The notes: generated from the sequence alone by a model not told the origin. Numbered from the stretch's first letter, positions 1 to 124,000 are shown. The stretch is DNA of 124,000 bases from Octopus vulgaris (GCA_951406725.2 OX597825.1:15024001-15148000); one strand, 5' to 3'. Program-made: numbers and translations.

Positions 1-142
1 TTTTATGGAAACATCGATTTAATGAACTAAATGAGCTAATGCACAGCACGCATTTAATCACTACGAACAAATGAAATATCTATGCTATTGAACAACCTAC
101 TAAGATATATATGTGAGTATGTGTGTATGTGTGTGTATGCAG

Positions 143-189
<47 letters not shown>

Positions 190-658
190 CATATGTGTGT
201 GTCTGTGTGTCGATATATATATATATATATATATATGGTGGAATATTTCATTCGGGAGGGGCGTACTGCCCCGATGATTTTAGCCTGGTCTCTGAGTATA
301 TAATGATCAATACGTGATGAAGTTTTAAAATAGAAACAGTTCTCTACTTCAACATGCTTTGACATGATTTGTTCATTTGTTTTTTGAGATGGAGAACATG
401 ACACAGAGAGTCTGTAACTGCTTCATTGCTTGTAGAAATGTCATCAATTAATAAAATACATTTGCAACTCTGTATTAAACCATTGCAATGGAAAAGACTG
501 ACTTCCATTGGCCTATACGTCCAACGTTTATCAAAGAATTAAATTATGTAACCACGTATATATCTGTGTAGATATGTGTATTCGTCTGCGCATGTGTGGG
601 AGTTGGTTAGTGATTGTGTTCATGTATATATGCATGTACATATGTATGTATATATGTA

Positions 659-1260
659 TTAGGGCATCCCATAAATAATGCGGTTTTCTTATACTTTTAT
701 TTTTCAAAATTAAGATACCCAAATTTCTTTTTTAATCTAAAATATACTATGCTTCATTTTGTACAATGATCTTCCATATATCTGGTAGACTTGCAAGACC
801 CCTCTTCTAAAATTCACTTGTCCCTGACGATAAATACTCCTCCTTTACTGTTCTGACCTCGTATACAGAATTCATATTTTTTCCATCCAAATGATTTTGA
901 AAACTGTAGAATGAATGATAATCAGATGGGGCAATGTCTGGCGAATATGGTGGGAGGGGAATAATTTCCAGATCACACTGCTTCAGCCGTTCAAATTCCA
1001 TCCTCACTGTATGTGGCCGAGCATTATCCTGATGGAAGACAATATTCCGTGTTGAAAACCAAGATGGTTGTTTTTCTTCTAGCGCTGACTTAAGCCGCTC
1101 AAGCTGCTCGCAGTAGATCTCCTTTGTTATTGCTTGGTTCAACTTTTCCTATCCCACCAAACACATAAGAACATCTTACGTGGATGAAGACCTTATTTAG
1201 CCTGAGATGCCAGTGTTTCTCCCTTCCTTTCCTTTCCGGCTTCGAAATTCTCACAGGGAT
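659..1260 (-). mobile_element. mariner (DD34D-type) transposon relic: transposase C-terminal half plus one TIR
   Basis: ORF 807-1142 reads HQDNARPHT...LPPYSPDIAPSDYH. Upstream sequence reads GLHPRKMFLCVWWD. A mariner-like TIR ttagggcatcccataaataatgcggtt follows TA at 657-658. Confidence 0.9.
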
Positions 1261-1370
1261 TTAGTCGGCCCGAAACCATAGTAGGATACACTTCTCCAAG
1301 ATGCCCTGCAATGGGACTGAATCCGGAACCATGTGATGGAAGCAAACCACACAGCCACACAACTTACACA
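1261..1370 (-). mobile_element. SINE family C, 5' fragment
   Basis: Matches the head of full copies at 83.7 and 97.3 kb (cttgggcaagtgtc / ggttccggattcagtccc motifs). Confidence 0.75.
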
Positions 1371-2614
1371 GTTTATTGCATTGAATCGTCAAGATATGTG
1401 TGCATGCAACCGATGTACCCACTTGGACATCTCCTGATGTTTCTAATAAAGTTTTCAGTCCCAATAAACTCTGCGGCATTATCCATAACTCTTACATTTT
1501 TCTCAATGTTTAAAATTGTAAAATTAATTTATGGACACCCTATTTAGAAAAAAAACAATCTGTTATATACGTATCTCAAAACTGCTGTCTTTCTGTGCCC
1601 TCATACTCGTCTTTAATACCAATATTCTTTATTAACATTAATACTTTTGGAAATTATATATTTGTACTGGTTATTCTTGTCCCTTTTCCAGTTTGTGGTA
1701 CTGTAAGTGTCCGTTTTCTTCTATTTCTTTTATTTGACATGGTAAATTTAATTTGAGGGAATGCTTGTCAGCAGGTGAAAAGATATTAATAGTTTTGCAA
1801 TTTTTTTTTTTCCTTTTGTTTTACTTTCGATTAAGATGTTTCTCTGGCATTTCTAAATATAAATTCTTTCAAACTTTTCAGAAATGCTTTCAAAACACCA
1901 AATGCAAATGAATTAACGATTGTTTCCCTCGTCATATTATAAACATCCATTTCGATATATTTTCTTTATTAATAACCCCTAGCTCATTTCTAATTCATGC
2001 CGTTTTGACTTAACCTGTTACGTACGCCATATGAGAGAAAGCAAATATTAAAATTCGTTTCTAAATGGATACAACTGAATATAAATAGAATTATACCTTG
2101 TTTCCGAGCAATAGTTCCTTGCAGAATAATGAATAAATCAATTTCGACAAGATTTTTTTTTCTGAATTACACTTGAAGTGAACTTCGCGTAAAATAAATT
2201 TCAAAAATTTCATTAGCTGCATTTTTTGGATGAGAGAACTTTACCAGTTTATATTTCATTCTGACACACACTTTATATTTCATTTTCTTAAACAAAAACT
2301 ATGTTGTACTATCATCGGCCGGTTTTCGATTCATTTTTATTTAAATGATACACGGATTTAATCTGCTATTAATATTTTCAATTCACGGTTCTTAATTATT
2401 TTTAGGGAAGTACATTTTCCCTAGCGCCATTGGCCAGCACTATGTGATACACAAAAAGGAATCCGACCGAAAAAAGGGGGTCAAGATGCTATAATTATCC
2501 CATATTTCTCCTTCAAACTGCATCTTATTTTAGATTCTTGTTTTATTATTTTTTTTACATTGTTCAATGTAATTAAATGCGATGGGTCAGTTCAAAACGA
2601 CTTTGATTGCTTAC

Positions 2615-2690
2615 TTGATCGATCGCTCCAGAATTGGTAATCGAAAACAGCAACAACAATCAAAAGACCAACAACAACTGTAGCGTGCAT
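2615..2690 (-). CDS. candidate first coding exon encoding a signal-peptide-like N-terminus (MHATVVVGLLIVVAVFDYQFWSDRS)
   Basis: ATG, hydrophobic core, then a donor CAA|GTAAGC in phase 1; lies in non-repetitive sequence. No homology recognised. Confidence 0.35.
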
Positions 2691-3050
2691 ATTGGTTTTA
2701 GTCACAAATGTCACTCATCTTGTTGTCTACATCTGTATCGTAAATTCTGCTACTTGTTATCCACGCTCGCACACACAGGCAGATGCTATAGCATTGTCTC
2801 CGCGTAACAGAGGTTATCAGGACGGCCATATAATCGCTTTCACATAAAAATAAACAATAATCCCTACATTACATTACGTTATGCCAAACCTGAATAAGAT
2901 AACATTATACACGTATGAATACAATATATTAGAACAATGTTCAAATTCAAAATTTCTTCAACTTTCGGCAGTGCTCCATATGTAGTGTACAGTATCCCTA
3001 ATTAAAATAATACGATATCGTTTAGTTTATATCACTGCACATGTACATGT

Positions 3051-3395
3051 GAAGGCGCGTGGCTCAGTGGTTAGAGGGTCGATCTTACGATCGTGAGGTT
3101 CTGAGTTCGAATCCCGGACCGGGCTGCGTGTTGTCTTCTTGAGCAAGACGCTTTATTTCACGTTCCTGCAGTTGACTCAGCTGCAGAAATGAGTTGCGAC
3201 GTCACAGGTGCCAAGATGTATCGGCCCTTGTCTTTCCCTTGCATAACACTGGTGACGTGGAGAGGGGAGGCCAGTATGCAGAGCGACTGCTGGTCTTCCA
3301 TAAAAAAAAAACAACCTTGCCCAGACTTGTGCCTCAGAGGGTAACTCTCTTGGTGCAAGCCCATGGTCAGTGTCTGACCGAATGGAGTCACAATA
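3051..3395 (+). mobile_element. SINE family A (tRNA head plus CORE-like domain), full length
   Basis: A/B-box head ggctcagtggttag...gttcgaatccc; CORE-like cttgagcaagac...actcagctg; 12-bp TSD acatgtacatgt (3039-3050 / 3396-3407). Confidence 0.9.
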
Positions 3396-4093
3396 ACATG
3401 TACATGTATCTGAATTGTGTTGGTATATGTACCTCTTATTGATCAGATCTTTCGGCATATAAATGAGATTTATATTTCACTGGCGCGTCTCCAATACGAA
3501 AAATACACACTGTTCCAATGGCCCTTAAAACGGGAAAAGGATTGCTGATATTTCTTTCATTTGTATATCGACACATTGTAGCAATCAAATATATATTATA
3601 TAAACCACAGTGGACACACATCTATTCTATTCAATATCTACTTGAGAATTCGAATCAGAGTAAATTAACTATTATAGAAACGTTTCCCAGTCGTCATTGT
3701 AAAAACGTGAATACAGTTGAAATCAACTAGATATAGATTTTTTCTTCTTTACAAACTGATTAAATCATCTCATAATTCAATCTTTCAGTATCTGAAAGAA
3801 TATTTTATTTGGTAAATTAAGTGAAAGAAAGACATTTATTATCGAAAATTCATTGAGAAAAATTGTATTGAATATAAAATTGTATTTGATATGTTCGTAT
3901 GAATATCATGTGACACTGAAATGGAGAACATATGTAGAACAATATATAAATATACACCTAGTCAACAATAATAAATAACATATTTAGAGAGAGTCTAGGT
4001 CATGAGTGTGAGTTCAACGGTTCAATTATTCTTATTCAAAGCACCTATATACATACATATATTGTAAATCTTTTCATATATATGCATACATAT

Positions 4094-4443
4094 GTGATAT
4101 ATATATAAAGGAAATGAAGAAAATGCTGACAAAATAATTTAAGTAAGGGAGAGTCTATTTAATTAGGTGAAAGTTCTTTTTACCGGTTGCGCATTTGTTA
4201 TGCTTATCAAAAGATATTTTTTTAAGAGAGATAGAGTTCCTTTCTGATAGATTTTTTTTCTCTTATAAGAGATAAGAGAAAAAAATCTATCAGAAAGGAA
4301 CACTATCTCTCTTAAAAAATATCTTTTGATAAGCATAACAAATGCGCAACCGGTAAAAAGAACTTTCACCTAATTAAATGGACTCTCCCTTACTTAAATT
4401 ATTTTGTCAGCATTCTCTTCATTTCCTTTTTTTATATATCACA
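4094..4443. repeat. long near-perfect inverted repeat (arms ~170 bp, ~5-nt loop)
   Basis: 4094-4267 is the reverse complement of 4273-4443 with only a few mismatches. Confidence 0.95.
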
Positions 4444-4535
4444 ACTCGTGTTCTACATCTCCTTTTTTAAATATATATATATATATATATATATATTGAT
4501 ATAGATATATACACATATGTATATGTATGCATACA

Positions 4536-4596
<61 letters not shown>

Positions 4597-4604
4597 CTAT
4601 GTAT

Positions 4605-4675
<71 letters not shown>

Positions 4676-4678
<3 letters not shown>

Positions 4679-4920
4679 TTGGTGTTATGCAAAAGTGTCG
4701 AAAGTCGAAGGCGTTGCTTGTTCAGAAAACGAAAAAATAGTTTCACCATTCCATGACAAAACCGTTGTACTATACTTTGATAATTTTTCATATTTTGGCA
4801 TCTGAAACAGCTGGAGATACGATAGTTTGACCAAAAGAACCGGCTATTGCGAGCAAAATTAAATAATAATACAAAAACGCACTTGGCCAGGTTTGGACAT
4901 ACGACAGTTTTACGTAACAG

Positions 4921-4925
<5 letters not shown>
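4676..4925 (+). mobile_element. Penelope-like terminal fragment between (TA)n tracts
   Basis: Flanked on both sides by (TA)n; contains gaaacagctg, the 3' half of the hammerhead-like motif seen in other copies. Confidence 0.45.
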
Positions 4926-4961
<36 letters not shown>

Positions 4962-5844
4962 ATCAATCTCCCTCTAAGTATTGATAGAGAGATAAATAGA
5001 TGCACGTATGTATGTATTTAGCTATGAATGGATGTATGTTATGTATGAATGTGCGTGTATGTATGTGCGTGTGTGTCTGTGTGATTTGCATCGAGTCAAT
5101 ATATAAGCACATACATTCTAAGAACTTGACGTACTGATTGCGAAAGGCACTAAAATAGGTATATGATATAGATTAAAAACCTGATAAAACATCCTTGAAG
5201 AGTAACCTAAGGGACTATCCATCATAGACAGCAGAAGAATTCTACATGACTTTCTGGTCATGTTTATGAACAAGAGTAAAAAGTTGAAGAAAACCTGGGA
5301 AGTGTAGGGACTTTTTACAGTAACAGTGCTCACAAAAATCAAATATTATAGAGCATCTGGTTTGCAAGGCTATTCACATTCATTCAGGATATTATTCCAT
5401 TCTCTTATCCTACACTTGGAATTGAGATGAAGTAAAAAAGAAAAAAAAGAAACGTTAAAAAGCTATGTCTGAAATATTCTGTGTTCCTGTAGCGATCGCA
5501 ATTTACTTTATTAATAGTTAATTTCCCCCCAACGAGCACCTGTGCAGAGAAGTAAGGTGCCTGTTTTTCGAAAAACCTTTTTTTAAGCATTTTCTCTCGT
5601 GTTTATCTTGCACATAAATATCCATATTTAATAAGTTGTGTAGTTCTAATTGAAGGATATATCCGGCATGTTTATTATTTCCTCTAAAAAAGAAAATGAG
5701 CGAAAACGATATTGCTACGTGTATATGTTTGTGCATACGTATGTACGCGAGAGGTTGTATAGATATATAAATATTTATGACCATATGTACATGCATAAAT
5801 GTATCCAAGTATGTATATTTATGTGTGTGTATGTATATATATAT

Positions 5845-5891
<47 letters not shown>

Positions 5892-6244
5892 TATACGTAT
5901 ATGTATATGTATAATATGTGATATATCGATTTTTGCCACGTTTAACTCACACCGTATGTATAAGAAGATATAAGCGACTTGTGTTTATTTATGATATCTT
6001 CGAGAACAGAAAAATAACAGAAGCCTAAATAGTTTTCATAGAATTTTGTCTTGGCATCAATGAAAGTGTTACCCCTTTAACTGTCCATAACTCTTCTTTC
6101 CATACATAAAGCTTTGCTAAATACAAGAATATTTACAATGAAACAAAATGAAACAAAAGACATTAGATTCTAAGATGTATGCATTTTCGGTGCAAATTGG
6201 ACAAGCTTCTTTATCAAGTTCTCCAAAAGAACGTATTTTATAAG

Positions 6245-6289
6245 CAGTATTTCTGAGGCGCGGAGCTGACATTCATAATCGATCTCTAG
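6245..6289 (+). CDS. candidate 45-nt phase 1-1 exon (VFLRRGADIHNRSL, ankyrin-like GAD motif)
   Basis: Acceptor ttttataag|, strong donor CTAG|GTAAGT, open frame. Very short, so it could be chance. Confidence 0.2.
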
Positions 6290-7429
6290 GTAAGTCCCAA
6301 GAGGCGATCCAAATTAGTCATCTTTTCCTCTGATTTCACCCTCCACCCAGTCAGGTATAATATAAATCGCTTTCCGTGTCTATATTTAGTGTATTTGTTA
6401 CAAGACAACGTTAATCAAAATAACGATAAAACCACATTTATATGTGTATTTGCATGTATGTGTGCTTATGTGTTTGTGTGCGTGTGTACAGAATTTGTTT
6501 ATTTTAGGACTTTTGTTATTCCACAATGTCACGTAACTATTATATGATATTATCAGATACCAAACTAATGAGAAGAAACAGAAAAGAATTCCGTGATTGC
6601 GGAATAATGAAGACGCGCATGGAAAACTTTGAAAAATCAATCTAAGAAACTAAAGTTTACTGTAACACCTCTGATATAACACGGAGACACAGTAAAGTAA
6701 TAGAAAATAAGGAAATATGATTTGGTGCATTAAAGGTCATATCTAAACTTGGCACTCACGCAAGAGATTATCCAGCAAATCGACTTCAAATTAAGCAATA
6801 AAAAATAGAAAAGCAGATGATTTAGTTGGAGAAGCATGTGTTACTTCCCAAGGGTTGGATTAAAATATCTGAAGAAGCATTCTGTTATTCACATCGTTCG
6901 TGTAACACGGGAAAGACTTGAGTGCTGGTATATAGAGTCAACAGAAAATTTCCGTTGCAGCATTAGATGTAATAAAGAGACGAGTTACAAACTTAATTCT
7001 TTTGTGTCAGGGGAGAATCATGTTGTGTTTGTCCATGTCCGTGTTTGTGTATGTGTAAAAATAAGAAATAAGTGGAAATTTTATTTACCGGTGAGTGTGT
7101 TACATTATAAGGCACAAATGGAAAATGACTCTCTCCAGACACAACAGAATATGCTTCAACACACGAACTCATATAAATAATCTTACAAACCAAATCGAAA
7201 AACGAAATACAAACTTAATGTTTATGTATTAGTTTAGCAAGTTTCTTCGCATGTAAGTCGAATAAGTGGATCAGTTCCTCTATATCAACACTATGACATT
7301 CCACGTAGACCACGCTGATCATTTCCACGCATATCTCCATAGCAAAACCAACGTTGATGGATGGGTATAGAGATGATGAATATATGCTATTATGCAGGCC
7401 TTCACCTTCACGTTGCAGGTGCAGATGCA

Positions 7430-7960
7430 TTCATTAATTCTACATAGGGCGTCCTCCGTGCTGTCAACAGACATCCAGGAACATCCTGATTATGAGGCGA
7501 AGTATTATAGAGAGGAGTTACAAACCGAACTGGAACATGGTGGCTCGAGAGATTGTAAGTCTGTAAATCACGGCACAAAAATCAGACCGACTAAGGAGGC
7601 CACGCATATGACAGAATGTAAACCGAAATACCACAGAAAACCCGAATTGAATAGCAACACTGCTACCCGTCAACCTAACGCCTGAAGACAGAACAGTACA
7701 CAGAAGAGACAAGGGGACACACACAGATACAAACGGTACAATATACAAACCGTCACACATGCACACGAGACACAGAGACATATGCGAGACATATAGACAA
7801 GCACACACATACTCAGAGTCACAGATGCGGACGATTGTGCAGGCAATCATATGCACCATAGAAAGGTATCATGGAGTAAACACTGAGGCCAGAAAGAAGG
7901 GGAGGTAGTGTGAAGAAAATAGAATGGTTATTGTGGACATCAAATGATGCAACGTAAGAG
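7430..7960 (+). mobile_element. decayed Penelope-like GIY-YIG endonuclease C-terminus plus terminal region
   Basis: Frameshifted YKPNWNMV...KIRPTKEATHM...ELN resembles the PLE R-x-KEA-x-HI...LN end; adjacent to (TA)n. Confidence 0.45.
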
Positions 7961-8016
7961 CTTTTACGAAGCTACCGATAACTAGTAATTCAAAGGAGCT
8001 ATTAAATACGGTATTG

Positions 8017-8020
<4 letters not shown>

Positions 8021-8064
<44 letters not shown>

Positions 8065-8307
8065 ATAATGAGGGAGATAAGTTGAATATTAATTTAATTA
8101 ATATCAATTTAAAACCAGTAGCCTAACATACAACAATCTGTAAAATCAGAGAAAATTCTAATACATGTGTATATTTAAAGGGCTAAAAAGCCACTAGGAG
8201 GTCAGCCGTATGCTAGAAGTAGATCACCTACGTAGGTGATCGTAGGTGATCTACTTCTAGCATACGGCTGACCACCTAGGTTTGTTTTTAGCCCTTTAAA
8301 TATACAC

Positions 8308-8313
<6 letters not shown>
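8021..8313 (+). mobile_element. Penelope-like fragment ending in a ~70-bp-arm inversion
   Basis: The 5' part (tgagggagataa...atatcaatttaaaaccagtag) matches the 69.6-kb repeat unit; 8161-8232 is inverted at 8241-8313; (TA)n on both sides. Confidence 0.75.
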
Positions 8314-8369
<56 letters not shown>

Positions 8370-9911
8370 TGTAGACGTGACGGCGATGGCTAGAATGGTT
8401 GTGGTGAGTATTGACTTAAGATAATACCTATAACGAAACATTTACTCTTCACCAACAGAATTTTTGGTGTGATTGTATGTATAGTATGTATGTCAGATAG
8501 TATGTTCACATACTAGTATGGTGTGATAGAGTATGTATGATAGTATGTATCCACTGAGTAATGACATCTATAAACACTGAATTTCTTCTCGGGAACCACA
8601 TATTCATTTAGTACAGATTTTAGGTCAACATTTTATGACGTGGTGTTTAAAGTACAAGTTTAATCACATTCATTCTCGTAGAGCGCAAAAAGGTTCGTTA
8701 GTGTAATGCACATGATTCTTAGTATTAAAACTTTTCTCCATTGAGCGGGAGAGAAGAGTCGTAAATCATTGTCAATATTAAAATTTTTAATGTAGCATAT
8801 GTTTAGTCCCACTTCTTTTTCTTTATTCGTATTTCTACGAAAGTACGTGTAATGAACGAAATGATACTTTCTGTATGAATGAGTGCAAAAATCTAATTGC
8901 ACCATTTATTTAGTTTCTCTTGATTTATTAGCATTTTTGTTAAACCATACCGGTACTGAACGAAGGAATACTTAGTAGACTGTGTTGGACTGTGTTTTCT
9001 GTTCGGAAGTGAGTCCGTGCCTATTCAGTAGAAAATCATGTTTAACTAGAATTTATATCATGTTCAGCCTTAATTGAAGTTTATTAAGTTTTCCTATATG
9101 TTTCAAACAAAATTAAACTTCAGTCATTCTAGCATCAATTTATCGTCGCTAAGCCTCGAAATAATAGATATTTATAGCGTTCAGAGATATTATACTGATC
9201 AGATCAATCAACGGTCTCTATTATTGAAGATAAGATTCAGTCAAATTCTAAATCTGTTTCATGTTTGAAACAGCACAGTCACGCAATTGAATACTTATAA
9301 GATCAATATGTTTCCCTATCGACCGCATTCTCCACATTGCCAACGCCAGCAATGTTATCAACGAAAGCAGACAAAATAAGACAAACGCTACCAACGAATC
9401 TCTTCATACGTATTGCCATTATAATTCATTTGCTTTTATCCATTCTTTATTTATATAGAATTTTTCCCATGAAGAAAGGTTGAAGATTAAATGTGGAATG
9501 GAAATTATATGAAAATGAGTTTTTAAAAACCTTCCACACACATATATTTTGTACCTGGACGTATGCACACGCACAAACACACACACAAACGCACACACTC
9601 AAACATACATACATACAGGCATATATACACTCATACATAAACACACAAACATATATATACATAAGTACTTATATATGTATAACGTATTTATATATAATAT
9701 ATTATGTAAATGTATATATATATATTGGTGTGTCTGTGTGTTTATTTATAAGTGTGGGCGCGTATGTGTACTTAAATGTATGCATAATTGTTTGCGGGTA
9801 TATATTTTTATCTTTATGTATCTAGTTCTTACCCGTTGTTACAACTATTCAAGTAAATAGCTCATCACGAAATCTACGGATGCGAGTGCGCGTGTATGCG
9901 TGTGCATCTAC

Positions 9912-9954
<43 letters not shown>

Positions 9955-9958
<4 letters not shown>

Positions 9959-10290
9959 ACAAAAAAGGGGATTGGAAATGGTCGGTAGTATTACACGTGT
10001 CGCATTTGTTAATAGCAATTGCAAAGCTTTTATATGTTAGACAGATATTTTAGGAATGTCCTATCGGAAATTCGTTAGACAAAGAAATTAAGTGATTATC
10101 AAAATTTTCTGTCTGAGGACGACTAAAAGGAAATTCATTAAATGTCGGTCTAGGAATGTAAAACTTTGTAACTCATATTAGCAAATGAAACATATGTAAT
10201 GATGAATAAATAGGAACAGAACATTTCCCAACGTCCTGTTTTTTTTTATACAATGACTCTGCAAATAATACTTCCATAATTCTCAATTTC
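9955..10290 (+). mobile_element. Penelope-like terminal repeat fragment
   Basis: Starts at (TA)n; degenerate ctgaggacgac...gaaa motif typical of PLE ends. Confidence 0.45.
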
Positions 10291-10489
10291 AGTTTGTATT
10301 TTGCACTAACACCCAGAAGCGACTGAGGCTAAATATTCGATTCTAATATTGAAATGAACGCAGGAGCTTCAATACAGTTGCGATTTAATCTACCTACCTA
10401 ATATACATATATATATTTACATTCACACACACGCGCGCGTAAGATCAAGATTTCGATTCTCGGCGACATGTTGTGTCCTTCAGCGAGGC

Positions 10490-10710
10490 CTATTATTTCT
10501 CGTTGCTCAATCCCACTCAGCTGGTAAATTAGAGTTGTACGTGTAATTCAAAGGGTCAGACTTGCCGCATTCAGTGTGTAACATTGAACCTCCCTTCGAA
10601 CTATGTTAAACCTACACGTACCACTGGAATGCTTAGCCACTTGCACGTTGATTACTTGAGCGAGCCGTTCCGCTGGAACACTTGCCGTCGTAATCGACGG
10701 AGAGCTAGGT
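10490..10710 (+). mobile_element. degenerate SINE (CORE-like plus family D tail)
   Basis: cactcagctgg plus the tail cttagccacttgcacgtt...gtcgtaatcgacggag. Confidence 0.6.
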
Positions 10711-10758
10711 CAGTATGGTCAGTATACGCGCACACTCACATATGTATATATATATGTA

Positions 10759-10821
<63 letters not shown>

Positions 10822-10831
10822 ACACACACAT

Positions 10832-10867
<36 letters not shown>

Positions 10868-10874
<7 letters not shown>

Positions 10875-11120
10875 ATATAATATGTGACAATTATACGGTT
10901 GCTATAATAAGGCTCGAAGTTTCGGATGTCAGGGCGGAAACCTGCTCCAGCATCTTTTCAGTTATCGAGGCAATCAAAATATGCTATGAAAATGACCGTT
11001 AAACAAAAGGAAATTACTATGTAATTGACCGTTATTAAGACTATAAAGCTATTAGAATGAGCGTTCAATAACGGGAGGAAGTAAAAGTTAAGGGAGTAAA
11101 AATGCTCATAGCAATCGCGT
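10868..11120 (+). mobile_element. dispersed (TA)n-anchored repeat, probably Penelope-like; homologue at 57063-57300
   Basis: Collinear similarity (aatatgtgacaattat...gtttcggatg...aaatgaccgtt); both copies start right after (TA)n. Confidence 0.65.
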
Positions 11121-11415
11121 ATATGCATTATAATGTTTTACGTATCTAAGTTGTAGTATATACTAAAGTTTCTAGTTTCTTCCATTAGTTTGAAGCTTTA
11201 TTCGCTTCAAGTATTGCAAATGTGCACATAATTAGATGCTTCGTAACAAGGATAAAAATTAGAATACAGATGTATACCGATGAGATGCGCTACACTTATA
11301 TTTCTGTTACATTTTTGAAGAAAATATCTTGGAAACAATATATAAATCATTAGTTTTGAGGGTTTGTCGGCAAGAAATTAAGGATATTTAATATAATTAT
11401 TTTTTATATATTTAT

Positions 11416-11716
11416 GCGCCCTTTTCAAACCTAGCCAGTCTCACGGGCCCGGTTTCCCGGTTTCTATGGCGTATGCGTTGCCCCCAGGTGGACAGGACGC
11501 CAGTCCATCGTAGCGTCACTCAAGAAACAGAAAAAGAGTGGGAGAAAGTTTGGGCGAAAGAGTACAGCAGGGGTCGCCACCACCCTCTGCCGGAGCCTGG
11601 TAGAGCTTTAGGTGGTTCCGCTCAATAAACACACACAACGCCCGGTCTGGGAATCGAAACCGCGATCCTCCGACCATGAGTTCGCTGCCCTAACCACTGG
11701 CCCATTGCGCCTCCAC
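11416..11716 (-). mobile_element. SINE family D, D2 tail variant
   Basis: Head tggaggcgcaatgggccagtggttagggcagcg...gtttcgattcccagaccgggcg. Confidence 0.85.
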
Positions 11717-12479
11717 ACCTAATATAATGAAGGATATAAATATTTTCATAGAGAATATTTTAGAAATGATGCCTGCATGCAATGAACTAAGGGTTTTCTT
11801 CAATTAGGTTCTGATATCTCTAATATTGATTTGGTTATTTTGATATCGTTTAAAATAGAGTGAAGATCATCCTACTGTATGTTAGACCTCAGGGAATTTT
11901 CTCCAATTTGTGAGAGGGAGGAGAAATCAGGTACACAAATATCGATAAATTATAAAGAAAGGAAACAAGAAAGAATTAATGAAATAAAGAAAATATGTAT
12001 TGGATGGCGCATTTGTTTCATCGATGCCAAAAGTGTGATATACAAAACTGAACTTCACACGAATTGAACTTAGTGCCATGAGGCTATACGAAAGTTATAC
12101 CAAAACTGGCAACACTGCCAAGTTTGCGGAATAAGACAGTGTGCATAACCCAGAAATTAGAAAAAAGACAAAAACCACAATAAAAGCTAGCAAAGATCAT
12201 TCCGAATAGTTCAGAATGCTAAGTGATTATCGCATATTTCCTGTGCATAAATTTGTTATCGTGTTGGTTAAGTTTTCATTATACAGCATTTTTAAACAGT
12301 TTTGTTTCAGGCACGTGTTGTGAGATGCCGAGATGCCTTTTTCCTATAATGCTTAATGTGTGTATTTTAGCCACACAAAGAATGATACTGTATGAGTGCA
12401 TTAAAAAACATTCACACAATATATTTTATAATTTAGATATACGCCGTGTGTGCATGATGTGAATGCATAAATTTAAATG

Positions 12480-12566
<87 letters not shown>

Positions 12567-12687
12567 CATATATATATATATATGCATATATATATATATA
12601 TATATCATTTTATATATATATAATGGTCCTTTTACATACTGAACACTTGGTGAAATTGATTAATTAATTAATTTTACCCTCAATTGT

Positions 12688-12820
<133 letters not shown>

Positions 12821-14168
12821 GTGTGTGTGTATAGATATATGTATGTGTATGCATATGTATATATATATGTTTATATGTATATATGTACGTATGTATGCAT
12901 ATACTATTGCCGCTAGGTTTATATTTTCCGTCTGCCACACAGACGGAAATGTTATTAAATTAAGAATTTATTTCACATACAACATTCAGTACATTCTCCT
13001 TTAACTCAATTATGCAAATTAATGCTACTGGTTTATTTGAGTTATCTCACTATTATCTCTTGCTCTCTGTCTCTCCTTCTTTATCTTTCTGTCTCTCACA
13101 CGAAATGTCTCTCTTTGTCTGTCTGTCGGTCACTGTCTCTTCTGTCATTTTCCGTATGTTTTCGTCTTTTGAACAATGGATGTAAATTTCTTGTGAACTG
13201 TGTTATTCCTTGGTTGTTTTTTTTTTTCTCGGGAAGAGTGGATAGCAAGTAAAACGAAACCTAACTGCTGTTCTTACAATACTCAAGGCTATATTTAATT
13301 CCATTGCTTTCTTATACTGCGATTTAAGTATTTATATATAGTTTGAGCAAACAACTTTAGAATAAATTGAACATCATTGCTGAATTGCCATTTTTATGCA
13401 CACGACGTTATCCCTTTTGACAACCTGTTGTATCTCAATGTTTATTGATCTCGGAGCTAACTATATGATTAATTAAATTAGATAACCGTTGGAAAATGCA
13501 TTTTCGTCGTTTGATTGATATTCATTTATAGCATAGAATATATCAATAGATGTGAAGGAAAGGAAGTATATGGTATTACCATAGCCATTTTACTTGGTTC
13601 TATTACATCATCTTACGTGAATTCAGATAATAAAATCCATCTGAAAAGCGAGTTTAGGAAAATACATTTTTCATGAGTCCCGTCTTGCATTAATAATTTC
13701 CATTAAGTTTCCCCAGTTGTCTTAAGCTTGTATTTCTTCTATCACTAGTTTATATATATATTTGAATGACAAGAATGCATCAAAATACTCCACGCTGCTT
13801 GTTAATAGTATTGATATGCTCGTACATTTCTGACAGCAATTATATAGTTACATACTAAATTAAATGAAAATATGGATATGAAGGTTTTGTAGCTGCCAAA
13901 GTAAATAACGCGCTTAAAAACGGTATGGCATAGATTGATATATCATGCCCATATGAGGGCTTCCATTCCAACAAACTTATTCCTTTATGACATCAATAAA
14001 CGAAATAAAATTTTGTGGAAATGTGCTAATAGACATCTTGGTCTCATTGGCATTGGCAATAAGGTTAAGGAAATGTGCAACATCATGCGTTATCTTGTGA
14101 TAATATAAATACATACATCTTACTATCAGTTGAGTAACTTCGTGAGAATCGGAACATCGCTATGTCAG

Positions 14169-14245
<77 letters not shown>

Positions 14246-15815
14246 CTGGCTGTTGGGAAAACACACGATCTTCTATATATTCTGGTTAACTAATGCAATA
14301 TTATGCTTGATAATAAAAGTAACAAGCTAAAACCAATCACGTATTGGCAAAATATTGCCATGAATTCATTGTTTTAATTTCTACCTATGATGAAACGAGA
14401 GAAGGAAATATTTTTTTGTCGAATAGCACAATGGTATGGTTGTATGTAAGGACAGTTTTAATAACAGATTATGAAGGATTGTATCTTATCAAGTGATAAA
14501 ATACACATATCGGCTTTCAAATCGAGGGTTCTCTTGAGATATGGTGCTCTTCTCTAGGATATAATGTATGAAAGCCACTTGGGATAGCATTGAGATCTAA
14601 AGGAATGATAGTTCCCAAGCGCTCTGATATAAATTCAGGTTTATCTTCAAATGTAGAATGAAGATGTATATTCCATTGTGCAATGAAATATCAGAAACAT
14701 ACTAGGAGGGAAACCTTTTAGGGACACATCGTAGAAATCTCTATCTATAATCAGTGGAAATGTGATGTTAACTCTAACAGACAGTGTGCAGATTAAGTGA
14801 AATTGAAAGGTTCAATTCACAGGTACGAACAAAAAGTGACTTTTGTTTTATCCAGCTAAACCATAATGCTTTTAATATGTTCAGCAATATATAAATTGCA
14901 TTATCTCTTATCAGTGATCCAGCCAAAACACATAAGAAATTTATGCTAAACATTCCCTACGTCCGATACTTATTGCTTGATATCGGAGTCTTATTAAACA
15001 AGCACCTATTGAATATTAAATAACAAAATATGCTGTTTTGAAGATGCTTGATAATTTTCTATGGAGAGCCATGTACACAATAAATATAAATCATATGAAT
15101 GAAAATTATAGGGATTAGATTATTAATCATAATTGCACATGAGAAAATAAATACTAAAAGGTTTAGCATTCATATACATCTTACAAAGTATAAGCAAATA
15201 ATCTATTTTCTAATATCGAAAATTTTATATTCTGTGTTCTTGAATGACGCTTATGGAAATTACATCTTACTAAGCTATAGATCTATGTGAAGGAGTGTAA
15301 ATACATCGCAATAATGAAGTTGTTAGTCAGTAATAAGAAATAGTTTAAGCCACAAACTTGTTGATATTTCGATAGGAAGAAGAGAGCTTGGCATAAAGAT
15401 CCATTGTGCATCATTGAGTGTAGAAAACTCGCGTAAATGAGAAAATGTGCGTGTCAATATTGATGATTAAATAATCAACTGATCAACAGGAAACTAATAA
15501 AATGCTTGAAACCACCTAACATAATCAACCAAGGATGTATAATCTGATAATTAACCATTATTATAGGAAGATGAAGACCTACGTAGAGCTAAACAGGATA
15601 TGATTATAACCTTTAGGGCTGAAACAACTTATTATATTCCAAAAAGGAATTAATACCTTCTATGTTTTATGTGAAAGAAAGTTATAAATATATAGCGTAC
15701 GTTAGGTGTCTCGGCTGTAGATTTTTCCGTTTTCATTAGATATAAATATATCGACAATTAATTTTCGTGCACCTTACTGTCTGCGTTTAATAAGTAACTG
15801 ATACTATCTCTCTAC

Positions 15816-15816
<1 letters not shown>

Positions 15817-15865
<49 letters not shown>

Positions 15866-15870
15866 CTGTC

Positions 15871-15901
<31 letters not shown>

Positions 15902-16096
15902 CTATCTACCTTTATATCTATCTATTTATCTATCTACCTCCCTATCTATCTATCTATCTATATATTTATCTATCTATATATTTATCTATCTATATATCTA
16001 TCTATCTATCTATCTATATATCTACCTCCCTATCTATTTATCTATCTATATATCTATCTATCTATCTATCTGTCTGTCTATCTATTCATCTATCTG

Positions 16097-16141
<45 letters not shown>

Positions 16142-16152
16142 TTATCTATCTA
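15817..16152. repeat. (CTAT)n microsatellite
   Basis: Direct reading of the sequence. Confidence 0.95.
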
Positions 16153-16389
16153 ATAATCCGTCTAGCATTAAACTATTTCACGCATACACTTGCACAGACA
16201 AGCCAAATACAAACTAGTATATAATTAAAATTATATGCTCCAAATAAACTAGTTATTGTGATATTTTTTTATGATGCAAATCAGACATGAACAACCTACA
16301 ATGAGAATTGATGAGAAAAAAATCTAGAATTTATTTCCAGCAACATTATCAATATGGTCTACAATTCTTCAATAATATCACATTTAAAA

Positions 16390-16600
16390 CGCAACGTTCT
16401 GGCAGAATCGTTAGCACGCCGGGCAGAATGCTTAGCAGCATTTCGTCCGTCTTTGCATTCTGAGCTCAAATTCCGTCGAGGTCTGCTTTGCCTTTTATCC
16501 GTTCGGGATCGATAAAACAAGTCCGAAGTTCAGCACTTGGGTCGATGTAATCGATTCACCCTCTCCCCGATCTTGCTGGCCTTGCGACAAAATTTGAAAT
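16390..16600 (+). mobile_element. SINE family B (Meta-domain-like), diverged
   Basis: ggcagaatcgttagcacgccggg...gcctttt atccgttcgggatcgataaaa. Confidence 0.8.
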
Positions 16601-18079
16601 CTATGTCACATTAATACAATTATCAAATTCTGGGCGAAGGTAGATCATATTTGATTGTCCACTGGCCTTGCAGATCAGGTACAAAACGAACGCAGATTTA
16701 CGATTAGAATTATAGTATGGATTTTATGTCGGATTAATAGTTAATAGATTGAAAAGTTTCTATTTAAAATGGAGATCTATTTTCCTCAAATACCATAAAT
16801 TACAAATAAATAAGCCTTCGGAGTTTCTATAAAAGATGAGGTCATCAGGTGCATAATTGGTATTCACTTCACGCATACACAAACAGAAAATAGGATCACA
16901 CAAGTATACACACCCTCACGTTAAACGCACATAGCATATAGGCACACAACAGCTTCGCATACGCCGGTGCACATACACATACTCATGTGTAATGGCTTCA
17001 AACTCATATACACCAGATAGCCTCACTTACAGATACACACGTCAATACACACGTATGCTCATACATAAACACAGAGCATATACACACACATACACGAAGG
17101 CACGCGCGCGTTTACACTTGCACATGCCCGCACACACACATTAGCTTCATGCCTGCCCAGGTGTTTCAACCCGCTCCTTCTCTCTCACTCTCTCATACAT
17201 GCATACACACACATAGACGAATTCAACGTTGGCTTCCTTGCCATCCACTCCTCAAGCCAACCACTTCCTATTCCGGTCATTTGAATACGCGGTCGCCATC
17301 CGATAGAAAAGCATATTTCTTTTCTCTCTTGTTTTCTCTCTTCAGCTACCTTTTCTTTTGCCGAAACCTAATACACCCTCGTTTCTGTTTATTATTTTTT
17401 TTACTTCATCTCGTTTTCTTTTTATCTACCTTATAGTTGTCAATACAACCAGTGATAATTAAGAGGAAATATTTTCACAAGACCGTTGTTAGCCATTGAA
17501 TTTATGAAAGGAAAGTTTATATGCTATCTATCATGGTGTGAGAGTCAAGTAGACTCTCTGAGTTTCTTTGTTCTGATGAAAGAATTTACGACATAAATAG
17601 CCAAGCTGTAGATCTTTGTTCAGTAGTTTTATCATTAACCATTCCATTGTCTGTGTACCCTGCACTCTAGAAATTGCTAAGTTTGAAAGAACATTCTGAC
17701 AATTGACACAGTATTAAGGCCTTTCTTGTGTAAATATTAGCATATTTAAACACAGCTCACAAGACATTATACTATAGCGTACGATAAATCCTGAAATAAG
17801 TGAAACAATTTCACTGATTTGTAAATGGTAGGGAACGTATGAATATTAGAGATAGTGGATTTAAGAAAACAATATTGATGGAACTATTGTATTGAGGTCC
17901 TCTTTACGATCTCTTTGCAATCTCTACTAAATACGCAACGCATACATCCTGCGTCATGGTGATCCATCGTAATTTCTCACAATAAACGTAGCGCATACAA
18001 TTGCTGTGTGCTAAATTGTACAACGTTCAACATAATTATTATGGTGATATGGGAGACAGAAAATATCAGGTATATATAC

Positions 18080-19330
18080 ACATGCAGCCGCAGTTTAAAG
18101 ATGCTTCAGTAACCTACACCCAGAACAGCTTAGGAGGGCAATGTAGGATTTCTCGTTTCTCTGTGAATCGATTTTGCACACAATGGCAACGCCCTTGTTA
18201 TATTTTCATTATTCTGTGTAAGATCCTGTCTTTTTTTACCTGTGATTCTTCAGTTTTTGGGTGAATCACGCTAATAGCCTCTCTTCTCCCTAAGAACAAT
18301 GAGGAGTGGAAAAGGCGTTAACGACGAAGAAAGGTCTGTCATCACCAAGAAAAGTGCTAAAAGTACTTGCCTTCATGTCATTGCGGAAAAATTAGTTCGT
18401 CATGTGGACACGGTTAGAAATTCTTGAAGGATTCTTCGACGAGGAAGAACCGGTCCGATTAATGGACCTAGAAGTCTATGATAGCTAGCCATTTAAGAAT
18501 TATTGGGTGCAATTTATGTGGGAAAACTGGACAAACAAGCGAAGACATTTTCCCCGACTCCAGACTTCCTCATGCACCGAAAACCACCAGAAATCGTATC
18601 TTCGAGACCCTTGACTGACATAACGGTGGGCCAAGCGGTTGGGTCAATTTTGTAGATGGATGTCACCAACGTTTACGATGTCAACTACAGGGTAGAGGAG
18701 GTATGTTGTAGGCTGGTATCATTGGAGACTGACTTGTTGACCCAATCAGGGTGCCCGAAGGAGTTAAAGAGACCGCTGCCGCCTTCTGCAATCTCCTGAA
18801 TGAGGTATTGGTTCCCTGGCCAGATGACATACCGCTGTTACTTCTAAGGAATCTCGTATTCATGCATAACAACGCTACCTCTCACTCATGTAGGACCATC
18901 CAAACTTTACAACAGCTTTAAGACATACAAGGTGGAAGGCTGATGGTGTGGCCGCCAGCTCGCCGGACCTCAACCCAATCGAAAAATTTTGTTCCATAAC
19001 TAAACAAGCTGTATATGCCTACGGACGCCAATTTACGTCGAAAAATGATTTATTGGTGACCATCAAAGCTGCAGCAGAAGCAGGCCAACCTGCTACTATT
19101 ATGAAATTGACAGAGTCCATGACCAACAGGGACTATTTAAGTTATCAGATGAAATGGCGCACATGTGGCTAAATAATTCATTATGTCGATAAATGTTATA
19201 ACATTATTACGTGTTTCTGTTAAATATATACTTATTGTATGCTTAATATGTATCATTGACTTTCATTATCTGAAAATCAATACGTCTAGATATGGGTTAT
19301 TTTCATTCAAAAGCTATTAGCGCGATTCAC
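18080..19330 (+). mobile_element. decayed Tc1-like transposase
   Basis: Frameshifted MRSGKG.. N-terminus, FMHNNATSH (DNAPSH) and W..SSPDLNPIE (ORF 18948-19172). Confidence 0.85.
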
Positions 19331-20972
19331 CCATAAACTGAAGAATCTGAAATAAAAAAGAAAGGACGTTACACAGAATAATGAATGCATAACAACGGCG
19401 TTCACGTAGTGTGCAAGCCAGCTGGGAAAAGTTTTATCAACGTAGATTCTCAGAAAATCGAGGAATCCTAAATTTTGCTCCTAATCTATTAGCGGGATTC
19501 TGGGTGCGTTTGTTGAAGTACTAATGGAAGAAATAGCCTTTAAATAAACATATAGCAAGTTTTTTTTATCTTAATTACAGGGAATATCCCCTCCAGGTAT
19601 TTTATCAACTGCCTTATCAAACATCTAAAGACTGCATAGACCAAACTTGAATGATTTCTTATTTCAGAGTTCTTCCTGGTAATCTTCTGCTGTTTTTGGA
19701 TAAGTATTAATTTTGCTTTCTATATGTAGTTAAAATTTTAATTTGCAGCATTTTTTTTAACGATATTTGTACTTTTTCTATGTTGTGATATTTCAGCCCT
19801 GTACTTTCTGATGGACGTGTTGTGAATGTATTTATTTCATTAACAAGTTCATGACTTATAACGTGGCAAATTTTATTTATGAGAAAATTTATGAATTTAT
19901 GATGTCATTTTCTTTTTAGCAAACACTTGCTGAGGGTAGAAGCAATCAATTATGTTTACCTTTTATCCTTCTACCTCGCTAATATACATAAAATGTCTTT
20001 CGTCTCAATCTGCCTCTTTATTTCTGTTCACTCCTTCCATATTTTCCTCTTCCTCCTTCCTCATATTCTGATTTCCTTCTTTCTACAATTCCCTTTTTTT
20101 TTGTCCATCTATCAATCTTGTTTTATCTGGTCTTGCTACATTTCATCAGTTTCCATACTGGTTAATAGAAAACGTCCAGCGTGGCCCCTGAGCCATCGAT
20201 CATGAGCTGATTTTTTTTAATACTTGGCTTAGTGGAATGCACAATATTCTATAATCTTTGTCGACATGTTTAGCGAAAATAACTATCGCTCTTGGGAAGC
20301 GATTCCGCAGAATCCGTGTCTGATCTAAACGAATAGGGTTGTGCAAAACTACAGATATAATCTTTTACTTTTCTTTTTGTCATATGATCGATACAAAACA
20401 CTATTAATCTCTATTTTATATATTGCATTATACTTTTCATTACAAATTAAGCGTAACAGATTACATTAGACGTTTCCATAACCATTATACCTGTGTAATA
20501 AGCGACTAGATTTTCCAGAAGTGCATTATACATTGCATAAAATTGCGTGATTTATGTTAGTGTCTTCTACACACAAAAGCATCGTGCATGCCATAATTTA
20601 TGACAAAGGGAATACACCAAAAAAAACGGTCCTCCACCATCCATTTTATCAGCACATAAGAAGCTATACAACTTTAGATGTATGAAGTCAAAGCCCTACA
20701 TCTACCTGACAACCTTTAGACACGGATCAGTATGTTAAATTACGAGCAAAGGGAACTGCGCAGTGACATTTATAACTGCAATGTTCTGATAATAACGCAG
20801 ATCACAATGTCATAAATTCTAAAAGATCTCAATATAATTCAAAGAGAACCTGGGTAAGATTAAAACGGATCTTCTGAAATCAATATCAAAGACGAGACCA
20901 TTCACATGTCCACTGCAGATTACATTTGACATAAAAAATCTATAGGTATAATACACACACACGCACACACAC

Positions 20973-21142
<170 letters not shown>

Positions 21143-22576
21143 AAGTGAATATATTTGCCGTTGACACTAATCATCAAAGAAAAAGACCGAATTCAACTCC
21201 AGTCTGATCTATATGCTGTGAGTCATTGGGCAGACAAAAACTAAATGCAACTGAATGAGAGAAAATCTGAGCTGATGCATTTGCGGAAGAAAGTCTATAC
21301 TAAAACAGCCATATTCTTTATATGTACTTATATATTCACAATTTTTCATATAAATTATTGCTGACCATCTATACAAACAGTCCGCTCGCCCATTTACGCA
21401 CACATTTACCTCACCAACTAACGAGAATAATATTCTTATTAGATTGCAATGACATATAACAATAGGAATTTTCAAGTTAACGTTTAATACCAAATTTAAA
21501 GATTCATAATCAAAGCAAACGTTCTTTCAAAATTTTACACATCAAAGATACAGAAGAACCGGAGGAAATACGCACATGCATAGATGCACACTCACACACA
21601 CACACTCACAAACACAAAGGAGTATTTAATAAATCAATATATACACACAATACCTTCTACAATACGATATACAATAGAAGAGCTGCATTGGTTTATATAT
21701 TCGATGGTGATATCAATATTTACAAAGAAATGCAGGAATCTACCGAACCATACTGAAAATCCGAGAAGAAATCAAACGTGGTTGGTTTACATCTTGATAA
21801 TTAAAATTAAAATTTAAAAATAGAAAATCCTACAGTCTAGGATTTTCGGATCATATACATGTATAAAAAGTTCAGATTACTTTTTTTCTTAACATTTGAG
21901 AGCCATTGAATTTTGGCCCTTATGCTAAGGTATCAAAAAGATTTTACCTCTTCATTTTGTTTTCTTTTTGGTTTCAACGTGAATTGTTTTGGATTTGACT
22001 CTTCTGGAATAGCGTACCTATCTTCTTTAAGACAAAATTTTTTTTCAGGGGAAAAAGTATTTTTGTACGACAATCAAGCATATGCTGTCTATTTCTCTTG
22101 AGAGAATAATGGAACATTGATTTATATTTGGAAATATGGTTTCTCTTCATATATCTACCAATCTGTAACAGATTATGTTTTGTGATTTCGTGAACAAAAT
22201 ATCACATTTTAGAAAACCTTTGACTTCAGCTTTCTAGCACAAATCTACTGAACTGCAACATAAACAACACTGAAATGCTCTTCGTTGCATTATTTACATA
22301 TTTCAGTGGATGAAAACTGATAAACATTTCTACCCTTCCAATTATTGAGATTGATCTATTTTCTATGTAGAAGAATATATCAAAATCAAGTTCCCTCTAC
22401 CTTGGTTTGAATAAATTTAAGTTTTAAATTAGTTTTTAAGGATAAACAGAAGATTAGTTATAATAATATCTGTGATGGAAATAAATATTTCGTAAGCCTA
22501 AGGGAAGGATTAAGTCTTGTAAACTTTTAGTAAAGGTTTCCACAGAAAACGACATAATCACACTAATATCTAAATA

Positions 22577-23136
22577 TTAGGTTGTCCGGAAAGTTAGTGC
22601 CGATATCTAAAGGAAAGAAAAAGATCAATAGATACTTGCCATTACATTTTTAATCAACCAAATATGAATCATTTTGTTGTACAATGCGTCGCATCTTTCC
22701 TTTAACTTGAAAATACTCTCTTCCCAGAATTGAGGTGATTTCATGGCAAAGAATTCCTCAATGTATCTTTTTACGTCATCCAAGGAATTGAAATTTTTAC
22801 CATTAAGACTGCAGACACCTGAATAAGTGGGAATCCGAAGGAGCAATATCTGGTGAATATGGAGGATAGGGTAACACATCCCAACCGAGCTGCAGCAATT
22901 TTCTTCTGGTTCCCAAAGCATCAAGTGCCGAAAATGAACTTTCTTATCTTCCATTTTAAAGGGTTACAGAATTAACACAGGTTATAGGAACATAAACCTT
23001 CTTCCAGGAAAAGATAGCTTAAACTGTGCTCTAAACGGAGGTGTAGTCAAATCCTATTTTATGGACTCAACCATGTTCTAAAATAAGTCGAAAGCTAAGC
23101 TACTATAAATCGGCACGAACTTTCCGGACAACCCAA
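22577..23136 (-). mobile_element. non-autonomous mariner deletion derivative (560 bp)
   Basis: ~28-bp TIRs ttaggttgtccggaaagtt.gtgccgat with TA flanks; N-terminus MEDKKVHFRHLMLW fused to a C-terminal transposase remnant. Confidence 0.92.
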
Positions 23137-24744
23137 TATTATATAAACTGATGGGCAACTGAAAAATGATCTGCGATGCTTATATCAACTAAGCATATAT
23201 TCAATATATTCTACTGCGTGATATTCAAACGTGTGTCTAGCACATAACTGTATATACATACATCATCGATCCAGCCATAAACACAGCGGGAAAATGTGTT
23301 CGAGAGAAATTAGCAAATAGCTAAATGAAGAAAAAAAAAAAGAAAAAAATACAAATTTCAGCGAGACGATTTATAAATATATAAAAAGAATAGCATCCAA
23401 AGAATAAAGAACGAGACATAAATTAAAATTACAATGAGTGCTTCTTTGAACATGGATTCCTGTATATTACCGCCATGTACAAAAAAAAAAAATGATGTAT
23501 ACACATGTCGCCATCATCAGCAGGGAATATAGTAAACAGTATGAGAAGGTTCCTGACTTTTATACCAGCTTCCATTATTTTAATTGTTTAATCCACAAGA
23601 ATCACTGAGTCTAGTCGAAAATTTGAAAAGATGCAAATACCTGTTATGTGTAAAAATCGATATATTTGAATAATCAATATATTAGAATATTCAGTTCATT
23701 TGAATATGTGTGAAATCAATATATTTGAATAAAATTAATAATTAGATTCAGAAGAGGAATATCATGATAATATCAGCGATTCTAATAATATATCGAAGAC
23801 AAGAGAACTTTTTTAAATTCTTGCAAAAGATTAGCAAAGCGCTCATTTTAATAGAAACGAAAATCGAATTACTAGTCGATAATATATATTAACTTTAACC
23901 GAATGACATTGGGGTCAGTATTAGAAGTCACATACATAAACGTATATTTAAATGTATGCCATATATCCATGGAAAAAATATTTGAGATATGAACTTCATG
24001 TTCTTTTCTTTGGTAGGTTTCCCCCTGTCCAGTAAAGCTAGATATATGAATATGCTATTGAGTTGATATTCATTTTTATCCTTCATTGAACTTTTGTTAA
24101 ACTTTTACTCTATGTCTATGAAATATATTTTCATATCACAAGTATCATACGTTTTTTTCTCTGTATTTAATTATTAACGTCTGCTTTTGGTGTCAGACAA
24201 TTTTTCCATTGTAGGATTTTCTCCTAACAGAAATAGATTCGTGAAGTTTTACAAATTGTGTGAGCACAGGTGTATATGAAAGCCAGTAACATTTTTATAG
24301 TGTTCATTCTATAAACTAAGGATGAATCAGAGTTAGCTACGTTCGTGTAATTTTATATACTATTTCCTCACTAAAATAATTATGTCCACAGAATAAATAT
24401 ATGAAATCTGTGTTTGTATCAGATAATATACCTTAACACTTTCTGCGATCCTTCTCGTTTAATTTGTTTTTATACATTTAAAAGTATCACTCTTATAGTT
24501 GATTTTTTTTGCATGTCATTGAGTTGAGAGATAAATATTCTTGTTGTCGAGGAATCTTCTCATCAGTAATATACTTTCTATCTTCTGAATTTATTTAGTA
24601 ATGTTTATTTCTGTACGAACACTTTCAAATATAATTTTTCAAATGCAAATATATTTTTTCAAATACTTCAGTTTTTCGAATCATTAGTTATTTTCGTTTA
24701 CGTTTATGCATAAAAGAAAGGAATAATATTTGAAAAAGACTTAC

Positions 24745-24856
24745 CTGCATCAGAAAGATATTTGTTCAATTTGAAACTCAAAGTGCTGGTACAGATACTC
24801 GCAGTGCATTTCGTCTGATTTGGATTTCCACCAATCCATAGCAGTGGAGTATTCTT
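24745..24856 (-). CDS. candidate internal exon (KNTPLLWIGGNPNQTKCTASICTSTLSFKLNKYLSDA)
   Basis: Consensus donor CAG|GTAAGT, acceptor ...tataaacag|, one open frame; no homology recognised. Confidence 0.2.
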
Positions 24857-25620
24857 CTGTTTATAGGCCACGGAAGAACGAAGAATGTATAGTGAGAAAT
24901 CTTAGTGTATAAAATTGTATTAAACGGAATCGCATAGGAAAGATACACCTCTGCTCTGAATTATAGGCACGTAATTCTAACGGAAAAATATACACGCATT
25001 ATGTAAGAGCTGACGTCGTTCATTTATCATTTTGACACCATCTTTAATCAACAGGATTATCATAATAGGGCCTACTTACCAATCAGTTTTATTTTTGCTT
25101 TTTGCATGTTTTCTTTTTGATTTTTAATTTTTTTTCGGAAAGAGAGTTGAATGATATTTCATGGAATATAATTGACAGGATTTTAAACAGTATGAATTGT
25201 TTAAAGGGACTGTCTTTTCATTTACAAGCGATTGGCACAATGTTTCTAAGCATTCCACAATCCATAGTCTACTATATAGTGATAGAATACCTATCAAGCG
25301 AGTGGCCCCGTTTTAGATGTAAAACAGGATGTCGTTGAACATAGAAACAACACCGTCCCGGGAAAAGGAGCGCCACGTCATTGCTGTCATTATTTCAATG
25401 CTGGACAATATGAACAGCCTAATGCGGGCACAAAACAGAATGGCATAATATTGCCAGCGCAGCTGTGAAGCACAAAAGCTCATTTTGCAAGCCGCTGACA
25501 TGGGTGTGCTTACAAACACGGGTTCCAGGGCTCAATCCTACTACGCGGCACTTTAAAATACTAGTACTATGAACCCAGATCGACAAATAATTATGACTGA
25601 AAGTCGTAACAGGGACATTG

Positions 25621-25672
<52 letters not shown>

Positions 25673-25682
25673 TATAAATATA

Positions 25683-25780
<98 letters not shown>

Positions 25781-25919
25781 GTCATTGTGTCAGTCGTTGC
25801 CCACAAAGTTTGACAACAGGTACCGGTTGGTTTACTTACCCTTTGTTAAAAAGGAAGGATAGATATGTACCAGAGTTTTTTAAAAATATATTTTAGGGTT
25901 AATTGTTCGGACCACATAC

Positions 25920-25944
25920 CTGGAACGGGACTGCAGTTTAATGG
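25920..25944 (-). CDS. candidate 25-nt micro-exon
   Basis: Strong acceptor ttttccttgtttcag| and donor CAG|GTATGT. Confidence 0.2.
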
Positions 25945-27109
25945 CTGAAACAAGGAAAACGTACAGCAGACATTGAAAAGAATATATAGCAAAAAATTAA
26001 AGCTACATGTTCTTTTCGAATTTAAAGGCACTGCAGAAAGTAGTCTTGATGTATTCATCTGACAGTTAACTAAATACATAGAGTTATTGGACTGGAAATT
26101 AGAACATCCGTTATATATGCTACAGGAGAGCAACAGACCGGGATATTCAAAGAATCGTGCAGTATCTGACGTCATACGTCAACCTGATTATCAACTGAAA
26201 ACTGAATTAATATTTGCAGGAGATTTGTTCGCAAGAATATGTTTAATACTTTTTATAGATATATTTTAATCATAACATCATATATGTATTTTATTCAGAG
26301 CACGAGTGTGAGCTATATACACATTTATATATTTTGGGGAATAGCTAGAAAATGCGCTGTGCTGCACTGCACTGGAAGAAAAAAAATACAATAACATTTT
26401 ATATGTTTCTTTAAAAATAATGGTATAATCGAAAATATTTTGGATTACGTTCTCCAAAACATGGAGAAAATGACTATAGAAAAAACTATAGAAAATTCTT
26501 ATAAAAATTCCTGACAAACTCTTGCTTTGCATTTATATTTCGGCATCACATGACAATACAATAACGAAATGCTGCCATCATATAACATTGCTTAATAGAA
26601 GCTTGCCAAATAAAATAACTGTTTTGTTCTCTCAACCTGCCATGTCAATTTTATTATGCATAAATCAGTCTTCTTTTATGGAACATTCGTTTACATAATG
26701 TTCATAAAATGGTAGAACGAAGCTAGCTGGAATTTATTCCATCTATTTTGGAATCATGAATCAATTACGGAAATAAGACTTGCAGAACAGAATTGTTCTC
26801 ACCACTGATTTTTAATATTAGATAACTTGTGACATTTATGTAGTTTACAATACTTGTTCGCGTTACACTATCAGCATGGAAATTAAGATTAGGTTAAATT
26901 GTCAGGAAAGTTAACTGTAAATATGGAAATGTAGTAAGATATATATGTGCGTTTGTGAGAGAGAGAGAGAAAGAATGAAAGTGTTTGATTGCGTGTGTGT
27001 ATAAGACGTTGTACACAAAATATGGACATATATATTTATAATTATGTATGTATGTAAGTGTGCACGTGTTTATACATACACACATGTATCTATCTATCTA
27101 TCCATATAT

Positions 27110-27163
<54 letters not shown>

Positions 27164-27415
27164 GTATATATGTGTGTGTGTATGTACTTAGTTGTTCCGT
27201 TTAGGTAAAATCAACAAACGAAGTTTTCCGACTCTCCAACCAGTAAGAGATAAATTTCATTTAATGTATCCAGTGTAAATATGAGATTTACAAATAGTCT
27301 CTTGCTGTGGAAACACGTGTCTAAGCAGTTTTTTTATAACAAACATTGCGTCGCTAAGCAGAAATTAGGCAGTGTAAATAAAATTATATATACATGTCTA
27401 TAATTATATAGCAGA

Positions 27416-27458
<43 letters not shown>

Positions 27459-27521
27459 TATATAAATCTATATATATACACATATATATATATATATACA
27501 CACAATATATAAATCTATATA

Positions 27522-27614
<93 letters not shown>

Positions 27615-27923
27615 GCTAATTAATGTTTTAAGGCTACCATTGATTTCATGTTAAGATAGAAAATATCTTAATATTTTAAGAAGTTTTGAAGCCGAGTACG
27701 TGGAGGAATGGTGTGAGTCTCTATTTCTCCGTTTTGAATGAATATAGAAAATCGAGATGAACACCCTTCCCCCATGAGATCGGCTTGAAAAATAGTTATG
27801 ATTTAAGAATATATAAAGAAATTTTATCGACCAATGCGATGTTGAGCACTCATTCTCATTGTTCAACATGTGTCAGGAGGAAATATTACATGCGCAAAAT
27901 GTGACATGTGCAGGGGTTGATAC

Positions 27924-28097
27924 ATATTTCCATAGAAACCAATCAGCTTCGTGTAGTTCCTTCCTGTTATTTATAGCTCGTCGCATCTCGTTGATGATGA
28001 GGGTATCCATGAACTCTGTGTTAGTCACATGAATTTGTATTACTAAGAATTCTTTCAAACCACGTTCACTGCCCCCAGCAATGCCATAGCTCGTGAG
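27924..28097 (-). CDS. candidate 174-nt phase 0-0 coding exon (LTSYGIAGGSERGLKEFL...LHEADWFLWKY)
   Basis: Strong acceptor ttttttattttacctagtttcag|; only one frame is open; ordinary amino-acid composition; weak donor T|GTATCA. Confidence 0.35.
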
Positions 28098-28887
28098 CTG
28101 AAACTAGGTAAAATAAAAAATGAAATAAAATATCATTACATTCAATCATTTCTTGGTTACTTTATTTGTGATTTCGACGAACCGTTGTATCATTGCGCGA
28201 CGTTTTTCGTAATTACAGTCACTTTTATACCATGGAAATCGGATTAGCTTTTAATTAAATGATTACTAGGCTTATAAATTCCCTCATTACGTTAGTTTAT
28301 AGCGCTCGTATTAAATATTACTAATTTCACCAAGCAGACAGCTCCATACTTTCTCTAGAAACGTCATGAACCAAACTCCTCGAATAGCATTTGTGGCAGC
28401 AAGGACACCATTAATTCTTTCATTAATATCGCATGATACACAAAAACATAAGGTAGCATAAAGGATATTGAGATTGTGTTAGTCTAATTTCACTTGTAGC
28501 GTTAACTTCACAGTACCCGTCGGAGGTCATCGGAGAAATACAGTGAGTCAATAAAACGAGATAAGACGAGATTCATGAATGACCCGTTGTACTAGGAATC
28601 ATTATAACAATTGGCAATAGTAGTTACGCTGATTATCTAAAATGACGCTAGATACAGTAGTGTTACATGTTGCAGTTGATAAACGCACATCCAAGCGAAG
28701 TGCTATAATTCCAGCCTCTTCCATACCTCATCAGTATTATATGTGACCGTGTTCTCCAACCATACTATAAGGATTTCACCTTTTAACAGAAGATGATTAT
28801 TATTGTTTCTCATAAAGATGCACGTGCGTGTATGTATGGATGTAAATTATTGTGTCATATATATGCCTGTATGTATACATATATATG

Positions 28888-28920
<33 letters not shown>

Positions 28921-28929
28921 CTGCATATT

Positions 28930-28966
<37 letters not shown>

Positions 28967-28971
28967 ATGTA

Positions 28972-29002
<31 letters not shown>

Positions 29003-29007
29003 ATGTA

Positions 29008-29039
<32 letters not shown>

Positions 29040-29462
29040 ATGTCTATGTGCATACGTGCGTGATTCTCGAACTAGAGAATTGATTAGGTTCAGGATAAAT
29101 TTCTGCTGCCTCTCAGTTGTATTAAGGTAATCCGCACTGAAAAATATAGCATCTGTTAAGTGAGGAATCAGCATATCTTTCTCCGTTAAAATTATCCAAG
29201 ATCTTAATCGTGTAACTGACATAATTATGTTCGAAGTAAGGTATGAAAAAGAAGTATTTCACAACATAAGCAAAACATGATATTTGGGTCGATTAAAGAA
29301 GTATATACGTATCAATATCTCAAAATGTGTGTATATATAATCTTGCCTTTCTTTATCTCCGCATGGGCTTCAAAAGTTCACTTATTACTGAGCTCTTATC
29401 TATCTATCATTCTATCTCTCTATTTATCTATTTATCTCTCTATTTATCTATCTAACTATCTC

Positions 29463-29497
<35 letters not shown>

Positions 29498-29546
29498 ATA
29501 CATACGTATATATATACATATATATATATATATACATATATATATA

Positions 29547-29618
<72 letters not shown>

Positions 29619-30380
29619 TATTTATATGTGTGTGTGTGTATACATATATATATATGTATATATATGTGTGTGTTTGTATCTATGGATGCGTATGTGTATG
29701 AATGAATGTATTATGTACGTATGTATGCATGTATGTATACGTGTGTGTGCACGAGAGTCTGCGTGTGTGAGCGCACGTGTCATTGCGTGTATTGTTCACT
29801 GGCAAGTGCTTAACGTAAGAGTCTCTTTCCTAGCGTTTCTCTAAACCATTCCCTATTTATTATTCTTTTATGCATAGCGTGCAATGTTGTACGTTTGCAA
29901 TTGATAGATTTTGTAATATTAGTTATGTATCAGCGACTAAACAAAGTTTGCATGTCATATATTTACAGATAGCAGGTTTTCGCACACTAATCTTAAGTAC
30001 AAATAAAGCATACAAACGAACAATTCTTTTAGAATTTTAAATTAAGTTCTTTCGTCGTTTTTTTCATCTTTTTTTCTGTCATTTTTTCTCTCATTCTGTT
30101 TCCAGTAATATCATATTTAAGTGTACTGCATATGTGTCGTACAATTCACATGCAGATGAAATAAATGTAGGGCAATATTCTACAACCATGCGTACGTGCA
30201 TGATTAATTATTCGGCCTTTTTTATTTATTTCAGATGCGAAGCACCAAATTTCGTTGATATTTTATTTTTCCTGCATTAAAAAAAAATGCATAAAAAAAG
30301 CGAATATGGAAGAGGAAGAGAACGTCACAGATCAATTTACAGATACGAAGAGAACAAGAGTGCGTGTATAATTATATATG

Positions 30381-30445
<65 letters not shown>

Positions 30446-30546
30446 ATGTATATATATATATGAATGTATATATATGTATGTATATTTATATATATATATA
30501 TATATATATATGCATGTATGTATATATATATATATATATATGCATG

Positions 30547-30591
<45 letters not shown>

Positions 30592-30998
30592 ATATATATA
30601 TATATATGTATGTATATATATATATGTGTGTATGTATGTATGTACGTATGTATGTATATGTATATATATATATATGTATATGTGTGTATGTATGTATGTA
30701 TGTATGTATGTATAAAATATATTTTCACATATGTGTGTGTATGTGTGCTTGTGTCTGTGTGTGCGTAGTCTTGCATTTGTGTGTAAGTTTGACTCGGTAC
30801 GTGTGAGCATGAAACACATAATTGCTATTTTCTGAAAAAGACATGTATCACGCATTTGTTCATGAAAAAAAGAGGCCCATAAATAAATGTTGGGGTTACA
30901 AATTATTGGTTTGAATGCTTTTAACTGAGATCAAACATATTACACTCCCCCCATCTTCACACAAGTCTATGTACGCATGTAATGCATACATACATGCA

Positions 30999-31059
<61 letters not shown>

Positions 31060-31194
31060 GTCTTCCTTTAATTCTATATTTAATAGTGCAGTGTTTTGAG
31101 GGAGAAAAGAGACCATATATTACCGTACATATATATACAGAGAGAGAGGGAGAGAGAGAGAGAGAGAAAGGAGAGATCTAGGTAGATTGTTAGA

Positions 31195-31575
<381 letters not shown>

Positions 31576-33725
31576 CTGGAAACTGTTCCTATAGGAGAAA
31601 AAAATATTTCTAGTAAACTATAGAACAAGATCAAATTATATGATTTACTACAAAAATTCTAATAAATAAATAAAATGACACGAAATGAAAGGTTTTAAAA
31701 TGCAGAGAAATCGAGGAAAATATGTTTCCATTCGCTGAAAATGAGTGGAGTTTAAATTGATTGTTTTCTTTCTTCTTTTTCAGGAATGAATTAACTCATT
31801 CAGGAGTGAAATAGTTTGAATGTTATAAAGTGATACCATATCATAAAATGGCGTGAATGACAGTTTTGGTGACTACAATTTTAACCTATAAAATTATTTT
31901 TTAAAAGAATATCACAAGCCTAATATAGGTTGCGCTGCACATATAAATGTACTTCGGTGCGTACATTCAGTTGTGTAGGTATAATTTGACCGACATGCCA
32001 TTTTCTCAGTATATATATATATATTGTTGCAATTCTTTCAAAATGTGTCGTTTTGGACACCACATTTGTTATTGATTATTATATCATCAGAAGAAGTATA
32101 CATCAATTTATTAGGTTATAATGTATCACTCAAATATCCGTGCTATGTAATATAGTCTGAATTCCATCTTCGGATTATATTACGAGCTGAAACTTTGTTC
32201 CAGTTGGTTACAGATCTCTGGTTCGCGCGACGACTCCTAGTGCAACCGTAAAAGGGAACAAACTTTTGTCATCAACCCCAAAGTTATGTCATCTGCTCTT
32301 CATGCGCAAAATTTGCATAAGTATTCTCTTCTTGTAGACGTGATATATGTCTCGCTTTATAAGCTATTGATGAAACCATGTTGATGGGAAACAGACTTCT
32401 TAGCACACAGATTGTATACGTACATACATGCATAGGTACCTGCCTAGGAATCTACATACCTACATACATAAATACTAACATACATACATACATACACAGA
32501 TACATACATGCATACATACATACATACATACATACATGCATAAAAGCATACATATATAAAATCTCGGTTTGTTGTCTTTAAATCGGAATAATACACCCTC
32601 AATAAGATCAATGGAGTGGTTATTTTTTTTTATACACCATCAAGCAGTATATTGCTTTCTATGGTATGTAACAGATCAAAATTTCGTTCACGATTTTGCG
32701 GCAACTGTTGCATTTGACAATATTGACAGCTCTTCATGCTTGTTAGCCCTAGAGGAATAGCCTCTTTTAAGCTGGATGCATATACCAGCTCTGGATATCC
32801 CGGTGTTGAACTGGAAAAATAAAATGCTAATGAAACATTTTAGCATTTTGAGGAGGAAACTATTGACTTTATATAACATAAGGAAACTTATGACATTCTG
32901 ATAGGCATGGTTGTATCATCCCGTTTATTTGTGTATCCTAGTCCAAAAATGGGTGTGACTACGTTCCCAAAACGTATTTCCACGCATGTGGGCAGGGTCT
33001 AAATATTTCGATTTTCGATTTCACGAAAACACTCGGTTTGTGTTAACTTTTAAGAATGATTCTCCTTCTCGAAACACAAAGTTTGCGATGCTTACTCCCA
33101 TACAGATGCAGCGAAAGTAGTCCTTGCATTGCCAATTTCCTTTTTCTACTGATTTGCCAATATTTAGCGTATCCTGGATTTTAAATGATGGGCCCTTCAT
33201 TTCTCCTACATGTTTCGTTGGTATATCGCACCACTATTGTTGGGCGAGACCAGCTCTGTTTCTTACGCTCCGCCTACATGTTACATTTTCTACACCCTGA
33301 TCACCTGTAATAGATCCTTCGTGATCAATCTAGCTTTGACCCGGGTCTTGTTTTTTTTTCAGCTCTTCGTTTATACTTGTATTATAATCTGTTTGCGGAT
33401 ATGGATTCAGACGACCACGGTTGATGCCACGCCGACTAACAAGCAAAAATGAATAAGGGTGATTTATCAGACATTACCTCATGTCGTTCCAAACAAAAGG
33501 TTGCGTAGATGGTGCAGCGGGCTATGGAATATCCCCCTATTTAACTATAATTCGACGAGCAAGCAGTTCATTTGAACGGTCAATTGCAATTTAACGTCGC
33601 AGAATTAATTATTATCTATTAGAACCAATATGTTACTTACATCATTGTTATTGAATTGGGGTTAATTTAAATATCTAATAGAGTTATCTTGGGAGTAAGA
33701 ATTGTTGTTTCCGATACAATATATT

Positions 33726-33937
33726 GGTTCCAAAATTTGGCACAAGGCTATACGTGTCAGGGGAGGAGCTAAGTCGATTAGATCGACAGCAGTGTTCTAC
33801 TGGTACTTATTTTATCGACTCCGAAAGGATGTAATGCAAAGTCAACCTCAGTGGAATTTGAACTCAGAACGTAGCGAGGGACAATATGCCGCTAAATATT
33901 TTAACCGGCGTTCTAACGATTCTGCAAGCTCGCCTCC
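33726..33937 (-). mobile_element. SINE family B variant
   Basis: Reverse complement of the head plus the atcctttcggagtcgataaaataagtaccagt core. Confidence 0.85.
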
Positions 33938-34984
33938 TCAACAGATCAAAATATATTAGTCACAGGTTTGTTCCGAATTACCTATGATATTGCAAAAGCG
34001 TAGTGTGTGTTAGGTATGATGGTAGAACTGTGACGTAGCGTTTGGTTTGGTATCACGTGAAATAGCGTGAATGTATGTGTAAAATTCTGTAAAATAACAT
34101 ATAGGTAGAACTCCTGATGATTTATAGCCAAATGTCTAATCAAGAGAGGTATTCCATTAGTTTTTCAAAGTAACGCCAAACATTATCCATGTTGCATATG
34201 AATCTGTGGTGTGTTTGCTTTGTGGCTAGAGATTCAAAATAACATATTATTTACAGATTTCCTCTGTTCATGATGAAGACCTATGAGTAAAATGTAAAAA
34301 CTCAATTAAATATGACGACAGACTAAATAATGTATATTATTTATTGTACATTTTGTTATTGTTTGTTAATTCCTAGATGTAAGACATTGAAAGTTACGTC
34401 ATATCATAAGTTCGGGAAAGTTAAGAAACCATTCAAATCTCAGAGACAACATTACAAAACTAATAATCTAATTAAATTAGGTGTTACATATTGAAAAATA
34501 AACAGTAAAATAAACGGAGAGAAAAGAAAACAGAAGAAACTTTGAGAAATCAATTTCTAAAGTTTGCGATTTTATAATGTTTGGTTGCTTAAAACATGTT
34601 ATCTAACATGTCGAAGATACACGGAGGTGGAAAACGACAAACCCCGGTGGTATATTCACATACGTGTGCGTTTATGCAGTCTATATATAGCCGTACATTC
34701 TTCTCAGCATAATGATGCGTGTGTATTTGTATGACGTCGTTTAAATGTTAGGTTATATATATTGTGAAATTTATTCCCACGCTGGAAGAAATATAAGAAA
34801 ATTTTTAACTGCTCCAGAGTCTCAAAATGTGTAGCAGTTTTTAAATTTTGTAATAGCTTTATTGAAATGTCAAATGGGTTTCAACAATGTTTTGTTGACC
34901 TATGGTAAAAAATACTGTAAATGTCAGATTTAGGAGAGTTTAAATTTACAACTCCCGTTTCTGTAATCTAAAACATATACTGGC

Positions 34985-35260
34985 TGCGAATATGGAAAAT
35001 CATGAATGATCTCAAGGATGATCATAAAATAGTTATAAAAAGAAGCTGATAAAGGGAGAACTGTAGTCATCATGGACCGAAAATAATACATAAACATTAC
35101 CATAACTCTCCTTCAAGACAACACCTATAATGCAAACAAATCAACAATTGCATTCCATCTAAAACAATGGCAAATCTTACCACCTTTATCCATCAGTCTA
35201 CACAAAATTTGACTGCAAACCCAGCAGCGTTTATGGACTTCCAAAAATCCGGAAAAGGGA
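34985..35260 (+). mobile_element. Penelope-like RT N-terminal fragment
   Basis: Frameshifted LKDDHKIVIK.ADKG.TVVIMDR...LLQDNTY...YGLPKI. Confidence 0.8.
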
Positions 35261-35839
35261 AGCCTCAAATGAAACGGGAGCAGATCAACCTCATTAGTCA
35301 TTAATAATGAACACCCGTGAGGTCTCAAAGTGAAGCCAATTGTTACTTATGGTTTTATTTGACCAATCACATTTTAATTGTTAAATTAATTAAATTATGA
35401 TCGTTACATATTAAATTTTCAATATTAACTGAACAATCTGTAAAACCATGTAATTCAAAAAAAAAGTTGTCTCTTCATCGCTTGTTCGAAACGCAACAGT
35501 ATATAAGCTGATACATTGTAGAGAGGCTTGAATAGAACTCGTACGAAAAATATAAAGATTGTTGCAAAAAACAAAGGGTGTATTGAACTCGATGCGTTAG
35601 TAATGGAAAGTTTTAAATGAGTTTGATAATTAAGGGCACTGAGAATGACAACTTAATTTTGTATTCAGATATTTAGACGAAGCAGAATTGAAATGTGTTT
35701 CCGTCGTCTTACAAATTGTTTTCATTTGACGTGCTTTAAAAATCTTACGAAGATTTGTTTATAGTTCAATAATCCAGGTTATTTCGTGTTATGGAGATAA
35801 TAGTAATAATTGAACACCCATCCCATCTGAGTGGCATGT

Positions 35840-36616
35840 GCTAGTCGTTGCAAATACTGTGAGTCTCAGTCGAGTAGTCGGTATATAGTCGTGTCTTATT
35901 TGTCTAATTAACTATATTGCTATACTGGATTGGACGTTATAGCAGTCCGACAGAGGATTATAACAGCGGTGACGAGGTATTAACAAACTCACGAGGGTTA
36001 TACAAACTCACAAGGAGTTACGAATGTCACAAATGTTCCTGTGCAAATTTTACGGTATGCAAAATAGTAAAATTATGGACGAATTGTTGGCCAGTTTGCT
36101 CGAGTTGGAAAAACTGCAACGACAACTGAAAGAACAACAACAACTACAATTATTACAGCAACAACCGATACAGTCAATGAATAGCAGGTCATCAAAAAAT
36201 GTTTAAAAGATGTTCCCGTCAGATTTTGTCACAAATTCAATAACGGAATTTAAGTATGGACCAAATGAAGTTACCTTCAACGCGTATTATAGAGGATACG
36301 AATATATCTTTAATAAAGAGTGCCAAAGATTGGGACAGTGATATGAAAGTCCGTCTAATTCTAAGGAAATTCTACGGAAACTGGTAGCAGGAGAACGTGA
36401 GCGTTACAGAAATTACGTACTCCTGAAGAAACTTTTCCTGATATAAACTATAAAAAATGCAATTGATTTATTGTGTAAAATGTTTTCTAGTGAGGAAAGA
36501 TCGTTGTTCAAAACATGTTGGAAATGTTTAAACTCAGAAAAGTACAAGGATGACTACATCACATGTGCTGGCAGAGTGAACAGTGAGAGTGAAAAGAAGT
36601 TCAAACTGGACGAGGT

Positions 36617-36620
<4 letters not shown>
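35840..36620 (+). mobile_element. Gypsy LTR retrotransposon fragment (LTR end, PBS, decayed gag)
   Basis: ..ataaca|gcggtgacgagg is PBS-like; MDELLASLL..QQQ, SITEFKY.P..VTFNAYY, MKVRLILRKL and CKMFSEERSLFKT.WKCLN are typical Gypsy gag. Confidence 0.8.
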
Positions 36621-36629
<9 letters not shown>

Positions 36630-36661
<32 letters not shown>

Positions 36662-36888
36662 GAGTTTACGAAAAAGATCAAATGACGAAGACAGGTGGAG
36701 TACAAAACAAACAGATGTATTAGTATAACGCTCAGGAATAGATAAAATTATTTTGCGTTTCCATCCTACGCTCTCCTACAGAGAGGGACTCATAAAACAA
36801 GGATAGAAACAAGGAGAGAGAAAAAAGGAAAGACAAAAAGTGTGTGTAGTGGCTAACGATCTATCATTGTTGTATTTACGGATGGATT

Positions 36889-36900
<12 letters not shown>
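36630..36900 (-). mobile_element. Penelope-like terminal repeat family P2 (copies also at 56195-56402 and 60560-60768)
   Basis: Shared gatcgttagccactacacac...gagcgtagg.t.gaaacg...ttcctgagcgttatac; all three copies abut (TA)n. Confidence 0.7.
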
Positions 36901-36966
<66 letters not shown>

Positions 36967-37136
36967 ACGCATATATGGGTACAGGACATCAACAACTGTG
37001 CAAATATGACATACGTAAACAACGAGAGAGAAAAAACAGAAAAAGAGACATAGAGGAGAGAGAGTGACATATAGAAAATGTTGAAAGAAGGAGGGAGAGA
37101 AAAGGGAATTAGGGAAGTATAGAGGAAGAAAACAGT

Positions 37137-37176
37137 ATAGAGTAGAGTCGCATAAAAAGGTGAAGTAAAACTTATT

Positions 37177-37222
<46 letters not shown>

Positions 37223-37227
37223 TGATG

Positions 37228-37269
<42 letters not shown>

Positions 37270-37306
37270 GAGTAGAGTCGCATAAAAAGGTGAAGTAAAA
37301 CTTATT

Positions 37307-37352
<46 letters not shown>

Positions 37353-37357
37353 TGATG

Positions 37358-37420
<63 letters not shown>
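37137..37420. repeat. ~130-bp tandem duplication containing (AAT)n
   Basis: atagagtagagtcgcataaaaaggtgaagtaaaacttatt occurs at ~37137 and ~37267. Confidence 0.9.
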
Positions 37421-37423
<3 letters not shown>

Positions 37424-37589
37424 TATACATATGTATATATATATATATATATATATACAGAAGACACTTCTTCGGCCAAAGATGAAGCGGTACGACGCCC
37501 GTCGTCCATCATGGAATGTTAGATATGGCGATAGGCATGCGCAGTTAAAATAGGACAAACTGGACTATGTTTATTGCTTAACCGTCCAG

Positions 37590-37760
37590 TAGCCTTGTAC
37601 TTTTGAATTAGTTTTCTACTCTAAGCACAAGGTCCGAAATTGTGAGCGAGGAAGCCGGTAGATTAGATCGATCCCATTACGCAAGTGGTACTTAATTCAT
37701 CGACCCGGAAAGGAGGAAAGGCATAGTCGACTTCGGTGGAATTTGAACTCATAACGCTAA
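37590..37760 (-). mobile_element. partial SINE family B
   Basis: tcgacccggaaagga..aaaggcatagtcgacttcggtggaatttgaactc. Confidence 0.75.
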
Positions 37761-38247
37761 TATGCATTCTTTTACTACGTAACTTGTATCCTAAACCATT
37801 CTTGTGAAAATTAAAAATAAATTTCTCTAAATCTTCAGGCAATTCTTTTGGTGCCATTGTATTCACGATGAAGAAGATTTTCACCACGGTACACAAATCC
37901 GAATTCCTGCAGATGCATTAACAATGTCCGGTGCAAAAACGCCAGTAGCAATAATGTATTAGAATTGAAATTATCAGCAATATCTAAATTTAGTAAAAAC
38001 TTTGGATAAAATATTGAATATAGCGAATTTCCTTTAGGCTGTATATATTTTTATAACGTTTGAAAATTAATATTTCGTTCATATCTTTGAAAATGTTCAA
38101 TTGTTTTTTTAAATTCCAAATGTGTATGATGTTTGCGTATATGATATATTTTATTCTGTACAAATTTCGTTTGATTTCCTATGTTATATCATTAATGGCA
38201 ATTTTACTGAAATTGTTTAGGGGTGTACATACTTCTGTGAGATACTA
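37760..38247 (-). mobile_element. Tc1-like element left end (TIR plus transposase N-terminus)
   Basis: TIR tagtatctcacagaagtatgtacacccct; MAPKELPEDLEKFIFNFHKNGLGYK resembles the Tc1 HTH start. Confidence 0.8.
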
Positions 38248-38759
38248 TATATAACATAAAACTGAGGCAGGCTGACAGATGGATACATTTATTTAAGCGT
38301 TTTTATCTTTAGAATTACTGCCGTTTCGTAGCTTTCATACTTTAATAACAATTAGTGCATAATAAATTGTTTTACATGTCTGCACCAATATGCCTGTTAG
38401 GTATTGCAGATAAAGATGGCTTGGTCTTTAGGTTACCAGCGCATCATGTTTACATGGATGCTTGAAACCTGAGTTGTACAAGGAGTAGCCTGAATATAGT
38501 TGCAGACTTGCAAAATAATTTATTATACACTGAAAATATTATTACATGGTGTGAAAGCTGTGAAACACCTGTAAGCCAATGAATAGCAAGTGGTTAAATG
38601 AATATATACGCCTCTCATACCTCGTGAGTTTTATGGTTTCTATACTCCTCATTTCATTGAATGGATCTTCTGGATTTCGACTGCAAAAGATTCTACATTA
38701 CACTCCTCCGTATTCGACTACTATGTGATATAGTAGCCGGATCCCCCAGGGAAGCTTTC

Positions 38760-39520
38760 TGTGTCACCAAATGATCATTCCGTGAATTTTCCTTCCTTGA
38801 AGAAAATAGTACCTATTAAACGAATGAATTTGCCTCATTTTTGCAATAGGATTTTGCAATTGTATGCTAAAAGATTTTGATGGTGAATGGGGAACGTTTT
38901 CAGAACATTTATTTTCTCTTACTTTCTTCTCTCTTTTTGTCGCTTTGTACCGCTCGCTCTTGAAAGTAGAGCTATGTTCCAGAAAATGAACGAGGATAAC
39001 AACACTACACTCCCCATCGTATAGCAATCTCCGTGATTCCATGCGATGATCATTGGCTCTTGAACATCTTAGCTCCAGGAGAAGAAGTCTGACGCCATTT
39101 CACAGATTCAGCTCTCTTAACTCGATGATGAGGTTACAGTTCCTTTCCATCATCGTAAATAGAATCATCTCCATTGACTGCGAATCAAATCAGACTTCCT
39201 GTTTTCTCGCATTTAATCGAGTGCCAACTGCCCAGTTACTCATTTTGCACAAAGTTTTCGATACCCACAATTTCACCAATCTTCTATGATGTATAGTAAG
39301 CATAGTGCAGTTGTACATCAATTCCTTGATTGCGAATCATCTTTTCGTGTCGTCTAACCGTCTAACCGTCTATTCGCTGCTAATTTGTGTCACTGGTCGC
39401 AGTCCATCTCCTTCCACTACGTTGTTTCATCCCATGTTCGTCTCTTTTCATTTCAATTGTATCTCTCTGAGTCCATTGCTATTATTAACAGTATGATCAC
39501 CCTAAGCCATCTTGTAGACA
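38760..39520 (-). mobile_element. strongly decayed mariner transposase
   Basis: Degenerate IVW..G.V..HFLEH and E.VPHSP (LPHPPYS) motifs in mariner order. Confidence 0.45.
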
Positions 39521-39732
39521 TCTCTGGATATTGAACCGTTTGCACTATTTCTTCGTTAAGAACTCAACAGCAAACTGTCTGCTATGAAATTCGCTATTTG
39601 CTTCCAGAGAAAGAAAGGAAAAATAAATAAAAAGGAAAACTATTCTATCATCAACGTGTTTGTATTAACTGATCTTTGTCAGTTAATAAAATGTATACAC
39701 ACACTAGCGCATTTATTTCGGTAAAACCTTCG

Positions 39733-40174
39733 GGATGTTTTCGGTTTGAACGGCAGTTTTTTCTAGCGGTGTCATATGAAATTGCCACCCACAATTATGA
39801 CCCTAGTATCGATCTATTGCATTTCAATCTGTTTTAGGGTGTAGGGTTAGTTAGGGTTAGGATTAAGGTTAGGGTGGGAAGAAAGGTATCTTTTTTTCTT
39901 CACAAATGTAAATAAACCCAATCTGTTTCTTAAACGAGGGACATATTCATACGGCACAGAATGTTTTTTACCTAAATAGACGTCAGTGATTGTTTGAAAT
40001 TGCAGAAATTGAAGAAGAAAAAACAACAAATATTTTACAAGCTATAGAAGTTTCTCAATAAAGCCAAGAGAAAAAGATGCTTTATAAACACATTCTACCA
40101 GTATACGAAGTTTAATTTTTTTTTTAGTTACCTAGAAATTATGTTAAAAACTGCCGTTCCAACCGAAAAGATCC
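39733..40174. mobile_element. MITE with GG-initiated ~30-bp TIRs and an 8-bp TSD (Merlin-like), carrying internal TTAGGG-like repeats
   Basis: TIR ggat.ttttcggtt.gaacggcagttttt at both ends; TSD aaccttcg / agccttcg. Confidence 0.75.
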
Positions 40175-41129
40175 AGCCTTCGTAAATCATAACGCACTTA
40201 GCCGTACATATATACTTACTATTCTATATCTACGCAAACATGTTCACACTTACACATATTTGCTTTATTGTATCTTTCTCCCACTATATATCTATTCCTC
40301 TATTTATACGCGTGTTAAACGAGACGTATGTGAGAAACAAACCGAAACGCGTATTTAATGTATGCACACGTGAAAAGGCGGAGTTTAGAAAAAGAAATGT
40401 ATTTTTCATTGTACTAAATAGCTTGCCCTCTATTCCGCTAAGTACATCTGCCCGTATAAAGTACATTTACTTTTAGATAATTACCTAATTTTCACAGGAA
40501 GATATCCATCTATATGTTTTAGAGAGTAAATGTGCCTGCTGCGATAAATTCGTCGGTATATCTTTAGTCTTTATTCTCATTGTTAAATCATCCTTATCCA
40601 TTTGGAATATTTCACACATAATGGAATTTTAAATATAATCGTAACTCTAAAACGCGTTACTGCTTCAATTTCTTTTCATAACACATTAACTAACTCCGCT
40701 TTAGCTTTTATTTCCTATCTGCTTCCCTTCGACACCTACCAGTTCGAAAGATAATGATTAATCTTTGTAGATCATTACAGGAGAAAATTCAGTTGGAGAT
40801 ATTCAAATGCCTTCCAACAGATAGTTACTATATTCATCCAATTAGCCAGCATTTCAGCGTATTTATCACATCTTAGCATGTCAGCTAGACACGGATACGA
40901 AGCTGATCTAAAATATGTTTTGTACGCAATTTCAATGTTAGTAAAGGTGAAATTGCTGTAAAGTACTCGATACTTCAGCGAAACTGAAATCATAATTTTG
41001 TTAGTTTTGCCGCATCTTTTTTTTATTTTTCAAGTGATAAGTATCTTAACTCTTAAAGTATTCTTCGCCTTTTAAGAAAATTTGAAACGTTGACACTACT
41101 TAACATATCGATATTTCGGAAGGTAAAAG

Positions 41130-41680
41130 AGGCGGCAGATTGACAGAATTGTTAATTATTCCAGGCGAAACGCTGAGCGTCATTTCGTCCGTCTTTGCAT
41201 TCTGAGTTCGAATTCGGCCCCAGTCGAATTTGCCATTCATCGTTTCGAGTTCCATCAAATAAGTAACTTTTGAATACTGTGGACAATGTAATCGGTAATT
41301 TCTCTCCCTTGAAATTGCTGGCCAAGTGCCAGATGTTCAAATCGATATTTAGAAAGTTGAAAAAAGGGCCGCGACCTGACAGAATTAGCAGCATTCATTG
41401 TTTCGTGATCGTTGAAATAAGGACTAGTTTCGTACAGGACTCGCTGGAATCGACTTACCCGCATTTCAGAAACTGCAGGCCATGTACCAAAATTTGAAAG
41501 GTAATCAGAGAATGGCATTAGAATACTTTCCACTATAGACAAAATGCCTGAAATCTTGGGAAAATAGTCCAGTTCATTTCGTTCCCCCCACTGCATGTAC
41601 TTGTTTTTTCGGCATCGAAAGCAGGGGCGAACTAGGTGGTATTTCACCCCCGAGTGTATGGCAGTATCAATAGAATGCCA
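41130..41680. mobile_element. cluster of diverged SINE B copies in both orientations
   Basis: ggcggcagattgacagaattgtta...gagttcgaattc at 41130; further relics at 41390-41500 (+) and 41510-41680 (-). Confidence 0.65.
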
Positions 41681-42499
41681 GAGAGTATTCATTCGAGTCT
41701 ATGTTTATTTTTCGTTTAGATTTCAAGTTTTCATCCAAAGACCAAGTAAAGATAGATTATATATTCAACCCCTCCTCGGGCTATATAAAAATTACTATGA
41801 AAAACTCGCAGGCAATCACAAAATACGCATTGTTTATATCACAATACAGATCAGACTAGATTGTGCAGGCTAAGCTATATTTAAAGCACACACTCAACAT
41901 TTCCTTTATTCATTTTCCTCTATTTGTGTACAACACACATCATGTAATGCATCATTTTAGGAGATAACGATGTATAGTTTATGGGGTATTCAGCAAATAT
42001 CCAATTGCTCAGCAATCAGTTCGTTCTCTTTGAAGTGTGAGAGGAATTTTTTCCTAGATTGATATTGTTTTAGTTTCTCTCAGGTTCAACTGAAAAATTT
42101 CAATGTCAGATGATAGGTCAGTCATTTTCTTCTGCGCACACTTCTCAAAGATGTTGGCCTTCTTTTCAATGTTATAAATTGATAAGGTAACTTTAATATC
42201 AAGAAGAATAATGCCAGATTTCTAAGTGGAGACCCACAAGTCAATTTGCAATATATTCGAATGGCATTCTAAGTTTTAATACATGTGGAAAAGGAATCAG
42301 TTATTGTGTTTTTCTCAATCCGTAAAGCAACCAGTAAAGCAACCATGCAAATAAACAAAGGATTCAAAAATTAGTGGTAATAATGGTAATGATGAGGGAT
42401 TTGTTGACCCTAGTCTCCTAATTATTGTGTTGGTTTACTTTAACATCACATTTGACTTAGCATTGAAAAACATTTTAACGTGATCATCCCCCCTGTACC

Positions 42500-43530
42500 A
42501 TATTGTTATATATATATGGATGGAACCACACTGGCCATATGTCATGGGGGTCATGGTGTTTCTATTGCTTATTAAGAGAGTGAAGAGTAGCTTCAATAAC
42601 CAATACTTTAGGTCCTCGAGTACTGGTACATATGAATGTGGGGGGAGGGGTTTCGTATATGTGTCCGAGTGTTTTGTGCGTGTGTGTGTGCGTATGTGTG
42701 TGTGTTATATCAAAATCATTAGGCTTTGTTGTTTGATACTGATGTTCGATTGTCTTCTGTGATGCTATCTGTGAAGATGCGAACAGTACTCTCTATCAAA
42801 ACAACATACCTTGGGCAAGATTCTCTCAAGACATTGGGTAAATCTTAGAGTCATTTAGAATTGCTTTCAGGACTAAACCGGATCGTTTACAGGGCCACAA
42901 ATACGAGCACCTTCATTTCCAACCTCAACAACGGGGCTTAATTTCGGCAATCAACATTCATACATTTTGATATCTTCGACCCCGCACAGTTGAAATTACT
43001 TGTGCTGAATACACAATATATCTTCACGTCTAAGAACGTCTACATGGGAAAACTTATCCTAATATTTAATGCATAGAATCTCCAGAAGAAATACGTGAAA
43101 AGGATTCAATATTTAAGCAAATTACCCAGTATCGATGTTTCAGCCACAGCGAGACAGTTCGCTGGAAAAACTGCATTGATATCCATCTGAGTAGATACGA
43201 AGCCTACAATTCATATAGCAACTTTCCGAAGGCTGTCACCGCATTGTCGATATACGATCACTATTCAAATTAAAGGCAAATAGTTGAGGCTACTCCACTC
43301 CCAAGTTAATCAATAAAGAATCACCACTCCCAAGTTAATCAAAGTTGTTTACACATTCAAGTCAGTTCCACAGGATGTACAAATTAGTTATGTATTTCAA
43401 GAGAATTCTAGAGGGGTTCCATTTCTGTAGACCTCATGTTGAGGTCGACATTGTAGCAGGCCTTTGAAAGTTGATTGATATAGGCTTCATGGTAGACAGG
43501 TATTGTAAATGTTGTAGAGAATCATCTCAA
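42500..43530 (-). mobile_element. decayed Penelope-like reverse transcriptase
   Basis: Degenerate ..EVYRNGTPL (KIHK.GTPLRPI) and spaced RT-like blocks in PLE order, with many stops. Confidence 0.45.
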
Positions 43531-45798
43531 ACAAATTTTGACTGACATAGCTGTTCAACTTTGACTTTTGCTGGCAATCAGCAAATTTTATTCTTCAATC
43601 CGTAAGATTTTAGAGGACTCAAGAGCGTTGGTTTGATTCATCTGCGAAACGCCGGTGTTCACGCAAAGATGTCTCACGAATAAAGACGCGCGTGTGTAAA
43701 CAAAACAGTAACAGAACAAAAAAAAAAGGAAGAGGAAGAAAACTGATGACTTCTATAAAAACAAGAACCATAAACTGTTGGACATGTTTTGTCAGTGTGA
43801 CTCTCGTGAGACGAAAGTGTTGTCTTGAGAAAGACATGGTGTATGGACAGGGTGTGCGTCATGGAATGGTAGAATGACAGTCAGGAACGAAGTGAAAAAT
43901 AGAGAGAAAGAAAGATTGTAGGAGTGTGTCAAGAGTCAAGATGGTCGAAGTGGAAGTTAAGAAACACTGTAATGAAAGAAAAGAAACAAACAAATTTGTC
44001 ATAATAAAAGATATAGTTGAAGACAAATTCAAAATAATTATGAACGACAAGTAGAACCAGCAAAAGAAAAAGAGAAATTACAAACACAGATAAACTTATT
44101 TAATGCACGCATACTTGTATGTGAGTGTGTTAGTGTGACTTTTCATACGTTTTTGTTTAAGTGTATTGACAGAAATCCTGTTGTTTCGTCTCGACCATCT
44201 ATGAACTGTAACTAATGAAACAGCTGAGCACAGCGTTATAAGGTAACCGCTGTAATGCGAAATTATAATTAAGTCGAGTGGGAGAATTGGCTGCAGTAAA
44301 TTTCATGAACTTATCATTCTTGAAATCGCGTTCTCTTGATAAAGACCTCTGTGGCATTCATTGTTTGATCTTTCAACTTAATATCATGATCTTCTAACTT
44401 GAAATCGTCTGTTATAGAAATTATGTAAATACACGTGTACTTACAAAGAAAGTTAGATAGTAGAACGCACAAATGTGTAACATCACATACATCCTACATA
44501 AACACACTGGCACAATAAAATGATATACATAGCGAAAGATATTGGAAAGACACACAATGCGTTATGGAGAAACACAAGAATATATATATATATGTGCATT
44601 TCACACATCCATTTACACAGTCAAGCATGAGAACTCTCTCGTACAGATACTAACTCTGTACAAACCAAAGTTAAAACAACAAATTCTAAAGTTGCTTCTC
44701 TCTTCAATTTACAAACAAATTTCAATCCAAAATGTACGGCTGAACAAAAATATTTTAAAAACTGACAGAGAAATTAAAATTGGAAACTTATTTCATTAAA
44801 AAGAAAAATCATTTAAAAAAAATTATATTAAACATTCAAGATTATTTAGAATTTTGATTCAAGTCCAAATTTCAATTTCGATTTGTTTCATTTTTCATTT
44901 ATTTGTTTTTTCTTTTATTCGGTTGTTTTTATAGCAATACCATTTGCTCTTCCCAACCAAATCCTGTTTACGAAAATATCACGGTTTTATTAATGCGAAA
45001 TTTCAAACCAAAAACTCCAGAAAAAAATGTGCAAACAAAAAAATTAAACTAAAATACGCAATACCGATCGAAACGGTACGTAGCATATTTTTATAATTTG
45101 TATATTTATTTTTTCTGTGTTATATCTGCATGTTATCATTGAAATATTCAATCATGCGCAAATAAAACTTTCAAGACTATGAAATTTTACATCTAAATAT
45201 TTTTATGACTAAATTACCAGTTGAATGCCTTCATACACTGGACTGGCAAGAAGGATTTTTCACACTGTGATGACATATACAATTTTCATGTGTTCTTCGC
45301 AGTTTTCTATTTGCCAGATAAAATCTTCCAGGCCATTAAACATCTGAAATAAGAATTCAACTGAATCTTTTGCTTTTGATTCAAATGTTTGTGTCTATGG
45401 AAGCTGAAGTTGGGAAAATAGCACGTCGTCATAAGAAATCATAGACAGCTGAAGATCGTGATTTCTTGTTTTCTCCATGGCGCCAGTGGGAAAGATATAA
45501 AATGTGAACTCATGGAAACAGATTCTTTAGTACGCCGTAATAATATTATTTTCAATAATGTTCCGCTCATAAACGAAACGATGAAATACATGTTTAACTG
45601 TCCCAAAATAATTAATATCTGCATGGTACCTGTATATTTTATATCACAGCTCAACTAGAATTCGAAAATGTAGATGCTAGGAAATGTAATAAAACTTTGA
45701 ATAGTTCGAACGACAGTGAAGTTTAGTCTGTAGTTTTTGCCTATGAAAGAAATGGTTCCTATTGTTGTTGTTTTTCTTTTGTTGAATTTTTCCTTCAG

Positions 45799-45860
45799 TA
45801 ACATCAAACACAGCCACATGCCATTGAGGCATATTATCTCGTTGTCGGAATCAGCGTCAG
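45799..45860 (+). CDS. candidate 62-nt exon (NIKHSHMPLRHIISLSESAS)
   Basis: Acceptor tttttccttcag|, donor CAG|GTGAGC, one open frame. Confidence 0.2.
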
Positions 45861-48131
45861 GTGAGCTCTGGATGTTCCCGCCCGAGATTACAAGACATTC
45901 TAACTGAACATTCCAGCTTTAATGTCAGACAGTGTCAGACAGCGTATCCAGTATTACATTAGGTGATATACCTATCTCTCCAATTAAGACTATACTGTAT
46001 CATTTTATAGAAACCTTGTTGTTATGTACAGTAGGCAGCCACAGTGAGAGCTATGTAGTTTATTTGAGTAATTGCATATCATTTATATAACTGGTGGCTA
46101 GGTCTCCGCACTGAATGTGTATTAGTATTTTGTAAAGAGACTCTAATACTTTTCTAGAAGTTTACAGATATAGATTATCCTAAGTATTCAATCCTACATA
46201 ATTTGAATGGGAGCATATGTGAGTTTATATTTAATGCTGTAATTACTATGTAGAACATCCTTATAATCACCCTCTAAAAAAATTCCCGTAATTCTAAATC
46301 CTTGTATTTCATTTCTTTGCTTTCTAACCTATGCTCTTCTAAATCATTCCTAATTACTTATTTTGTGAATTTTACCTGCAAAATTACTCAGCCATTTACG
46401 CTGGGAATTTCCTATTCAAATGTGATATTTAGCAAGGGCTTACGAATGTGACATCACTCAAAAGCAGTTACTGGACAATGTCTCTGGATTTTCAGATTTG
46501 CTGTGTATCATTTCTATGTGTACTGAACATATCATATTGCTTGCTCATCTACTTCATTATTTCATTGGCACATTCAATCAAATATGACTGCTTATTGAGA
46601 ATAAACCGTTGTGAATTGTTAACGAGCTCTCGATTAAATTCAATTTGTTCCACGAATTTACTTTTATCCGTTTCAGGTGGCTGTAGAAGAATATCGCTCA
46701 CTTGATGTCTCATATCTCTTATTTCCTTTCATTGTGTCTAAGATAAGAAGACATGATTTCCAGTTTGTCAGTGCTTCTTGTAATATCTAACTTAATAGTT
46801 ACATTGACTTTTGTAAATTTATCACCAACCATACACATATATTTCTCCCATCAATTTACATCGTGTTACTGGTTGAAGACAAAATATTCTATTAACTTAT
46901 TTTGCTCATAACAGTTGGTATCTGAATGCATCGTAAACTTCTTGCCAACAAAAGACTGCCTCACCTTTGAACAAACTCTAGCAAAGAAATTCACTTGTCT
47001 TTTTCTCCTTCACTTTTGAAATCTTGCAATTATATGGATGATCATTATGTTACATATTGCTAGATTGTATATTAATTTCTAATTTCAAGCCCAAGCTACA
47101 AAATTTTATTCACAGTATATAAACAAGTAATATTTATGTAGTTGTGGACCTCACTCCCGTATTTACGCTATCGTTTTTGCTTATGGATTTTTTCCTATTG
47201 CTGTCTGTCGGTAACGTTATTAAATAATGGTCGACATGTTGTGAGCAAATGCATACTTATAAACCATTTCTAACTAGAAGTCTATCAGAACCTCTCCACC
47301 TAGACTTTCTAGTTTGGTAGTTTCGTTATTTCTTTCACTATTAACCGTTTGCAACGTAAGTGTAGTCTTATTTATTATCCACGTAACCGCTGCATCCACT
47401 TTACGTGAATGTGTTAGTTCAAATGTTTGCCCAGTATGTTTTGATGTTCTTCCCTGCAGTTCAGTCACTGATATAAATCCTTTTCATTTTCTCTAAGCCT
47501 TCAGTTTTCTGTTTATATTATTTGATCTACAGTGTGTGTATCTATTAAATTCCCCAATATCGTATTGATTATATGTTATATTTATTTTCTTACAATCTGT
47601 AGATCTTCTCAGCTTGAATTATATTTCCTTTGTAATGATTAAGTTTATTTCCCTGCAGGCTTCAACGTACAGAATTTTAAGCCGAACATCGATTGTATCG
47701 ATCTCACAAGTAAAAGAGGGAACACAAAGGAACTGCCCGATCTAAACAATATCAACATGCAGCCCTTTCATTCTTTGTTTCCACTATAGTTCTCTTTATT
47801 TTCACTTTGTATTACACTGAATATGTAATATTTCAGTGAAGAATGATCTCTCTATGATATCACAGATTATAAGTATAATTAATAAAATGCCTGAATATAC
47901 ATTTCAGCACATCATTAAATTTCAAAGCTGGAAAATTTAATCTGCCACGCTTAATTCCATTTAATATGGTAATCATTCTCATTATCTCTAGTAGGTACCT
48001 CTTCTTTTACATAACATACGCTCTCCTTCCTCGTCTTCTTCTTCTTCAACTTCTTCTACTCCTTCTTCTTCTTCTACCCCGTCTTCTTCGTCTACTCCTT
48101 CTTCTTCTTCTTCTTATTATTATTATTATTA

Positions 48132-48355
48132 GTAGAGACGCATGGCTCAGTGGTTAGAGCCTTGCGCTTACGATGGTGAGGTTGTGAGTTTGATTCCCGG
48201 ACCGGGGTACGTGTTGTGTTCTTGAGCAAGACACTTTATTTCACGCTGCTCCAGTTCACTCAGCTGTAGAAATGAGTTGCAGCGTCACTGGTACCAAGGT
48301 GCATCGGCCCCTTTGCCTAGAAGGGAAATTTTCTAGGTGCAATCCCACGGTCCAT
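48132..48355 (+). mobile_element. SINE family A with internal deletion
   Basis: Head and CORE-like segment as in the 3051 copy. Confidence 0.85.
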
Positions 48356-48388
48356 ATCCTCATTGTCCGCATCATATTCAACATCATC

Positions 48389-48421
<33 letters not shown>

Positions 48422-48736
48422 GTTATCATCGCCATTATCGTCATCAAACTCGTCATTGACATCCTTGTTGTCGTCATTGTTCTTCTCTACTCTAGGCACA
48501 AGGCCCGAAATCAAGGTGGGGGGCCCAGTCGATTAGATCGACCTCCGTAGGCAACTGGTACTTAATTTATCGACCCCGAATGAATGATACTCGTCTGTAT
48601 TATTATTACTCTTACTCTATGAACATTAAAATTTGAGTTGTTTGATGTAGTATTATAAGGAAAGGATTCTACATAAATACATGCAGAAATTATAATATTA
48701 TTATCTTGTTTAACTTATTAACATACGTTGTGATTA

Positions 48737-49046
48737 CGCGTGGAGACGCAATGGCCCAGTGGTTAGGGCAACGGACTCGCGGTCGGAGGATCGCGGTTTC
48801 GATTCCCAGATATTTGCGTGTGTTTATTGAGCGAAAACACCTAAAGCTCCACGAGGCACCGGCAGGGGTGGTGGCGACCCCTGTTGTACTCTTTCACCAC
48901 ACCTTTCTCCCACTCTCTCTTCCTGTTTCTTGAGTAACGCTGCGATGGACTGACGCCCCGTCCAGCTGGGAGGAACACATACGCCACAGAAACCTGGAAA
49001 TCGGGTCCATGAGCCTGGCTAGGTTTGAAAAGGTCGCGAAGAAGAA
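48737..49046 (+). mobile_element. SINE family D (D2)
   Basis: Head tggagacgcaatggcccagtggttagg; 10-bp TSD gttgtgatta. Confidence 0.9.
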
Positions 49047-49624
49047 GTTGTGATTATGTATTTGCCAGTATGCGATCTTTTTCGACCCTGAGTATCTATA
49101 ATTGTAGGGATTTGATACTATTTCAAGACCCTCAATGGTGTTATCTGTATTTCCTGGTTTTTATATTTGTGTAACCTCTTTATTCCTTTAGAGCATATAT
49201 TATCAGGTGTTTGAACACAGTTCCGAGGAGGCAATGAATCTGCCAAACCCAAAATAACAAATGCTTCACAAGCGGCCATAAATATCTTAAAGTTTTTCCA
49301 ATGTGGTCAACGTAAAATTTAGATACAGTTGCAAAAGTAAACATTATCTCGATATTCAGTGATGAAATACAATATATCGTAAAAGAAATAAATACAGACA
49401 ATTTACAGGTAAACAAATACATTTGCTAGGCAGAAATCCAATGAGTGGTGAAAGGGAAATATTTGAAGAAAAATGCAATTGATGGGGAAACGTTACTATG
49501 AAAGGCTACAGATATATCGGCAAAAGAAGTGGAATGCTCAAAGCCAGGGCCTTATAATACATACAGCAATTCTATAAAATAAAGCAGAGAAAGTCAATGT
49601 TTTACTGGAAATATGAGGGTCGTA

Positions 49625-49858
49625 AAGGCGGCGAGCTGGCAGAATCGTTAGTACGCCGGGTGAAATGCGTAGCCGTATTTCGTCTGCCGTTACGGTCTGA
49701 ATTCAAATTCCACCGAGGTCGGTTATGCCTTTCATCCTTTCGGGGTCGATACATTAAGTACCAGTCACGCACTGGGGTCGATGTAATCGACTTAATCTTT
49801 TTGTCAGTTCTTGTTTGTCTCCTCTGTGTTTAGCCCCTTGTGGGTAGTAAAGAAATAG
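49625..49858 (+). mobile_element. SINE family B, full length
   Basis: 14-bp TSD atatgagggtcgta; tail tagccccttgtgggtagtaaagaaata. Confidence 0.92.
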
Positions 49859-50632
49859 ATATGAGGGTCGTATAAACTATACTGGGAAATATAATCTTGA
49901 CAATAACAGTATACCGCACTCTTTCGGTAAATGCATATTTTTTGAAATAGGGTATTGATTGAAACATGTTTAAAATTCGATGAGGCATCAGACACTGTAT
50001 TATAACTTTGTAAGTATATGTCTTCTCGTTTCCGTCCGACCATTACGCAGATGAAATTGCTACACAATTATTTCAACGCAGCGAAAATAACCACTTATTC
50101 AAAGAGGTACTTAACAAATTCATTCTCTGCAACACAGAAGATTATCAAATAAAATCAACAATCATGGTCACTATTAAAAACATATACACTGTGACAATAT
50201 AAAATGACTTGGAGTTATAAAGAATATATCTGGAACATTCATAATATATGAATAATGCAATTAAACATAAGAATACATCGCGAAAATTAATTAGAAAACA
50301 TTCAATTGTTCCACAGCTTTCTATCAGAAAGAAGCAATAACAATGCCATACATACATTATATTGTATAATTCCTTCAATAAACTTACAACCAGTTGAATG
50401 TCTCTAGTAGTCATACAGCGACCACAACAGACTACAATATAGACGAAACATAGACTAGAAAATAGACGAATAAAGAACTGATTACTCGTCGTCATTTATT
50501 TTACACAGAGCTCATACTTCACAAGACAAATATATTAGAACCATCGAAGAATATATGGTGACCTGATGGATAAAGTTTCACACTGTAGCATGAATCATCT
50601 GTCATATGTGTGTGTGCGTTTGTTTATGTCTG

Positions 50633-50830
50633 TAGGTGCATGGGTTAGTGGTTAGGGTGTCAGCATCATGATCGTAAGATTGTGGTTTCGATTCCTGGAC
50701 CGGGCGACGCGTTGTGTTCCTGAGGAAAACACTTCCTTTCACGTTGCTCCAGTCCACTCAGCTGGCAAAAATTAGTAACGCTGCGATGGACTGCCGTCTC
50801 GTCCAGCTGCCGAACATATATGTTAGGCAT
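50633..50830 (+). mobile_element. tRNA-headed CORE-like SINE, chimeric tail
   Basis: A/B boxes, then tgtgttcctgaggaaaacac...ccactcagctgg. Confidence 0.75.
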
Positions 50831-50849
50831 TAAAAGGGCGCATTGTTTG

Positions 50850-50891
<42 letters not shown>

Positions 50892-50899
50892 ATGTATAC

Positions 50900-51120
50900 T
50901 CTCTCTCTTTTACTTGTTTCACTAATTTGACCTCGGCCATGCTGGAACACCGCCTTTAGTCGAACAAATCGACCCCAGGACTTATTCTTTGTAAGCCTAG
51001 TACTTATTCTATCGGTTTCTTTTGCCGAACCGCTAGGTTACGCGGCCGTAAACACACCAGCATCTGTTGTCAAGCGATGTTGGGAGGACAAACACCGACA
51101 CACAAACACCCACACCCATC
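50900..51120 (-). mobile_element. SINE family C, 3' half (its probable 5' half is at 55590-55740)
   Basis: Matches the 3' half of full copies and ends at the internal microsatellite. Confidence 0.85.
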
Positions 51121-51128
51121 CCCCCCCC

Positions 51129-51169
<41 letters not shown>

Positions 51170-51291
51170 ATGTCGCACGTTCGGATACCTCTACTACTCT
51201 GTTTCTTTATTAGCCACAAGGGCCCAAACATAAAGGGGAACAAACAAAGAGAGACAGGACACCACAGAGAGGACAATACATAGAACGAATA

Positions 51292-51451
51292 AGGCGGCGA
51301 TCTAGCAGAAACCTTAGCACGCCAGGCGAAATGCGTAGCCGTATTTCGTCTGCCGTTACGTTCTGAGTTCAAATTCCGGCGAGGTCGACTTTGACCTTCA
51401 TCCTTTCATCCTCTCTGTGTTTAGCCCCTTTGAAGGTAGTAAAGAAATAGA
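51292..51451 (+). mobile_element. SINE family B with internal deletion
   Basis: 17-bp TSD aatacatagaacgaata (51275-51291 / 51452-51468). Confidence 0.92.
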
Positions 51452-51574
51452 AATACATAGAACGAATATGATGAGATCATTATATAATAATGGGGTTATG
51501 AATGGCTGCATGCGCCACGTATCACGTCACATGCATCACCATTAATATTTTTAAACTGTCCGTTTTTATCATAT

Positions 51575-51948
51575 ACTAGCAGTATCGCCCGGCGTTGCTC
51601 AGGTTTGTAAGGGAAATAACTATAAAGCATTTTTAGAGAGTTATAGCCAAAAAATAGAAAAAAAATGATGGTAAATTTTTTTTCAGAGTTAAAAAAGGTG
51701 GAGTTGCGTCCCCTAGACGGTCTGTGGTTTGGGTTTCTGATTCTCGACCCCATGTCGAATTTATCGATTTTTTCAGAACTGGGGGAACTTTTCAAAATTT
51801 TCGCCGCGTTAGTTTTGAATTATGACATTGGGCTATGTGTGTGTCAAGTTTCATCAGAATCGGTTGAAAGCCGTGGTCAGGGTGAGGGTACGAGAAAACA
51901 GACACACAGAAAACGCACAGACAAACTGCCGTTTATATAGAGAGAGAT
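51575..51948 (+). mobile_element. non-autonomous rolling-circle (Helentron/HINE-like) element
   Basis: Begins actagcagtatcgcccggcgttgctc, ends cagacaaactgcc..tatatagagagagat; same 5' end at 118079. Confidence 0.7.
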
Positions 51949-53766
51949 TTAACTAACAATGAATTATCGTCTACCATTACAATTATTTGAAACCTTATAT
52001 GTTCTCTAAAAATGTTCTTCTATTTTCCGATATTATTAAACATAACATAAAACACTTACTCTTTCTTTTTTTCCCTTTTTCTTTTATTTTTTCTTGTCGC
52101 TTTCACATACTTATTTATTTTTAGTAATATTTCATTAGTGGTTCGATTTATACTAAATTCACTTCTGGTGGCAATTCTTTGAATTCCACACCCTTATTCC
52201 TGATGGGTCGATATTATCTCCACACATTTCTTGTAGTCTTTTATAACTTTCCTTTTCAATTACTATCGCCTTCATATCCTCTGCATATATGTATGCTGGT
52301 ATCTTTACCCTGCTTCAATATTCTTCGTGTAGGTTACGTAATACCATACACCGTCTCCTTTATTTTGGCTTTTCTGTTCTCTCTTTTCCTCCTCCACTCT
52401 AAACACTCTTTCCAATTCTTCTTCGGCCAGCTGAATTTCCGAATCCTTTTCTACCGGAGCAACTGGTATTTTTAATAGTAGCTCCATTTTCTTTTTACTT
52501 TCGTTCTCGGCCTTTTGTCCTCCTTTCTGCTGACCTCCTTCACGGTTTCTTTTCTCATATCTTCTCTCTTCGTTTTTCTGGCGGAGAACCATTCCCTCCA
52601 CTCCTCCTTCTCTTTTTCTTTTACAATAGTCATATCATCATCAGATTCCTTTGTCTCAACCTGTTCCTACCTGGCCCTCGCTCTCTTGTATTCCCACCTG
52701 CTCTGCTTGTTGCGTTTTTCTGGGTGCATCATGGCTTCGTCTGGCCTTTCTCACCACATCCAAAACATACAGACGGCCTGCCCTCCACCTTCATTCTCAT
52801 TGCAAAGCCGTCAGACAAAACTATCTCCTCGGGCACTCCTATTTAAATCGTCCACTGTGCCTGGATAGTGAGCTCTATCCCATAGCCCCAGTAGTCGAGC
52901 TTGTTGGTTCTAGTGGCCTTTAATATTTTTGCTCCGTCCTTCATATTATACATTATGGCTGTCATGAGCCATGCCTCTTCCAGTTCAGGGGGTACTTGGG
53001 CTACTCGTACTCTGGCCACACGTTTTCCGCAATAAGACGGCAAGAGTACCCACTCCTCCGATCGTATTGCCTCTGTATCATACTTTATTCCCTCTCCTTT
53101 TGACGTGAAGTGCACATCTACGGTGGCATACCTCCTTCCTCTTGTACTAAAACTTGTTAGCTTTTTAATATTTTCCAAAACATTTTCTAACTCCTCCACT
53201 GTCGCATCTCTATTTTCCTTGTAGCAATTCTCATAGTCTTATAGGTAACTGTTCTCTTCATTATGCTGTTTGTCAGCTCTGCGAGTGACGTCAACTTCAA
53301 CGTCTCACCCTGCTTCCCCAGTAGCTTTTCGCATGCTTTCATTTTTTGGGGGTTCGACTTTGATTTCAAAAGGCTCCAACGTTCTTTCTTCTGCTCCCTT
53401 TACAGTTGCGGCCGCATATTGTGGCCGCCCGCTGGCGCCTTATACATTTTTCCTCAATGGGAAAATTTAACACAATAAAATTTTAACAATATTAACAAAC
53501 AACAATAACGTACAATCAATTAACTCTCTACTCAACTTCAAAAATATCACCTGTTACTCCGCTCTACTCTCGACACGTTTCTTTATTTTTCACCCTGGCC
53601 ACTAACACAGAGGGGGACACTAAAAGGACAAACACAACACCACAGTGGGGACAATAAGCATAAAACGAATGAGGCTGAATATTATATAATAATGGAAAAT
53701 GAAATGGCTGCATGGGCCCCACTCCTCATGCAGTATCATTTGAACGTTTGTACACACTATATAACA

Positions 53767-55060
53767 AACGTGTTATTTTGTGTGTTGTGTTTTTTTCTGA
53801 ATTATCATTTTGTTTCCTCTTTTTCCTTCAAAGCAATTTTTCATTTCCTTTTTCCTTTTAAAAAAAAAACAAAGTAATTTTACTTACTGTTTTTTTCCTT
53901 TTTAATGTCTCATATAAGGCTCCAGTTCTGTGAGTTCAATTACTGGTGGCAGTTCATCGAACTCCAACAATACTCGGGGTGGGTCAATCTTATTTCCGCA
54001 CATATCTACAAGTTTTTTATAAATTTCTTTATCGACCACAATGGCCTTTACATTTTCTGAGTATACGTCTCTGGGTAATTTTACTCTTATGATGTGTTTA
54101 AATTTCACAATTCTTTTTTCCACTTCCTTGTTTTTAGCATAAGTTACAAAATTCCACTTGTTCTTTCCCCGTCTAGGTTTTTTCCTTTCTGCTTTCTCTA
54201 CCTCTCTTGTTATATATGCCTCTATATTACTTTCCTCCTCCGATTCTGAAACCTTCTCCTTCTCTGTCTCTATTGTAAACAGTTTCTCTATCTCACCCTC
54301 ATGTAGTTGTGCTCCTGAACCTTCCACCAAATCAACTGACATCTTCAACCCCGCTTCCTTCTTCTGTAACTCATTCTCGCACACCTTTTCAATTCTTTTT
54401 CCACTTTCTTTCTCCACCATACTTTTGACATCTTCAAGGCGGTGGGCTGTCAGAAACGTTAGCACGCCGGGCGAAATATGTAGCCGTATTTCGTAGCCGT
54501 ATTTCGTAGCCGTATTTCGTAGCCGTATTTCGTTGTGAGTTCAAATTCCGCCGAGGTCGACTTTGCCTGTCATCCTTTCGGGGGTCGATAAATTAAGTAC
54601 CCGTTACGCACCGGGGCCGATGTAATCGACTTACTCTCTTTGACTGTCCTTGTTTTGTCCTCCCTATGTTTAGCCCCTTGTGAGCAATAAAGAAATACAT
54701 ACTTTTGTCATCTTTCCTTTCCACCTCTTCTTTCTTCTTTTTCTCATTAGCCGGTGGCGGGTTCACTCTTCCGTTCCTTCTTCTTTTTCTTTCAACTAGT
54801 GTGAATCCCTCCTCCGCTGTTTTCTCTTCACTCTCCACATGTACTGCCTCTTCCTTATTCTCTTACATCTCCCCCTCCATTTTTTCTGTGGGCACCACGC
54901 CTTCATGTGGCCTTTCTCACCACATCGAAAGCATACAGGCGGCCTGCCCTCCACCATCCTTCTTAGCGCAAAGCTGTCAGGCAACACTATCTCCTCCGCA
55001 ATCCCATTTAAACACATCAACATCGATAAACAAGCGGTTGACGGGGAATGAAATACAATC
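53767..55060 (-). mobile_element. ORF1/gag-only retroelement, copy B (5'-truncated, interrupted by SINE B)
   Basis: EEIVLPDSFALRRMVEGRPPVCFRCGEKGHMKAWC (CX2CX4HX4C), a K/E-rich linker and RVKLPRDVYSENVKAIVVDKE...IELTELEPYMRH. Confidence 0.8.
54435..54697 (+). mobile_element. SINE family B with an internal 13-mer x4 expansion
   Basis: 17-bp TSD catacttttg(a/t)catctt; (gtagccgtatttc)x4 at 54480-54531. Confidence 0.92.
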
Positions 55061-55085
55061 GCACACACATACACACTCACATATG

Positions 55086-55137
<52 letters not shown>

Positions 55138-55154
55138 TACATATATATAATTAT

Positions 55155-55385
55155 ATCACGTTGCTCCAGTTCACTCAGCTGTAGAAATGAGTTGCGATGT
55201 CACAGGTGCCAAGCTGTATCGACCTTTGTCTTTCCCTTGGATAACACTGGTGACGTGGAGAGGGGAGGCCGGTATGCATGGGCGACTACTGGTCTTCCAT
55301 AAAACAACCTTGCCCAGACTTGTGCCTCAGAGGGTAACTCTCTAGGTGCAAACCCATGGTCACTCATGACCGAAGGGGGTCTTTA
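55155..55385 (+). mobile_element. SINE family A, 5'-truncated
   Basis: cacgttgctccagttcactcagctgtagaaatg...catgaccgaagggggt. Confidence 0.88.
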
Positions 55386-55505
55386 CTTTTATATATATAC
55401 ATATATATAATTATATATATATACATATATACTTATATATATATATATATACATATATATAATTATATATATCTATATATATACATATATATAATTATAT
55501 ATATC

Positions 55506-55588
<83 letters not shown>

Positions 55589-55589
55589 C

Positions 55590-55740
55590 GACGGGATTCT
55601 TTCCGTTTCCGTCTAACAAATCAACTAACAAAGCTTTGGTCGCCTCGAGGATATACCACTAGACACTTGCTGAAATTTCTACTCAGTGGGACTGAGGTCT
55701 TAGCCATGTGCTTCTTACCACACAGCCATTCCTACACCTG
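55590..55740 (-). mobile_element. SINE family C, 5' half
   Basis: ttccgtttccgtcta.caaatc.act.acaa.gc...accacacagccattcct.cacct. Confidence 0.75.
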
Positions 55741-56398
55741 ATATGTATATATATATATATATATATTGAAGCAATTATTTACAAAGCTTTCTAAACAAAA
55801 CCACAATCGCACACACAAATAAACAACAACACAAACGTACACACATACAGTGAGAAAGTCGGAGATATAAGCAAAAGAACGCAACATTTTAAAACTTCCA
55901 ATAATTATAGAAAACGGTCTAAAGCAAGAAAAACTATATTCTTGGTGAAATTATTAAATCAATGAATGAAAATGAACATCCCAAAATGGAAGACAGAAGA
56001 AAAATATTATTTGCTGCTAAAAGCGTACAGATGGATATATTTTATACATTATTAAAATAGCAATTTCACAAAACAATTGAAAATCTTTTTCAACAAATCT
56101 ATTTCCAAATTTATGAACTAACCTCACCACAGAATACTATCATTTGAAGTTGTGATATATGTGTGTATGTATGAAAGTATGTACACATGTGTACGTATAT
56201 ATATATATCAATCACCATGATAGATCGGTAGCCACTACACACATTTCTATTCTCTCCTTGTTTCTTTCTGTGTTCCGTTCTGTGGACGAGCGTAGGCTCG
56301 AAACGTTAATGACCTTTGCAATTCCCGAGCGTTATACAAATACATCTGTTTGTTTTCTACACCAACTGTCTGCGTCGTTTAATTTTTTCGTGGATTCT

Positions 56399-56460
<62 letters not shown>

Positions 56461-56522
56461 ATATGTATATATATACACAGTTATAGAGGGACACATATAT
56501 ACATACATAGATACACATAGGT

Positions 56523-56572
<50 letters not shown>

Positions 56573-57024
56573 ATCAATATAAGGGTAACCGCTGGTGGCA
56601 GAACATTTTTCTTGAATTTTTCGTTACCCTTATATTGATTGATTAGTGAATTTTTGACTAATTCTGAAATTTGTATCAGCAGCTTATATTTACTGCGGAG
56701 TAGATGGCGCGATTACGGTGAATTCGAAAATTTACGATATATAGACCCGAGGCTTAGATGGTGTAGCCTCGTGTATATATATCTGCCTCCTATTTTGGTG
56801 ACTTTGCTGACGAGACAAGCCAAGCGTAAACGGATTTAATTTAATTTAATTAAATTTGATTGCGTGAAGATGTTGAAACATTGCAGGGTACAAAGTTTGA
56901 AGGGGATGAATGTTTTTTATTTTCCTCTAGTTTCAGAATTACTACTATTTTTTGCGGTTTTGAGTTTAGCTGCTCTTTTCAAGTGAGTCGAACGACCTTC
57001 TCAGGGTCATTCCTTAATATTTTG

Positions 57025-57066
<42 letters not shown>

Positions 57067-57304
57067 GTAAATGTAATATGTGACAATTATTCGGTAGCCA
57101 TGATAAAACTCCGCGTTTCGGATGCTGAGGTGGAAATCCACGCCACCGTCTCTTCAGTTATCCGGCCATCGGAAAAACGCTATGAAAAATGACCGTTATA
57201 CAAAGGGAAATTACTGTGCGAATCACCGTTATTAAGAAAAAGAGCTATTCGAATGACCGCTAAGTGAGAGAGTAAAGTGAGGGGGTAAAAAGTTCATAGT
57301 ATTC

Positions 57305-58330
57305 GAAAGGATGAAAGGCAAAGTCGACCTCGGCAGAATTTGGACTCGGAACGTAGCGACAAACGAAATACCTATTTCTTTATTACCCACAAGGGGCTAA
57401 ACATAGAGTGGACAAACAAGGACAGGCGTAGGCATTAATTCGATTACATCGACCACAGTACGTAACTGGTACTAATTTATCGACCCCCGAAAGGATAAAA
57501 GGCAAAGTCGACCTCCGCGCAATTTGAACTCAGACCGTAACGACAGACGAAACACCTATTTCATTATTAACCATAAGGGGCTAAACACAGAGGGGACAAA
57601 CAAGGACAGACATAGGTATTAAGTCGATTACATCGAGCCCAGGGCGTAACTGGTACTTAATTTATCGACCCCGAAAGGATGAAAGGCAAAGTCGACCTCG
57701 GCGGAATTTGAACTCACAACGTAACGACGGACAAAATACTTATTTCTTTATTACCCACAAGGGGCTAAACATAGAGGGGACAAACATGGACAGACATAGG
57801 TATTAAGTCGATTATATTGACCCCAGTGCGTAACTGGTACTTAATTTATCGACCCCGAAAGGATGAAAGGCAAAGTCGACCTCGGCGGAATTTGAACTCA
57901 CAACGTAACGACGGACGAAATACCTATTTCTTTATTACCCAAAAGGGGCTAAACATAGAGGGGACAAACATGGACAGACATAGGTATTAAGTCCATTATA
58001 TCGACCCCAGTGCGTAACTGGTACTTAATTTATCGACCCCGAAAGGATGAAAGGCAAAGTCGACCTCGGCGGAATTTGAACTCAGAACGTAGTAGCAGAC
58101 GAAATACCTATTTCTTTACTACCCAGAAGGGGCTAAACACAGAGAGGACAGACACACGGATTAAATCGAATATACGACCCCAGTGCGTAACTGGCACTTA
58201 TTTAATCGACCCCGAAAAGATGAAAGGCAAAGTCGACCTCGGCGGAGTTTGAACTCACAACTTAACGACAGACGAAATACCGCTAAGCATTTTTCCTGCC
58301 GCGCTAACGTTTCTACCAGCTCGCCGCCTT
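57305..58330 (-). mobile_element. SINE family B concatemer (1 head, 5 complete ~183-bp bodies, 1 partial)
   Basis: aaaggcaaagtcgacc occurs six times at a ~183-bp period; units join tail-to-body at aaagaaatag|gtatttcgtc. Confidence 0.95.
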
Positions 58331-58807
58331 CTGTGAGCATATGGTGTCTGCGCAAATATTTGCCCCCAGCAAACTAATAGAACATTGTGTCACGCGTTCA
58401 CGCATGCGATGAATAAATTTAATTTATACATCAATGTTTCAATTTTGTCTTCGTGTATTGTTTTGCAACAGTAGTTACTTAAATTACGCTTTATTTTTTA
58501 CGAGCATTTCTACAGAAAGTGAAAATTATTAGCAGCAAACAATGATAAAATTGCTTTACAATGTGATGATAATTGACACGAACCGAAATGTTATCATGGC
58601 TGTTTCTCAGATAACAATATTTAATATCTATGGACATTTATTAAAGTAAACATCTGCCGTATCCTATACATAATTCATTGAAACCAATTCATTTCCCAGA
58701 CGACACTTCGATAGACAAGTAAAAGCGTCATAAAATTACTTTCCTATGATGATATACACATACACACACACACGTATATATACTTTTTATAAATATATGT
58801 GTGCGTG

Positions 58808-58898
<91 letters not shown>

Positions 58899-59867
58899 TA
58901 GCTATGTACCTGTGAGTGTGTGTATAATATTTGAGGCAGAAAATATACTACTGTATAATTATTTAATTTATTTCTCGGGTAGGCATCTTCGGCATCACAA
59001 TTTAGATTTCCTTATCGATATAAGATTTATTTAAATGATATATACAATTAAATGGACTTCAAACTGTTCCATCTGGTGCGTGGCCATTATCGCCTTTGTA
59101 TCCCACGCAAATCTCATGAAAACTAAAACTGAAATTAATTATGATTTAGGATTTTAAAATTGTCTTCCTTAACTTGTAAAAATAATACTTTATCTAAAAT
59201 GTCACAGCATAAAGGAAATACGTATTGGTAAAACAATATATTTCGAATCACTGTTAATGTAAAGGTATTATCGTTTGTGAAAGGAAATCGTATAATGGGG
59301 GATAAATCAAACTTCCATGATAGGAGCTTAAAACTCCACAAGCACTACGACTGGAAACGCTAACATGTCCTTATTAGACTATAAAATGTGTATAACTTTA
59401 TTCTGAGTATGGCAATTGACAGCGAGTTAGAAACTTGTTAATAGCAGAAAACTTATATGATGATTTCTATATAGCGAAAAGATATTTCTGCAAATTGAGA
59501 ATTTAAAATTTTATTTCCGATTGTGGGGCAAGGCCAGCAAATTTGAGAGGTGTGCCACTCGATTACAATGCCACCTGTGTTGAAGTTGTATTTATTTTGT
59601 CGTCCCACAGAAGAATTTAAAAAAAGAGGACTTCGACGGAATTTGAACATCGAAAGGGAAGATTCGGAAAAACTCTTCTCGGCATTTTACGCAACGCGCC
59701 TCTGAATGTTTGCATGTAACTACCATATTACAATGCTCTAATTTCCGCTAATCAGACACGAAGATCTGTAAAATAATCAGAAGAGTACCTAATATATCGT
59801 TTAGATATATATAGAAAGGTGACAACTTCTGAAAGAATTATTTCTGTTATATTACGTTAACATTATG

Positions 59868-60165
59868 GCGGCACATGGCCTAGTGGTTAGAGCAGCGGAT
59901 TGCAGTCGAGGGATGGCGGGTTCGAATCTCAGACCGGGCGATATGTGTGTTTATGAGTGAAACACCTAACCTCCACGCGGCTCCGGCAGAAGGTAATGGC
60001 GAACTTCTGCTGACTCTTTCGCCACAACTTTCTTTCACTCTTTCCTCCTGAATCTTGCAGCTCACCTGCGACGGACCGGCGTCGCGTCCAGGTGGGGAAC
60101 CTATACGCCAAGGAAACCGGCAAACCGGCCATTATAAGCCAGAAGTGGCTCGAGAAGGAACAACA
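59868..60165 (+). mobile_element. SINE family D-related (D2 tail)
   Basis: ggcggcacatggcctagtggttagagcagcgg...gttcgaatctcagaccgggcg. Confidence 0.85.
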
Positions 60166-60763
60166 GAAAATGTTCCTTCTAAAGAATAAACAACAACGTT
60201 AAGACTATTTACATCAAGCACAAATATTTCAAAACTTGATTGTAAAAAAAGGCAAAAAAAAACATTGTGTTAAAAACGCATTTCAGAGATGGAACACATT
60301 CCACTATCAATTCAATTCACAAGGTATAAATTTCAAAAACATTTATATGCTTCGCTCTTGTATAGAAGCCTATTTATTCTCAAATAATGACCAACGCAAT
60401 AAATCAAAGCAGTACATATCCTCAGACATGCCCCTGTTCTCAAGAATTTACGATGCGAGTTTTCTCTCATTCAAGCCTATTTTCACTGAAATATGATTGA
60501 GATGCAATTTCTGAGCTAATAAGCGATGCTTTAGGTTTTAGGTTTGATGTATGGATGTATGTATATATATATGGATTTTGCCACGATAGATCGTTAGCCA
60601 CTACACACATTTTTTTCTCTCCTTGTTTTTTTCTGTGTCCCGTTATGTAGAAGAGCGTAGGCTCGAAACGTAAAATACTTTTTCTATTCCTGAGCATTAT
60701 ACTAATATATGTGTTTGTTTTCTACGCCACCTGTCTTCGTATTTTGTATTTTTCGTAAACTCT

Positions 60764-60807
<44 letters not shown>

Positions 60808-60929
60808 CCATATATATACATACATAGATATATATGTATGTATGTATGTATTTATGTATGTATGTATGTATGTATGTATGTATGTATGTATGTATGTATG
60901 TATGTATATACGTATGTATGTATTTGTGT

Positions 60930-61090
60930 GTCAGTGTTTACGTCTCCGTAACATAGTGGTTCGGCAAATGAGACCGATAGAGTAAGAACTAAGCTTACAA
61001 AGAATAAGTCCTGGGGTCGATTTCTTCGACTAAAGGCAGAGCTTCAGTATGGCCATAATGAAATGACTGAAACAAGTAAAAGAATAAACG
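60930..61090 (+). mobile_element. SINE family C, 3' half
   Basis: gtgtttacgtc.ccgtaac.tag.ggttcggcaaa...gactgaaacaagtaaaaga. Confidence 0.85.
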
Positions 61091-64039
61091 AATGTATATT
61101 CGATTACCGAAGGGTGCGCCTGTTCGTCTATAACTACTCAAATGATGCATACACAAGCCGCTATACGGGCAAGATTACCGATGGCTCTATTCGTTCTCTC
61201 TGCCTCTTTCTCTGTTTTTCTCTTTCTTCCATATCAAATTACTGCTCGCCTTACATTTGTCTGATAATTTCAATTATAAACTTCAACTTCTTCACTTCTA
61301 AAATATAATTTTTTTATCTATTCAGCAATCACACACAAACACACACACTTTTGCTCACATACATACGCGTGTGCGTGCGTACAAAAACGTATGAGCAACG
61401 CATTATTCCAATGCGTACATTATAGAACATCAGTAGAAATAAAAATAATATTAATAACGTTTCGCAGAAGAAATATCTAAAATATTAGCACACTTTCTTA
61501 TTAGCAAGAAACTTTTTATCACATCTCAAATTTATTTTTTACCTTATATCATTTTAGATCTTCAGATTTTACCCTTTAGAGGATCACAGGTCCGGAAACT
61601 GCCAACAAACGTGTTATTTTAGTTTAACAAGAAAATATTTACTTTTAAATTTTCAAACGATTTTTAAAATTTTTATTATATTATTATTGTTTTTTTCAGT
61701 TAGCCACTTATTACTGTTGAGGGATTTAATGCGGTATGTTTTGTTGATGTTTATGAATTTATTTTACATCGGAAATGAATATTTTGTTTACACTTGGAAG
61801 CACTTCTTGTGTAGCCTACTGTAAATTTAAAATACCTCTACCAGATTTTCTTAAGTCGGATAATCAATTACATATACATGTACAAGAATACACAATCACA
61901 GAAGTTTGTGTGTGTGTGTGTATATATATATGCACACACACACACACACACACACACGCATATATATGTATATATTTATTTATTTGCAAGCATTGTAAGG
62001 TATTTTAATAGTAAGAGCAGCAAGGTAGAGTCAAGAACAACATACGGATGTATCAATAGCGCATATAGACATACATATTCTTAATAGTGTAAATACGATT
62101 TCCTCTTCTAGTTAGGCATACATCCACAAATATACACAAGGCGTACCCTAGCATGCAGCCCACAGTCAACTGTAGGTTCAGGATCGAACGTAAGATTCGG
62201 AGTGTGGTGTAGTATAAATAATAACACACATGGGCTGCGTTTCACTACAGCTGTTTCACACATCCATTTTAATTGATGAACGAATAATTTACATCTTTAA
62301 AAAAAAATCGTTTTCTTCAGCTGCATTAAATTTAGACTCCAAAATTTAATGTCACCAATAAAGTCACGATGAATTCATATACGTGTTCTCTTGCGCTTTA
62401 CCTTGGATTTATTTCGCTTTGTTCCTGCCTTACACTCCAATTATATATATATATACATAAACAAACAAATGCCGAAAGTGCGCAGATACTTCCACTTCAT
62501 ATATGTTGCAACCACGATAAAGAGAGTTTCAAAGACCACGATAAAAAGAGTTGCAAAGACGTCGAGCGCATAGATTGCGATGATATAAACATATTCATTT
62601 GAAAAATCCCGACACCTAGAAGAAACCGGTTATGTAATGCTAGCCAGAAAGAATATTTAATATTGTTACACTTGTTTCTGTCGCTTCAATTTCTCATTAA
62701 ATAATTGACATAATTCTCTTAACATTTTTTGTCTATTTTTATCCATTTTTGTTTATATAACACGACCTGTACAGAAATATTTAAATATTATACACTCTTT
62801 ACATACACATGCATACCTTACATACATTACGCGCATGCATGCACATACACACTCACAGGCGTATATATATATATGTTGTATGAATGTATATATATATACA
62901 CACACACAAGAGGAAGGAGGCAGAGGCAGAGAGACGGAAGCGGGGTCAAAAACACTGAGAGACTTTAACGCCGTATGATTTATTGGTTTTAGCCTCTGGA
63001 GATAACATACAGCTGGACCTGACCAACTTGAATAAATCTATGATCACAACATAATTTCATAAAGAGAATAAATCATGAACAATGGAGATTTGTCACTAAA
63101 TATGGAAAGATGATTGCATTCCACCACTTATAATTTATTTTCTCTAATATTTTGCCTGCCACAACTGATAAGATGGCAAGTAAGCTTGGAAACCGCTTTC
63201 TACTTTCATGGACGATCTTAACGTTTCTGACACTTATTACGGCCAGTTATTTATTATGAAAATCTATCACTACACAATTGAGATTGCTCATATTCGTATA
63301 GTAGTGTCATTTTATGAACCTAACTTTTACATGATATTACCAATCATTTTCTTGCTTCGAAGTCCACTGTCTTGAAAAATGAAAGATTTCGCCTTCTCTC
63401 GAAAGCTTCTAATTTCTTATGATATCAACAACATACAATTTTCGATGGTAAGAACAAAGATTCCAGAACATAGAGAGAAATCGTAATGATTGCTTTAGTC
63501 AGATAATAGGACACCTATCGTATTTACAGTAGATGTGGGGTCGTGTCCCAGGGATGGTTTCTGCCCAATAATGTTTTTGAACCCAATATGTACATGCTGT
63601 GAAGTTTAGCCTAGAGATTCACAGTTCCAAAAATAATTCTAAAGACTCCTGCTTTGTGTCAAACGGAAATGCAAACCGATATTCACGATATGCATCTAGG
63701 CAGTGTTGTGTTTAAATGCCACTCATAAATTCGTTGACCAACCTGAGGCTTCATCAAAACATATTAGCCAAAGGCTTTGCGTTGTGGAATCATGCTATAA
63801 AAATATTACTATTCAACTGCGAGATCAAACAGTTATGCCTTGTTTGCTTTGCATGTGAGTCAAGAAAATCAGCCTCAGAAGCAAGCCTGTGAAATGATAA
63901 AGCATTCGATATTAGAGGAAGTTATGAATACCATTTCTTACGTTGGAATGTTAACCGAGATACCATGACTTCATCCGTTAATTATCTCTGAAAGTACAAA
64001 ACAGTATCGTGTACAGAGAAGGACGATGAATAACTTTTA

Positions 64040-64380
64040 ATTAGGATTCTTAACTCGGCCAACTGTAATCCCATGGATTTACTTATGTGCGGGCAGCAGT
64101 TGAGAAAGACACCAACCGCTCTGGCTGCAACACCAGGGCAGAGTTGTTGACCATTTTCAAGGATGCGTTTTCTCAGGGACAAAGGGACATATACGCCAGG
64201 TTCCAGAGCCGGTTCGAGGGCGTGACAGAAGCTGAGAGCTGATATTTTCAATAAACTGCTATCTCAAAGCCATAATTTAGTTGATCATTTTTTAATGTTT
64301 AAAAAACCTTTCTTTTTAGACGGGATACTGTGCTTTGTTTCTCCTTTTTGCTCATTGAGAAATTTAGCCCAAACACGATG
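64040..64380 (+). mobile_element. Tc1/mariner (maT/DD37D-like) transposase C-terminus
   Basis: Frameshifted NSANCNPMD.YV.AAVEKDTNRSGCNT.AEL...RFQSRFEGVTEAE. Confidence 0.75.
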
Positions 64381-65819
64381 TCATAGATAGATAGCTGTGA
64401 ATAGAGTACATTAGACCCTACTACGAACATGAAATGTTCCTTTAAAATAATTTCAATGATCATTTCTGTTTTATCAACGGATTTATATAACGTTTGATGT
64501 CGATTTTGTCATGTATAATATATAACCTATCAAACTTTTCTACACACCGAACGTGTGGTTCTTACATTCGTACCCTTAATTACTAATGACTACATTACAC
64601 TTACAATAATTATTGTCTAGATTAATTTTTAAAACATATTTAAAATTTACGAATGTATAATATGATGTTGCCATTATTCTAGATGTGTTAAATCTATCAC
64701 TCCAGGAATATTTACATTGCTATATTTTGACCGTTTTGTTAAAATATGGAGCACTTACGTGAAAAATAATTGTATTTACACGTCACCAAACACAGCAGTA
64801 TATATAATATATGATGCTCATATGCACATACATACGTATTTCTATCTTACTGTCTGTCTTATGTATAGGTATAAATTTACGTATACATACATACATGCGA
64901 AAGAGAATGTCACCATTGAACGCACATATGAGTTTATATGTGACAACATATTCTTTTATGTATATCTTTATATCAATTATATTTATTGGCGTGCACTCTT
65001 GAAAGCAGATATACCATATGTACATAACAATAAAATTCAATTTTATCTCGACTTCAATTGATATTTTGTACTTGAAATTTCACACCGTTCACAAAAATAA
65101 AAATAAAAAAATTTTATTTGAAATACTTTGAATTTCGATAAGTATATTTCATATATAAATAAAGTGAAATGCACTTCTTTTATATTCAAATTGATCACGT
65201 TACCAACCGTCTCTCGGAAAAGTCTATTCTCTATGGAATACAGGGATTAAGAACATAATATACGGAATTGACCGCACTACGGGTATTTATAATTTCATGT
65301 GAGCTTACGAATAATGCAGTACTTAATGCTATTGTTGTTTATCAAATGATCAGACCTGACCTTTATTACGCTTGCTATAAAATTCTCTCTAGACAAGAAC
65401 ATTATATCAATACACGTGCACGCGCGTATATAGGGTGGCGGAGGGGAAAGTAGCCCGGGTTCTGCAGCAAAGTGTAAATACAGAGATAAATTTGCATATG
65501 CTGGAAAGGCCTTAGCTTCATAGATTTTGAAAATGGTTGCCTCTAGTATCACTACACAGCTGTTCATCTCAAAACATGTTTAGATACACTCGGTTTAAAA
65601 TAGTGGTATCAATTGCGCCGACAGCATGCGTGGTATCGTCCTTCATTCCTATATCATGTGCAAATAGTTCATTCGTAAACTGTTCTCTTCAAACGTTCTC
65701 AGAGGTATAAACTAAACGTTGAAAGGGAAGAAGGACGTGGTAGCCACGAAACTTTTTAATAACTGCGCTCCCCAAGAAAAAAACCCGATGGAACCGCTAC
65801 ATAGAAACAAGAGAAATTT

Positions 65820-66150
65820 AACAAACCGCTTTGTTCTTTTGCAAGAAATACACTTGTCTTTCATCTTCAGTGATGTGAGCACAAAATTGGTCTAAAATGT
65901 TCTTGCAGACCTCCTTGTTTAGAATTCTCTCAGGATATATCACTCCCATAATGCCTTTCCCTGAAACAGTTCACCGAACATGTATGTGTTTTTTTTTTTC
66001 TTGGAGTGGCTGCTCATACATAAGTTGAGTATTCTCCTCCGCCCAATGCCGTTTGTTTTACGAATTTATGTGGCCAGGATAATAAAACCATGCCTCACCA
66101 AACATTATATACTGGAATCGGTATAATCCACCATTAGCCATGCTATTAAG
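65820..66150 (-). mobile_element. maT/DD37D-like transposase fragment
   Basis: MFGEAWFYYPGHINS.NKRHW resembles the SDEAWF.L.G.VNSQN.R.W motif. Confidence 0.6.
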
Positions 66151-66296
66151 AAGACGTGTGAAATAATTCACTCGTTATATATATTTTTAGGCAGAATGGT
66201 ATACATATAAGATTCCAATACCTTATGAGTAAAATCTAATATATATATATATTCATATATGTACATTATTACGTCCGTATATATAAATATATACTG

Positions 66297-66455
66297 ACTC
66301 TTTCACCACAACTTTCACTCACTTTTTCTTCCTGCATCTTGCAGCTCCCCTGCGATGGACCGACGTCCCGTCTAGGTGGGGAACCTGTACGCCAAGGAAA
66401 CGGAGAAACCGGCCCTTATGAACCAGTCGTTGCTCAAGAAGGAACAAACAACTGT
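66297..66455 (+). mobile_element. SINE D2 3' fragment
   Basis: ctttcaccacaactttc...ggtggggaacctgtacgccaaggaaac. Confidence 0.8.
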
Positions 66456-67595
66456 TCCTTCGAAAGGATGAACAACAAAAATATAGATCTAGATCTCAGG
66501 TACTTATTTTATTGACCACAGGACAGTATGGCGTACATATATCGGCGGGCCTTGAAATTAGATACTGAAGGGACATAAATCAATACTGAATGTAATGGTT
66601 TTCAACGCTTAAACGATTCTGCCACTTCGTTTGACAATGTCGTTTATACTTACGTTCTATTCACTTCCTAAACCTATATTTGTATAAAAATATGCTTATT
66701 TTTTCATGCATTATTCAATATTATCTATTTTAATTCATAAGCAGAAATTCAGACTATATTTCGTTTGATATTCTCAGATATAACAGATAAGAATTAGATT
66801 TTCGAGACAGATGTGGGTTATTCATATCGACCCATGGTAAAATAAATTAACATTTTAGACGTGAATAATACATATAATACCAAAAGCTGCCTTATGGATT
66901 TTTCACACCAGCCTCTGTGTATTAAAATGTAAAATTATATCTACATTCCTGTCAAATCAACTAACAAATATATTAGATACGTATCTATCCGCATACATAA
67001 CTGTCCTATTTATTGCAAGATGGAACGCGTCCAGAACGTTATCGAAGTCAGCGACTAATGGAGTAAATAATGCGAACATTGAAAATATTTAACATAGATG
67101 TTTCCCGGTAGGCTGGTCATGCATCAGATTGTCCGCTCTCTTGGAACAAATTTCTCGTTGGACGTTTCAAGTAACCGGAAAGAAGTTAACTGAAATTCAA
67201 GTTGATGGAAAGAAAACTGAACAGATGGAAAGAAACGAAAGAAGACTGCTAGATCTCGTTGCGCTTCGATTGTTATAACCTTGTTTTCGGCTTACTTCGG
67301 GTAAAAATAGGCATATAAAAATATCTCTGATCACAGATATAGTCAATGGCTACAACTTCACAAACCCGAGAATTACAAATGATTATGATTCGTATTATAT
67401 CTCGACTTATTCATGTTATATTACTGTTTCGTTTCCTGCATTCTAGATGACATGTTAATAGTCAGGAATAACACAGTTTTAGAATGGTTATTACAGTAAG
67501 AAATAAAATGTATTCTTAGGATATAAAGTACATGGCTTACCATATGGAATGTCTAAATTTGTTTCACCACACATAGATATTTAGGTATATATATA

Positions 67596-68001
67596 CTCTT
67601 TACTCTCTTTTACTTGTTTCAGTCATTTGACTGCGGCCATGCTGGAGCATCGCCTTTAGTCGAACAAATCGACCCCGGGACTTATTCTTTGTAAGCCCAG
67701 TACTTATTCTATCGGTCTCTTTTGCCGAACCGCTAAGTTACGGGGACATAAACACACCAGCATCGGTTGTCAAGCAATGCTAAAGGGACAAACACAGACA
67801 CACAAACACACACACATTCATATATATATATACATATATACGACAGGCTTCTTTCAGTTTCCGTCTACCAAATCCACTCACAAGGCACTGGTCGGCCCGT
67901 GGCTATAGCAGAAGACACTTGCCCAAGATGCCACGCAGTGGGACTGAATCCGGAACCATGTGGTTGGTTAGCAAGCTACTTAACACACAGCCACTCCTGC
68001 G

Positions 68002-68004
<3 letters not shown>
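67596..68004 (-). mobile_element. SINE family C, full length, with internal (TA)/(CA) microsatellite
   Basis: Collinear with the copies at 83724 and 97321. Confidence 0.92.
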
Positions 68005-68051
<47 letters not shown>

Positions 68052-68969
68052 CGCACATAGTTACCTTCCACTGAGACACACTTAAAGATACAGATATACA
68101 TCCATTCATACTCGTGTGTGTACATGTGCGTATGTGTGTTTGTCTGTGTGTGAATGTGCGTGTGTGAGTGTGTCTGTGTATTTGTGAGAATGCATCGGGT
68201 ATATAATTTTAAGAAGTGTTTGTGTAAGTTCTTGTGGATAGAAATGAAGCTTTGTAGTTTTGTGGAATGAAACAAGTGTAATAAAACTGTTAGACGTTTC
68301 TTAAAGAGGAATTCAAAACCAAAAATTTTTGCCATTATTAATATATGGCATATTCGCCTGCCATTAGTGTACAAGTTATACGCATGATGTTTGTTACATT
68401 TTATGGCATGCTCATTGACTACAAAATTTACACTTAGTAAGGAACGTTATGTTTAAAGGGTTGAAAAAAAATCAGCTATGAAGGTAGCCATGTATCTTGA
68501 GGGGACGTGTAATGCGATACATAATAGCGATTGGTTGAATAACGAGAGAACCAAAACGAATTCTACGTGAATCACTCAAGTGACAGTAAGTTTGGAAGAT
68601 GAGAGATCATATGAAGTACCTCTCAGTGTTAATTTGACTTGAAAAATTGAGCTTCTCGTAAAGAAATATCGCAAAGTTTCCAGAGACTGCTCGTCGTGTA
68701 GCATGCTTCCTAATAACTCTATCCCATGTCTTACTGTGTAAGTTTCCCAGTTATATATATATTCGAGATAAAGTAATAAAGTGAATGCATATTGATAAAA
68801 TACACACACATATATATATGCGGTATCCATAAATGAAACTGAAGGAGATTTTTGAATAGACAGACAAACACATAAAATGTTATTAGGAAACAAAACCACT
68901 CCGACTTGGGCTCCCTTAGTTGCACGTTATGCATCTAGATGGTGTTCATGTATATATTAATAGTAATAG

Positions 68970-69004
<35 letters not shown>

Positions 69005-69014
<10 letters not shown>

Positions 69015-69355
69015 AAAAAAGGTTTGAAAATGCAATTTAAACGATGTTTATTTACTTAACCGGGTTCACTCTTTGGTAAAAGATTGTCAAAAGTAACATT
69101 AAAAGTAACATTGAATAATATGGGTTCAAAAAAGTTTTTTACATAATTGTCACATTGGATATTATGAATTCAAAAATGTTTTTTTATACAAAATTGTCAC
69201 ATTACATGTATAAATATACATAAATATACAATTTTGAACCCATATTATCCAATGTTATTTTTAATGTTACTTTTGACAATCTTTTCCAAAGAGTGAAACC
69301 GGTTAAGTAAATAAACATCGTTTAAATTGCATTTTCAAACCTTTTTCCTTATATA
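69005..69355. repeat. inverted repeat, ~125-bp arms with ~100-bp spacer, containing a degenerate hammerhead-like motif
   Basis: 69005-69130 is the reverse complement of 69233-69355; ttactt..gaaaccggttaagtaa. Confidence 0.85.
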
Positions 69356-69385
69356 ATCCCAATCGTGCGATACCCCACAACTCAA

Positions 69386-69435
<50 letters not shown>

Positions 69436-69488
69436 ATGGTCCCATCTGTCATTGTAAAGAGAACTTATAAACACTTTACATGGGTGTG

Positions 69489-69532
<44 letters not shown>

Positions 69533-69556
69533 TATATATATACACATGCGCACACT

Positions 69557-69627
<71 letters not shown>

Positions 69628-69887
69628 TGAGGGAGATAAATTAATATTAATTTTAATATCAATTTAAAACCAGTAGTTCAGCATTCAAAAAATCTGAGGA
69701 GTCAGAGAAAATTCAAATATATGTGTATATTGGCAGAGGCTGGCCTGCTAGGTAGCCGGCCATAATGCTAGAAGAAGATCATCAACGATCAAACTACAAG
69801 GGAAATTCTCTAGAGGAAGAATTCAGCGAACACCAGAACCAACTTTGGCGGGCAGGACATATGAAAAATTATATAAATAACAGACTT

Positions 69888-69965
69888 AAATGCATACCTC
69901 GGTTTCGGTCTTAACAAAAGAATTACTTGCATAATTCCAGTGTCCGTGACTTCATCAGTACATTC
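69888..69965 (-). ncRNA. type-I minimal hammerhead ribozyme motif (unit 1)
   Basis: GAAUGUA-CUGAUGA-AGUC...GACC-GAAA-C-CGAG-GUA-UGCAUUU: 7-bp helix I; helix II capped by GAAUUAU-GCAA-GUAAUUC; GUA cleavage triplet; A.C mismatch at the 10.1/11.1 pair. Confidence 0.7.
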
Positions 69966-70433
69966 GGTCCTCGAGATGCAAACCGCAAGACTAACCCCAG
70001 CTCTCAGTGTCAAGACAGACACGTGCTTAGTCTTACTGATTACATCGGGAATAAAATTTCAAATGTCTTGGTTCTGGCGCGCTGAGAGACTCCTGAAGCG
70101 AAGGGCTGCAGTGAATAATTCACTGCGGGTAGTGCTTACAACTAGGGAACATATTTATTTAAATATGTAAAAATTGAGGGAGATAAATTAATATTAATTT
70201 TAATATCAATTTAAAACCAGTAGTCCAGCATTCAAAAAATCTGAGGAGTCAGAGAAAATTCAAATATATGTGTATATTGGCAGAGCTGGCCTGCTAGGTA
70301 GCCGGCCAGAATGCTAGAAGAAGATCATCAACGATCAAACTACAAGGGAAATTCTCTAGAGGAAGAATTAAGCGAACACCAGAACCAGCTTTGGCGGGCA
70401 GGACATATGAAAAATTATATAAATAACAGACTT

Positions 70434-70511
70434 AAATGCATACCTCGGTTTCGGTCTTAACAAAAGAATTACTTGCATAATTCCAGTGTCCGTGACTTCA
70501 TCAGTACATTC
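70434..70511 (-). ncRNA. type-I minimal hammerhead ribozyme motif (unit 2)
   Basis: Same sequence as the unit-1 motif, 546 nt away. Confidence 0.7.
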
Positions 70512-71148
70512 GGTCCTCGAGATGCAAACCGCAAGACTAACCCCAGCTCTCAGTGTCGAGACAGTCACGTGCTTAGTCTTACTGATTACATCGGGAATAA
70601 AATTTCAAATGTCTTGGTTCTGGCGCACTGAGAGACTCCTGAAGCAAAGGGCTGCAGTGAATAATTCACTGCGGGTAGTGCTTACAACTAGGGAACGTAT
70701 TTATTTAAATATTTAAAAATTGAGGGAGATAAATTAATATTAATTTTAATATCAATTTAAAACCAGTAGTCCAGCATTCAAAAAATCTGAGGAGTCAGAG
70801 AAAATTCAAATATATGTGTATGTTGGGAGATATTGGCAGGAGTCTCTCAGCGCGCCAGAACCAAGACATTTGAAATTTTATTCCCGATGTAATCAGTAAG
70901 ACTAAGCACGTGTCTGTCTCGACACAGAGAGCTGGGGTTAGTCTTGCGGTTTGCATCTCGAGGACCGAATGTACCGAGGTATGCATTTAAGTCTGTTATT
71001 TATATAATTTTTCATATGTCCTGCCCGCCAAAGTTGGTTCTGGTGTTCGCTGAATTCTTCCTCTAGAGAATTTCCCTTGTAGTTTGATCGTTGATGATCT
71101 TCTTCTAGCATCCTGGCCAGCTACCTAGCAGGCCAGCCCTGGCAATAT

Positions 71149-71596
<448 letters not shown>

Positions 71597-71829
71597 TTTA
71601 TACACATAAGTTTTTCACTTTCAAATTTTTGTTCCTGTCGAATCTTATCCATTATTGTTGTGGATCTCTAATGCGCTGAATCTTCACCCTAGGTGTAGAT
71701 TCCTTGTGTATAATTAATATATAGTCTTTTTGACGATTTTTTTTTTCACGTTAGACCACTGGAAATGTAAATTTTGATTGAATATTTTAAATTTAATTAA
71801 ATTCCATTTCCCTTTCTGATATGATTAAG

Positions 71830-71893
<64 letters not shown>

Positions 71894-71996
71894 GCATACA
71901 TAACTATATAGATAGATAGATTAGATGTAATGAGAGAGAGGTGGGAATTGCGTGTGTGGGGGCATTTATGTAAGCACGTCGACATTCCCATGCCTA

Positions 71997-72823
71997 TGCC
72001 AGGGTCTGATCACTAAATATCAGGATTGTTGCCTTAGTAGTGAATCTAAAGCATTCAGAGTAAAGCCGCTTGGCAAAGATTTACTGCACTAACTTTTAAT
72101 GTTTCGAGCTCACATCCGCCGTTTACAATAGTGCTTGGAATGAAACTGTGTAGCGTCTGATCATTTCATTAACCATGTCAGAGAATGTTGTCATCATGAT
72201 ACCTGCTCAGAGGCCTACGCAAATTTGCAGAAAATCTATGGAGAGGAGTGCACGAGCCGCAGCCAAATGTACCAATGTTTCAAACATTTCCAAGATGGCC
72301 GAGAAATGTCGATATTGACAAACATTCTGCACGACACGCAACCAGCAGAACTGTGCGTGTAACCTTGAGGGGAAATCGTCGAATTACTACCCGTGTGTTA
72401 TCAGAGAATATGCAGATTAGTTACGGTTCAGTTCAGTCCATTACCATATCAATATGAGAGGTGTGTCTTCCAAGTTTGTGCCAAAACTGATTTCAGCTGA
72501 CCAGAAAAATACTAGGGTTTAAGTTGCAAAAAACCTCATTGATAGTGTCGAGAATCAGGAAAAAAAACTTTGAAAACATTACGTAGGCTTCTGAGTAGCT
72601 ATTACGTAGCATTTGGCAAAATTAGATGTAGATTCTCTACTCAACTTCCTCCCTCATGGTCAATTGGATGATCACACGCTACAGGCGTTCCTTTGAAATA
72701 CTGCTGTGCTTAGCGGAAGAAAGTTAGAACGTTAAAACTCAGGACAAATGTACAGCGGCTCTACCCTGCATGCTTTAGCGTCGTTATTATGTCAACATTC
72801 CGGATACTTATTGATCAGCAATG
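71997..72823 (+). mobile_element. internally deleted mariner with both TIRs
   Basis: TIRs agggtctgatcactaaatatcagga / tccggatacttattgatcagc; RGNRRITTRVLSENMQISYGSVQSI...VSSKFVPKLI (HTH plus WVPR-like motif). Confidence 0.85.
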
Positions 72824-72894
<71 letters not shown>

Positions 72895-73753
72895 GAGGTT
72901 GTAAGAGATGATGGTGTCATTGAGACCCAAGGGTGTCAGGTAATGCTGAATAAGTGCTATAGACAGACCATAGTTAAGTTCCAGATTCGGTAATATTGCG
73001 AATAAAGGGTTCAACGTTGGTTCTATATCAGCGTGTGTATATATGAATTTATATATGATTAATAATATTAATTAATAATGATATTATTAAATAATATTCT
73101 AGAATCAGCTGTAAGACCTTCTATCTATAAATGCTCTAATATCTATACAGCCTTGCTTTTTTTTCATCTCATTACACAAAAAAATTCATATATATATATA
73201 TATATACATATACTTATTACGTATCATCGAACCTTATTATGTTTCATTCCATTGAAACTACATTCATCTGACATAAAGATGGGATGTATATAGATTGAAC
73301 ACCTTTCATCATAGCGCTACTTGATCGGTGGTATCTGGAGGCTGTAATACTTCACGCTCTAAATTGGAACCGCGTCGAAATCTCGGTGTAGTTCTCTTAA
73401 AGTTACGACTCAGAAGTCAATAAAATATGTAACTGTCAAATATTGCTTTCTATATTTTCGACTTATGTCCGTGATACAAATCAATATTAACACGCAAGTT
73501 AAAGTGTCAGATTATATTTATTATTTCGAAGGTTATAGTGAAGAAACAATTTCTTCTATCTGTTATACGACTTTATGTCGCAATTGAAGAATGTTTGAGA
73601 GGAACGATTAATGAACAGTTGGAGAAGCATAAGATTTGCAACACGAACAATATGGAATTCGTTCGATATGCAAGAAATAGTATACAACAGATCTTACCCA
73701 AATCAAATCTGAACACTTCAAATGAATTGAATTGTAGATATAACATAATCAAA

Positions 73754-73990
73754 GGGCGGTGAGCTGGCAGAAACGTTAGCGCGTCGGGTGAAATACTTAG
73801 CGGTATTTCGTCGGCCGTTACGTTCTGAGTTCAAATTCTGCCGAGGTCGACTTTGCCTTTCATCCTTTCGGGGTCAATAAAATTAAGTACCAGTTACGCA
73901 CTGATGTAGATATAATCGACTTAATCTGTTTGTCTGTCCTTGTTTGTCCTCTCTCTGTTTAGCCCCCTGTGGGTAGGAAACAAATAGAAA
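73754..73990 (+). mobile_element. SINE family B, full length
   Basis: Head and tail both present; tagatataacata repeated on both flanks. Confidence 0.9.
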
Positions 73991-75301
73991 TAGATATAAC
74001 ATAGTGAAGTGAATTGACTCCACAGACATTAACCGAAATGAATCTATGAGACAGGCGTCCAAAGAACACTAGATGCGATCTGGCGTGCTTTTTGTGTCCT
74101 AGGAATATTACCAGTTTCTCGTTCAAAGTCCAATTATATATTATTTTGCAAGTGATGTTGTGCTATGTCGTTGAAAGACACCACATATGTGCAGCGCAAG
74201 ACACAGTCTTCATTGTTATAAATATGGGATACATATGTACTTACTTGTAATTGTGGCGACATTCACCCTGGGCGGGTTGAGTTGGTTTCTTTCACCACCC
74301 TCGAGGCATCTCGAACCATGGCGGTGGAAGAAGTTTCGTGGGAATATGTAGATTTCACAAGCGGTCCCCTACAATCCCGCATGTAAAGATATCCTGTTTG
74401 CCGCAGATTGTCCGCAGACGCAGGTACAGAACGACCGAGGAGCCGCCGGTTGCCGAAACAGACACTCCGAGGATCTTCACCAGAACCCCTTCTGCCGGGT
74501 TGTGGCCCTAATACCACTCGGTGTCAGACCAATCCGCCTTGGGTGGCCCTACCAGGAACCGAAGTTCCCGACGGCATAGCTCTGACACTACTAGTTGCCA
74601 GCGTCCGTACCACGGTGAGGAGGGTATGGACTTTGGGATACATATGTGAGCGCTCCATCGCAAACGAAAAGATGAAATGAGCCATGTTGTATACTGGGGT
74701 CAATATATTATAATACCTGCGTAAGCTACAAATGTTTACAAGCCAATGGGCATCACACTTAGTATGACAGATAAGTTGAGGATAGAGCCAAGAATTTTAG
74801 AAGAAAATTTACGAAGCACCATTAGTAATCTAATTCATTTGAATGCAACGTAATAAGTATATTTCGCTTTAGATATATATATGAAAAATACTTAACTAAT
74901 GCAGAAGTTCCGAAAAAGAATAACATTTATTCTGAATGATGTGACTTTTCAAGTGCAAAATATCAATTTAAATCTAGTGGAAATTGATTTTCATTTCTAT
75001 TTACCTAAGTTATTTCAGCTTTAAAGAGTACACGTCAATATATAGAGTTGCTATATAGATAAAGATGAAAGGGTAAGCTCACCCGTATAAATTTGAATGT
75101 AAACACAATGATACTCACCTGCACACTTGAATATGTGCATCTCTTAAAAATAAGAACGAACACACAGACACACACACACACACACACACGCGCATAAAAG
75201 ATGCAGCGACGGCTACAAAGTATTATACATACACGGGTATTCATAGTAGATCCATACATAAATATATGCATAAATACATGCATACACAAATACACATACA
75301 T

Positions 75302-75336
<35 letters not shown>

Positions 75337-75338
75337 CA

Positions 75339-75388
<50 letters not shown>

Positions 75389-77081
75389 TGTATATACATG
75401 AAAGCCTATATAATATGTCTACCTATGTATATATATATCTACGATATATGTATAATCTGAAATAATATAGATATTATATACATGCTATACTATTACATAA
75501 ATGTGTGTGTGTGAGTGTATGTGTATGTATGCATCTATATATGTATATAAGTATAATTGAGAGACGACGATATTCAAAAGGGTAAAATATAGTCACAAAA
75601 GAATTATTGTGCTGTGTGACTTGTAAATATGTTGAGAAAGAACACTATTGGTAAATATGCAAATAAATATCGAATTAAAATTTCAGTAGACATCACGTGA
75701 TGTTCCTTATATACACTGGAACCTTCAGCAGACAGAAGGAGAAACTATTAAGCTTATTTTTTATATTGTTGTTAGTTAGACCGTCTTAAATTTCACAGTG
75801 AATGACAAGGTATGATGTCGGTTCTAAAATGACCAAATGAAATGAGACAATGAGTAACCAATTGTATTTTGCTTTCGATCGCTTAAAGAATTTTATATTA
75901 ATCTTGGAAAAATGTTCCTACGTGATTCAAGAAATGGTGATATACCTGAATAATTCTACGAGTTTCAGAATATAACTTTTACATGAACGTTGAATAGCCT
76001 ATTCCATTATATTTGCCATAATACCTTAACAACATCGTAATATACAAATCCAGTTCACCTTATCCATCATTATATACTCCCTGCGATGAGAATATCAGTG
76101 TTCACTTCTCTAAACAAAATAAAAAGTCCAAATTTATTTTCAATCTAGATTTCAGTTCAGATCTGTCAATACCTATTTTTCCCGCCTGATTTACACTAAG
76201 CAGTCTAGTATTTATTTAGGACATACATAACTCACTGACTGAATAAAAAAAAACCCATACAATTTCATGTACTGTGCATAGTTTTTATTTCAACTTATAA
76301 GTCGTATCCTCTCATTCATTGACAAATTATAGTTTATTTAATTTAAATCAATCCATTTGATATTTAATCAAATAAAATTACATGGACAGGTTAATGTTTT
76401 TTCTCTCATTTTATAGATTCAAATTTAATTTAATGATGATGGTTTGATAAATTGGATTATGGATGTATGTGTAGAAGTAAGTGGAAGTAATATAACACAT
76501 TTAATAAAAGTTTAATTATTCCATAATGCACAGAAGGATGCATATGGTTTTTGTTATATTGGAACATATAACGTGATAAGTAGAAGTTTTGAAGAATATT
76601 AATTTTGTGTGGCGTATAGGCGAACATTCTAAATTTCCATACCGTACAATTTGTCGGAGAAATCGTTATGAATTTTCATAAAGCTCAAACGTATATAAAT
76701 AAATTAGAAGGAAGATGAAAAGGTCGATAAGATAGTTAAGAATTGTATGTAGTTAGAGAATGTAACAGCGGAAAAGACCCGATTAGTCATCTGTTTGTTA
76801 CTTCTTACATATACTGCGTGCTACCGATTTAAATATATTGTTTTACGAAGAAAGAATCGTGTGTCATAGAAACTGTTTCTACTAACAACAATTAACAAGA
76901 AACGTTGTTGTCTATATTTAAAATTTCATCTACAATCTATGGTAACCATTATTATCAAAAGTGTTATATTTGCGTTGTACATTTTAATCAATGAAAAACA
77001 AATTCTTCAATACCAAATGTCAACCCTAATCATATTTTGATTAGTATATATGGTTCACTTTGATATCGTTAACTATTTTCA

Positions 77082-77142
<61 letters not shown>

Positions 77143-77819
77143 CATATACATACATATATATATTTCCTAGGCATATACAAAAGGATATACAAAAGATATA
77201 CAAAATTATTCAGTAAAATGTAAATATTCTTATGTTAACATTGAAATATCTGAAAAAGTAAATATATGTAAGTGAAAACGTCTGCTTAAAATATATTTCT
77301 AGGCAATATGTTTCCAAGAGAACAGAAGGCAATGCCTCAAAGAGAGATCTCCAAACACATTAGAAATCGTTTCCAATCGTACATAATGAATAGCAGTCCA
77401 TGAGGCGCTAGGAAACACAAACATATGGATTGATAATTGAATACAGTACAATAGAAACTAAAACCATTACTCTGAGTTTCATACATTTTTATCTCTATAA
77501 AAAACGGTATGATAACAGGGAATATGTAGTTGAAAATATTGACCATCTGCGAGTTTAGGATGCTGTTATCAAAGAGAATGAAATATTTCAACAATGAAGA
77601 ATGTAACTCAACAATAGTTAACCGAAGTGCTTAAATTCTAACTGTAGCTTCTGTAAAAATGATTGCTATATGTACGGTGTGTAAAGAAAGAGTGAGTGTC
77701 CATGGCTGGTACAGCCCCCACCTAGAGCAGTGAGATGATCATTAGAAATCAAATCTAAACGAACAGGGGGTTACGATTGAATTTTCATAAATTCTATTAT
77801 ATAGCAAGGCAGCAAGATA

Positions 77820-78377
77820 TTGAGATGTCCGAAAAGTTCTTGCCGATTTTAAGAGGAAAATAAAAGGTCAATAAATACTTGCCATTACATTTTTAATCAA
77901 CTAATTATGAACCATTTTGAACATCTCCATCTTTCCTTCAACTTGAAAATACCCCCTTCCCAGAATCGAGGTGGTTTCATGGCAAATAATTAATCAAGGT
78001 ATCTTTTTACGTCATACAAGGAATTGAAATTTTTACCATTAAGACTATTCTGCAGAGACCCAAATAAGTGGAAATCCGAAGGAGCAATATCTGGTGAATA
78101 TGGAGGGTGGGGTAACACATCCCAGCCGAGCTGCAGCAATTTTTGTCTGATTCCCAAAGCATCAAGTGCCGAAAACGAACTTTCTTATCTTCCATTTTAA
78201 AGGGTTACAGAATGAACACAGGTTATAGGAACATAAACCTTCTTCCACGAAAAGATAGCTTAAAATGTGCTCTAAATGGAGGTGTGTTTAAATAATATCT
78301 TATGGACTGAACTATGTTCTAAAGTAAGTCGAAATGTAAGCTACTATAAATCGGCACGAACTTTCCGGACAATCCAA
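77820..78377 (-). mobile_element. non-autonomous mariner, second copy of the 22577-23136 family
   Basis: Same TIRs and the same MEDKKV.FRHLMLW/C-terminal fusion junction. Confidence 0.9.
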
Positions 78378-81300
78378 GAGAAACAAAAACGTAACTAAAC
78401 CAAAAGTGAGATTATTTATGGCTAACAATATTCTCGTATTTGCCACTAATGCTTCTAGAACTGCAGCGAATATTGAAGTTTCTATTTCAAATATTCACAT
78501 TTTCACCTATTGTAGAACTCTTTCTCTAGCTATAGAGTCGCACGGAAATATATTTTATATTTTATAGAATATAAAACTAGAAATTTGAAAGAACCTTTAT
78601 TTCTGAATAAAAAAAATAAATATATAAATGTAAATAGACATTCATGCTCAACTTTTCAAGCAAGACTGTTAGGTTTTATATTCTATTTAATATTATTTCA
78701 TTGAAAACATTCTTTTTATTCCTACGAGTTTAAAGAACATCTCTCTTGAATTCTCACAAGTCTTTATCAATAATGGACAATATCTTTCAAAAGGTAATCT
78801 ATAGATTTCTGATCAATAATTCTAACTTGAGTATCATTTTTGCTTCAAAAATAAACGTAATGTTTTCTGTAATATTATTTTTGTCATCGTTAGTACTTTC
78901 TTAGTTTTCAGAGAAAAACTTTATCCGAAACTACATTGACTGTTTTTTTTTTCTTTTCTTTCAATAATAACACAGGATTCAATACTAACGCATTTTAGTA
79001 ACTTTGAAATAGGTTTCTGCATATTGTTTGCCATTGTTGTTCCTGCTGCTTAACCTTTTTCTAGCCAAGTAAATGTCAGCTGTGTTCATGATTAAAGGAC
79101 TAAAGTATTTTTGAAATTTCATGAAATTCATAACAATTGAATTACAAAAATATATTGCGTTCCTCAACGTTTCTCGTTATTTTGTTTTTAAATTTTCATA
79201 TTCACTAATCTGTAAAGGAGGAGTAATGCCAGTGGCCATTTTCTAAACCCAACCTCTTATAACGAGGAGTTGGTGCACACAGAGACATTTGATGGACGCA
79301 ATGTTTATCTGGAATTGATGGAAGTAGTTATTATTGTTGCTGTTGTTATATTAATAATTTTTTAAAATTATTATTATTAATAGTAGTGACGATGTTATTA
79401 TTAGTATTGTTCTTGTGTTTCTTTGTGTGTCTGCATGACGCCCCTTCAAATTGCTCGTAATATTTGTTTTCACCACTTTATAAAAGCCTACGTTTAATTT
79501 TGTTTTCTTTCCGCACTTTTTTTCAGACCCGACTGGGTACCTGAGGAACTGTTTAGTTCCATGCTGTTCTTGCTCTTCTCGAGTAGAAGCAATGTTTCCT
79601 GAAACCTGAAGATTTTAAATTAAAACATTGGTTTATTAAATTAAATTTCATTATCGTTATTTATGTTGTTCTTAATTTTATTGTTGTTTATATATCGTCA
79701 GCAAGAGGAGTTACAAAAATATTCATAATAGAAGCAGCGACAGATAACTAGATGAGCGAATCAACTGCTCAACCTCAGAAATCATGCAAATGCTTCCTCT
79801 CGCTACCCGCTTTTATCCAATATGGCATTGGCTAGAATAAACGTAGTGAATACGTATGGTCGCGGTTACGACGGATGCATAGGCACCTGCTGAATAATCT
79901 CAGACCCCAAATTGTAAATGTAATGGCCGTCAGTGCATGTAGAAAAACATAGGCATAAGACTTAACATCGTTTTGCGGTGGCTACGAGTAAAACACATCT
80001 TCATGTTGACTGGGATAATGAAATGAAGTAGTGCTGCTCCAAACGAGCCTGAATTTTACCAACTGAATTGATTCAGAGGTGAAATTCGTGATGTTGGACC
80101 ACATTACCGAATAAGGGCGTGTCTTCTAGATAGTAGCCATCTCGGCCCAGCAGAGGAAGGGCAACGAGATGTATTTAGGCCTAAATATTTTACATTTGTA
80201 ATGCAGATTTCCTTCGGTAATCTTACGGCAATATCAACTTAAAACCTCTAGCTCTGAGAGGGGTAGGTAAGCGCTGATGGGAAAGAGGATCCTTAATAAT
80301 TGACACCTTCAAAGTAGCAAATGCAGATCTCATATTAATAATTACATCTCAAGTAAAACTTTTGCTTCAAAAATAAACGCTGTTCTTTGTTTAAGCCGGT
80401 ATACTTCATTTAAATCGCTAGTACCAGGTTGAATGTTTGGAATTTATAGTCACGGTTTTGTCATATTTCAGTAGACGACGGGAGAACTCTCAGATATTTC
80501 GCTGTCTAGCACATATGTAGAATATTTGAGTGATTAACATATTCAACTTTTATAGATTTACCATAACAGAATCACTCAAATATACAAATATTTCGTTTGA
80601 ATATATTGAAATAAAGATCTAACACTGTCGGTGAATTGAAAGAAGAGATTTCAAACTTAAAACGAAAGCAAAACTGCAGAATTATTCGTATAGTAATATT
80701 AATTTTAATTACATATTTGTATTTATGTCGATTGATTAATGATCAAAGATATTAGAGCTTACTACTAAGTGTTATTAAACAAAGAAGTTATCGCCTCCGT
80801 TTTCTTATGGAACAACGCCTGTGAGATATAATATTAGTAGTGAACTATTCACTTCGTAATATTATCTCCGAGGTTTATTTTATTGTTTGTTTCCTTTAGA
80901 CTATCTTGCAGTTAAAATAACATGAATTCTCTATTTGGCGTCGAAGTATTGTATATATTTTCAACAGAAAGTGTCACACAAAATGGTGAGATACGATAGA
81001 ATCAAGAACCGCTTCCACTTCAATTGCCAGAAATATTTTGAATATATAAATGAGTTTGCATTGAGATGCAGATCAAAGCTAACAGAATAATCTGATTCTT
81101 AATGAAAGACTTCGCTGAGTATTTCAAATATGATTACAATTTTCTTGCACATAATATTTAATGCTTCGAAAAGTCAAATTTTTACCCAATACATTTTATG
81201 GTTTCTAATAGATGCGATTACGATTTTCTCATATTCAATTTCCCATTGAACTCTATATGTCATCTTCCGATGAACACATCATCATTGCTAGAAAAGGAGG

Positions 81301-82044
81301 ACTTTGATCATAATACGAATTTTTCTCATTTTCTTATCTCCTCGGAAAATAGACACTTGCCTAAAATATTTTGTTGCATTTTCTACTCTCGTATTTTATA
81401 GTGTTTGACTATTGTATCTCTTGCTTTCGTAGTTTCTCTGCGTTTATTTAATCATTAAATTAAAAGTACGTGTCAGTAAATAAAGTATTTAAACGCTTAT
81501 AATGAAATAAATCATGTTTTAACAAATTAGAAAATGTGGGTCTACAATGTTTTCTACCAGTCCGGTAGTTGAAATAAACCTTAAACGAATGAGAAATTGT
81601 AATGAAATGATATAAACTATGGAATTGTATAATGAATCCTCGGATGTGACATTTCTCCACAATATACAGACGAAGTACAATGAATATAAAAGAAGTGACA
81701 TCTTCAAAAATGCTAAATCAAAAGACAATTTGAGCTTGCTGATCAAGAACACCTTCATATGTTCAAGTATATTTTACTGCAGCAAAACGACATTATTTTG
81801 TTTGCTAAATAGTTTGGCCCTATTGAAATACAAGTACAACTATTTTTTTGCCATCTGAGTTGACTAGAGCAACGGGATATAGCGTGTTTTGCTCAAGGAC
81901 ACAACGCGTCGAAGGAAATTGAACTCAAGACCTTACAATTGCGAGTGGAATGCCCTAACCACTAACCAACGTGCATTCACACATACTATATACACTAAAG
82001 CGAGTATGGAGACATTGACTGTTATTTCATTTTCATGAATGCAG

Positions 82045-82690
82045 TGATCTGGTTGAATCGTTAGCACGTCGGCCAAAATGCTTAGAAGTATTTCGTCTGT
82101 CTTTACGTTCTGATTTCAAATTCCGCCGCGGTCGACTATGCTTTCGTCCTTTTCGGGTCGATAAATTTAGTATCAGTTGCGTACTGCGGTTGCTCTAATC
82201 GTACTGCGGTTGCTCTAATTTCGGGTCTTGTTCCTAGAGTAGAAAAGAATATTTTTTCTCTCCAAAAATACATTTATATGCCATAGAAAAAAATTTGAAA
82301 ACTTATAATTTTTTTTTAAAGGAGGCGAGATGGCAGAAATGTTTAACGGTATTTCATCTGTCTTTACGATCTGAGTTCAAATTCCGCCGAGGTCGACTTT
82401 GCCTTTCATCCTTTCAGGGCCGGTATATTAAGTACCAGTTGCGTACTGGGGTCGATCTAATGGTTGGCCCGCTCCCCAAAATTTCGGGCCTTGTGCCTAG
82501 AGTAGAAAAGAATCCATAAAACGCCGGGCAAAATGCTCAGCAGCATTTCAACTTACACTGAGATTGAATTTGCCATTCATCCTTCTGGGTCGATAAAATA
82601 AGTACCTGTTGAGCATTTCCCTCGATGTAATCGACTTATCTTCTCCAATCCCACGCCGAAACTTCTGGCTTTGTACCAAAATTAGAGAGC
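82045..82690 (+). mobile_element. three successive diverged SINE B-type copies
   Basis: Repeated ttcaaattccgccg.ggtcgact..gc.ttt.atcc...gtcgataa cores at ~82110, ~82375 and ~82570. Confidence 0.8.
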
Positions 82691-83387
82691 AATATTTCTT
82701 TTGTTATCGAGTTAACAGCGAACTTTTCCTGTATTTCATATTTACAAATAGTCTGGAATAGATGAAAGTAAGAAAATTGTTAAATAAAAGAGTTCAATAT
82801 TTATAATAGAATACACTAAATGAAAAACCAGCTGCCTATTTTTGAGCAGATGTTCAAATTAGCGTTCAGTTTTCTAAGAATGTCCTAACTACATTATCTA
82901 TTTAAGAAGTGCTTTGCTATATTCGTATCTGAATATATATCATATAATTCTTATTTTCAGCAAATCAAAAATAGAAGTATACAATGAGGATTATTCTCAC
83001 AAACCTTAATTATTAGTACGATAATCACACATTCCATTCCAAGTACATTCAATGAACCGAAATTTACCATAAGCCTGGAGACGCAGATGTAAGGCTGATT
83101 CCAAGTAAAGGAGACCGAACGTATGGCTAGCAATTATTTAAATGAATTCTACAGACGCGGCTGAATAAATATATATTTCTTGTATTTCAGTTTATTGTAC
83201 GATTTAATGCGTAAATATACGTATGTCTATGTCTTTGTTGGAGTGCGCATGGGTGTGTTTAGATAGTACACAGTATATTAATATCCATGTTTTTCCTAGA
83301 AGAATAGCTGATCATGTACTCAAACCAATTCATATATATGAACAGTTACATTAGTACACAATTACATACATATACATAATATCTGCG

Positions 83388-83430
<43 letters not shown>

Positions 83431-83723
83431 TGAAAGATCAATTCCAGTACCACAGGAATGAGACATTCATATTTAAAATGTTAAATTGAATTACTTTCAA
83501 TAATTAATTCTTATATATCAAAATAGTGTTAGAGATAGAACCACCCACAACTTCATCAACTCCAAACGATATTATATTAACCAAGCTATAGAATATTAAA
83601 TATTATACTTATTATTTACATTCATAATCCCAAACTTTTTCCATATTACTGACTACACATGTTTCATGTGTACGTATGGTATTGTTAAGACACAATGTCT
83701 CATTCAAAAATTCATATATATAT

Positions 83724-83879
83724 GGAGTGGTTGTGTGGTAAGTAGCTTGCTAACCAACCTCATGGTTCCGGGTTCAGTCCCACTGCGTGGCACCTTGGGC
83801 AAGTGTCTTCTGTTATAGCCCCGGCCCGACCAATGCCTTGTGAGTGGATTTGGTAGACGGAAACTGAACGAAGCCTGTC

Positions 83880-83921
<42 letters not shown>

Positions 83922-84130
83922 TTGTGTGTCTGTGTTTGTTCCCCTAGCATTGCTTGACAACCGATGCTGGTGTGTTTACGTCCCCGTCACTTAGCGGTTC
84001 GGCAAAAAGAGACCGATAGAATAAGTACTGGGCTTACAAAGAATAAGTCCCGGGGTCGATTTGTTCGACTAAAGGCGGTGCTCCAGCATGGCCGCAGTCA
84101 AATGACTGAAACAAGTAAAAGAGTAAAGAG
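83724..84130 (+). mobile_element. SINE family C, full length
   Basis: gtgtggtaagtagcttgctaacc...actgaaacaagtaaaagagtaaagag. Confidence 0.92.
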
Positions 84131-84151
84131 TATATATATATATAATATATT

Positions 84152-84301
84152 TTCTTTTCTACTCCAGGTTCCAGGCCCGAAATTAGATCGACACTAGTAG
84201 GCAAGTGGTACTTAATTTACAGACCCTGAAAGGATAAAAAGCACAGTCGACCTCGGCGGAATTTGAACTCAGAACGAAAAGACAGATTAAATATCGCTAA
84301 G
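84152..84301 (-). mobile_element. SINE family B, partial
   Basis: gaccctgaaaggataaaaagcacagtcgacctcggcggaatttgaactc. Confidence 0.8.
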
Positions 84302-84431
84302 ACATCGTGCTTCTTATACAAGATGTGTTGCCTCCGAAATCAACTGAATATGTGAGCGAATAATAGCTAATATATTCGCATGAAACCGTTGATCAAGTCC
84401 TAAAGGTACTTCAATACACACGCAATACTCA

Positions 84432-84471
<40 letters not shown>

Positions 84472-84588
84472 AAAAGCAATAAAGATTCAAGTTAATTTAA
84501 AAGAATTTACTTGAATATGGTACCTAACTTAGATGCACCAAAAAAAACTATACTGATTTAACAATACAGTAATGTGGGGTGATTATAA

Positions 84589-84900
84589 GCGAGAATGAAG
84601 CAACAAGAATGGATAGGTTTTTAGTACAATCGTTTCATACAAGGACAGGTTTATTAAAAGTTGCAAAAATTACAGCATATAAACGTGTCCCGTACTCATC
84701 AGCTAAAATACATGTGAGTTCTCTAGACATCCTAGTGGTTGAGCCTCAACCACTAGGATGTCTAGAGAACTCACATGTATTTTAGCTGATGAGTACGGGA
84801 CACGTTTATATGCTGTAATTTTTGCAACTTTTAATAAAACCTGTCCTTGTATGAAACGATTGTACTAAAAACCTATCCATTCTTGTTGCTTCATTCTCGC
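84589..84900. repeat. near-perfect 312-bp palindrome (1-nt spacer at 84744)
   Basis: Arms of ~155 bp are reverse-complementary; centre ggttgag-c-ctcaacc. Confidence 0.95.
84780..84870 (+). ncRNA. type-I minimal hammerhead ribozyme motif (mirrored on the - strand at ~84619-84709)
   Basis: UUUUAG-CUGAUGA-GUACGGGACA...UGUCCUUGUAU-GAAA-C-GAUU-GUA-CUAAAA: 6-bp helix I, ~10-bp helix II, intact core. Confidence 0.78.
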
Positions 84901-85263
84901 GTATATATATATACATATATGTGTGTGTATATATGTGCGTATGCATATATATGTTACATACATATATGTGTAAGTACATGTAGAAATGAGTGTGTATGTA
85001 TATTAATGCTTCTTTATGGAAATGTGCTGTATAAATCTACATATGAATAGGGAAGGATGTATATAGACATCCACAAGGAGAAAAGAGCAAAAAGGAAATC
85101 AGTCCATATTTACCATTCATTTACAATAACAATATTTAAATATCGTAAATTTTATCTCAGTTATTTAATTATTGTTATACTACTTCATATCCACTTATTC
85201 TTCATTGAATTTCGTTTTGATTTTAAAAGTATTATTGTTTTTTATCGTTGTTGTGCATAATGA

Positions 85264-85299
<36 letters not shown>

Positions 85300-85928
85300 A
85301 TTATTATTATTATTATTATTATTGTACATAGTGTTATCCCTTTTTTCTTCTCATCGTAAAACGCCTTACAACTTCGTTTATTTTCTTAGTACAGCTGTCA
85401 TTTTAAATAAATTCAAGATCGATACTGGAATCGCAGCATGACTACTATGATAAATAATATGAAAAAACAAAATTGAATACATTAAACAAAAGAAAGACGA
85501 CTTCAAGATCGAACTGCAATAGAAATAAATAGATTTGTAATTCAACTCGGCTACAGATCGAACGGAAAGAAAAATAAATTGTATATAATAGGTCACATGG
85601 AGTAACTTTAGCAGAGTTATATATTGAAGCTTTTCTACATCGAACCATCTCTCCATAGATAAAAACGTTACTACATATGGAGTCTGAAGCATATTTGCTT
85701 AAATACAAGTTGAATTAATTATACGCATTTGTATATAAATATTTATATATGTATAACAGTCTGTATTGATATGTATGTGTGTATATTGACAGGTAAACAG
85801 AAAGAGAAAGAGAAAATGACAGATAGATAGATAGATACATAGAATTTACCTATGCGCGTGTCATACACATACATATACATATATATATGCACTCATGCAT
85901 GCATGCATATGTAAGTGCATGTATGGGT

Positions 85929-86008
<80 letters not shown>

Positions 86009-86031
86009 GTATATATATGTATATGTATATA

Positions 86032-86096
<65 letters not shown>

Positions 86097-86274
86097 ACCG
86101 GAATAAAAACATAAATGTGAAACAAGGTGGAAAAAAGAGTACTCAAATACCAGTACATATCGGTTCCATTCTAGCAAAAACTGTCCGATGAACGGCAACG
86201 GGAAACTCAGAGTAACATGTTTTGTTGAATTTTCTGCTGCTTTAAATAAAGTATATATATATATATATATATAT

Positions 86275-86308
<34 letters not shown>

Positions 86309-87719
86309 ATGCTTGTGTGCCTATTAGGTGCACTTGTTGCTAGTGTATATAACAGGGTTTTTCACTTTATATTACCAAAACTGAGGCCAAGCCTGTGCAA
86401 AACTCAAGGAAACGTTTTCTATATGAGCTTCATATACCAATCTCATGATGCTATTACCACAGGCGTTCCGACTCACACCGGCTGTTGCACATCCTGAGCC
86501 GCAGCAGCTGTTTCTTGGATTGGGATTTCCTAAATTATCCTTGGGATCTGGTCATGCGTTTCGTACTTTCGGATATTGTGCCATCTATAGGGTGGAATTT
86601 AGACAGAGATACGGTTTGTATGTTTGTATGGAATTGTTATGAGAAGCCTCGCACAGTTCTTGTATTGTTTACTCGCCTCATTTCTAGCAGTGGGTTTTCC
86701 ACAGCTAAGCCAAGACCACTGCAAGCCCTTCCATGCTACAGAACTGTATATTCGTATTTTTTTCACTGCTCCTCTGAAATTAATCCAATAGCAGGGATAT
86801 GTACATAGTAGACTTCTAAACTGATGGCTGGCTTCACATTTTTCTTCTCGCTATATCTTGCAAGGCATTGTGATTTTACCAGTGTTTAAGCTATGCCAAG
86901 AAAATATATTTTGCCATCTACAATTCTGACAGAATATGATGCAGTGCTGCAGGATATGAGCGACTGCAATATAGTCAGTATTTGCTCGAGGAAAAGTAAT
87001 AAGAGCGAACGAAGCAACTATAGTAGGAAATTGCAAAAAAAAAAGGGGGAAAAGTTGTTCTCTGAACGTCAGTAATCTATGAAAATACTTACCACAACAG
87101 GCATGTATTTTTCCTATCCACAACAAAAATAAAAATGCAGGGAGCAAAGACAACAACCATTCATCATAATATGAGAAAAACGACAGATGTGATAACATCA
87201 TATGTAAATATATCTTGTAGTAGGCAAAGTAGCCATTTCCAATTTAGTACATTACATTTGCCAGTCGGAAAATCAACATCAACAATGTTCGTGAGACGAA
87301 ACCAGTGCGTTAACTGCTTTATACAAGATGCTTTTCATATATTGTCCCAACTGTTGTTTTATTTTGCTATAGTTTTCCTAATTCTATCACGAGAAGGAAT
87401 TGTTTTTGTGATGTTTGGGATAAGAGATTTACTGAATTACCAAGCATGTTTCTTTCTTGTTTTGTTTTGTTTTGGTTGTTTGTTTTTATCAATATCAGAA
87501 CGTTATTCCATTTATCTATTTAGAGACATGAGACTTGAATAAATCTCTTTGAAGAAATGTATAACTTTATGGCTAATATGATTTGAAAAATAAAAGTCAT
87601 GTTTGCAACTATTATCGAATTGTTTACCACTTTTTCACAAAAGAAGAAAAAAAACATTCCTGACAACAACAGGCATACAAGATATTTATCAACAAGCTGT
87701 TATACGTGAAAGAGAAAAA

Positions 87720-88500
87720 AGTAGAGATAAACAGATAGACAGACGCATAGTAAGACAGAGAGAGACAGAGAGACATAAAGACAGATGGACAGACGTATAG
87801 AAAGACAGAGAGAGACATAGAGACAGAAAGACAGATAGACAGACGCATAGAAAGACAGAGAGAGACAGAGAGACAGAAAGACAGATGGACAGACGTATAG
87901 AAAGACAGAGAGAGACAGAGAGAAAGAAAGACAGCTAGACAGACGTATAGAAAGACAGAGAGAGACAGAGAGACAGAAAGACAGATAGACAGACGCATAG
88001 AAAGACAGAGAGACAGAAAGACAGATGGACAGACGTATAGAAAGACAGAGAGAGACAGAGAGAAAGAAAGACAGCTAGACAGACGTATAGAAAGACAGAG
88101 AGAGACAGAGAGACAGAAAGACAGATAGACAGACGCATAGAAAGACAGAGACAGACAGAGAGACAGAAAGACAGATAGACAGACGCATAGAAAGACAGAG
88201 AGACAGAAAGACAGATGGACGGACGTATAGAAAGACAGAGACGGAGAGAGAGACAGAAAGACAGATAGACAGACGTATAGAAAGACAGAGAGACAGAAAG
88301 ACAGATATACAGACGTATAGAAAGACAGGGAGATACAGAGAGACAGAAAGACAGATGGACGGACGTATAGAAAGACAGAGAGACAGAAAGATAGATTGAC
88401 AGACGCATAGAAAGACAGAGACAGACAGAAAGACAGAAGGACAGACGTATAGAAAGACAGAGAGAGACAGAGAGACGAGACAGAAGCACAGATACACAGA
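87720..88500. repeat. purine-rich minisatellite, ~16 units of 40-50 bp
   Basis: Recurring gacagacg(c/t)atagaaagacagag...acagaaagacagat. Confidence 0.9.
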
Positions 88501-88870
88501 CGATATTAAAAAAATTCTTATTCAAACGATATTTCTTCAATAAAACAGTCATACCGATCTCTTTCAAAGATCAATGTTTGGCTAACTTCGTACATGTGAC
88601 TCATCACAATATGGTTTCAAAGTCATTACATTTCTCAGACATGAATTTACCAAATTGTATCAAGACATATTAGTTTTTACCGAATTTGAAATTTCGTAAA
88701 AAGCAATATTAATAAAAATGGTAAAGTTATTATTTTTCTGCTCTTCATATTTTCAAAAGTAGCTCCTGCATTGCTCATTTCTCCTCACTCTTTATCTCTC
88801 TCTCTTTCTTTCTCTCTTTATCTGCCCCCTCCCTCTCATTCGTTCTTCTCTATATATACATACATATACA

Positions 88871-88924
<54 letters not shown>

Positions 88925-88937
<13 letters not shown>

Positions 88938-89116
88938 TAGAGACAAAACCACTATTAGGCAAATCATACAATGAAAAGCTTAAGCCAATACATAAGATTA
89001 TTTAATTTATATTATTCAAATATATAACAAAATTATTAAAAAATATAATTAATATAACACTACGATCGTTTCATGGCGGTTAATTTCTTTAAATTTTCGA
89101 GTTACAGTCATTCATC
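88925..89116 (-). mobile_element. Penelope-like fragment with a 5'-clipped hammerhead motif
   Basis: Minus strand (at)GAUGA-AUG...CAU-GAAAC-GAUC-GUA; flanked by (TA)n. Confidence 0.6.
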
Positions 89117-89174
89117 ATATATATATATACACACACGATTTAACTTATACTTATTTGTCCAAATTATTTATTAC

Positions 89175-89326
<152 letters not shown>

Positions 89327-89339
89327 TAGATAGATAGAC

Positions 89340-89425
<86 letters not shown>

Positions 89426-89449
89426 GGAGATAATATGAGGGGTTTTGTT

Positions 89450-89720
89450 CTCTGGTGATCTAAACGAATAGGTAAGATGAGTAAGTGCGATAATAGATTA
89501 TCCGTTAGGTTCTATGTTCACAGCTGAAATCCATGGGTTATAAACTGTGAATTTCCCAGTCCAGAACTTTCCTACATACCCACATTGCCTCTGATGACGG
89601 AATACCCAAAGTACGGACATGCTAATCTATCATTTAGGACATTGAAGCAACAGCTGTAAGAATTCAAATTCACCTTATTTAATTATATAGTCTAAATGAC
89701 TTGCGATACCCGTCCTGCCT
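89450..89720 (+). mobile_element. Penelope-like terminal fragment with degenerate hammerhead
   Basis: CTGATGA at ~89592, then gcaac-agct-gta (GAAAC mutated). Confidence 0.5.
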
Positions 89721-90105
89721 TGGTTCTTTTTTTTTATTTTTACCGTAATATTATATATATATATATATGCAGAATTTTGGTTAGTTGAAATATGTTTGTG
89801 ACATATTTCAACTGTTAAAGCCAATTACACTGGAGTAACTATGGGGGGAAAAAAATCTTATGATAAAAGTTTGAGAAAACAGTCAATTTGTTCAGTGTTG
89901 CCATGTCTTAGAAACATGAGACATCGATACTTCGAGTTGTTTTACTTTTGTCAATGAGATGTACCTAAGTGCGCTAACATCTCGTATATACCATATAAGA
90001 TATTAATGTATATATACGTATGTGTGTGTCTGTGTTAGTGTGTGTGTGTGCATGCATTTGTGTATAAGTGTGTGTATATATATATATATATATGTCTGTG
90101 TGTGT

Positions 90106-90173
<68 letters not shown>

Positions 90174-91605
90174 CACGTCCTGCTCTTCTTTTGCAAGAAA
90201 TTTACTCATATATTGCACCTTTGAACTCATACAAATTTTCTAGCATAAATCTTTGTTTAGTTGATTTTTTTTTCTTTTCCTATTTAGAAATAGCAAAATT
90301 TATGTTTTGTATATTTTGTATAAAAGGTTCTCTTTTTGTAAACGGTGTAAAATACATTAAGAATTAATTGACTTTAAGAAGAACGATTTTAGATAGCTTC
90401 AGAGTTATTTGTGTTTACTAATGTATTGCTTTTTGGCACTCACGTTTCTCTTCAGTTCAGATGAATATGATCGAAATATCTTTATTAGCAACAAACATTA
90501 TATAACATCATGTCCAGCATACTCCTTCATCAACTTCAATATGACGGCAAATTATTAACGTTTCGAAATCACTGCGACTTTCTATATCGATGCTAATGTT
90601 GGACGCGTATGTAAAAATAATGGAAATAGCCGTTGTTAATGTTTTATTTGCTACCTTCTTGTGTAGGTTGATTCAGTCTAGATTTTGATCAAAGCTGGTG
90701 AGATTCTCCCCATCTCTTTTTACTCGTAAACTATTCCCATCTCCATTAATTGTAACGCACTGTCTGCTTAACGTCATTCACATTCAATATTGCTAGCTCA
90801 TGTAGACTTGTTCATAGCTTACAGCAGTCAATAACTGGGAAAGATGCCACAATGAAACGTCATACTGAGTTACTTATTGTTTGAAATGCATGAACCATGT
90901 CATTTATTTCAGTTGATGCAATCGCTCATATAATGATTATATTTCCATTTGCTCTTTTTTATCGTTTATGTTTTTTAATGCATTTCTTTATGGAGAGAAT
91001 AGAGTACGCAAATAATTGCAAATATGTGGTACTAAGTATTCAAGTAACAATATACTGCATTCAGTAGTAAAAAAAAAACAAAAACAAAACAAATATATTT
91101 ACAAAGAAAGGAAATAGCTACAAAGCTAACGGACATGATTATCTACATATAATCATTAGACAAAATAACATGAGAAATATTTTTCCATGAATATTATTTT
91201 ACATTATTCATACATCTATCTATCTAGATCGGTGTTTTCATTATTACGTAATATTTGTGTATCTCGTGGTTTACATATTAATATATACACTTCCAATACA
91301 TTTTGTATCTATGCTAAATGGTTGTCTAATCTATATCTATCATTGTATACGTTGGCGATGCAATTGTCATTGTTTAGTTTGTTTTTTTTATTAAGCTTTT
91401 ACCAGGAACGAGGTTAAGATTTCGATTAGATTTGGGGAGCAATTCTATAAATCACTTTATCCGATCTAAATAGGAAAAAACCTAAAAACAAATTACAGTG
91501 GTGACGATGGGTGAGTACAAAGGCGCAATATTTGAGCAAATGTTTTGTAAAAAGAGAAAGCAACAGAATATATATATATATATATACAGAGTGAGAGAGC
91601 GAGAG

Positions 91606-91644
<39 letters not shown>

Positions 91645-91989
91645 CATACGTAATACATACATACACAATTGCAGCGTGGGATTTGTTATATGTCATTTAA
91701 AAACACACAAAAACCGTTAGATTCAATTCAACATTTAAATTTAATTTGCGAAAATATTAGTGTCGCTTTGAGACCGCGAGCTGTTCACTTACAAAATTAA
91801 ATAGACATCCTTATAATCATTACAATTTATTCAAATCTGAAATTATACGTTCAAATTATTCATCAATTGTTATAATGTGAATATTTAGTATTTAGTAGAC
91901 ATGTCCCTTGGATTTTGCAATGCAAGGAGACTATTAGGCAGGTTACTGATCAGATGACGAATATTTTCTTGCAGAATTTCTTGCCAAAT

Positions 91990-92640
91990 TTCATGCAGTA
92001 ATCTCAAAATATCTGGCTTCGAAAATGCTTTCTTGTTCTTTTTGTTAATTATCCTGTCCATTATGTCCTAGAGGTGTTCAATGGGGTTCATATCTAGTGA
92101 CAGGCTTGGTCATGGTAGCCTTTTCATGCCATTCTCATCCACCAAATATTGGGTCTTCTTAGCCATGTGACAAGGAGCCCCACCTTCCTTTAATAAACGG
92201 TTTTCATTAATCCTTTCGTCATTGGAGAAGGTTGAAATTAGTCCTTTCTGCTATAAGGTTTACATATTTATCTGAGTTTCTGTTACCCTCACACTGCACC
92301 AGCTCTAGTCAACCATGGCTTCAAATTGCTTCCCAGACCATCACAGAATTGCTGCCGTGCTTCAGTGTTGGCTGCAACCTTTTCAAATCAAATTCTTAAG
92401 CACGGAGTCTCCAGACACACATTCGATCACTGTCTGGAAATACAGCAAATCTGGACTCTCCAGAGACTATGCCAATGTCCCAAAATGTTACTGGCCTCTC
92501 CACTATGTCACTGGCCCAATCTTTTCTCTACTTGATATTGGCTAGTCGAAGAATTGGCTTCTTTCTTGCTGCTCTGCCATAGTAACCAATTTTGTGCAGA
92601 TAACTAACGGCTTTTCTGGGACTGACATCAACTTGTTCTG
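91990..92640 (-). mobile_element. decayed Tc1-like (DD34E) transposase
   Basis: Minus strand CVWR, SVMVWEAI and W.SLSLDMNPIEHL. Confidence 0.8.
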
Positions 92641-93000
92641 CTATGTCAGATGCCTTTCATCGAGACCTACAATAGGGCCGCTTTCAGATCCGGACAGTTC
92701 GATGGATCCTTTTGTTTATGTCATGATTAAACAGTTGACTAAATGCGGTGCTCCAGCGTGGCCAGAGTCAAATGGCTAAAACTAATACAAGAATAAAAGA
92801 ATATAGAACCTGAAACATCAAAATGTCAATTAATAAATAATATAAACCATTACAAGTTAGAATAAATATAAAACAATGTTTTATAGAGCGTCTATTTCCT
92901 TCTGCCATGTCTGTGTATGTATATGTGTGTATATATATATATATATACAAGTCTGTGTCTGTGTGTGCCTGTGTAGATATGTATGTATTGATATATGTAC

Positions 93001-93315
93001 GTGGGGGCGCAATGGCCTGCGGTTAGGTTGTGAGTTCGAATCCCGGACCTAGCTGCGTATTGTGTTCTTGAGCAAGACGCTATTTCACATTGCTCCGGTT
93101 CACTCAGCTGTAGAAATGATTTGTGACGTCAGAGGTACCAAGTTGTATCGGCCTTTGCCTTTCCTTTGGATACCACTGGTGGCATGGAGAGGGCAGGCTG
93201 GTATACATGGGCGACTGCTTGTCTTCCATAAACAACCTTGCCCGGACTTGTACCTGGGAGGGTAACGTTCTATGTGCAATTCCACGGCCAGTCATGACCG
93301 AAGGGGGTCTCAGCA
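93001..93315 (+). mobile_element. SINE family A
   Basis: Shortened head, CORE-like segment, tail gaccgaagggggtctc. Confidence 0.88.
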
Positions 93316-93330
93316 TATATATATATATAT

Positions 93331-93360
<30 letters not shown>

Positions 93361-93364
<4 letters not shown>

Positions 93365-93608
93365 GACAATAATCCCGAAACTAGTCCGAGCGTATCACTC
93401 AGGCTTGCGAGAAAGGGATAGCCTCCCTTTGCAAATACTTCAAGAGCACTGAAATGGTGTCTAAAGCCAGCTGGAGACGACGATCTCCTGGGGCTATAGA
93501 GCTAGAGTAACACCCCCTCCCCTATGTGGTTAGCCATATTAAGATGGCTTCTATACTTTACATTATCGAGCGATTACTGTTTACATTTCATTCAGAGATT
93601 TAATAATG

Positions 93609-93610
<2 letters not shown>
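93361..93610 (+). mobile_element. Penelope-like fragment between (TA)n tracts
   Basis: Begins with ccgaaactagtc, a hammerhead 3'-half-like motif. Confidence 0.45.
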
Positions 93611-93668
<58 letters not shown>

Positions 93669-94292
93669 TATAGATAGATAGATATATAGATATAGATATA
93701 TAGATATATAGATATATATATATATAGAAGGTTGACGGACTCGTACCAGCAGCAGGCAGCAATATGCTTATACGATCATACAGGAGGACAGGGGATAAGT
93801 ATCGATTGGTATTTCGAAAAGCAGAAAAGAACATTAGATTTACGTATCGTACTCAAAGTAAATGGCTTGTTAAAAGGCAACACTGCTAAAAGTTCCTTGT
93901 TGGCATATTACGAGGGAATCAGCAATCAATAAGTTAGCTCGTTCTCAATGCAATTATCAACATATAAATATTGTTACAAATTGAGGATTAACATTATTTG
94001 CCACCAAGTTTTTTAATGGTGTCGTATAATAATATCTATAGTATATTTTGTCGGTTAATTTTGAGAGTGATGCTTATATTTGATGGAATAAATATCTTTA
94101 GTCTTAAGCATAAAGACGTGCTGCTGTCAACTTTTCGACTATAGGATCTTATGTTAAAGGTTTCAGAAACGTTCTTGTATACTTTTCCTGAGATGCTGTT
94201 ATCATTCCATCCACTTCAAACACACATACATACAAAAATACATTCACATAGATATATATATGTATATATAATATATTATATATATACATATA

Positions 94293-94331
<39 letters not shown>

Positions 94332-95490
94332 TCGCACATGCACATGGTAGTTCACTTCTATGGCAATCTATGGAAGTGGAATCGTTTAAGGGATGCTGGA
94401 AAAGCGTCCAGGAGTAACTGTCTACAATATTTCAGAGAAGTTGAAAAGTTGAAAACACACCATTTCAATGCATTTGCTGGATTCCATTAGTGTCCAAAGT
94501 TAAGCTTTTGAAAGGAGGCAGTTATTGACAGTTATAGTATATCTTAATATGTCACATGAAAATATTTAGACATAAATATAAATCCGCACACTTTTATTAG
94601 GAGTAATGTTAATAGCAGGAAAATATTTGTGAGTGAATGCGTGTCATAGTCTTTGACTGTGTTTGCGTATATGTAGGCGTGTTTAAGTGCGTACATTTTT
94701 AAATGTGTATCTGTAAATATTTCTGTTTGTGTGTTTCTGTACATATTTGCTTGTGTGATACTGTGTATGTGTGCCTGTACGTAAATTTCTATCACACAGA
94801 CATATACTTACACACACATACAAACAAACACATACATATATATTCTTAAGTATATACTATATTTTTTTTATCTCAATTTATATCCAGTTTCGATTGAAGA
94901 TACGGATTTAAACTGAGAGCTTTCGTTGTATTTTAGCTTTAATATTTTAGGCTTCTTAAGATATCTGTGTGTAAAAAATGCCACTTCACTTTGTCCATAT
95001 TTTATCTATGATTGTTACAAAATCCTCTTAGCCATTACACTTCGGTGTCTAAAGTAAATACTTAAATCTTTCTCTAGCAATTTATCTCTTACATAACAGA
95101 TTGCATATAGATTCTATATCTCATTATTAGATTCTATATCTTATAAATAATTTGGTTGTTATCTTTAATAATTTTATCCTTCCATTACAACTGATCTCCT
95201 ATACCCTAAACCATATGGCCAATGGTGCCTCTCGACCGCACTGATTTAAACTGAATGTGATAGATACCTAGAAAGAGAAAAGAGATAAGAGAGGGACATA
95301 TATTGTGACATATAGTGTGAGAGTGAGAGAAACAGAGATGGTCGTAATACAAGTATATACAAAGTGTGATTACATTCAGCAATAATACAAAAGCAATCGT
95401 TGGAGATATGATTCATTGCATGGCTTGATAAGGTTAACCTTTTTAAATCAATTGACGCAAAAGGAAACAAACGTTATATTGTACTAACTA

Positions 95491-96190
95491 GTACTAACTA
95501 TTTTCATTTTTATGTACTTTGTACATCAGATATAAACTGCAGTAATAATAAACATTTGGTCAATAATATGAGCCCCTATTTCGAATAATTTGTTATGCTT
95601 CCCACGTTATTGTGTTTCTGGAGGTTATTCCCTTTAAAGGGGTGAACGTGTGATTCAGTGCTTTAGCCACAAAATATATTTTATAATCAGAGCCGAGATC
95701 AAAGCATCACGACAAAGCAAGGAAGAGATCAGCTGATTGACACTAGTTCGAGTTACTTTATTCTCTTTCTACATCTATAGGAATACTGTGTAACTCTACC
95801 GAAAGAAAGTGAACTCTCGCTCTTCTGGATAGTATATATAGTACTAACTATTTTCATTTTCATGTACTTTGTATATGAGATATAAACCGAAGTAATAATA
95901 AAAATTTGATCCATAATATGAGCCCCTAATTCGAATAATTTATGATGCTTCCCACGTTATTGTTCTTCTGGACGTTATTCCCTTTAATGGAGTGAAAGTG
96001 TGATTCAGTGCTTTGGTCACAAAATATGGATATAACCAGAGCCGTGATCAAAGCGCGACTACAAACTAAGGGAGAGATCAGGTGATTGACACCAGTCCGA
96101 ATTAGTTACTTCTCTGTCTACATCTATAGGTATACTGTGTAACTCTACCGAAAGAAATTGAACCCTCGATTTTCTGGATAGTATATATAT
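95491..96190. repeat. diverged tandem duplication, period 350 bp
   Basis: gtactaactattttcatttt at 95491 and 95841; collinear with scattered substitutions. Confidence 0.92.
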
Positions 96191-97320
96191 ATATTTATAG
96201 CATATGCAACAATCCCATAACTTATATCTAGGATGCATATTTTGAGAGGTTCGCCAAGGTCAACAATTCTTGTAGGGGAATAAGTAATGAATTTTATTAT
96301 ATTAGATTTTTACTTTTAGTTTAATAGACGTTACTCACATTTTATTTCTCTATTCAGGATATTTCTATTCAATTCGTGCTACTCTATTATTTCTGATTAT
96401 GACTCCATCAGTGAAAAGAAAATTATTTGTATATATATGTGTGTATATATATTTCAATGGAAATTACAAAGAATGTTATTCTTGCATTGCATTTGTATGG
96501 AACTGTTCTTCAATAAATAGCATCCCAACGATAAAGCAACAAATGTTTTTTTTTGTTTTTTTGCTTTTTTGCATTTGCTGTATACTTTATTCATATTTTT
96601 CAAATATATTGCGAGATTTCACTTCTTATCAAAATATGCCTCTTAGTATTGTTGTGGATATTTTCTTTTATATTCTTTACTGCTTTTTTTCATTATTATC
96701 ATTATTATTATTTCCTTTCGCTTCAAATATTTGTATGGGTATTTCAAATTTTCCTCTCAGAATGGCAGAAACTAAATTGTGACTTGAAATAAGTGTTTTT
96801 ATATAATATAAAATTTATCAGAATATGTGTTTCTCAGATCCAGTGAGAGGTAGCTTCAGTGCAGTAGTTCTGTCATGTGACAAAATAAAAAGAAATGTAA
96901 TATTTCAACGTACAAATCAGAGAGTAAATATAGGATGTTAAAAAAGGCTCCGTCAATAATGCACGTAATGGAATGGAAAAAGAAGAGCAATATTTGTCAA
97001 ACTGGTGATGCTATCTAGCTATAATATTATATGTATAATGAAAAGAAAATGTGAGACCAGCACGATTTCTTCTCTAGAAATATGATGAAATATTCATTCC
97101 CATTATACACTCAAACTCGTTTGATTTTTTTTTCTTAAAGGTATCTATGATCTAATATCTATCTGCACCGTAATATTCCTTAGATATTTCCCCTTATCTC
97201 ACTCGCTATTCCTCAAAATTCCTCTCGTATCAGTCTTTGTTTACGCTTGTTCATATATTTTCAGTAAAATTTTACAGTAATAAATTAACCGTTAATTGCA
97301 TTAATTTAATAAACTACACA

Positions 97321-97732
97321 TAGGCGCAGGAGTGGCTGTGTGGTAAGTAGCTTGCTAACCAACCACATGGTTCCGGGTTCAGTCCCACTGCGTGGCATCT
97401 TGGGCAAGTGTGTTCTGCTATAGCCCCGGGCCGACCAATGCCTTGTGAGTGGATTTGGTAGACGGAAACTGAAAGAAGCCTGTCGTATATATGTATATAT
97501 ATATGTATGTGTGTGTGTTTGTGTGTCTGTGTTTGTCCCCCTAACATTGCTTGACAACTGATGCTGGTGTGTTTACGTCCCCGTCACTTAGCGGTTCGGC
97601 AAAAACATACCGATAGAATAAGCACTGGGCTTACAAACAAATAATAAGTCCCGGGGTCGAGTTGCTCGACTAAAGGCGGTGCTCCAGCATGGCCGCAGTC
97701 AAATGACTGAAACAAGTAAAAGAGTAAAGAGT
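97321..97732 (+). mobile_element. SINE family C, full length
   Basis: aggcgcaggagtggctgtgtggtaagtagc...gagtaaagag. Confidence 0.92.
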
Positions 97733-98019
97733 ATATCAGACAATATAAACAAAAATGAAACGTAAAATCTAGTGAGTAAATGTCTAAACATTAGGTCAAC
97801 GAGGTAAGAATACCGCCAAATGTATTTTGCATCATGGTTCACTGTCTCGAAGAAAAAACAAATATTGAATATTATAGGTATTGATATTGAATGAGATGAG
97901 AAGACTTTAATCATATGCTTATGATGCAAACACTGGCATATAGCTAAACAATTACTACATCATCGCTGAGTCATGGTTTGGGTTCATTTTATCTTTAATT
98001 GAGAGTGGCTTCAAGTGTT

Positions 98020-98215
98020 GGCACCAAGCCAGCAGTTTGGGAGGAGGGGTAAGTAGGTTACATCGACACCATTTCTCAACTGGTACTTAACTTCTCGACG
98101 CCGAAAGGAAGAAAGACAAAACCGACCTCAGCAGTATTTGAACTCAGAAAGTAAAGACGGATGAAATGCCGCTAAGTAATGTGCCCGGCGTGCTAACGAT
98201 TCTGCGAGATGTCGC
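98020..98215 (-). mobile_element. diverged SINE family B
   Basis: ccgaaaggaagaaagacaaaaccgacctc...cccggcgtgctaacgattctgc. Confidence 0.75.
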
Positions 98216-98985
98216 CTTCAGAGTTCGAACGCTGAAAATAGGCTAATGGTACAGTCGAATAACATTCCATGTTGTAAAGTATTGCAACGTTTATCAGTCT
98301 ATGAGATCTACCAAATTACAGCTTTATTAACTATGATAGTCAATTATTAATCTATCCCAAGATAACAGCATCATAACGAAGAAAAACAAACTACCAAATC
98401 TTCGTATAATTAATAAATATACCATATTAATAAACATATCACTCGGCTCGTGATGTCACGGCACTGGCATGACTATACTCCCCAGATAACTGTACGACCT
98501 AATCAATCAAGCTCATTTCTCACTAAAATCATGATATTCGGTTTCATTTTACATATTTAAAAATGAATAGTTGTGGCTTCGATGCTTTCGCATGTTCTCT
98601 TATTGCAACTGGTCATTAATCAAATGATATTTGCGGCTCAACGAAGTTTAGTATTATTAATTATTAGAAACTTGATTTTAATTCCAACGTAATATCTAAT
98701 ATTCTATGCTGTTTTCATGAAAATCACGTACTTTATTCTTTGTAATATGCTTGAATACTCTTATAATTTGGCCGTTTCCAACATCCAAACATTTTAAGCA
98801 AAGATAGGTTTAGCCAAAGGAGAATCATAAACGGCTTCCTTACCCAAAATATTGTTTAGGTAACAAAAACAAAATATACGTTATATAGATAGATAGAGAG
98901 ATAGATAGACAGATATATAGATAATACACATATAGATACATTCATATGTATGCATGCATATATACATAGATATACATACATTCTG

Positions 98986-99047
<62 letters not shown>

Positions 99048-99084
99048 ATGTGTGTGTATGTGTGTGTACATATATGTGTATATA

Positions 99085-99131
<47 letters not shown>

Positions 99132-100532
99132 AGTTTATCCAAACAAGAAAACACAACAACGCGAGGACATGGAACACATATAGTATTATTGGACGCTCAG
99201 GAAAGAAGGGAAGAATGAGGGTTTAACGTTTCGAGCGGAGCTCTTTGTCTGACACAGACACACACACCTACACACACATATATATATATATAAGTATATG
99301 TATTTACACTTATATATACATTCAATATTATGTTACATCACGCATTGTGTTCCAACAGAACAAGATCTAATGGACTTCTCTCCATGCAGTGTATCACTTC
99401 CAATCAGTTTCGAGTTCCTACTGCATCCTAAACTGTACAAAGTATTCAAACATGGTAATATAAGGTAAAACTGTATTGTGACATCAAAGGGAAATATTAA
99501 TTATGAGATTTAGTGTTGTAGTAAATGAGCTCAATTATGTTACTTTATTGTTATATATGATAAAATTGTTCATGAATATATTCAGTTAGTTAATTAAACT
99601 GAGATTAATTTTTTTTCGCGAGATCACTTGAAAATATGTGATGGCAAAGGTTCTTTCTTAAAATATTACTGCAGATTTTAACACTGAGAGATGAAAAGAA
99701 ACATTAAACATATGGGATTCGAAAAAAAAAAGTATATTAATTCTCATGTGAAAATGTCGGAACATTTAATTACACTCCTCAGCTATTTGGGTAAAGTCAT
99801 GACTTAATCGTGCTGTAGGTTTCCTGATTTCATTAGGAAAGCATGCTGATAAAGACTCCAGATCAATTTATGCTATTTTTATTGTATTGATATTGCGGGT
99901 TGTGTTTCTTTTAATTTCGTTTTCTACGAATTTCTTTCTGTGAACCAAAAATAAAACAAAATGCAGTGAAATGCTACAAAACGTGGCTTTTAAATCTCAA
100001 ATGCAAGAAATACTTATCACAGGAGATTATTTCCTTTTTGTACCTACATATATATTTTTTTCATTGTAGCTCTATATTGACATCAATCAGTCACCCACCA
100101 GCATATTTCACATGCTTTTCTTTTTACTGAACTTGTACAAAAGTGTATACATAACCTTACATGGAGAACTTTCTTTTCTTCTTGAATGTTGGGGTTTTTA
100201 TCTGAGCTTTTACTTGCACGTCATTATCGCTGCATATGTATTTATCAAAAGCATATATGTGCGTGAATGTGTATAGCGTTGTATATAATAAGAAGTACAT
100301 GTTGTGTCTTATATGGTAAAACTCGCATACTTATACATGCAGAAATTCTCGAATATGAGTGCATATATCCTGATGCGTGCATACCTGTAAATGTAAGCAG
100401 TTGGAAGTAATGCAGATTCGGTTAACAAGTCATGTATAGATTTTGCTGTAAAGGTAAACGTTAGCAACAAAAAAACCTGTTCTAAATCATTCTTTCTCAA
100501 ATGTATTTAGAGTGTTTTTTCTTTATTATAAG

Positions 100533-100691
100533 TCCAAGTACCAAATACATATCTATACGCAACGATACTCATGTATGTTGTCGTCGATGCGTAATCCCCG
100601 GCACTACCTTCACCACATCATGGTTTATAAGAACTGCTAAGAATATCAATAATGGTAAAAGTTTAGCCGAAATGTCAAGTAGAAATGTCAG
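100533..100691 (+). CDS. candidate 159-nt phase 2-2 exon (PSTKYISIRNDTHVCCRRCVIPGTTFTTSW...)
   Basis: Acceptor ttttttctttattataag|, donor CAG|GTAAGC, open symmetric frame; no homology recognised. Confidence 0.25.
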
Positions 100692-102189
100692 GTAAGCGGC
100701 AGTGTAAGGGATCTCTCAGATGGTTATTATGAAGTGATTACAGAGCTGCTGCTATGGTGAGGTATGCGCTGGGTTAATATACAGAAGATTAACATAGCAT
100801 AAATCTTATAGTAATGTTCGTGTATTTTGAAGTGGAGATGTCATATTGAAACTTTGTCGTTCTACAGTGAATCGTAGTTTTCGAAATACACATATAGAAT
100901 AAATAACAGAGGGATGGATACCTCAGCTATGAAAACAAGCTGCTCTACTTCAGCTTTTAATGCATAGAACAACGACAACAGTACCTGAGATACAATAATC
101001 AATTCATTATTAATTATTGATATTTAAAGCAATCTCCTCCTACTAAAACGGTGTATGTCTTATTCTTTGGCCTCTTAGAAGGAAACGGATATTTAATAGC
101101 AAACCTTAAGAGGTTGTATACAGCAGTTTCCGTCTCATATCAAATAATTTAAATAAAAAAGATATTTCATGTAGACGGTGAGTTAAAATCGTTTGTCCCT
101201 TTTCTTTTACACGGAATATAATATAAAATATTTCTTCTTCTATATGAAACTACAAAATTGATTTGATGAACGACGATGAGCCTTACAAAGCAAAGAAAAT
101301 GGATTCAGCAAAATGTTATCACTTTTTCTCGCATCTTTTACACCTGTCATCTTTTTTTTATTGTATTTCATAATGTGATCTAAAAATGCATAAGCAATGA
101401 TGATTCTTATTTTCCAATTGATAAACTAAAGAACCTGCTCAATATAACATATACATTCTAACTTCTTCTCAACAACCCTCCATTAAAATAAAATGGGTGA
101501 TCATCCACCAACAATTGCAACGGATGTAATAAATATGCGTAACATTAATATTCATTACTAACAACAGCCGCATTCAATCGTACAATTGGGAAGGTTCTTA
101601 TAAGCCACTTGTTACTAAATAGATCGGTAAAACCCCGTGTCTCAAATCATACATTTAGATTATAACATCAGTAAAGATCGATGACATTAGCTTTAAAATC
101701 TAGTCATTTAAAATCTAGTCATCTTAACTTTTGCATTTAGCTTTTTCTTAAATATATACAATATCAGAACCAATTAAGAATAGAAGATAACGATAACAAG
101801 AGATATAAAAAGTTCACATGAACTGTCAACATCATTAATGTAAATATGGCCATAGGCTATTTTCTTGACTCCACAAGCCGGTAACCCGCCAGTGTTTTGT
101901 TAACAAAGATATATATTGTTTTAGAATTATGTGGTAGACTCGAAAGAAAACATGTATTTGAATTAGCCATACAAGGCATTAAGTATCGTTGGAAATGTGT
102001 TTATGTAGAATATTTAATACCTATGATAAAATAAGCAATGATATTCATTATTTATAAATTCTCATAACAAATCCGGGGAATTATGCATTTGCTTATACCG
102101 AACCAAATCATTATCGACTATATTATTTTGTTACCCCATTCCACGTAAGGATAAAATTCAAAATTTAACACATCGTGTATTGAAACCAG

Positions 102190-102590
102190 AGCATATAGGT
102201 ATATTTATTACTTTGTTTCCCACAGGGGGATAAACACAGAGAGGACAAACAAGGACAGACAAACGGATTAAGTCGATTATAGAACCAAGAACCCGTTGGC
102301 TTGACACCATCAGGAGTGACACCGGAATGGACATGACCAATCTGAAGGAAGCGGCCCAGTATAGAACTGACTGGAAAACACTGATCCAACGAGTGACCGA
102401 GAGTCGACTTCGACTGACCGGATAGAGAGATATCGACCCCAGTATGTAACTGGTACTTATTTCATCGACCCCTGAAGGATGAAAGGCAAAGTCGACCTCG
102501 ACGGAATTTGAGCTCGGAACGTAACGGCAGAAGAAATAATGCTGAGCATATCGCCCGGCGTGCTAAAGCTTTTGCCAGCTGGGCGCCCCC
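102190..102590 (-). mobile_element. SINE family B interrupted by an RTE 3' end
   Basis: The SINE halves rejoin at aagtcgattat|atcgaccccag. Confidence 0.85.
102281..102430 (+). mobile_element. RTE/BovB-like LINE 3' terminal fragment
   Basis: RWLDTIRSDTGMDMTNLKEAAQYRTDWKTLIQRVTESRLRLTG* resembles the RTE C-terminus RW.D.I....L.E...DR..WR...V..SR.RL. Confidence 0.85.
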
Positions 102591-104130
102591 TGACCATATA
102601 GGTGTATTATATAAAAGTGTGTATACAAATGCAACTACAACTTATATTGTTTGGTGAGTTATGGAATATGTCATCGATTGCACAGTAAAACCAACCATTT
102701 GGTTTTTTATACCAACATTATCGTTGTCATTTTCTCATTATATTTTCTTTGTTGTGTGAATGTGTGTATATGCATTTACTGGAGTTGACGGCGTGGTAGG
102801 AATAAAAAAATCGTTTTATAGAAATATTTTTCTCTTGCCTTGATCTTATACTAATGGCCAAAATTTTCTGAGTCACAAGGCAGTATTAAAATCTATGATG
102901 ATGCCATTCATTGTTCTTTGATTGAGATAAAATGAAAATTTGGTTGATATTGTTTATGTGGAAAGTTGCCAACAACAACTAGTATTCTCTTGATGCCAGC
103001 AGTTTAGATCTCTTTAAGAGTGCAATATCGCATGCCTTAAATATATGCATTATTAACAATAACTGCAAAATATATACAGCAAATTATCGCGTTGCGTGAC
103101 AAATTCACAGATTGCTATATTATAAACGGAATTAATATTTGTGTGATTGTACAAGTTTATGTGTGTGTACATATATGCATGTGTGTATGTATATCTACCA
103201 GTATGTATGTATGTATTTATGTATGTATGTATGTATGTATGTATATGTGTATGTACGTATGTATGTATTTATACAGTGATGTGTAATTGTCTAGATATAT
103301 TGATCAATACGTAGATAGACAAATGCGTAGATATAAACTTGTGTAAGGTGATATTATGATTTCCCATTAGGAAGGGATATAAAATACACGGGAAAATAAT
103401 GGTGAAATGAAAAAAAAAGAATAATAATGTTTTCTTTATTAACTTCGAGGTGGTCCCGGTAGTGCCCGCGGATTTCTGGAAACTATTATTAGCTCCAGCA
103501 CGAAAACCTTCCGGAATGTACCACCCAGTTGGTTTTCCCCGACGTACAGCATTGCTCAGAACAATCTAATGGATTTTCCCACCACTAACACTCTATACAG
103601 CGCCATTTTGGGACCTCAGTCAAAAGTATTGAAAGGCTATCAGCACTTGACACAATATCTGAATAGTATTCAGTTGACACAAAACTATTGACTATAAGAA
103701 GTATTTGAAGAAGATTTAGTATAATTTCTTCATAATTTCGCTAAGCAGAATGGCAAAACCTGACTGAGGATATTTACAATCAAAATAATTCCATACATGA
103801 ATGAATCCTTTTTTTTTTAATCAAAAGTAATTACCTTTTGGGGAACGATAGGATATGAAATGGCTTCTATTCATAGAATTCGTTTCAAGGTATGGATAAC
103901 TCAGTCTCATCACTGTCGCCCCATTTTCGGTTAAGTTGTTGCTTTCCTTACTCGCAAATGTGGTTAAATGCATGACAAAATAACTGTGCCATTTAGTTCT
104001 GCGTCTTAACATTTTGTGCTCAGTACGGTTTAGAGTCAACTTAGAATGGTGGCATACTAAACCTCACGGCGTTATACTAAAACTGAACCATTGTACCTCC
104101 AGCAATAAATATAGGTTATTTCGACATTAC

Positions 104131-104725
104131 TTATTACCTCCGCCTTTACTAAGACGAGAAGTGTTCTTTTCAGTCGTGTTTGTTTGTTTGACCGTGGGCA
104201 AGATATCTCAAAAACCGCTAGATGGATTCGGATGAGACTTTCAGAGATGTATGGCATCGTGGCTAGCGCGAAGTGCTACATTTTGGGATCGATCCGGCCC
104301 AGACAAAGATAATGGATTATTTGTTATATTTATTTTACTTAAAATGATTACGATCTTACATTAACTTTCGAGTCTTTCTCAATCATCTCCCTATAGGCTG
104401 TAACTATTTTAAATGGAGAATTTGGTAACTTTGGCTCATATCAATTAAGGATAAAATATTTATTATTACTAAATTTTCGGCTGCCACCTTCAAATTTCAT
104501 GACTACCATTAGGGTCGATTACGCACCGGACAAGGATTCTGGATTATTTCCAAGGGTTTTTTTAATTAATTTTTGAGAGCGGTCGGGTTCATGTTTAGTA
104601 TTCTTGTTTGTAAGAGCAGTCGAGGTCATTTCAGATATTCTAATTTTAAAAATCATCTCTGGCTAACCGTTGAGAGGACGTTGTTGTTACTTTGACGGAG
104701 GTTTGCACTCTGAGTGCGTTTGTTA
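104131..104725 (+). mobile_element. Helentron-associated non-autonomous element (HINE/DINE-1-like)
   Basis: ttattacctccgcc sub-TIR, gtttgtttgtttg microsatellite, 3' g.cggaggt plus stem-loop gcactctgagtgc. Confidence 0.8.
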
Positions 104726-104896
104726 TATATTGTATTTGTCAAGAAGGTGCATTTGCAACCACGTCGTTTCGTATGCAGTCGTAGTGCGCGATACCATGGG
104801 CAAACGTATTCTACCATTAGTCACGGGACAATCATTGACCTGTAGATGAATTAATGGAGGAAAAGTCTGTCGATTCCCACCGTATTTATATATGTA

Positions 104897-104936
<40 letters not shown>

Positions 104937-105091
104937 TTATATATATATATATATGTATGTATATATATATATATATATGTAAGTATATATATATATGTAT
105001 GTATGTATATATATATATGTATGTATGTATGCATTTATATATATATATATACATATATATGTGTGTATGTATATACATATATATATATGGG

Positions 105092-105157
<66 letters not shown>

Positions 105158-105294
105158 GCGTCTGCGTCTTTCTGTTTGTATTTGACCTTCCATCGCTTGA
105201 CAGTGGATATTGAATTATTTACGACACTTGATAGCGGTTGCCCAGCATAAGGGATTGAGAGAAAATTTGCAACATTTGAAAATAGTAATAATAA

Positions 105295-105470
<176 letters not shown>

Positions 105471-106023
105471 AGGGTCGATTTGTTCCACTAAACCCACACC
105501 GTGCTGCAGCATGACAGCAGCCTATGAAGGAAACATGTAAAAACTAAAATGTCAACTAATTTAATTATTTTGGAGCTGATTAAACTTGAATTAGCTCTGA
105601 GGAGCATACTTGCGGACAGACGTTTTTTCTTTGTGATCATTTTGCCGTAATTAAAGTATCTCGGAAGAATATTTAATCAAGTATATCCTATTAGACGTAT
105701 GATTCGGAGGAAATATAGCTGCCTACTTTTGATAATTTTTAGTGTATGTCTACTTAAACGAACTACTAGTAATGTTGCTGCATCTTTAAGTATTCCATTA
105801 ATCCTATTAACATTTAATAATTAGTAAGAAAGTGGAGCTTAGAAGGAAAACTGGTGTTGTCCCCGCAAACTACTACCTGCATACAATTTCATTACACGGT
105901 TGAAAAACTAAAAAATATTTCCAAGTGTTGAACGTACTAAATGACTAACCTGCACGAAAAAAATATGCTTCGCCGTTGCCACAAAGTACGGAAGTATCAA
106001 TTACTATTACAGCTATTTCTACT

Positions 106024-106405
106024 TGGAAGCACTCCGTCGGTTACGACGATGAGGGTTCCGGTTGATCCGAATCAACGGAACAGCCTGCTCGTGAAATTAA
106101 CGTGTAAGTGGCTGAGCACTCCACAGACACGTGCACCCTTTAGTTCTCGGGGATATTCAGCGTGACACAGAGAGTGACAAGGCCGGCCCCTTGAAATACA
106201 GGTACAACAGAAACAGGAAGTAAGAGTGAGAGAAAGTTGTGGTGAAAGAGTACAGCAGGGATCACCACCATCCCCTGCCGGAGCCTGGTGGAGCTTTTAG
106301 GTGTTTTCGCTCAATAAACACTCACAACGCCCGGTCTGGAAATCGAAACTGCGATCCTATGACCGCGAGTCCGCTGCCCTAACCACTGGGCCATTGCGCC
106401 TCCAC
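106024..106405 (-). mobile_element. SINE family D (D1), full length
   Basis: 12-bp TSD gctatttctact. Confidence 0.95.
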
Positions 106406-106454
106406 GCTATTTCTACTACACTTATTACAACTATCTATTACTATTACTTCTATT

Positions 106455-106890
106455 AATATTGGAACACATAATAATAGACCGGACATAATGGTGATGGACA
106501 AGATGCACCACACATGTTATATAGTTGATGTTGCATCAACTATAGTCAAGACGGAAGGCGAAAGGACAGATAAATACAACGCTCTTATGTACGAAATAGC
106601 CCGGTTATGGAAAATGAAGACGGTGAAAATAGTGTCAATTATTGTTAAGTCCTTGTGAACAGTATCGAAAGGCATCGAGCGGAATATAAAGGAAATCGGA
106701 AAAGAGTGTCCAGTAGAATGTTACAAAAGGTTTACCTCCTTGGCATTCCCAGAATAATCAGGAAAGTAGAAGATAGCTGGAAAAAAAAACGATTAGCACG
106801 GCGACGTACGCTGCATGTAGTAAACCCGCTACGCATGCAAGACTCCAGGTGATACAACAAAACACGTGATAAAGAGAAATAATAAAAATA
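106455..106890 (+). mobile_element. RLE-encoding non-LTR retrotransposon 3' end (R4/Dong-like)
   Basis: HNRPDIMVMDK...IVDVA (PD-(D/E)xK), KYNAL..EIARLW, LLQKV.LLG..RIIRKV; ends in aataataa. Confidence 0.8.
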
Positions 106891-107262
106891 ACAAGAGCAC
106901 TCAGAGAGCACAAATGTCTGCCAATGCGACATCATCGTCCTCTCAACGATTAGCCAGAGATTATTTTTAAAATGAGATTATTTGAAATGACCTCGACTGC
107001 TCTTACAAACAAGAATACTAAACATGAACCCGACCGCTCTCAAAAATTAATTAAAAAACCCTTGGAAATAATCCAGAATCCTTGGCCGGTACTGGATCGA
107101 TCCCAAAGTCTAATCAGTTCGTATCAGTCACGATGCCAAACATCCCTGAAACTTTCATCTGAATTCATCGAAGAGATCTTGAGATATCTTATCCACAGAC
107201 AAACAAACGAAGAAACACGATTAAAAACAATACCTTCACCTTCACTAAGGCGGAGGTAATAA
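106885..107262 (-). mobile_element. HINE-like element, second internally deleted copy
   Basis: Reverse complement of the 104.1-kb element ends, with a shared ~180-bp 3' block. Confidence 0.8.
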
Positions 107263-107272
107263 TGATGAAAAA

Positions 107273-107334
<62 letters not shown>

Positions 107335-107336
107335 AT

Positions 107337-107421
<85 letters not shown>

Positions 107422-107636
107422 TTTGATCTTTGCATTAGCAATAGTTTGTACGCTATAAATTTTCGCTTACGATAATCGACAAAAAAATAGTATCTGCTCA
107501 AAATATCTGTTTCGGCGCTTTCATTACGCAGGGTGTTACCGCTGAAAGTCATTTAAAGCGCCAAGGAGTCTATTGTATATTTGCATGTGCTGATCCGGTA
107601 ATAGTTTAGCTGTTGCAAGATTGGAACTAATGTGCT

Positions 107637-107686
<50 letters not shown>

Positions 107687-108152
107687 CTCATATAGACATA
107701 ATACATGTGTGTGTGTATCAGCAGCTGGTATTCAATTTGTAGTTTGTTCAGTTTAAAAAAAAATGTTAAAATTACCAATTATTTTCAAATGCGTCAATCG
107801 TTTTTTAATCGTGAACTCAACTCTATCCAATACTAATGACAGAAAATGCAACAAATCGTATTATGATAACGGCTTTAATGTAAGAAATAGTGGAAATTAT
107901 TGATATTAATGATTTATGCCATTATTTACATTAGTCTTGATATTTGTTTCTGCTTTATTGAGGTTGGGAATATTTTCCAGAAGATTGTTTAGAACGATGA
108001 CATAAAATAAATATGATTCTATTGATTTTCTTTGCTTGTTACTTTACAAAAAAAATCGCATTTATTTATAACAGAAAAGAACATTTTATCGCTTTATCTT
108101 TCTCTGATTTCCTTCCACACATACACACATACACACACACACATACACACAG

Positions 108153-108183
<31 letters not shown>

Positions 108184-108344
108184 AAGACACACACACAAAG
108201 ACACACACACACGCACATACACACAAGAACACATGAACATACACACACACATATATATATATATATACATTTATATATAGAAATATATGTAGGCATGTAT
108301 GTATGCATGCATGCATCCGCATATGTGTATATATATATATATAC

Positions 108345-108456
<112 letters not shown>

Positions 108457-110342
108457 ATATGTATATGTGTGTGTGTGTGTGTGTGTATATATGTATATAT
108501 TATGAGAGAGAGAGAGATGTTATTTTCAATTACCATAAATGTATTGAACAATTCTCATAACCCAATTTGCTAATGTATAGATTTTACATCAGATTATTTA
108601 TTGTTGCCCAAATGTATCTCATTATTTGAAACATTCAAATTCCCCATTTAAACTCAGGGCCAACAGAAATATATGGGCATTTATATCTGAAAGGTTAAAG
108701 TGGTAACAACATGCAAGTAGAAAAAAAAAATCGTTTCCAATTTATTGCTTCTAAATTATGAATGAATCTGTGTTGTTCAGGAAAGATAGCTGCTCAGATA
108801 CTGCTAAGTGATTGTTTGTTCTGGGTTGTTTTTGTTTTTTTCATTTTGAATTAAGTACAAGAATTGGATTTATATAAGTTTTTTCTGATTAGAATAAGAT
108901 ATTTGTCTATTTCCATTCATTCTGTTGTTGTTGTTGAGGTTGTTGTTCTTGTTTCAGTTGTCAATACTGATGTCTCTGTTAATTGAAATAGTATGAAATA
109001 GCATATTTCCTTACAAGAAGGATGCCTTAACGATTTAACGATTGAAAGTATTTTCATCGTTTAAAGGCGACAAAATTCCCTTAAATTGATTTCATATTTT
109101 ACACTGTAAAACTAATTGTTTTCTGTAAATTAAAATGATTTTTTAGATGTGTTTCTTTTTCGTACCTTTCTACTATTCTCTGATAGTTATTCAAACAGGT
109201 TAGTGTGTATTGGCATAAGTTAACACGAACACTATGCTAGGTTCCAAGGAAGTATTTCATATTCATATAAAATACTTCTAATTGAAGGAAGTATTTCATA
109301 TTCATATACCACTGAATTTCTGTAATGACATCATCTTAAGGAATGTACAGTATAAAACCCAATACGAAGTGCTACATAACCAATGAATATATACAAACTA
109401 GTTCCACGTGCATTAAATACTTTAATGACTTAGGGATAAGATGAATTGCTGATAATTTAGTACAACCACTCAAATTGGTATTCATGTTCGATAATTTATA
109501 ATCCAGTAGTTTACGTCTATCGGTATGTTTTAGAAGAATATGCCGACTAAACTGTAGAATCGACATAGCAATCTGGTTTATTTTACCATTTGAATATCAC
109601 TGAATGCTTAACAGTGTCCAAGAACATGACATAACTTTTAATAACCCAATCTACATTGATGTGAGGAGATGCCTGTTTGTAGTGGAACGTGTTAATTATT
109701 TATTTCACTTATAGTACTAAACATAACTTCTCCTATAGCTATATCGCGTGAGAGAATATCATTTAAGGACACATTGCTCTATCGACAGATTAATACTTCG
109801 CAACTAGTCATTGGTGATTCGAGAAAGATAAGCATTAATGTTGAGCATTTGAAACATTATTCCATGTACAATAACTTATCTGCTTATAATCATTTCTAAA
109901 ATTAAATGAGAAATTTAACGCCCATCCACTTATTTCGTGTAAACTGGCGCCTAGAAACAAGTTATATAATTTCATCATAGACAGTCTAAACGATATTCAT
110001 ATTTCCAAAGGTTTCTTATGGGAGACGTTGGATAGAATTAAGGTCCCTTTGTATAAATGATCATATTTTCTATTTGAAATCAGATCCAATAGCTAACGAT
110101 TGCTGCTAGTAATTTGTGTATTTTCTGAGACTAATAGGCGAGGTTTAAATGTTCAATAATTGTTTCTGGAGTTCATTGAATGCAGTAACTCATACTTGAT
110201 ATGCCTCGGAATAAATACTGAAAAATATTTCTCGTTTCTAACGGCTATGATTCCCCATCGTCCCTGAAGAGCATTGAGAAGAAGACTGTTAAATTCTACT
110301 AATTTTAATTATCTGGATACATGCTTACATAAATGTGATGCG

Positions 110343-110525
110343 CGGGCGTGTCTGTGTGGTAAGACGCTTGCTTCAAAACCACATGGTTCCGGGTTCAGTT
110401 CCACTGTATGACAACCTGGGCAAGTGTATTCTACTATAACCTCGAGCCGACCAAATCCTTATGGGTGGATTTAGTAGAAGGAAGCTGAAAGAGGCCCATC
110501 GTATATATATATGTATGTGCGTGTT

Positions 110526-110563
<38 letters not shown>

Positions 110564-110790
110564 TGTGTATCTGTGTGTGTTTGTTTCTTTGTGTCTGTGT
110601 TTGTCCTCCATCATCGCTTGACAACCGATGTTGGTGTGCTTAAGTCCCCGAAACTTAGCGACTCGGCAAAAAGGACCGATCGAATAAGTGCTAGGCGTGC
110701 AAAGAAAAAGTCCTGGTGTCGATTTCTTCGACTAAATGCTGTGCTCCAGCATGGTCACAGTTACATGACTGAAACGCGTAAAAGAGTATG
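110343..110790 (+). mobile_element. SINE family C, diverged
   Basis: gtgtggtaagacgcttgc...catgactgaaacgcgtaaaagag. Confidence 0.85.
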
Positions 110791-111558
110791 AATATAAATA
110801 TGCTACAAATAGATACATGCTGACTATAAAAGATTCGAGATTTATAAAACACGAAGGCATTCTGAATTCAAATTTTACGACAATTATGTGAAATCTCGTT
110901 TCAAATGACTAAAAGTGTGAATGGTATTTGGATGTGCAATATCGTGCGTCTATTAATGTTTTCAAGACATTCGTAATGAAATTTCTGTCAGGCTCAGTGA
111001 AATTTAACAAAATGTACTTCTTAATGCCTCACCGTCCCAAAACGAAAATGATTTTAATAAAGAAACAAAGACCAAATTTTAATTCTCATCCCTAAGCGTT
111101 AACTTGTTCTTTGTGAGTGGATACGATGACAAAATGTTTTTTTTGTTGTTGTTTGTTTTATTGGAACTCATCAGAAAAATGCCATCAATGCGAAATCGTA
111201 TAATGTTTTCAAATACAGAAAAAAAATGTTACTAAAAATTTTACTGAAATCTAATTAACACAATGAAAACAAAATTGAGCTGAAGGAGATACATCGAATT
111301 AAAAGCATGGATTGATATTGATCATTTATGCAAGCATTCATCCGTACGCCTCATTCGTAGTGAAGTTGATTCGTATTACTCTCAGATGGTGGAAGAGAAC
111401 GAAAGTCAGCATCTTTCCCTAACGATTTACAAAAAAGGAACTCGATGTGAATTATGTGATAATTTGATGAACAAATGTGTTTGTCGTGCTTATCCAAAGA
111501 TAGGATATTTATAGCAAGAATCGTTGGTAATTGCACAGGATATTTATTTTAATACATT

Positions 111559-111946
111559 GTGTGGAAGCACTCCGTCGGTTACGACGATGAGGGTTCCGGT
111601 TGATCCGAATCAACGGAACAGCCTGCTCGTGAAATTAACGTGTAAGTGGCTGAGCACTCCACAGACACGTGCACCCTTAACGTAGTTCTCGGGGATATTC
111701 AGCGTGACACAGAGAGTGACAAGGCCGGCCCCTTGAAATACAGGTACAACAGAAACAGGAAGTAAGAGTGAGAGAAAGTTGTGGTGAAAGAGTACAGCAG
111801 GGATCACCACCATCCCCTGCCGGAGCCTCGTGGAGCTTTTAGGTGTTTCGCTCAATAAACACTCAGAACGCCCGGTCTGGGAATCGAAACCGCGATCCTA
111901 TGACCGCGAGTCCGCTGCCCTAACCACTGGGCCATTGCGCCTCCAC
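111559..111946 (-). mobile_element. SINE family D (D1), full length
   Basis: 11-bp TSD tttaatacatt. Confidence 0.95.
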
Positions 111947-113456
111947 TTTAATACATTATTACTTATATGAAATTAACAGCCTATTTACGTCGGAATCGCT
112001 TACAAATTTCGGCAGCTTAATCATTTTAATTCCTACAATACGAGAAATAATTCAATCCATTTCGATATTTTATGCGTATAACTTAGCTGATCTCTGCGTG
112101 CCAAATTAATCTGAATGGACGCTATTTGTATTATGTTATAATTACCTCAAATTCATTACAGCAAAACACATTCTCTTTATTGATGTATATTTAACCAATC
112201 GAAAAAAGTGATCTTTATGTGGTCGTACGACTGGTAAGCTATTGCAGCTAAATCTTCTCCAAACTTCGCCCGACTAAGATGAAGACCAAGATGGTATATT
112301 GTATCGTAATTGCTGGAATATGTCCTATCATTGATCAAATCGGGCAGCGCCGGCTGTTTACGAAACAACAATGCATAACTTTCTATTGACAAATATCCGT
112401 ATGTATCGATGTAAGTATGTGTTTGTATGAATTTTCGTGTGTATGTATATGTGTATAGGTATGTACGTATGTATGTATTGTTTGGTTTCAAAATAGACAG
112501 TGATTCATCCAATAATTTGCTTAAATAGCTGTAATGTTACAGAAAGCTTGAGAGCCAACAAATTGCCGCTTAAATCTACAGATTATTCAGTTTCCATCCG
112601 GCTTAATAGTTTGCTGAAGCAGAGGGTTGCCTACCAGAGAACGGAGTTGGAACATATCTGCATCTTTTCATGAACCTGTTCCAAAGTAATTGCCTGATGG
112701 TCATGATTGAATGCAAACAATTTTTTAATGTTCCCGCTAACAACATCTTGGTTTTCAGGAAAATACACCATATGATTATCTCCATTAAAATAGCACAAAA
112801 ATATCTCGGCTTCTAGACATCAAACGTAGTTCACCAAAAATCACTTAATACTAGGGTACCTATAAAGGACTGTTTGAACAACGATGAATTTGAGAACGGT
112901 CATAAACCATGTTTAACCAGAGGATTGGGGGCTATTTTTTTCGTGATATGGTTGAACCTTTCTGTTATTTAGATGGGCTTTAATGGATAAATCCCTTCGA
113001 AAACGAGAAGCTTCTTAAAATGGACAATCACCTACTGTTCCCCTTCCTATTCCGAATATGCGTCCACGTTAATCAATGGCAGTAAAGGTATTCTGTAAAT
113101 GGGCATAGAACAATTAGCAATCCTCTTTGTCAGCGTATCTACAATAGACGTGGAAGCAACAAAAGCACTACAGCAACAAAGTGGTATTGATTAAAAGAGA
113201 AATAATCTTAACAGGGAAATCAAAATTGCTGTGGGGCAGATAAAATAAGGGATAAACAAAATGGAGTTGGTGTAGCATCTGAGGTATTTCAGTAAGGTGG
113301 GTGTATTTCGTAGATTTTTTTTTAATACTACGTTTACTAACGTGATCTTTCTGTATTGAATAATCTTCGTTGAGATTTGAAATCATTTCGCTGCTACTTT
113401 TTATAGCTCGAGTGAAAACGTAAACGTTTTATCAAGTTCTGGTCACTAGTGTGTGA

Positions 113457-113502
<46 letters not shown>

Positions 113503-114397
113503 GAGAGTATGACAAACCCGCCGCCATATGAGTTTGAACAATATTTCAAAATTAATGAACCCATAGATTGTTTTTATTATAACGATTTAAAATATCTTCA
113601 ACCAAACTCACAAAACATGATATATTGCATATGTTTGTCGTTCTCAACAACAGTTGAGACAAGTTTATGATTATTTTCAGATGTGTGTTTTACATAGATA
113701 TTTATTAATGAGTCTAAATCTCATCTTTGTTGATGATAAATCTGTATTTCCAATCGTTGGTCTTATGCCAAGTGAAACGGAATCTATATTTCCTAACATC
113801 GAATTGAAATGTTCTTCCAACTAGAATAGAAAATGCGAGGTGGCGTTAAATTTCATTTGAATATGTTTGAAGATTTGTTGAAGCCCTTTACACAAATATT
113901 GGAAATATTGACGAAGTATAACATTTAAAACTGAAACATTAGCAAATATTGATAATATTTGATAACTATGCAGAGTTAAGTACAACATACTGTCAGCTAT
114001 GGAGTTACTGAACTATATTTGATCAACTGCCCGAATAATAATAATGATAATAATACTAATAGTAATAGCAAGAAGAAGAAAGAACAACAATGATAATATC
114101 AATATTAAGAAGGAAGAGGAGGAGGAGGAGGAGAAAGAACGAGAACGATAATATCAATTTCAATAATGATGATAATGATGATAAGAAGAAGAAGAAGAGA
114201 AAGAAGAAGAAGTAGAAGAAGGACAAGAAGAAAAAATAACAACAATGATAATATCAATATTATTATTAACGATGATGATGATGATGATAATAATAATAAT
114301 AAGAATAATAATAAGAAGAAGAAGAAGAAGAAGAAGAAGAACAACAACAACAACAGCAACAATAACAACAACAACAACAGCAACAACAATAATAATA

Positions 114398-115650
114398 TTC
114401 ATGGTGACACTGATATGAAGATGGAGTTTGAACTTTCAAATTTGGTGATGAGAAGAGGAAAGCTTGTTAGGACAGAAGACGTACATATGTATTCCAAGTG
114501 GTAAAATGATGAATGCAGTTGAACCTGAATCTAGAATACTTGAGGCAGACAGGATTAAGCACAATGATATTAAAGAAAAAGAGAAAGAAAGAATGCCTGC
114601 GGTGAGTGAGAAAAATATTGTCTTCAAATCTGAATGCTAGAAACATAATTTCGGCACTAAATTTGAGTTTTGTCGCAAAAGTTCTGTACGGCGCTGAGAT
114701 TCTGAAGGGGGCACAGGATGAGCTAAAGAGTTGGACAGAATGACATGAAAGTTCCCCACGTTGCAATGAGCCCGGCGTTCACGTACAAACTCTGATCGAC
114801 TATATAATGAAGAGATCAAATAGCGGATGGGGACTGTGGTACACTGAGTACGTAGTCTTACTATGATACCTATCCCAAAATTAAAAATACCTTACTAGAG
114901 TCATTTAGCATTGAAAGCAAGAAGTACGAAAAGAACACGAAGAATCATTACGCAGTAACGTACTATACACAGTTTATGTAACCACAAGTGAAGGAAAACA
115001 TAGGTGGAATTGGCTGAAGAAAGGAAAGCTGAAGAAAGAAACTGACGGCACCATAATAGCAGCGCAAAACCAAGCTTTGGCCACAAGTTGTTAGAGGGTC
115101 AGGTTAGGGATGAGCAAGTTTCTCCATTGTGCTGCATGTGTAATAGATAGGACGAAGCCATTGCTCTTATTCAAACGAATGCTGCAGATTTGCTCAAAAT
115201 CATTACAGGTTTTGGCGACACATTGAGGGTGCGAAAGTGCTACGTTGGAAATTGTGTGTAAAAGTGGGATCTAGGGAAGGTAAGACGTAGTATGAGCACA
115301 TACGACAGAGTATAACGGGGTCAGAGGCTGCAAAATACTGTAGGATTTCTGAATCAAAACAGATCAGGTGCTAGAGAATAACAAATCAGACCTAGAAGTT
115401 GTGGACAACATGCGCAACAAGTGCAATATAGTTGATGTTGCGTACCTATTTGCCCCACGGACTGTCAAAAAGGAAGGTGAAATACAGATATATACTATCC
115501 TCGTAAGTGCGAAATAATCCAGCAATGGAAAATGAAATCAGTTGAGATAATAATAAATATTGTTATGTCTTTGAGGACAGCATCAGAAGGAATCAAGATG
115601 AATATAAAGCAAATTAGAATAGAGTGCCCAGTAGAATTGTTACTGACACA
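114398..115650 (+). mobile_element. decayed RLE-type LINE (R4/Dong-like): RT end, CCHC knuckle, RLE
   Basis: DMKMEFELS..VMRRGKLVRTE, IAAQNQALAT, SPLCCMCN..E.I.L....C..AQNHYR.WRH, PDLEVVD..IVDVA. Confidence 0.82.
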
Positions 115651-116959
115651 AGTTATATGAGACATTTCTTTGATACTTTGTGAAGGGTAGGTTCGATTAC
115701 TGTTTTCACATGCTGATCATTATAGGCGGATGGACGTCCTATACCTTCTTGATATACAAGGATCTTATCTTAACCAGCTTATACTAGTTATGGCATAATA
115801 CTCACTCCTATCGCTTTTATTCCCTTCCTATAAGTTAAAACATCATTTGTACGCAATCGAAATAAGCAATTAATTTACATATTCCTCATATATCTACATA
115901 CTGCCTGATGGAAACTTTCTCTTTATTGAAGTAATGTCTGAGAAAATTCTTAACTTTCAGTTATATATAAAACAAAAAGCTTGCCAATAACTGAATAATC
116001 TAAATTCGCTTATATTAGCCAATTTTAACAATTTTGTGATCTATCATATAATACGATACCACGAAACTACCTCTGAGAAAATCAAACTATTTATATTTGA
116101 TATATTCCAACTAAAGACGTATTTTTCTACTGGAGAGCATAATATGCTAAAATTGATAACATCCATCAAAATGTTTAAAGATTAATAGGAAATGAATTTA
116201 GAGAATTTAGACAATTACTTAAAACGTTCTTGTGATGTATCATTAGACTTCTGATCTTCAGTTATTTCTGATTCCATAAATTAATTCAGTATGGTTATAG
116301 CATCTTTAATTATGAAGGAGGATAGTATAATAAATACGGAACATACAGATTTGAATTGGTAACTTTTATATTACAGAAAAATATTTCTTAAGATGTCTTG
116401 TTTCAACAAATAAAAATCCGTTGAAAAAAATAGACATATGCAAGCAAGAGCTAAAGAATTATTTTAAGCATCATACATCTTCATAGATTGAACAACAATC
116501 AGGCATTCGCTATTTTTTCTCTATTCTCTTAGGTTATCTCTCTGGCAATAGTTTTATATTATACGCTGAACTAGGTTACAATCTTTTTTACGTATTCGTA
116601 CGTAAATGCGTGCATATTTATGCAAACATCTGTATGTGTAGTATCATTTATCTAGTTGCGTGCGTCAGTGATATAACTATATGATCAACAGTGTCTAGAA
116701 AGATATTATGTAAAAAGATGTACAACGCAGAAACATGTACAAACAATCTACTCAATGGTAGTTTATGTGTAGTGTTATACAAATGAATTAGATTCTAAAT
116801 GTTTAATTAAGGTTTTGCTTTTGATAGTAATTAGTATGTCAAATAAGCAAACAAGCTTTATAATAAATAGATATCTCAGTGCCCATATGAGCAGCAGTTT
116901 GAAATGCAGATTTTTTTAGTTGTGTAAATATATATACACACATATATATATACACACAA

Positions 116960-117030
<71 letters not shown>

Positions 117031-117109
117031 TACATACATACATACATACATACACACATACATACATATATATATACATGCATGCATACATACATACTTA
117101 CATACATAC

Positions 117110-117164
<55 letters not shown>

Positions 117165-117441
117165 AGAGAACGGCATGTATATGTGTATGGGTGTGTGTAT
117201 AAATTGACATGTATGCATATATGTATGAAAAATAAGTATATGTGTACATACAGATAAATAAGTGTATATATGAATAAAGGGATATGTAATGTACAAATAT
117301 ATCTAGATGTACGCATGTAATATACATATATATAATATATATATATGAATACACACATATATATATATATATAGTATAGGCATAGATATATATGTATATA
117401 TATAGATATTTATGTATGCATATATATAAATTCACACACAC

Positions 117442-117472
<31 letters not shown>

Positions 117473-118078
117473 TATATATATATATACGTTCTTGTATGTG
117501 GGGGTGTGAATCTTATATTGCCTCATGCATTTATTTCAACTCAGTTTTCAAATTAAAATTCGTACAAAACACAAGCATTTGCTGTTATATATAGGATAGT
117601 TAAATGCATACGAACGACTTCATCAATATTTGTTCAAGAGTTCAAAGCCTCATTGCTTTATTAAAGAGGTTTCTCCTACACATACATCAACCTGAATATA
117701 AATAAATGTATTGGTTTGATGGTTATCACTCTAATATACTTTGTACAAGCTGCATTTTTTTTTACATCGCAACACAGTTGTGGTTTTGTTTACATGCAAA
117801 ACTACGACACGCTGTGATTATGTATATTCTGGGCTAATATTTATATTGTTGACACAAATATATTTTATCTTTTACTACGCTCTATGCAGCTTGGGGTTTT
117901 TTGAGAACGCAGTGTTTTTAATAAACTGTTTCGATACGTTCATATAAAATATTAATTCTGTAGCACTTAATGACTACAAGTATTGGTTTTTATATTAGAC
118001 TAATCATGCTATAACGATATTTAGTTACCAATGGTTGATTAGTTCTTGAAGATGCTGATAAAAACCACTTATAACATC

Positions 118079-118478
118079 ACTAGCAGTATCGCCCGGCGTT
118101 GCTCGGGTTTGTAAGGGAAATAACTATAAAGCATTTTTAGAGAGTTATAGCCGCCGAAAAATAGCAAAAAATGCATTAAAAATGGAAAAAATATGATGGT
118201 AAATTTTTGTTTAAATCGTTGACTCATCGTAGACATTTTTAGAGAGTTACGTCCCTTATATTTAAAAATAATATGCATTAAAATGGAAAAAAGTGATGGT
118301 AAATTATTTTTAAAATCGTAGACTCATTGTAGACGCGCGCTAATACCCAGAAGGGCTCGATATGAATCACGACTATAAGATACCCGGTTTTGGTTAAACT
118401 GCACCGCAAAATGTGGGAGTAGTTAGGAATCTAAATCGGAGTAGACAGGCACACAACCTTACTTTTATATATAAAGAT
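118079..118478 (+). mobile_element. Helentron-like non-autonomous element (5' end shared with 51575)
   Basis: actagcagtatcgcccggcgttgctcgggtttgtaagggaaataactataaagc...ttttatatataaagat. Confidence 0.7.
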
Positions 118479-119111
118479 ATCAACTCCTCTTTTCATCCAG
118501 CTTCCATTGATCATATAACGTAATTGTCTTTGATTTGTAGGTTTGAAGTAGGAGCAGACAAATCTCAGCCTATTTAATTTGACTAGTCATTGTAGAGTGA
118601 AGAAAACCGACAAACAGTTGAAAAGCTGCATTCCGTTTTCCGAACTTTGGTATCAGTGGCAAATGGACTCCTTTTCACTGAATCTAATTAAGTTTATAAA
118701 TTTCTATTCGGAAAACTGTTGCTTTACGAATGCATGTGGCGTTAAATTAAGGCGTTATTGAGGCATTGATGATTCGGGAAATCAGCCGGAAACCATAACA
118801 GCAATTTACAAATATGACTTCGAACGTATTCCTGACAAGGCATTTCACAATATGGCTTTTATAAACAATACATTTTATATTCTTCAGACATACACAAAAT
118901 ACAAGATTATTTTTTTTTATCTTCCCTCAGTTATCATAAATACAATAGTATAAATAATTTCTGTTGAAATACGCCAAGTAGAGAAAAATACGTGTCTTTA
119001 GGTCCATGCGCTATATATGCATACGTGTGTGTGATTATGCGTGTGTGTGTGTGTGTGTCTCTCTCTCTCTCTCTGTGAGTGTGTTTGCGTGTGAGTGTAT
119101 ATATGTATATA

Positions 119112-119150
<39 letters not shown>

Positions 119151-119162
119151 CAAGTGTGTATC

Positions 119163-119205
<43 letters not shown>

Positions 119206-119206
<1 letters not shown>

Positions 119207-119500
119207 GGAGGCGCAATGGCCCAGTGGTAAGGGCAGCGGACTCGCGGTTGTAGGATCGCGGTTTCGATTCCCAGACCAGGCTTTGTATGTGTTTATTGAA
119301 CGAAAACACCTAAGCTCCACGACGCTCCGGAAGTGGGTGGTGTACTCTTTCACCACAACTTTCTCTAATTCTTTCTTCTGTTGGCCTGCTCGCTTAGCCA
119401 GCGGGGTGGCGTCATTTGAAGGCTAAAACAATGCAAAGCACATTGTGACCAGCGATGTGTAGCAACATCTGATAGCCTGGTCAGTCACGGTGATCACGGT
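119206..119500 (+). mobile_element. SINE family D head with an alternative tail
   Basis: ggaggcgcaatggcccagtggtaagggcagcggactcgcgg...; tail ctgatagcctggtcagtcacggtga. Confidence 0.82.
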
Positions 119501-119501
119501 G

Positions 119502-119535
<34 letters not shown>

Positions 119536-119539
119536 CGTA

Positions 119540-119625
119540 GATTTCTCTTAGCAATTTGAAACGTATTCCTTTGAGTAATAACTCAATAAGGAGACAAATT
119601 GATGAAATGGCAGATAATGTGGAAC
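119540..119625 (+). mobile_element. hAT (Buster/ZBED5-like) transposase fragment
   Basis: KRIPLSNNSIRRQIDEMADNVE matches the conserved hAT IPLSNNT..RRI.EMA motif. Confidence 0.7.
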
Positions 119626-120057
119626 AAATGTCGTACAGCATATCAAAATCACGAAAAGATTTGACTTCGATTTCTAACACGGCCTGCTACCATGTAACAG
119701 CTATTTGCGATAAAGGACCCGCCGTTATGGCAAATAGCTACCAATGCGGGTGCACTTGTAAAAATTTACACAAACACATACTAATACATTAATATAGCAA
119801 AAAATAATAAAAAACATGTCTTTATAAGATATTTATCTTTATTTAGAAACCTACAATGAACAGGTCACCCAGGAAACAATGTAACACTGGATACAGCCTT
119901 ATACAGGGTACAACCTTAAAGTTGACACCGTTCGGTGCAACGAAAGTTTATTATTGGCTAAAAATAGATAGTTTTTTGATTTTGAAATTTTTCGTCAAAT
120001 AACTTCCTCCACATTGTGCCACTCATCTGAAGTACATATGTATTTCAACAATTTTTT

Positions 120058-120473
120058 ATTTCTTTATTGCTCACAAGGGGACTAACATAGAGGGGGCAAA
120101 CAAGGACAGACAAACGGATTAAGTCGATTACATCGACCCCAGTGCGTAATTGGTACTTAATTTATCGACCCCGAAAGGATGAAAGGCAAAGTCGACCTCG
120201 GCGGAATTTGAATTCAGAAAGTAATGGAAGACGAAATACCTATTTCTTCACTACCCACAAGGGGCTAATCACAGAGAGAACAAACATGGACAGACAAACG
120301 GATTAAGTCGATTATATCGATCCCAGTGCGTAACTTGTACTTGTTTAATCGACCTCGAAAGGATGAAAGGCAATGTCAACCTCGGCGGAATTTGAACTCA
120401 GAACGTAACGACAGACGAACTACCGCTAAAGCATTTCACCCGGCGTGCTAACGATTCTGCCAGCTCGCCACCT
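120058..120473 (-). mobile_element. SINE family B dimer
   Basis: One head and two bodies joined at gaagaaatag|gtatttcgtc, the same junction as the 57.3-58.3-kb array. Confidence 0.92.
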
Positions 120474-121122
120474 TTCAGCAATTTCTATGAAATACACTCC
120501 TTGAGCATAAACAAAAATCCTCTTCCCGGTTGACAATAACGTATATGTCAGATTGTTGCATAAGTTCTAACCGTTTTGATAAAAGAAACCGGAAAGGTTT
120601 CAAATGATTTCATCAGCATCTGCTTCTCCCAAAAAGCATTCTTTCGATAAAAACACGTTGATCTCATAAGTGTAACGTGGTGGAAATATACGTAATTACC
120701 AAACTTTTATTCATAAGACCATTTAGTATTTCCCTTTTTTTTGTTTTTTTCTTTGTTTTTTTTTTTGCATTTCAGTTAATACATTTGTACCCCAAATTGC
120801 GCACAAGCGCATATGTAAAATGACGTTCATTATTATTATTTTTTTATCATTCTTTCCTGATATCAAAATAAGAAGTATATTGAAAAATTAAATATAAAAA
120901 TTGAGCGGGGAGTTGTGATACTAAGGGTCAAAAATGGGCGTTTGGCCAAAATGGGTGGAGAACCTTTGGACTAGAATAACATGAAATAAAGTGTCTCGCT
121001 GAAGAACAAAACGTGCCACCGGGAAACGAACTCACCACCCTACGATCATTAGCCGAACACCATATCCACTAAGCCAGGAACCTTCTACTGCAATAACGAT
121101 AATATTGATAATGCTGCTGATG

Positions 121123-121511
121123 GGATGGAAGCACACCGTCGGTTACGACGATGAGGGTTCCGGTTGATCAGAATCAACGGAACAGCATGCTCGTGAAATT
121201 AACGTGTAAGTGGCTGAGCACTCCACAGACACGTGTACCCTTAACGTAGTTCTCGGGGATATTCAGCGTGACACAGAGAGTGACAAGGCCGGACCTTTGA
121301 AATACAGGTACAACAGAAACAGGAAGTAAGAGTGAGAGAAAGGTGTGGTGAAAGAGTACAGCAGGGATGACCACCATCCCTTGCCGGAGCCTCGTGGAGC
121401 TTTTAGGTGTTTTCGCTCAATAAACACTCACAACGCCCGGTCTGGGAATCGAAACCGCGATCGTATGACAGCGAGTCCGCAGCCCTAACCACTGGGCCAT
121501 TGCGCCTCCAC
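121123..121511 (-). mobile_element. SINE family D (D1), full length
   Basis: 14-bp TSD taatgctgctgatg. Confidence 0.95.
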
Positions 121512-121795
121512 TAATGCTGCTGATGATAGTGAGGGTATCCAGAGTGTTGAATGGGTTTGATGTATGGATGTTTATTGATCGTAATAAAGGTAAGAGCTGT
121601 TTAAATCATAACAGAGGTTGGTAATGTTGCAGCAGTTGACATCGATTCTATTGGATGAGGATAATGAAGATTTAGAGAGAGGGAGAGTCTTGAGGCGAAG
121701 TTTATGACAAACGATGTCGATAGGTACCGTGGGGAGGACGAGAAGAATGTTAAATAACGAATGGTTGTGAGGATAATCATGACGCCAATAGAGGA

Positions 121796-122640
121796 GTGGT
121801 AGTAGTAGTAGTGGTGGTGGTGGTGGTGGTGGTGGTAGTAGTAGTAGTAGTAGTGGTGGTGGTGGTGGTGGTAGTAGTAAGATGAGGAGAAGGGGAGGAG
121901 GAGAGGGGAGAGGAGGGCGCGGACGAAGACCACAACGAGAAGGAGGAAGACGTGGAGGACGAGGAGGACGTGGTGGGCGAGGAGGACGTCAACGATGAGG
122001 TGGGGCAGGAGGAGAACGTGGACGACGTGGAGGACGACGAGGAGGAGGAGGGCGAGGAGGAAGACGAGGAGGAAGTGGAGGAGGAGGAGAAGGAGCGGGA
122101 GAAGGGGGGAAGAAGACATGGAGGCGTAGGAGGACGACGACGACGAGAACATGGAGGAAGGAGGAGGAGGAGGAGGAGGAGGAGGAGGACAAAGTGGAGG
122201 TGGAGCATGAGGAGAACGTGGACGACGTGGAGGACGACGAGGAGGAGAAGGACGTAGAGGAGGACGAGGACGAGGAGGAAGACGAGGAGGAGAAGGACGA
122301 GGAGGAAGACGAGGAGGACGAGGACAACGAAGTGGACGAGGAGGATCACGCGGGGGAGGTTGAGGAGGAGGACGAGGAGGAGGTTGAGGAGGAGGCTGAA
122401 GTGTTAGAGGAGGACAAGGAGGAAGGGGTACAGTAGTGGCAATGGAGTGGTTTGTGAATAATAGCCTCCGAAGGTAGTAAACTTATGTTAGCAATGATGA
122501 TGATCACCATCATAATGATGATAATGATGATGGCAACGACGAAGACGTCGACGACAATGACGACGGTACAGGTCATGATGATGGCGTACATAATGAGGAT
122601 AAAGGGGGAAGTGGAGACTGAAGAGGGGTTGAAGAGGATG
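121796..122640. repeat. degenerate triplet low-complexity region ((GTA/GTG)n, (GAG/GAC)n, (GAT)n)
   Basis: Direct reading; the 38-nt block gaggagaacgtggacgacgtggaggacgacgaggagga occurs twice. Confidence 0.85.
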
Positions 122641-122899
122641 ATACTGGTGATCGAACTGACGCCATGAAGCGTTCATCAAAAATTGTGGAGAAGAGGAATG
122701 CTCTTTTATGGAAATAAATTCAGTGGTTGTGTTATTTATGTAATTTTCCAGAACAGTCCACGAATATCTCCGGTGCATGACCGACATTCTGCCAAGAATA
122801 GAGAAAAGTTCACACATAATATCACCTAAATATTTGCTTTCACAGCAATATTTACGTATATTTACTATGATCATGCATATATGCACCCAGACACATATG

Positions 122900-123225
<326 letters not shown>

Positions 123226-124000
123226 TACGTGTGCACATACGTAGGTACATAGACATGTATAAAAATACTTTCCCTAATATTTTCTTACATCCTCTGATCA
123301 TAGATGTAAATATGCATATACATATATGATATGACCACACACACGTGTGTAACTACAGATGCACATATTCCATACGTTGATGTTCTGCATATGTGTGTAT
123401 GTGTGTGTGTGAGTCTACGTGTTTTGCTGTGTGTATAACTGTGTGTGTCTGTTTTGTATGTTCGTGTATGTTTGTGTTTGTGTCTGTCTATTTGTGTATT
123501 TGTGTGTGTATGTGTGTCTGCGTGCGTATGTGTATGTGTGTGTGTGTAAATGTATTTTTCCATATGAAATAATGTTCTATAATTTTTGCTTTATTACTCC
123601 AGAAAGATTATGTTGCTCATTCAGTGGTGACAGGTTTTACTTCGGAATTTATATTATTGGTAGATATATCAGAGGTCTTCTTGTAAAAGACTTCAAAGTC
123701 AACTTGTAAAGAACTCATCTAATTGAGGCCATAAATGTTTCGTAAAGGAAGTCGCTGGAATGATTGATAAAAGAATGGCTTAGCTTGTACATTTACAAAC
123801 CAAGCCGAAACAATACTAGATGCAGCCATTGTATGGATATTCTGTCCACTTTTATCACATGACCTTTTAACCTTGTGCCATATTTTGTCTGCTTAACGAA
123901 ATATAAGTGGCAGCAGTGTGAGAATCGAATGTGTGAAGAGAGTTATTTTAGGGAAGTACATGTGAGGGGAAATATTCGAGCTATTGAGACAAATAATGTA

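What the first reader, a model, noticed from the sequence alone, without database searches (positions are those of the whole stretch)
69624..70830. 546-bp tandem units, each carrying a hammerhead ribozyme: a retrozyme-like circular-RNA system
Seen in sequence: near-identical ~546-bp head-to-tail units with no credible ORF. Each has one minus-strand type-I hammerhead motif: 7-bp helix I, intact CUGAUGA and GAAA, GUA site, an unusually long helix II capped by a GCAA (GNRA) hairpin, and a 2-bp helix III. The helix III sequence ACCGAGGU could pair between two adjacent copies as 8 bp with tandem G.A pairs. Established: minimal type-I hammerheads with dimer-forming helix III occur in Penelope-like elements and metazoan non-LTR retrozymes, whose multimeric transcripts self-cleave into monomers that circularise. 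Inference: this family would give a ~546-nt monomer/circRNA; I do not know whether it has been described in this lineage. Caveat: both copies have A.C instead of G-C at the base of helix II, which may reduce activity.
Basis: partly seen in the sequence, partly recalled or inferred. Interest (0 to 1): 0.9.

Follow-up and report, generated by a model that had tools for sequence, protein, structure and literature searches.

The report
Octopus hammerhead-ribozyme retroelement in a TA microsatellite
This is a small non-coding, Penelope-type retroelement that carries a hammerhead ribozyme motif and sits in a (TA)n microsatellite of an octopus-like genome; it is a genuine new example of an already known kind of element, and whether it cleaves or forms RNA circles is untested.

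Summary
There are 2.2 head-to-tail units of 546/547 bp (98% identical) with no credible ORF. Each full unit has a complete type-I hammerhead motif on the minus strand, with the cut at 69895/69894 and 70441/70440.

The motif is unlikely to be chance. The same descriptor finds exact motifs at three unrelated loci in the window, against 0.02-0.04 expected. Rfam's hammerhead models score none of the three.

The array sits between (TA)n runs. An inverted, 5'-truncated copy (70841-71153) meets it head to head and lacks exactly the 51 nt from C3 to A15.1. A 77%-identical relative at 8063-8305 has the same two outer end points. This layout is the published signature of insertion by Penelope-like elements (PLEs). 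No RT/endonuclease ORF was found in the ORFs scanned.

Best reading: a non-autonomous PLE derivative, that is, a non-LTR retrozyme. The one protein-like ORF in the window matches only an Octopus bimaculoides protein. Self-cleavage and a 546-nt circle are inferred only. The A.C mismatch at positions 10.1/11.1 may weaken this copy.

Verdict: new member of a known kind, moderate interest.

The parts
69489..69623 (.). Left flank: (TA)n microsatellite, the presumed target. The element begins directly after it.
   Evidence: TRF; sequence; end-point test.
69624..70170 (-). Unit 1 (547 bp). It is the 3'-most unit on the sense (minus) strand. The sense 3' end ...CUCCCUCAAUUU abuts (TA)n.
69888..69965 (-). 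Hammerhead motif 1 (type I). Predicted cut between 69895 and 69894.
70171..70716 (-). Unit 2 (546 bp, 98% identical to unit 1).
70434..70511 (-). Hammerhead motif 2, identical to motif 1. Predicted cut between 70441 and 70440.
70717..70840 (-). Partial unit 3: the 5'-truncated end of the cDNA. It holds the sense 3'-terminal ~114 nt of a unit, followed by a ~10-nt stutter (ATATTGGCAG) at the head-to-head junction.
70841..71153 (+). Inverted, 5'-truncated copy with its sense on the plus strand (unit positions 472 to ~99). It lacks the 51 nt from C3 to A15.1, that is, both core strands and helix II. The deletion junction is at 70973-70977. Its outer end lies at the internal AUAUACACAUAU motif.
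   Evidence: (inverted repeats I1-I4).
71149..71325 (.). Right flank: (CA)n followed by (TA)n microsatellite.
8063..8305 (.). Diverged relative of the same family (77% identical). A minus-sense 3' part (8063-8234) meets an inverted arm (8237-8305). It lies inside (TA)n and has the same two outer end points as the main locus. It is 5'-truncated before the hammerhead.
84471..84902 (.). Separate family B. Two head-to-head copies in (TA)n, each with an exact hammerhead (84619-84708 on the minus strand, 84780-84870 on the plus strand). One arm extends ~118 nt further than the other.
56571..57027 (+). Separate family C. One copy between (TA)n runs, with a hammerhead at 56800-56897 and a short snap-back inverted repeat at its 5' end (56571-56590 against 56626-56645).

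Best explanation
The locus is one insertion of a short (546-nt), non-coding, hammerhead-bearing retroelement. It is a non-autonomous derivative of Penelope-like elements, the class called non-LTR retrozymes. The genome looks like an octopus genome.

Proposed mechanism:
1. A PLE RT/GIY-YIG enzyme supplied in trans nicked both strands of a (TA)n microsatellite. This step is inferred from published PLE biochemistry.
2. On one strand, reverse transcription started at the element's 3' site (...CUCCCUCAAUUU). It ran through 2.2 units of a multimeric, or possibly circular, RNA. This gave units 1, 2 and partial unit 3.
3. On the other strand, reverse transcription started about 98 nt further in, at AUAUACACAUAU, and copied about 0.6 unit.
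4. The two 5'-truncated cDNAs were joined head to head at about 70840.

The layout, the two conserved end points and the microsatellite target are shown by the sequence.

When a multimer is transcribed from the minus strand, each hammerhead would cut after GUA. It may act as a dimer through the self-pairing ACCGAGGU, and perhaps needs protein. The product would be a 546-nt monomer with 5'-OH and 2',3'-cyclic phosphate ends, which a tRNA ligase such as RtcB could circularise. This step is inferred and untested.

The A10.1.C11.1 mismatch probably weakens this particular copy.
For: Motif:
- Exact core, three helices and a GUA site in both units.
- 5 hits at 3 loci against 0.02-0.04 expected.

Features that the descriptor did not demand, yet all three families share:
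- a long, rod-like helix II whose ends pair when it is folded alone
- a quasi-palindromic helix III plus loop 3; dimer energies are -6.6, -5.8 and -5.7 kcal/mol, and only 9-12% of random 8-mers built like A and B's helix III do as well as either

PLE insertion signature:
- Tandem units plus an adjacent inverted 5'-truncated copy, as described for PLEs.
- Element ends abut (TA)n: 6 of 8 ends lie within 12 bp of a perfect (TA)>=8 run, where a random position does so 4.8% of the time. A (TA)n or AT-rich target bias is published.
- Two discrete outer end points about 98 nt apart are shared by two independent insertions that are 77% identical. This matches the PLE 'tail', which corresponds to two internal RT start sites, and extension of both DNA strands.

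Non-autonomous:
- No ORF longer than 76 aa in a unit.
- No Pfam domain in the window's 10 largest ORFs or in 10 ORFs in and around the locus.

Fit to the known class:
- Published size ranges cover it: consensus 51-972 bp, and 75% of families have at most 7 units. The same preprint reports a pLTR origin for retrozymes.
- Unit GC is 39%, which fits the reported low GC.

Lineage: the only homologue of the ORF at 53902-54465 is an Octopus bimaculoides protein (68% identity). PLEs are abundant in cephalopods.
Against: - No Rfam hammerhead model scores the motif, even at E<=10.
- G10.1-C11.1, reported as highly conserved in PLE hammerheads, is A.C here.
- The hammerhead-constrained fold (-12.3 kcal/mol) is less stable than the free MFE (-14.9), and the fold is not unusually stable.
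- There is no variation within the motif between the two copies, so there is no covariation test.
- No copies from elsewhere in the genome could be fetched.
- No autonomous PLE was seen, so the partner enzyme is unknown.
- The 'tail' is about 98 nt, against the 30-40 bp described for PLEs.
- For the one PLE tested in vitro, the hammerhead was not needed for insertion, and no RNA-seq reads ended at its cut site.
Confidence: 0.75

Rival explanations
1. The units are pseudo-LTR (pLTR) remnants of an ordinary autonomous PLE. On this view it is a heavily deleted or truncated PLE insertion rather than a dedicated non-autonomous retrozyme family.
For: Retrozymes and pLTRs are homologous in frogs. PLE insertions are usually 5'-truncated and tandem or inverted. 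The genome could not be searched for ORF-bearing relatives.
Against: - Two complete units follow head to tail with a 546-bp period and no coding sequence between them. An autonomous tandem would have a period of about 3-4 kb.
- A 77%-diverged relative has the same ends and also no ORF.
- No Pfam domain was found in the ORFs of at least 80 aa scanned within about 10 kb of the locus, nor in the window's 10 largest ORFs.
Confidence: 0.12
2. The identification is right but this copy is an inert fossil. The G10.1 to A change has disabled the ribozyme, the array is not transcribed, and no monomer or circle is made from this locus.
For: - Both copies have A.C at 10.1/11.1, whereas G10.1-C11.1 is highly conserved.
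- The copies have each diverged by about 1%.
- PLE-type hammerheads cleave poorly in vitro even when intact.
Against: - Families B and C also lack G-C at this position (both have G.U), so a non-canonical base of helix II may be tolerated in this lineage.
- There are no substitutions in the 78-nt motif between units, although only about 1.5 would be expected.
Confidence: 0.4
3. The hammerhead-like motif is a chance match inside an ordinary tandem repeat or some other transposon, such as a MITE or a Helitron-borne satellite.
For: All Rfam models are negative. Thermodynamic stability is unremarkable. There is a mismatch at the base of helix II.
Against: - Expected chance hits are 0.02-0.04 per window, against 3 independent loci observed.
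- All three loci share features that were not searched for and a PLE-type layout in (TA)n.
- There are no terminal inverted repeats or target-site duplications.
Confidence: 0.04

Closest known systems
Metazoan non-LTR retrozymes (Cervera & de la Pena 2020, PMC7229834; Li et al. 2026 preprint, 10.64898/2026.07.22.740005)
   Same: Non-coding, low-GC tandem units, each with one type-I hammerhead and a short helix III that may need dimerisation. The class is reported in molluscs (mussel). A 546-bp unit and 2.2 copies fall inside the published ranges. The preprint reports that these elements derive from PLE pLTRs.
   Different: - Helix II is very long: 45 nt with internal loops, against about 4 bp.
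- A.C replaces G-C at 10.1/11.1.
- The motif is invisible to the Rfam hammerhead models.
- The array carries an inverted copy and sits in (TA)n.
- Expression as circRNA has not been shown here.
Minimal hammerheads in the pLTRs of Penelope-like elements (Cervera & de la Pena 2014, PMC4209133)
   Same: Type I, an enlarged helix II, a tiny palindromic helix III that implies action as a dimer, and location in elements that insert as tandem and inverted arrays.
   Different: - There is no RT/GIY-YIG ORF between the repeats.
- Helix I is longer here (7 bp against 4-5).
[quoted passage not shown]
PLE integration mechanism (Frangieh et al. 2024, PMC11167929; Craig et al. 2021, PMC8557442)
   Same: Both DNA strands are extended, giving head-to-head copies. 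There are two discrete RT start sites, which leaves a 'tail' at one end only. The template is a multimeric RNA. The target is AT-rich or (TA)n, and no target-site duplication can be seen.
   Different: - The tail here is about 98 nt (about 118 nt in family B), against 30-40 bp.
- In Craig et al. the (TA)n preference is documented for Naiads, which lack canonical hammerheads.
- The partner PLE is unknown.
Newt and salamander satellite 2 hammerheads, and the Schistosoma SM-alpha hammerhead repeats (named from my own knowledge and from the introductions read)
   Same: Genomic repeats that carry type-I hammerheads. The weak helix III favours cleavage as a dimer in multimeric transcripts.
   Different: Those have a canonical short helix II with loop-loop contacts and very high copy numbers. 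No sequence relationship to this element was tested.

Membership tests
Hammerhead ribozyme, type I | Conserved core: C3 U4 G5 A6 N7 G8 A9, G12 A13 A14, the A15.1-U16.1 pair, and H17 (not G). | tested here: met
   CUGAUGA, GAAA and GUA are exact in both units.
Hammerhead ribozyme, type I | Three helices around the core, with helix I open-ended. | tested here: met
   Helix I has 7 bp. Helix II is closed at its base when folded alone. Helix III has 2 bp plus a tetraloop.
Hammerhead ribozyme, type I | A G10.1-C11.1 pair at the base of helix II (highly conserved but not invariant). | tested here: not met
   A.C in both units. Families B and C have G.U. The conservation is stated in PMC4209133.
Hammerhead ribozyme, type I | A match to a curated covariance model (Rfam Hammerhead_1 and related models). 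| tested here: not met
   No hit at the gathering score or at E<=10. Families B and C are also missed.
Hammerhead ribozyme, type I | Covariation in the helices across family members. | tested here: inconclusive
   The two copies are identical in the motif, and no other copies could be obtained. Three unrelated families keep the pairing with different sequences, but they cannot be aligned as homologues.
Hammerhead ribozyme, type I | Site-specific self-cleavage. | not testable with these tools
   Needs in-vitro transcription of monomer and dimer constructs.
Non-LTR retrozyme | Head-to-tail non-coding repeats, each with a type-I hammerhead. | tested here: met
Non-LTR retrozyme | Unit size and copy number within the described range, and low GC. 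| tested here: met
   546 bp, 2.2 units and 39% GC, against a 51-972 bp consensus, mostly 7 units or fewer, and under 45-50% GC.
Non-LTR retrozyme | Expressed as linear and circular unit-length RNA. | not testable with these tools
   No transcriptome data are reachable.
Non-LTR retrozyme | A dispersed multi-copy family in the genome. | tested here: inconclusive
   One diverged relative was found within the 124-kb window. The genome itself is not searchable.
PLE-type insertion (autonomous or not) | A partial tandem plus an adjacent inverted 5'-truncated copy. | tested here: met
   The feature is described in PMC8557442.
PLE-type insertion (autonomous or not) | A 'tail': two alternative 3' end points, with the extension at one end only. 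| tested here: met
   The same two end points occur in two independent insertions, and family B shows the same pattern. The tail is longer than the published 30-40 bp.
PLE-type insertion (autonomous or not) | An AT-rich or microsatellite target. | tested here: met
Autonomous Penelope-like element | An ORF with a telomerase-like RT and a GIY-YIG endonuclease. | tested here: not met
   No Pfam domain in 20 ORFs: the window's 10 largest and 10 in and around the locus.
PLE-type insertion (autonomous or not) | Sequence homology of the unit to the pLTR of an autonomous PLE of the same genome. | not testable with these tools
   No eukaryotic genome or repeat library is available.

The most novel reading that the evidence does not exclude
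Octopus genomes may hold many families of hammerheads with a long helix II (45-61 nt) and a non-canonical 10.1/11.1 pair, which standard covariance models do not detect. These would be carried by short ORF-less elements that home to (TA)n. In Craig et al. that target preference is reported for Naiad PLEs, which lack canonical hammerheads and occur in Octopus spp. If Naiads mobilise these elements, the hammerhead modules would be parasites of PLE machinery rather than parts of it, a possibility raised in PMC8557442. The precise loss of C3-A15.1 in the inverted copy would then be a footprint of reverse transcriptase skipping the folded helix II domain. That would be in-vivo evidence that the RNA adopts the hammerhead fold.
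Probability: 0.15. Interest if true: 0.6.

Novelty: new member of a known kind. Interest (0 to 1): 0.35.

Why it matters
It would add cephalopods to the animals known to carry retrozyme-type elements. I found no paper that describes them there. Across the three literature searches, only Craig et al. 2021 joins cephalopods and hammerheads in a PLE context, and the only cephalopod hammerhead record found is a count of 235 Rfam hits in the giant squid genome.

Three unrelated hammerhead families in 124 kb, all missed by Rfam, suggest that model-based annotation undercounts them in this lineage.

The locus is also a clean natural example of the recently proposed PLE mechanism: priming on both strands, two RT start sites and a microsatellite target. 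It could help identify which PLE clade mobilises hammerhead-bearing parasites.

It does not open a new category. Activity and circularisation remain unproven.

Tried and rejected
- Rfam at the gathering score on the whole window, and at E<=10 on each of the three loci. No hammerhead hit was found. The sub-threshold miRNA-like hits are artefacts of (TA)n runs and palindromes.
- TRF. It cannot see a 546-bp period because its longest period is 500.
- Searching for other family copies: a homologue search with the 70-aa ORF across the motif, exact look-ups of the 76-aa and 49-aa unit ORFs, and exact-pattern scans of metagenome and viral contigs. All were empty. The collections hold no searchable eukaryotic DNA, so family consensus, copy number and covariation could not be obtained.
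- Searching for an autonomous PLE: Pfam on 20 ORFs. Nothing was found.
- A relaxed descriptor allowing one core mismatch. It added only two weak hits (59403 and 103764), against 0.15 expected by chance, and I treated them as noise.
- Primary-sequence homology between families A, B and C. None was found beyond the core.
- Reading the extra A after A9 as the bulged nucleotide typical of PLE mini-hammerheads. I rejected this because it would give G10.1-C11.1 followed by U.C and C.A mismatches. The A.C mismatch followed by 3 bp is the better reading.
- Deletion in the inverted copy by slippage between the 7-nt direct repeat GACCGAA. I rejected this because the product would read GACCGAAACCGAGG. 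The observed GACCGAAUGUACCGAGG needs a jump with only the 2-nt AC microhomology.
- ARAGORN. No tRNA genes were found.

Full report
**1. What is there**

The region 69624-70830 holds two complete units and a partial third. Unit 1 is 69624-70170 (547 bp). Unit 2 is 70171-70716 (546 bp, 98.0% identical). The partial unit is 70717-70830 (97.4%). TRF did not report the array because its longest period is 500.

The longest ORF touching a unit is 76 aa with a GTG start. The unit ORFs have no Pfam match. The 70-aa ORF that spans the motif has no homologue among 5.8 billion proteins. Unit GC is 39%, against 34% for the window.

**2. The hammerhead motif**

On the minus strand each full unit reads:

GAAUGUA-CUGAUGA-[45 nt]-GAAA-CCGAGG-UA|UGCAUUU

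- The core is exact.
- Helix I has 7 bp, two of them G.U, and can extend by 4 more pairs beyond a small internal loop.
- Helix II starts with an A.C mismatch at 10.1/11.1. It continues with G-C, U-A and C-G, an internal loop, 4 bp, an internal loop, and 8 bp capped by GCAA.
- Helix III is A-U and C-G with the loop CGAG.
- The predicted cuts are at 69895/69894 and 70441/70440, exactly 546 nt apart.
- ACCGAGGU self-pairs with a cofold energy of -6.6 kcal/mol. Only 9% of comparable random 8-mers do as well.

**3. Is it more than chance?**

I used a descriptor no stricter than this candidate: CUGANGA; a helix II domain of 8-70 nt with at least 3 bp at its base, one mismatch or bulge allowed; GAAA; a 2-bp helix III with a 2-8 nt loop; U and then not-G; and a helix I of at least 5 bp.

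It gives 5 hits in the window at 3 independent loci. It gives 0.02 hits per dinucleotide-preserving shuffle over 300 shuffles. As a control that keeps the real sequence, 150 permuted decoy cores give 0.04 hits on average, with a maximum of 2. The motif is not a chance match.

Rfam's hammerhead models give nothing at the gathering score or at E<=10. They also miss family B, which has an equally exact core and a cleaner helix II, and family C. The negative result therefore reflects the 45-61-nt helix II rather than the absence of a hammerhead.

The free MFE fold is not unusually stable (z = -0.28). It is slightly more stable than the hammerhead-constrained fold (-14.9 against -12.3 kcal/mol).

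**4.

(a) The array is bounded by (TA)n on the left (69489-69623) and by (CA)n(TA)n on the right (71149-71325).

(b) An inverted partial copy lies at 70841-71153. It covers unit positions 472 down to about 99 and is 97-98% identical to the units. Its sense strand is the plus strand, so it meets the array head to head at about 70840. A 10-nt stutter and a short microhomology mark the junction.

(c) This copy lacks 51 nt, precisely C3 through A15.1. That removes both core strands and all of helix II, and joins the 5' strand of helix I directly to C15.2.

(d) A 77%-identical relative lies at 8063-8305, also inside (TA)n. It is also built as two head-to-head arms. In both loci one arm ends at ...CUCCCUCA(A/U)U... 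next to (TA)n. The other arm ends about 98 nt further in, at the internal AUAUACACAU(A/G)UAU motif.

(e) Two further families are unrelated to this one in sequence.
- Family B (84471-84902) is a head-to-head pair in (TA)n. Each arm has a hammerhead, and one arm is about 118 nt longer than the other.
- Family C (56571-57027) is a single copy between (TA)n runs, with a small snap-back at its 5' end.

(f) All three families share features the descriptor did not ask for:
- a rod-like helix II of 45-61 nt whose ends pair when it is folded alone
- GUA as the cleavage triplet
- a quasi-palindromic helix III plus loop 3: ACCGAGGU, ACGAUUGU and ACAUUGCAGGGU
- a non-G-C pair at 10.1/11.1: A.C, G.U and G.U

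(g) Six of the eight element ends lie within 12 bp of a perfect (TA)>=8 run. A random position does so 4.8% of the time. The other two ends abut (CA)n(TA)n or a shorter TA run.

**5. What it is**

The layout matches the published signature of insertions by Penelope-like elements (PLEs):
- partial tandems
- an adjacent inverted 5'-truncated copy
- a one-sided 'tail'
- a microsatellite target, (TA)n for Naiads, with no visible target-site duplication (PMC8557442)

The one in-vitro study of a PLE explains these features (PMC11167929). The enzyme cleaves and extends both DNA strands. It starts reverse transcription at two internal sites, and the interval between them is the 'tail'. It prefers AT-rich DNA and is proposed to copy a multi-copy RNA.

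Here, one cDNA began at the 3' site and ran through 2.2 units. The other began at the second site and ran through about 0.6 unit. Both are 5'-truncated and meet in the middle.

No RT or GIY-YIG ORF was found in the window's 10 largest ORFs or in the ORFs of at least 80 aa scanned within about 10 kb of the locus. Complete units also follow one another with a 546-bp period. The element is therefore non-autonomous.

That is what the literature calls a non-LTR retrozyme (PMC7229834). A 2026 preprint reports that these elements are derivatives of PLE pLTRs, with consensus lengths of 51-972 bp and mostly 7 units or fewer.

The only homologue of the one protein-like ORF in the window (53902-54465) is an Octopus bimaculoides protein at 68% identity. 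From memory, the tRNA-derived SINEs in the window also resemble octopus SINEs, but I did not verify this. PLEs, including Naiads, are recorded as abundant in cephalopods.

**6. How it would work, and what is not shown**

- Shown by sequence: the motif, the tandem spacing of the cut sites, and the insertion architecture.
- Inferred from the class: multimeric minus-strand transcripts are cut after GUA, probably by hammerheads acting as dimers through the self-pairing helix III. The 546-nt product would be circularised by a tRNA ligase.
- Not tested: transcription, cleavage and circles.

There are four cautions.
- G10.1-C11.1 is highly conserved in PLE hammerheads and is A.C here.
- PLE-type hammerheads cleave poorly in vitro.
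- The anole PLE hammerhead needed the element's protein, was dispensable for insertion, and left no reads ending at its cut site.
- This locus may simply be an inert copy.

Unit 1, unit 2 and the inverted copy each carry 3-5 private substitutions over the region all three share (unit positions 99-472). This is a star-like pattern of about 1% per copy. None of these changes lies in the motif, but only about 1.5 would be expected there.

**7. The 51-nt deletion**

The deletion is not explained by slippage on the 7-nt GACCGAA direct repeat, because the product sequence differs from what that would give. It needs a jump with only a 2-nt AC microhomology.

A reverse transcriptase that skips the folded helix II domain of the three-way junction would produce exactly this product. 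This is an inference. It could be tested by counting independent occurrences of the deletion in the genome.

**8. Comparison and novelty**

The element works like a metazoan non-LTR retrozyme and meets the features of that class that can be tested here. It differs in four ways:
- the very long helix II
- the non-canonical 10.1/11.1 pair
- invisibility to Rfam
- the (TA)n target; in the paper I read, a (TA)n preference is reported for Naiads, which lack canonical hammerheads

I found no paper that describes retrozymes or PLE hammerheads in cephalopods. The only record is 235 Rfam Hammerhead_1 hits in the giant squid genome annotation.

My verdict is a new member of a known kind, with some variant features, and moderate interest.

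**9. Limits**

No eukaryotic genome or transcriptome could be searched. Copy number, the family consensus at position 10.1, covariation, the autonomous partner and expression all remain open.

Noticed in passing
window 84471-84902: Family B is a second, unrelated hammerhead-bearing element. Two head-to-head copies sit in (TA)n with an almost perfect palindromic junction at about 84750. The hammerheads are exact (G.U at 10.1/11.1, a helix II of 59-60 nt, and ACGAUUGU, which is fully self-pairing). Rfam sees only miRNA-like palindrome artefacts here.
   Followed up: yes
window 56571-57027: Family C is a third unrelated hammerhead-bearing element. It is a single copy between (TA)n runs, with CUGACGA, a 61-nt helix II and a 20-nt snap-back inverted repeat at its 5' end.
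   Followed up: yes
window 69013-69392: Just upstream of the finding lies a ~340-bp element made almost entirely of two ~115-170-bp inverted arms (83.5% self-complementary), between (AT)n and (TA)n. It contains a 44-bp tandem duplication at 69108-69203. It has no hammerhead. It could be a head-to-head PLE-type insertion of another family or a MITE.
   Followed up: partly
window 71326 to about 71560; also about 83720-84120, 84170-84300 and 57300-57700: There are multiple copies of a tRNA-derived SINE (GGCGAGCTGG.AGAAACGTTAGCACGCCGGGCGAAA...). One is inserted directly at the right end of the (TA)n run that flanks the finding. ARAGORN calls none of them as tRNA.
   Followed up: no
window 53902-54465 (minus strand): This 187-aa Glu/Lys-rich ORF is the only protein-like ORF among the large ones. 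Its sole homologue is an uncharacterised Octopus bimaculoides protein (A0A0L8HFY3; 68% identity over 57% of the query). It has no Pfam domain.
   Followed up: partly
whole window: (TA)n is extremely frequent: 102 perfect runs of at least 8 repeats in 124 kb, about one per 1.2 kb. Several of the runs I looked at border short repeats arranged head to head. This suggests that (TA)n-targeting retroelements shape much of this region.
   Followed up: partly
window 74263-74680: A locally GC-rich stretch has overlapping ORFs of 84-90 aa on both strands and no Pfam match. Its nature was not examined.
   Followed up: no
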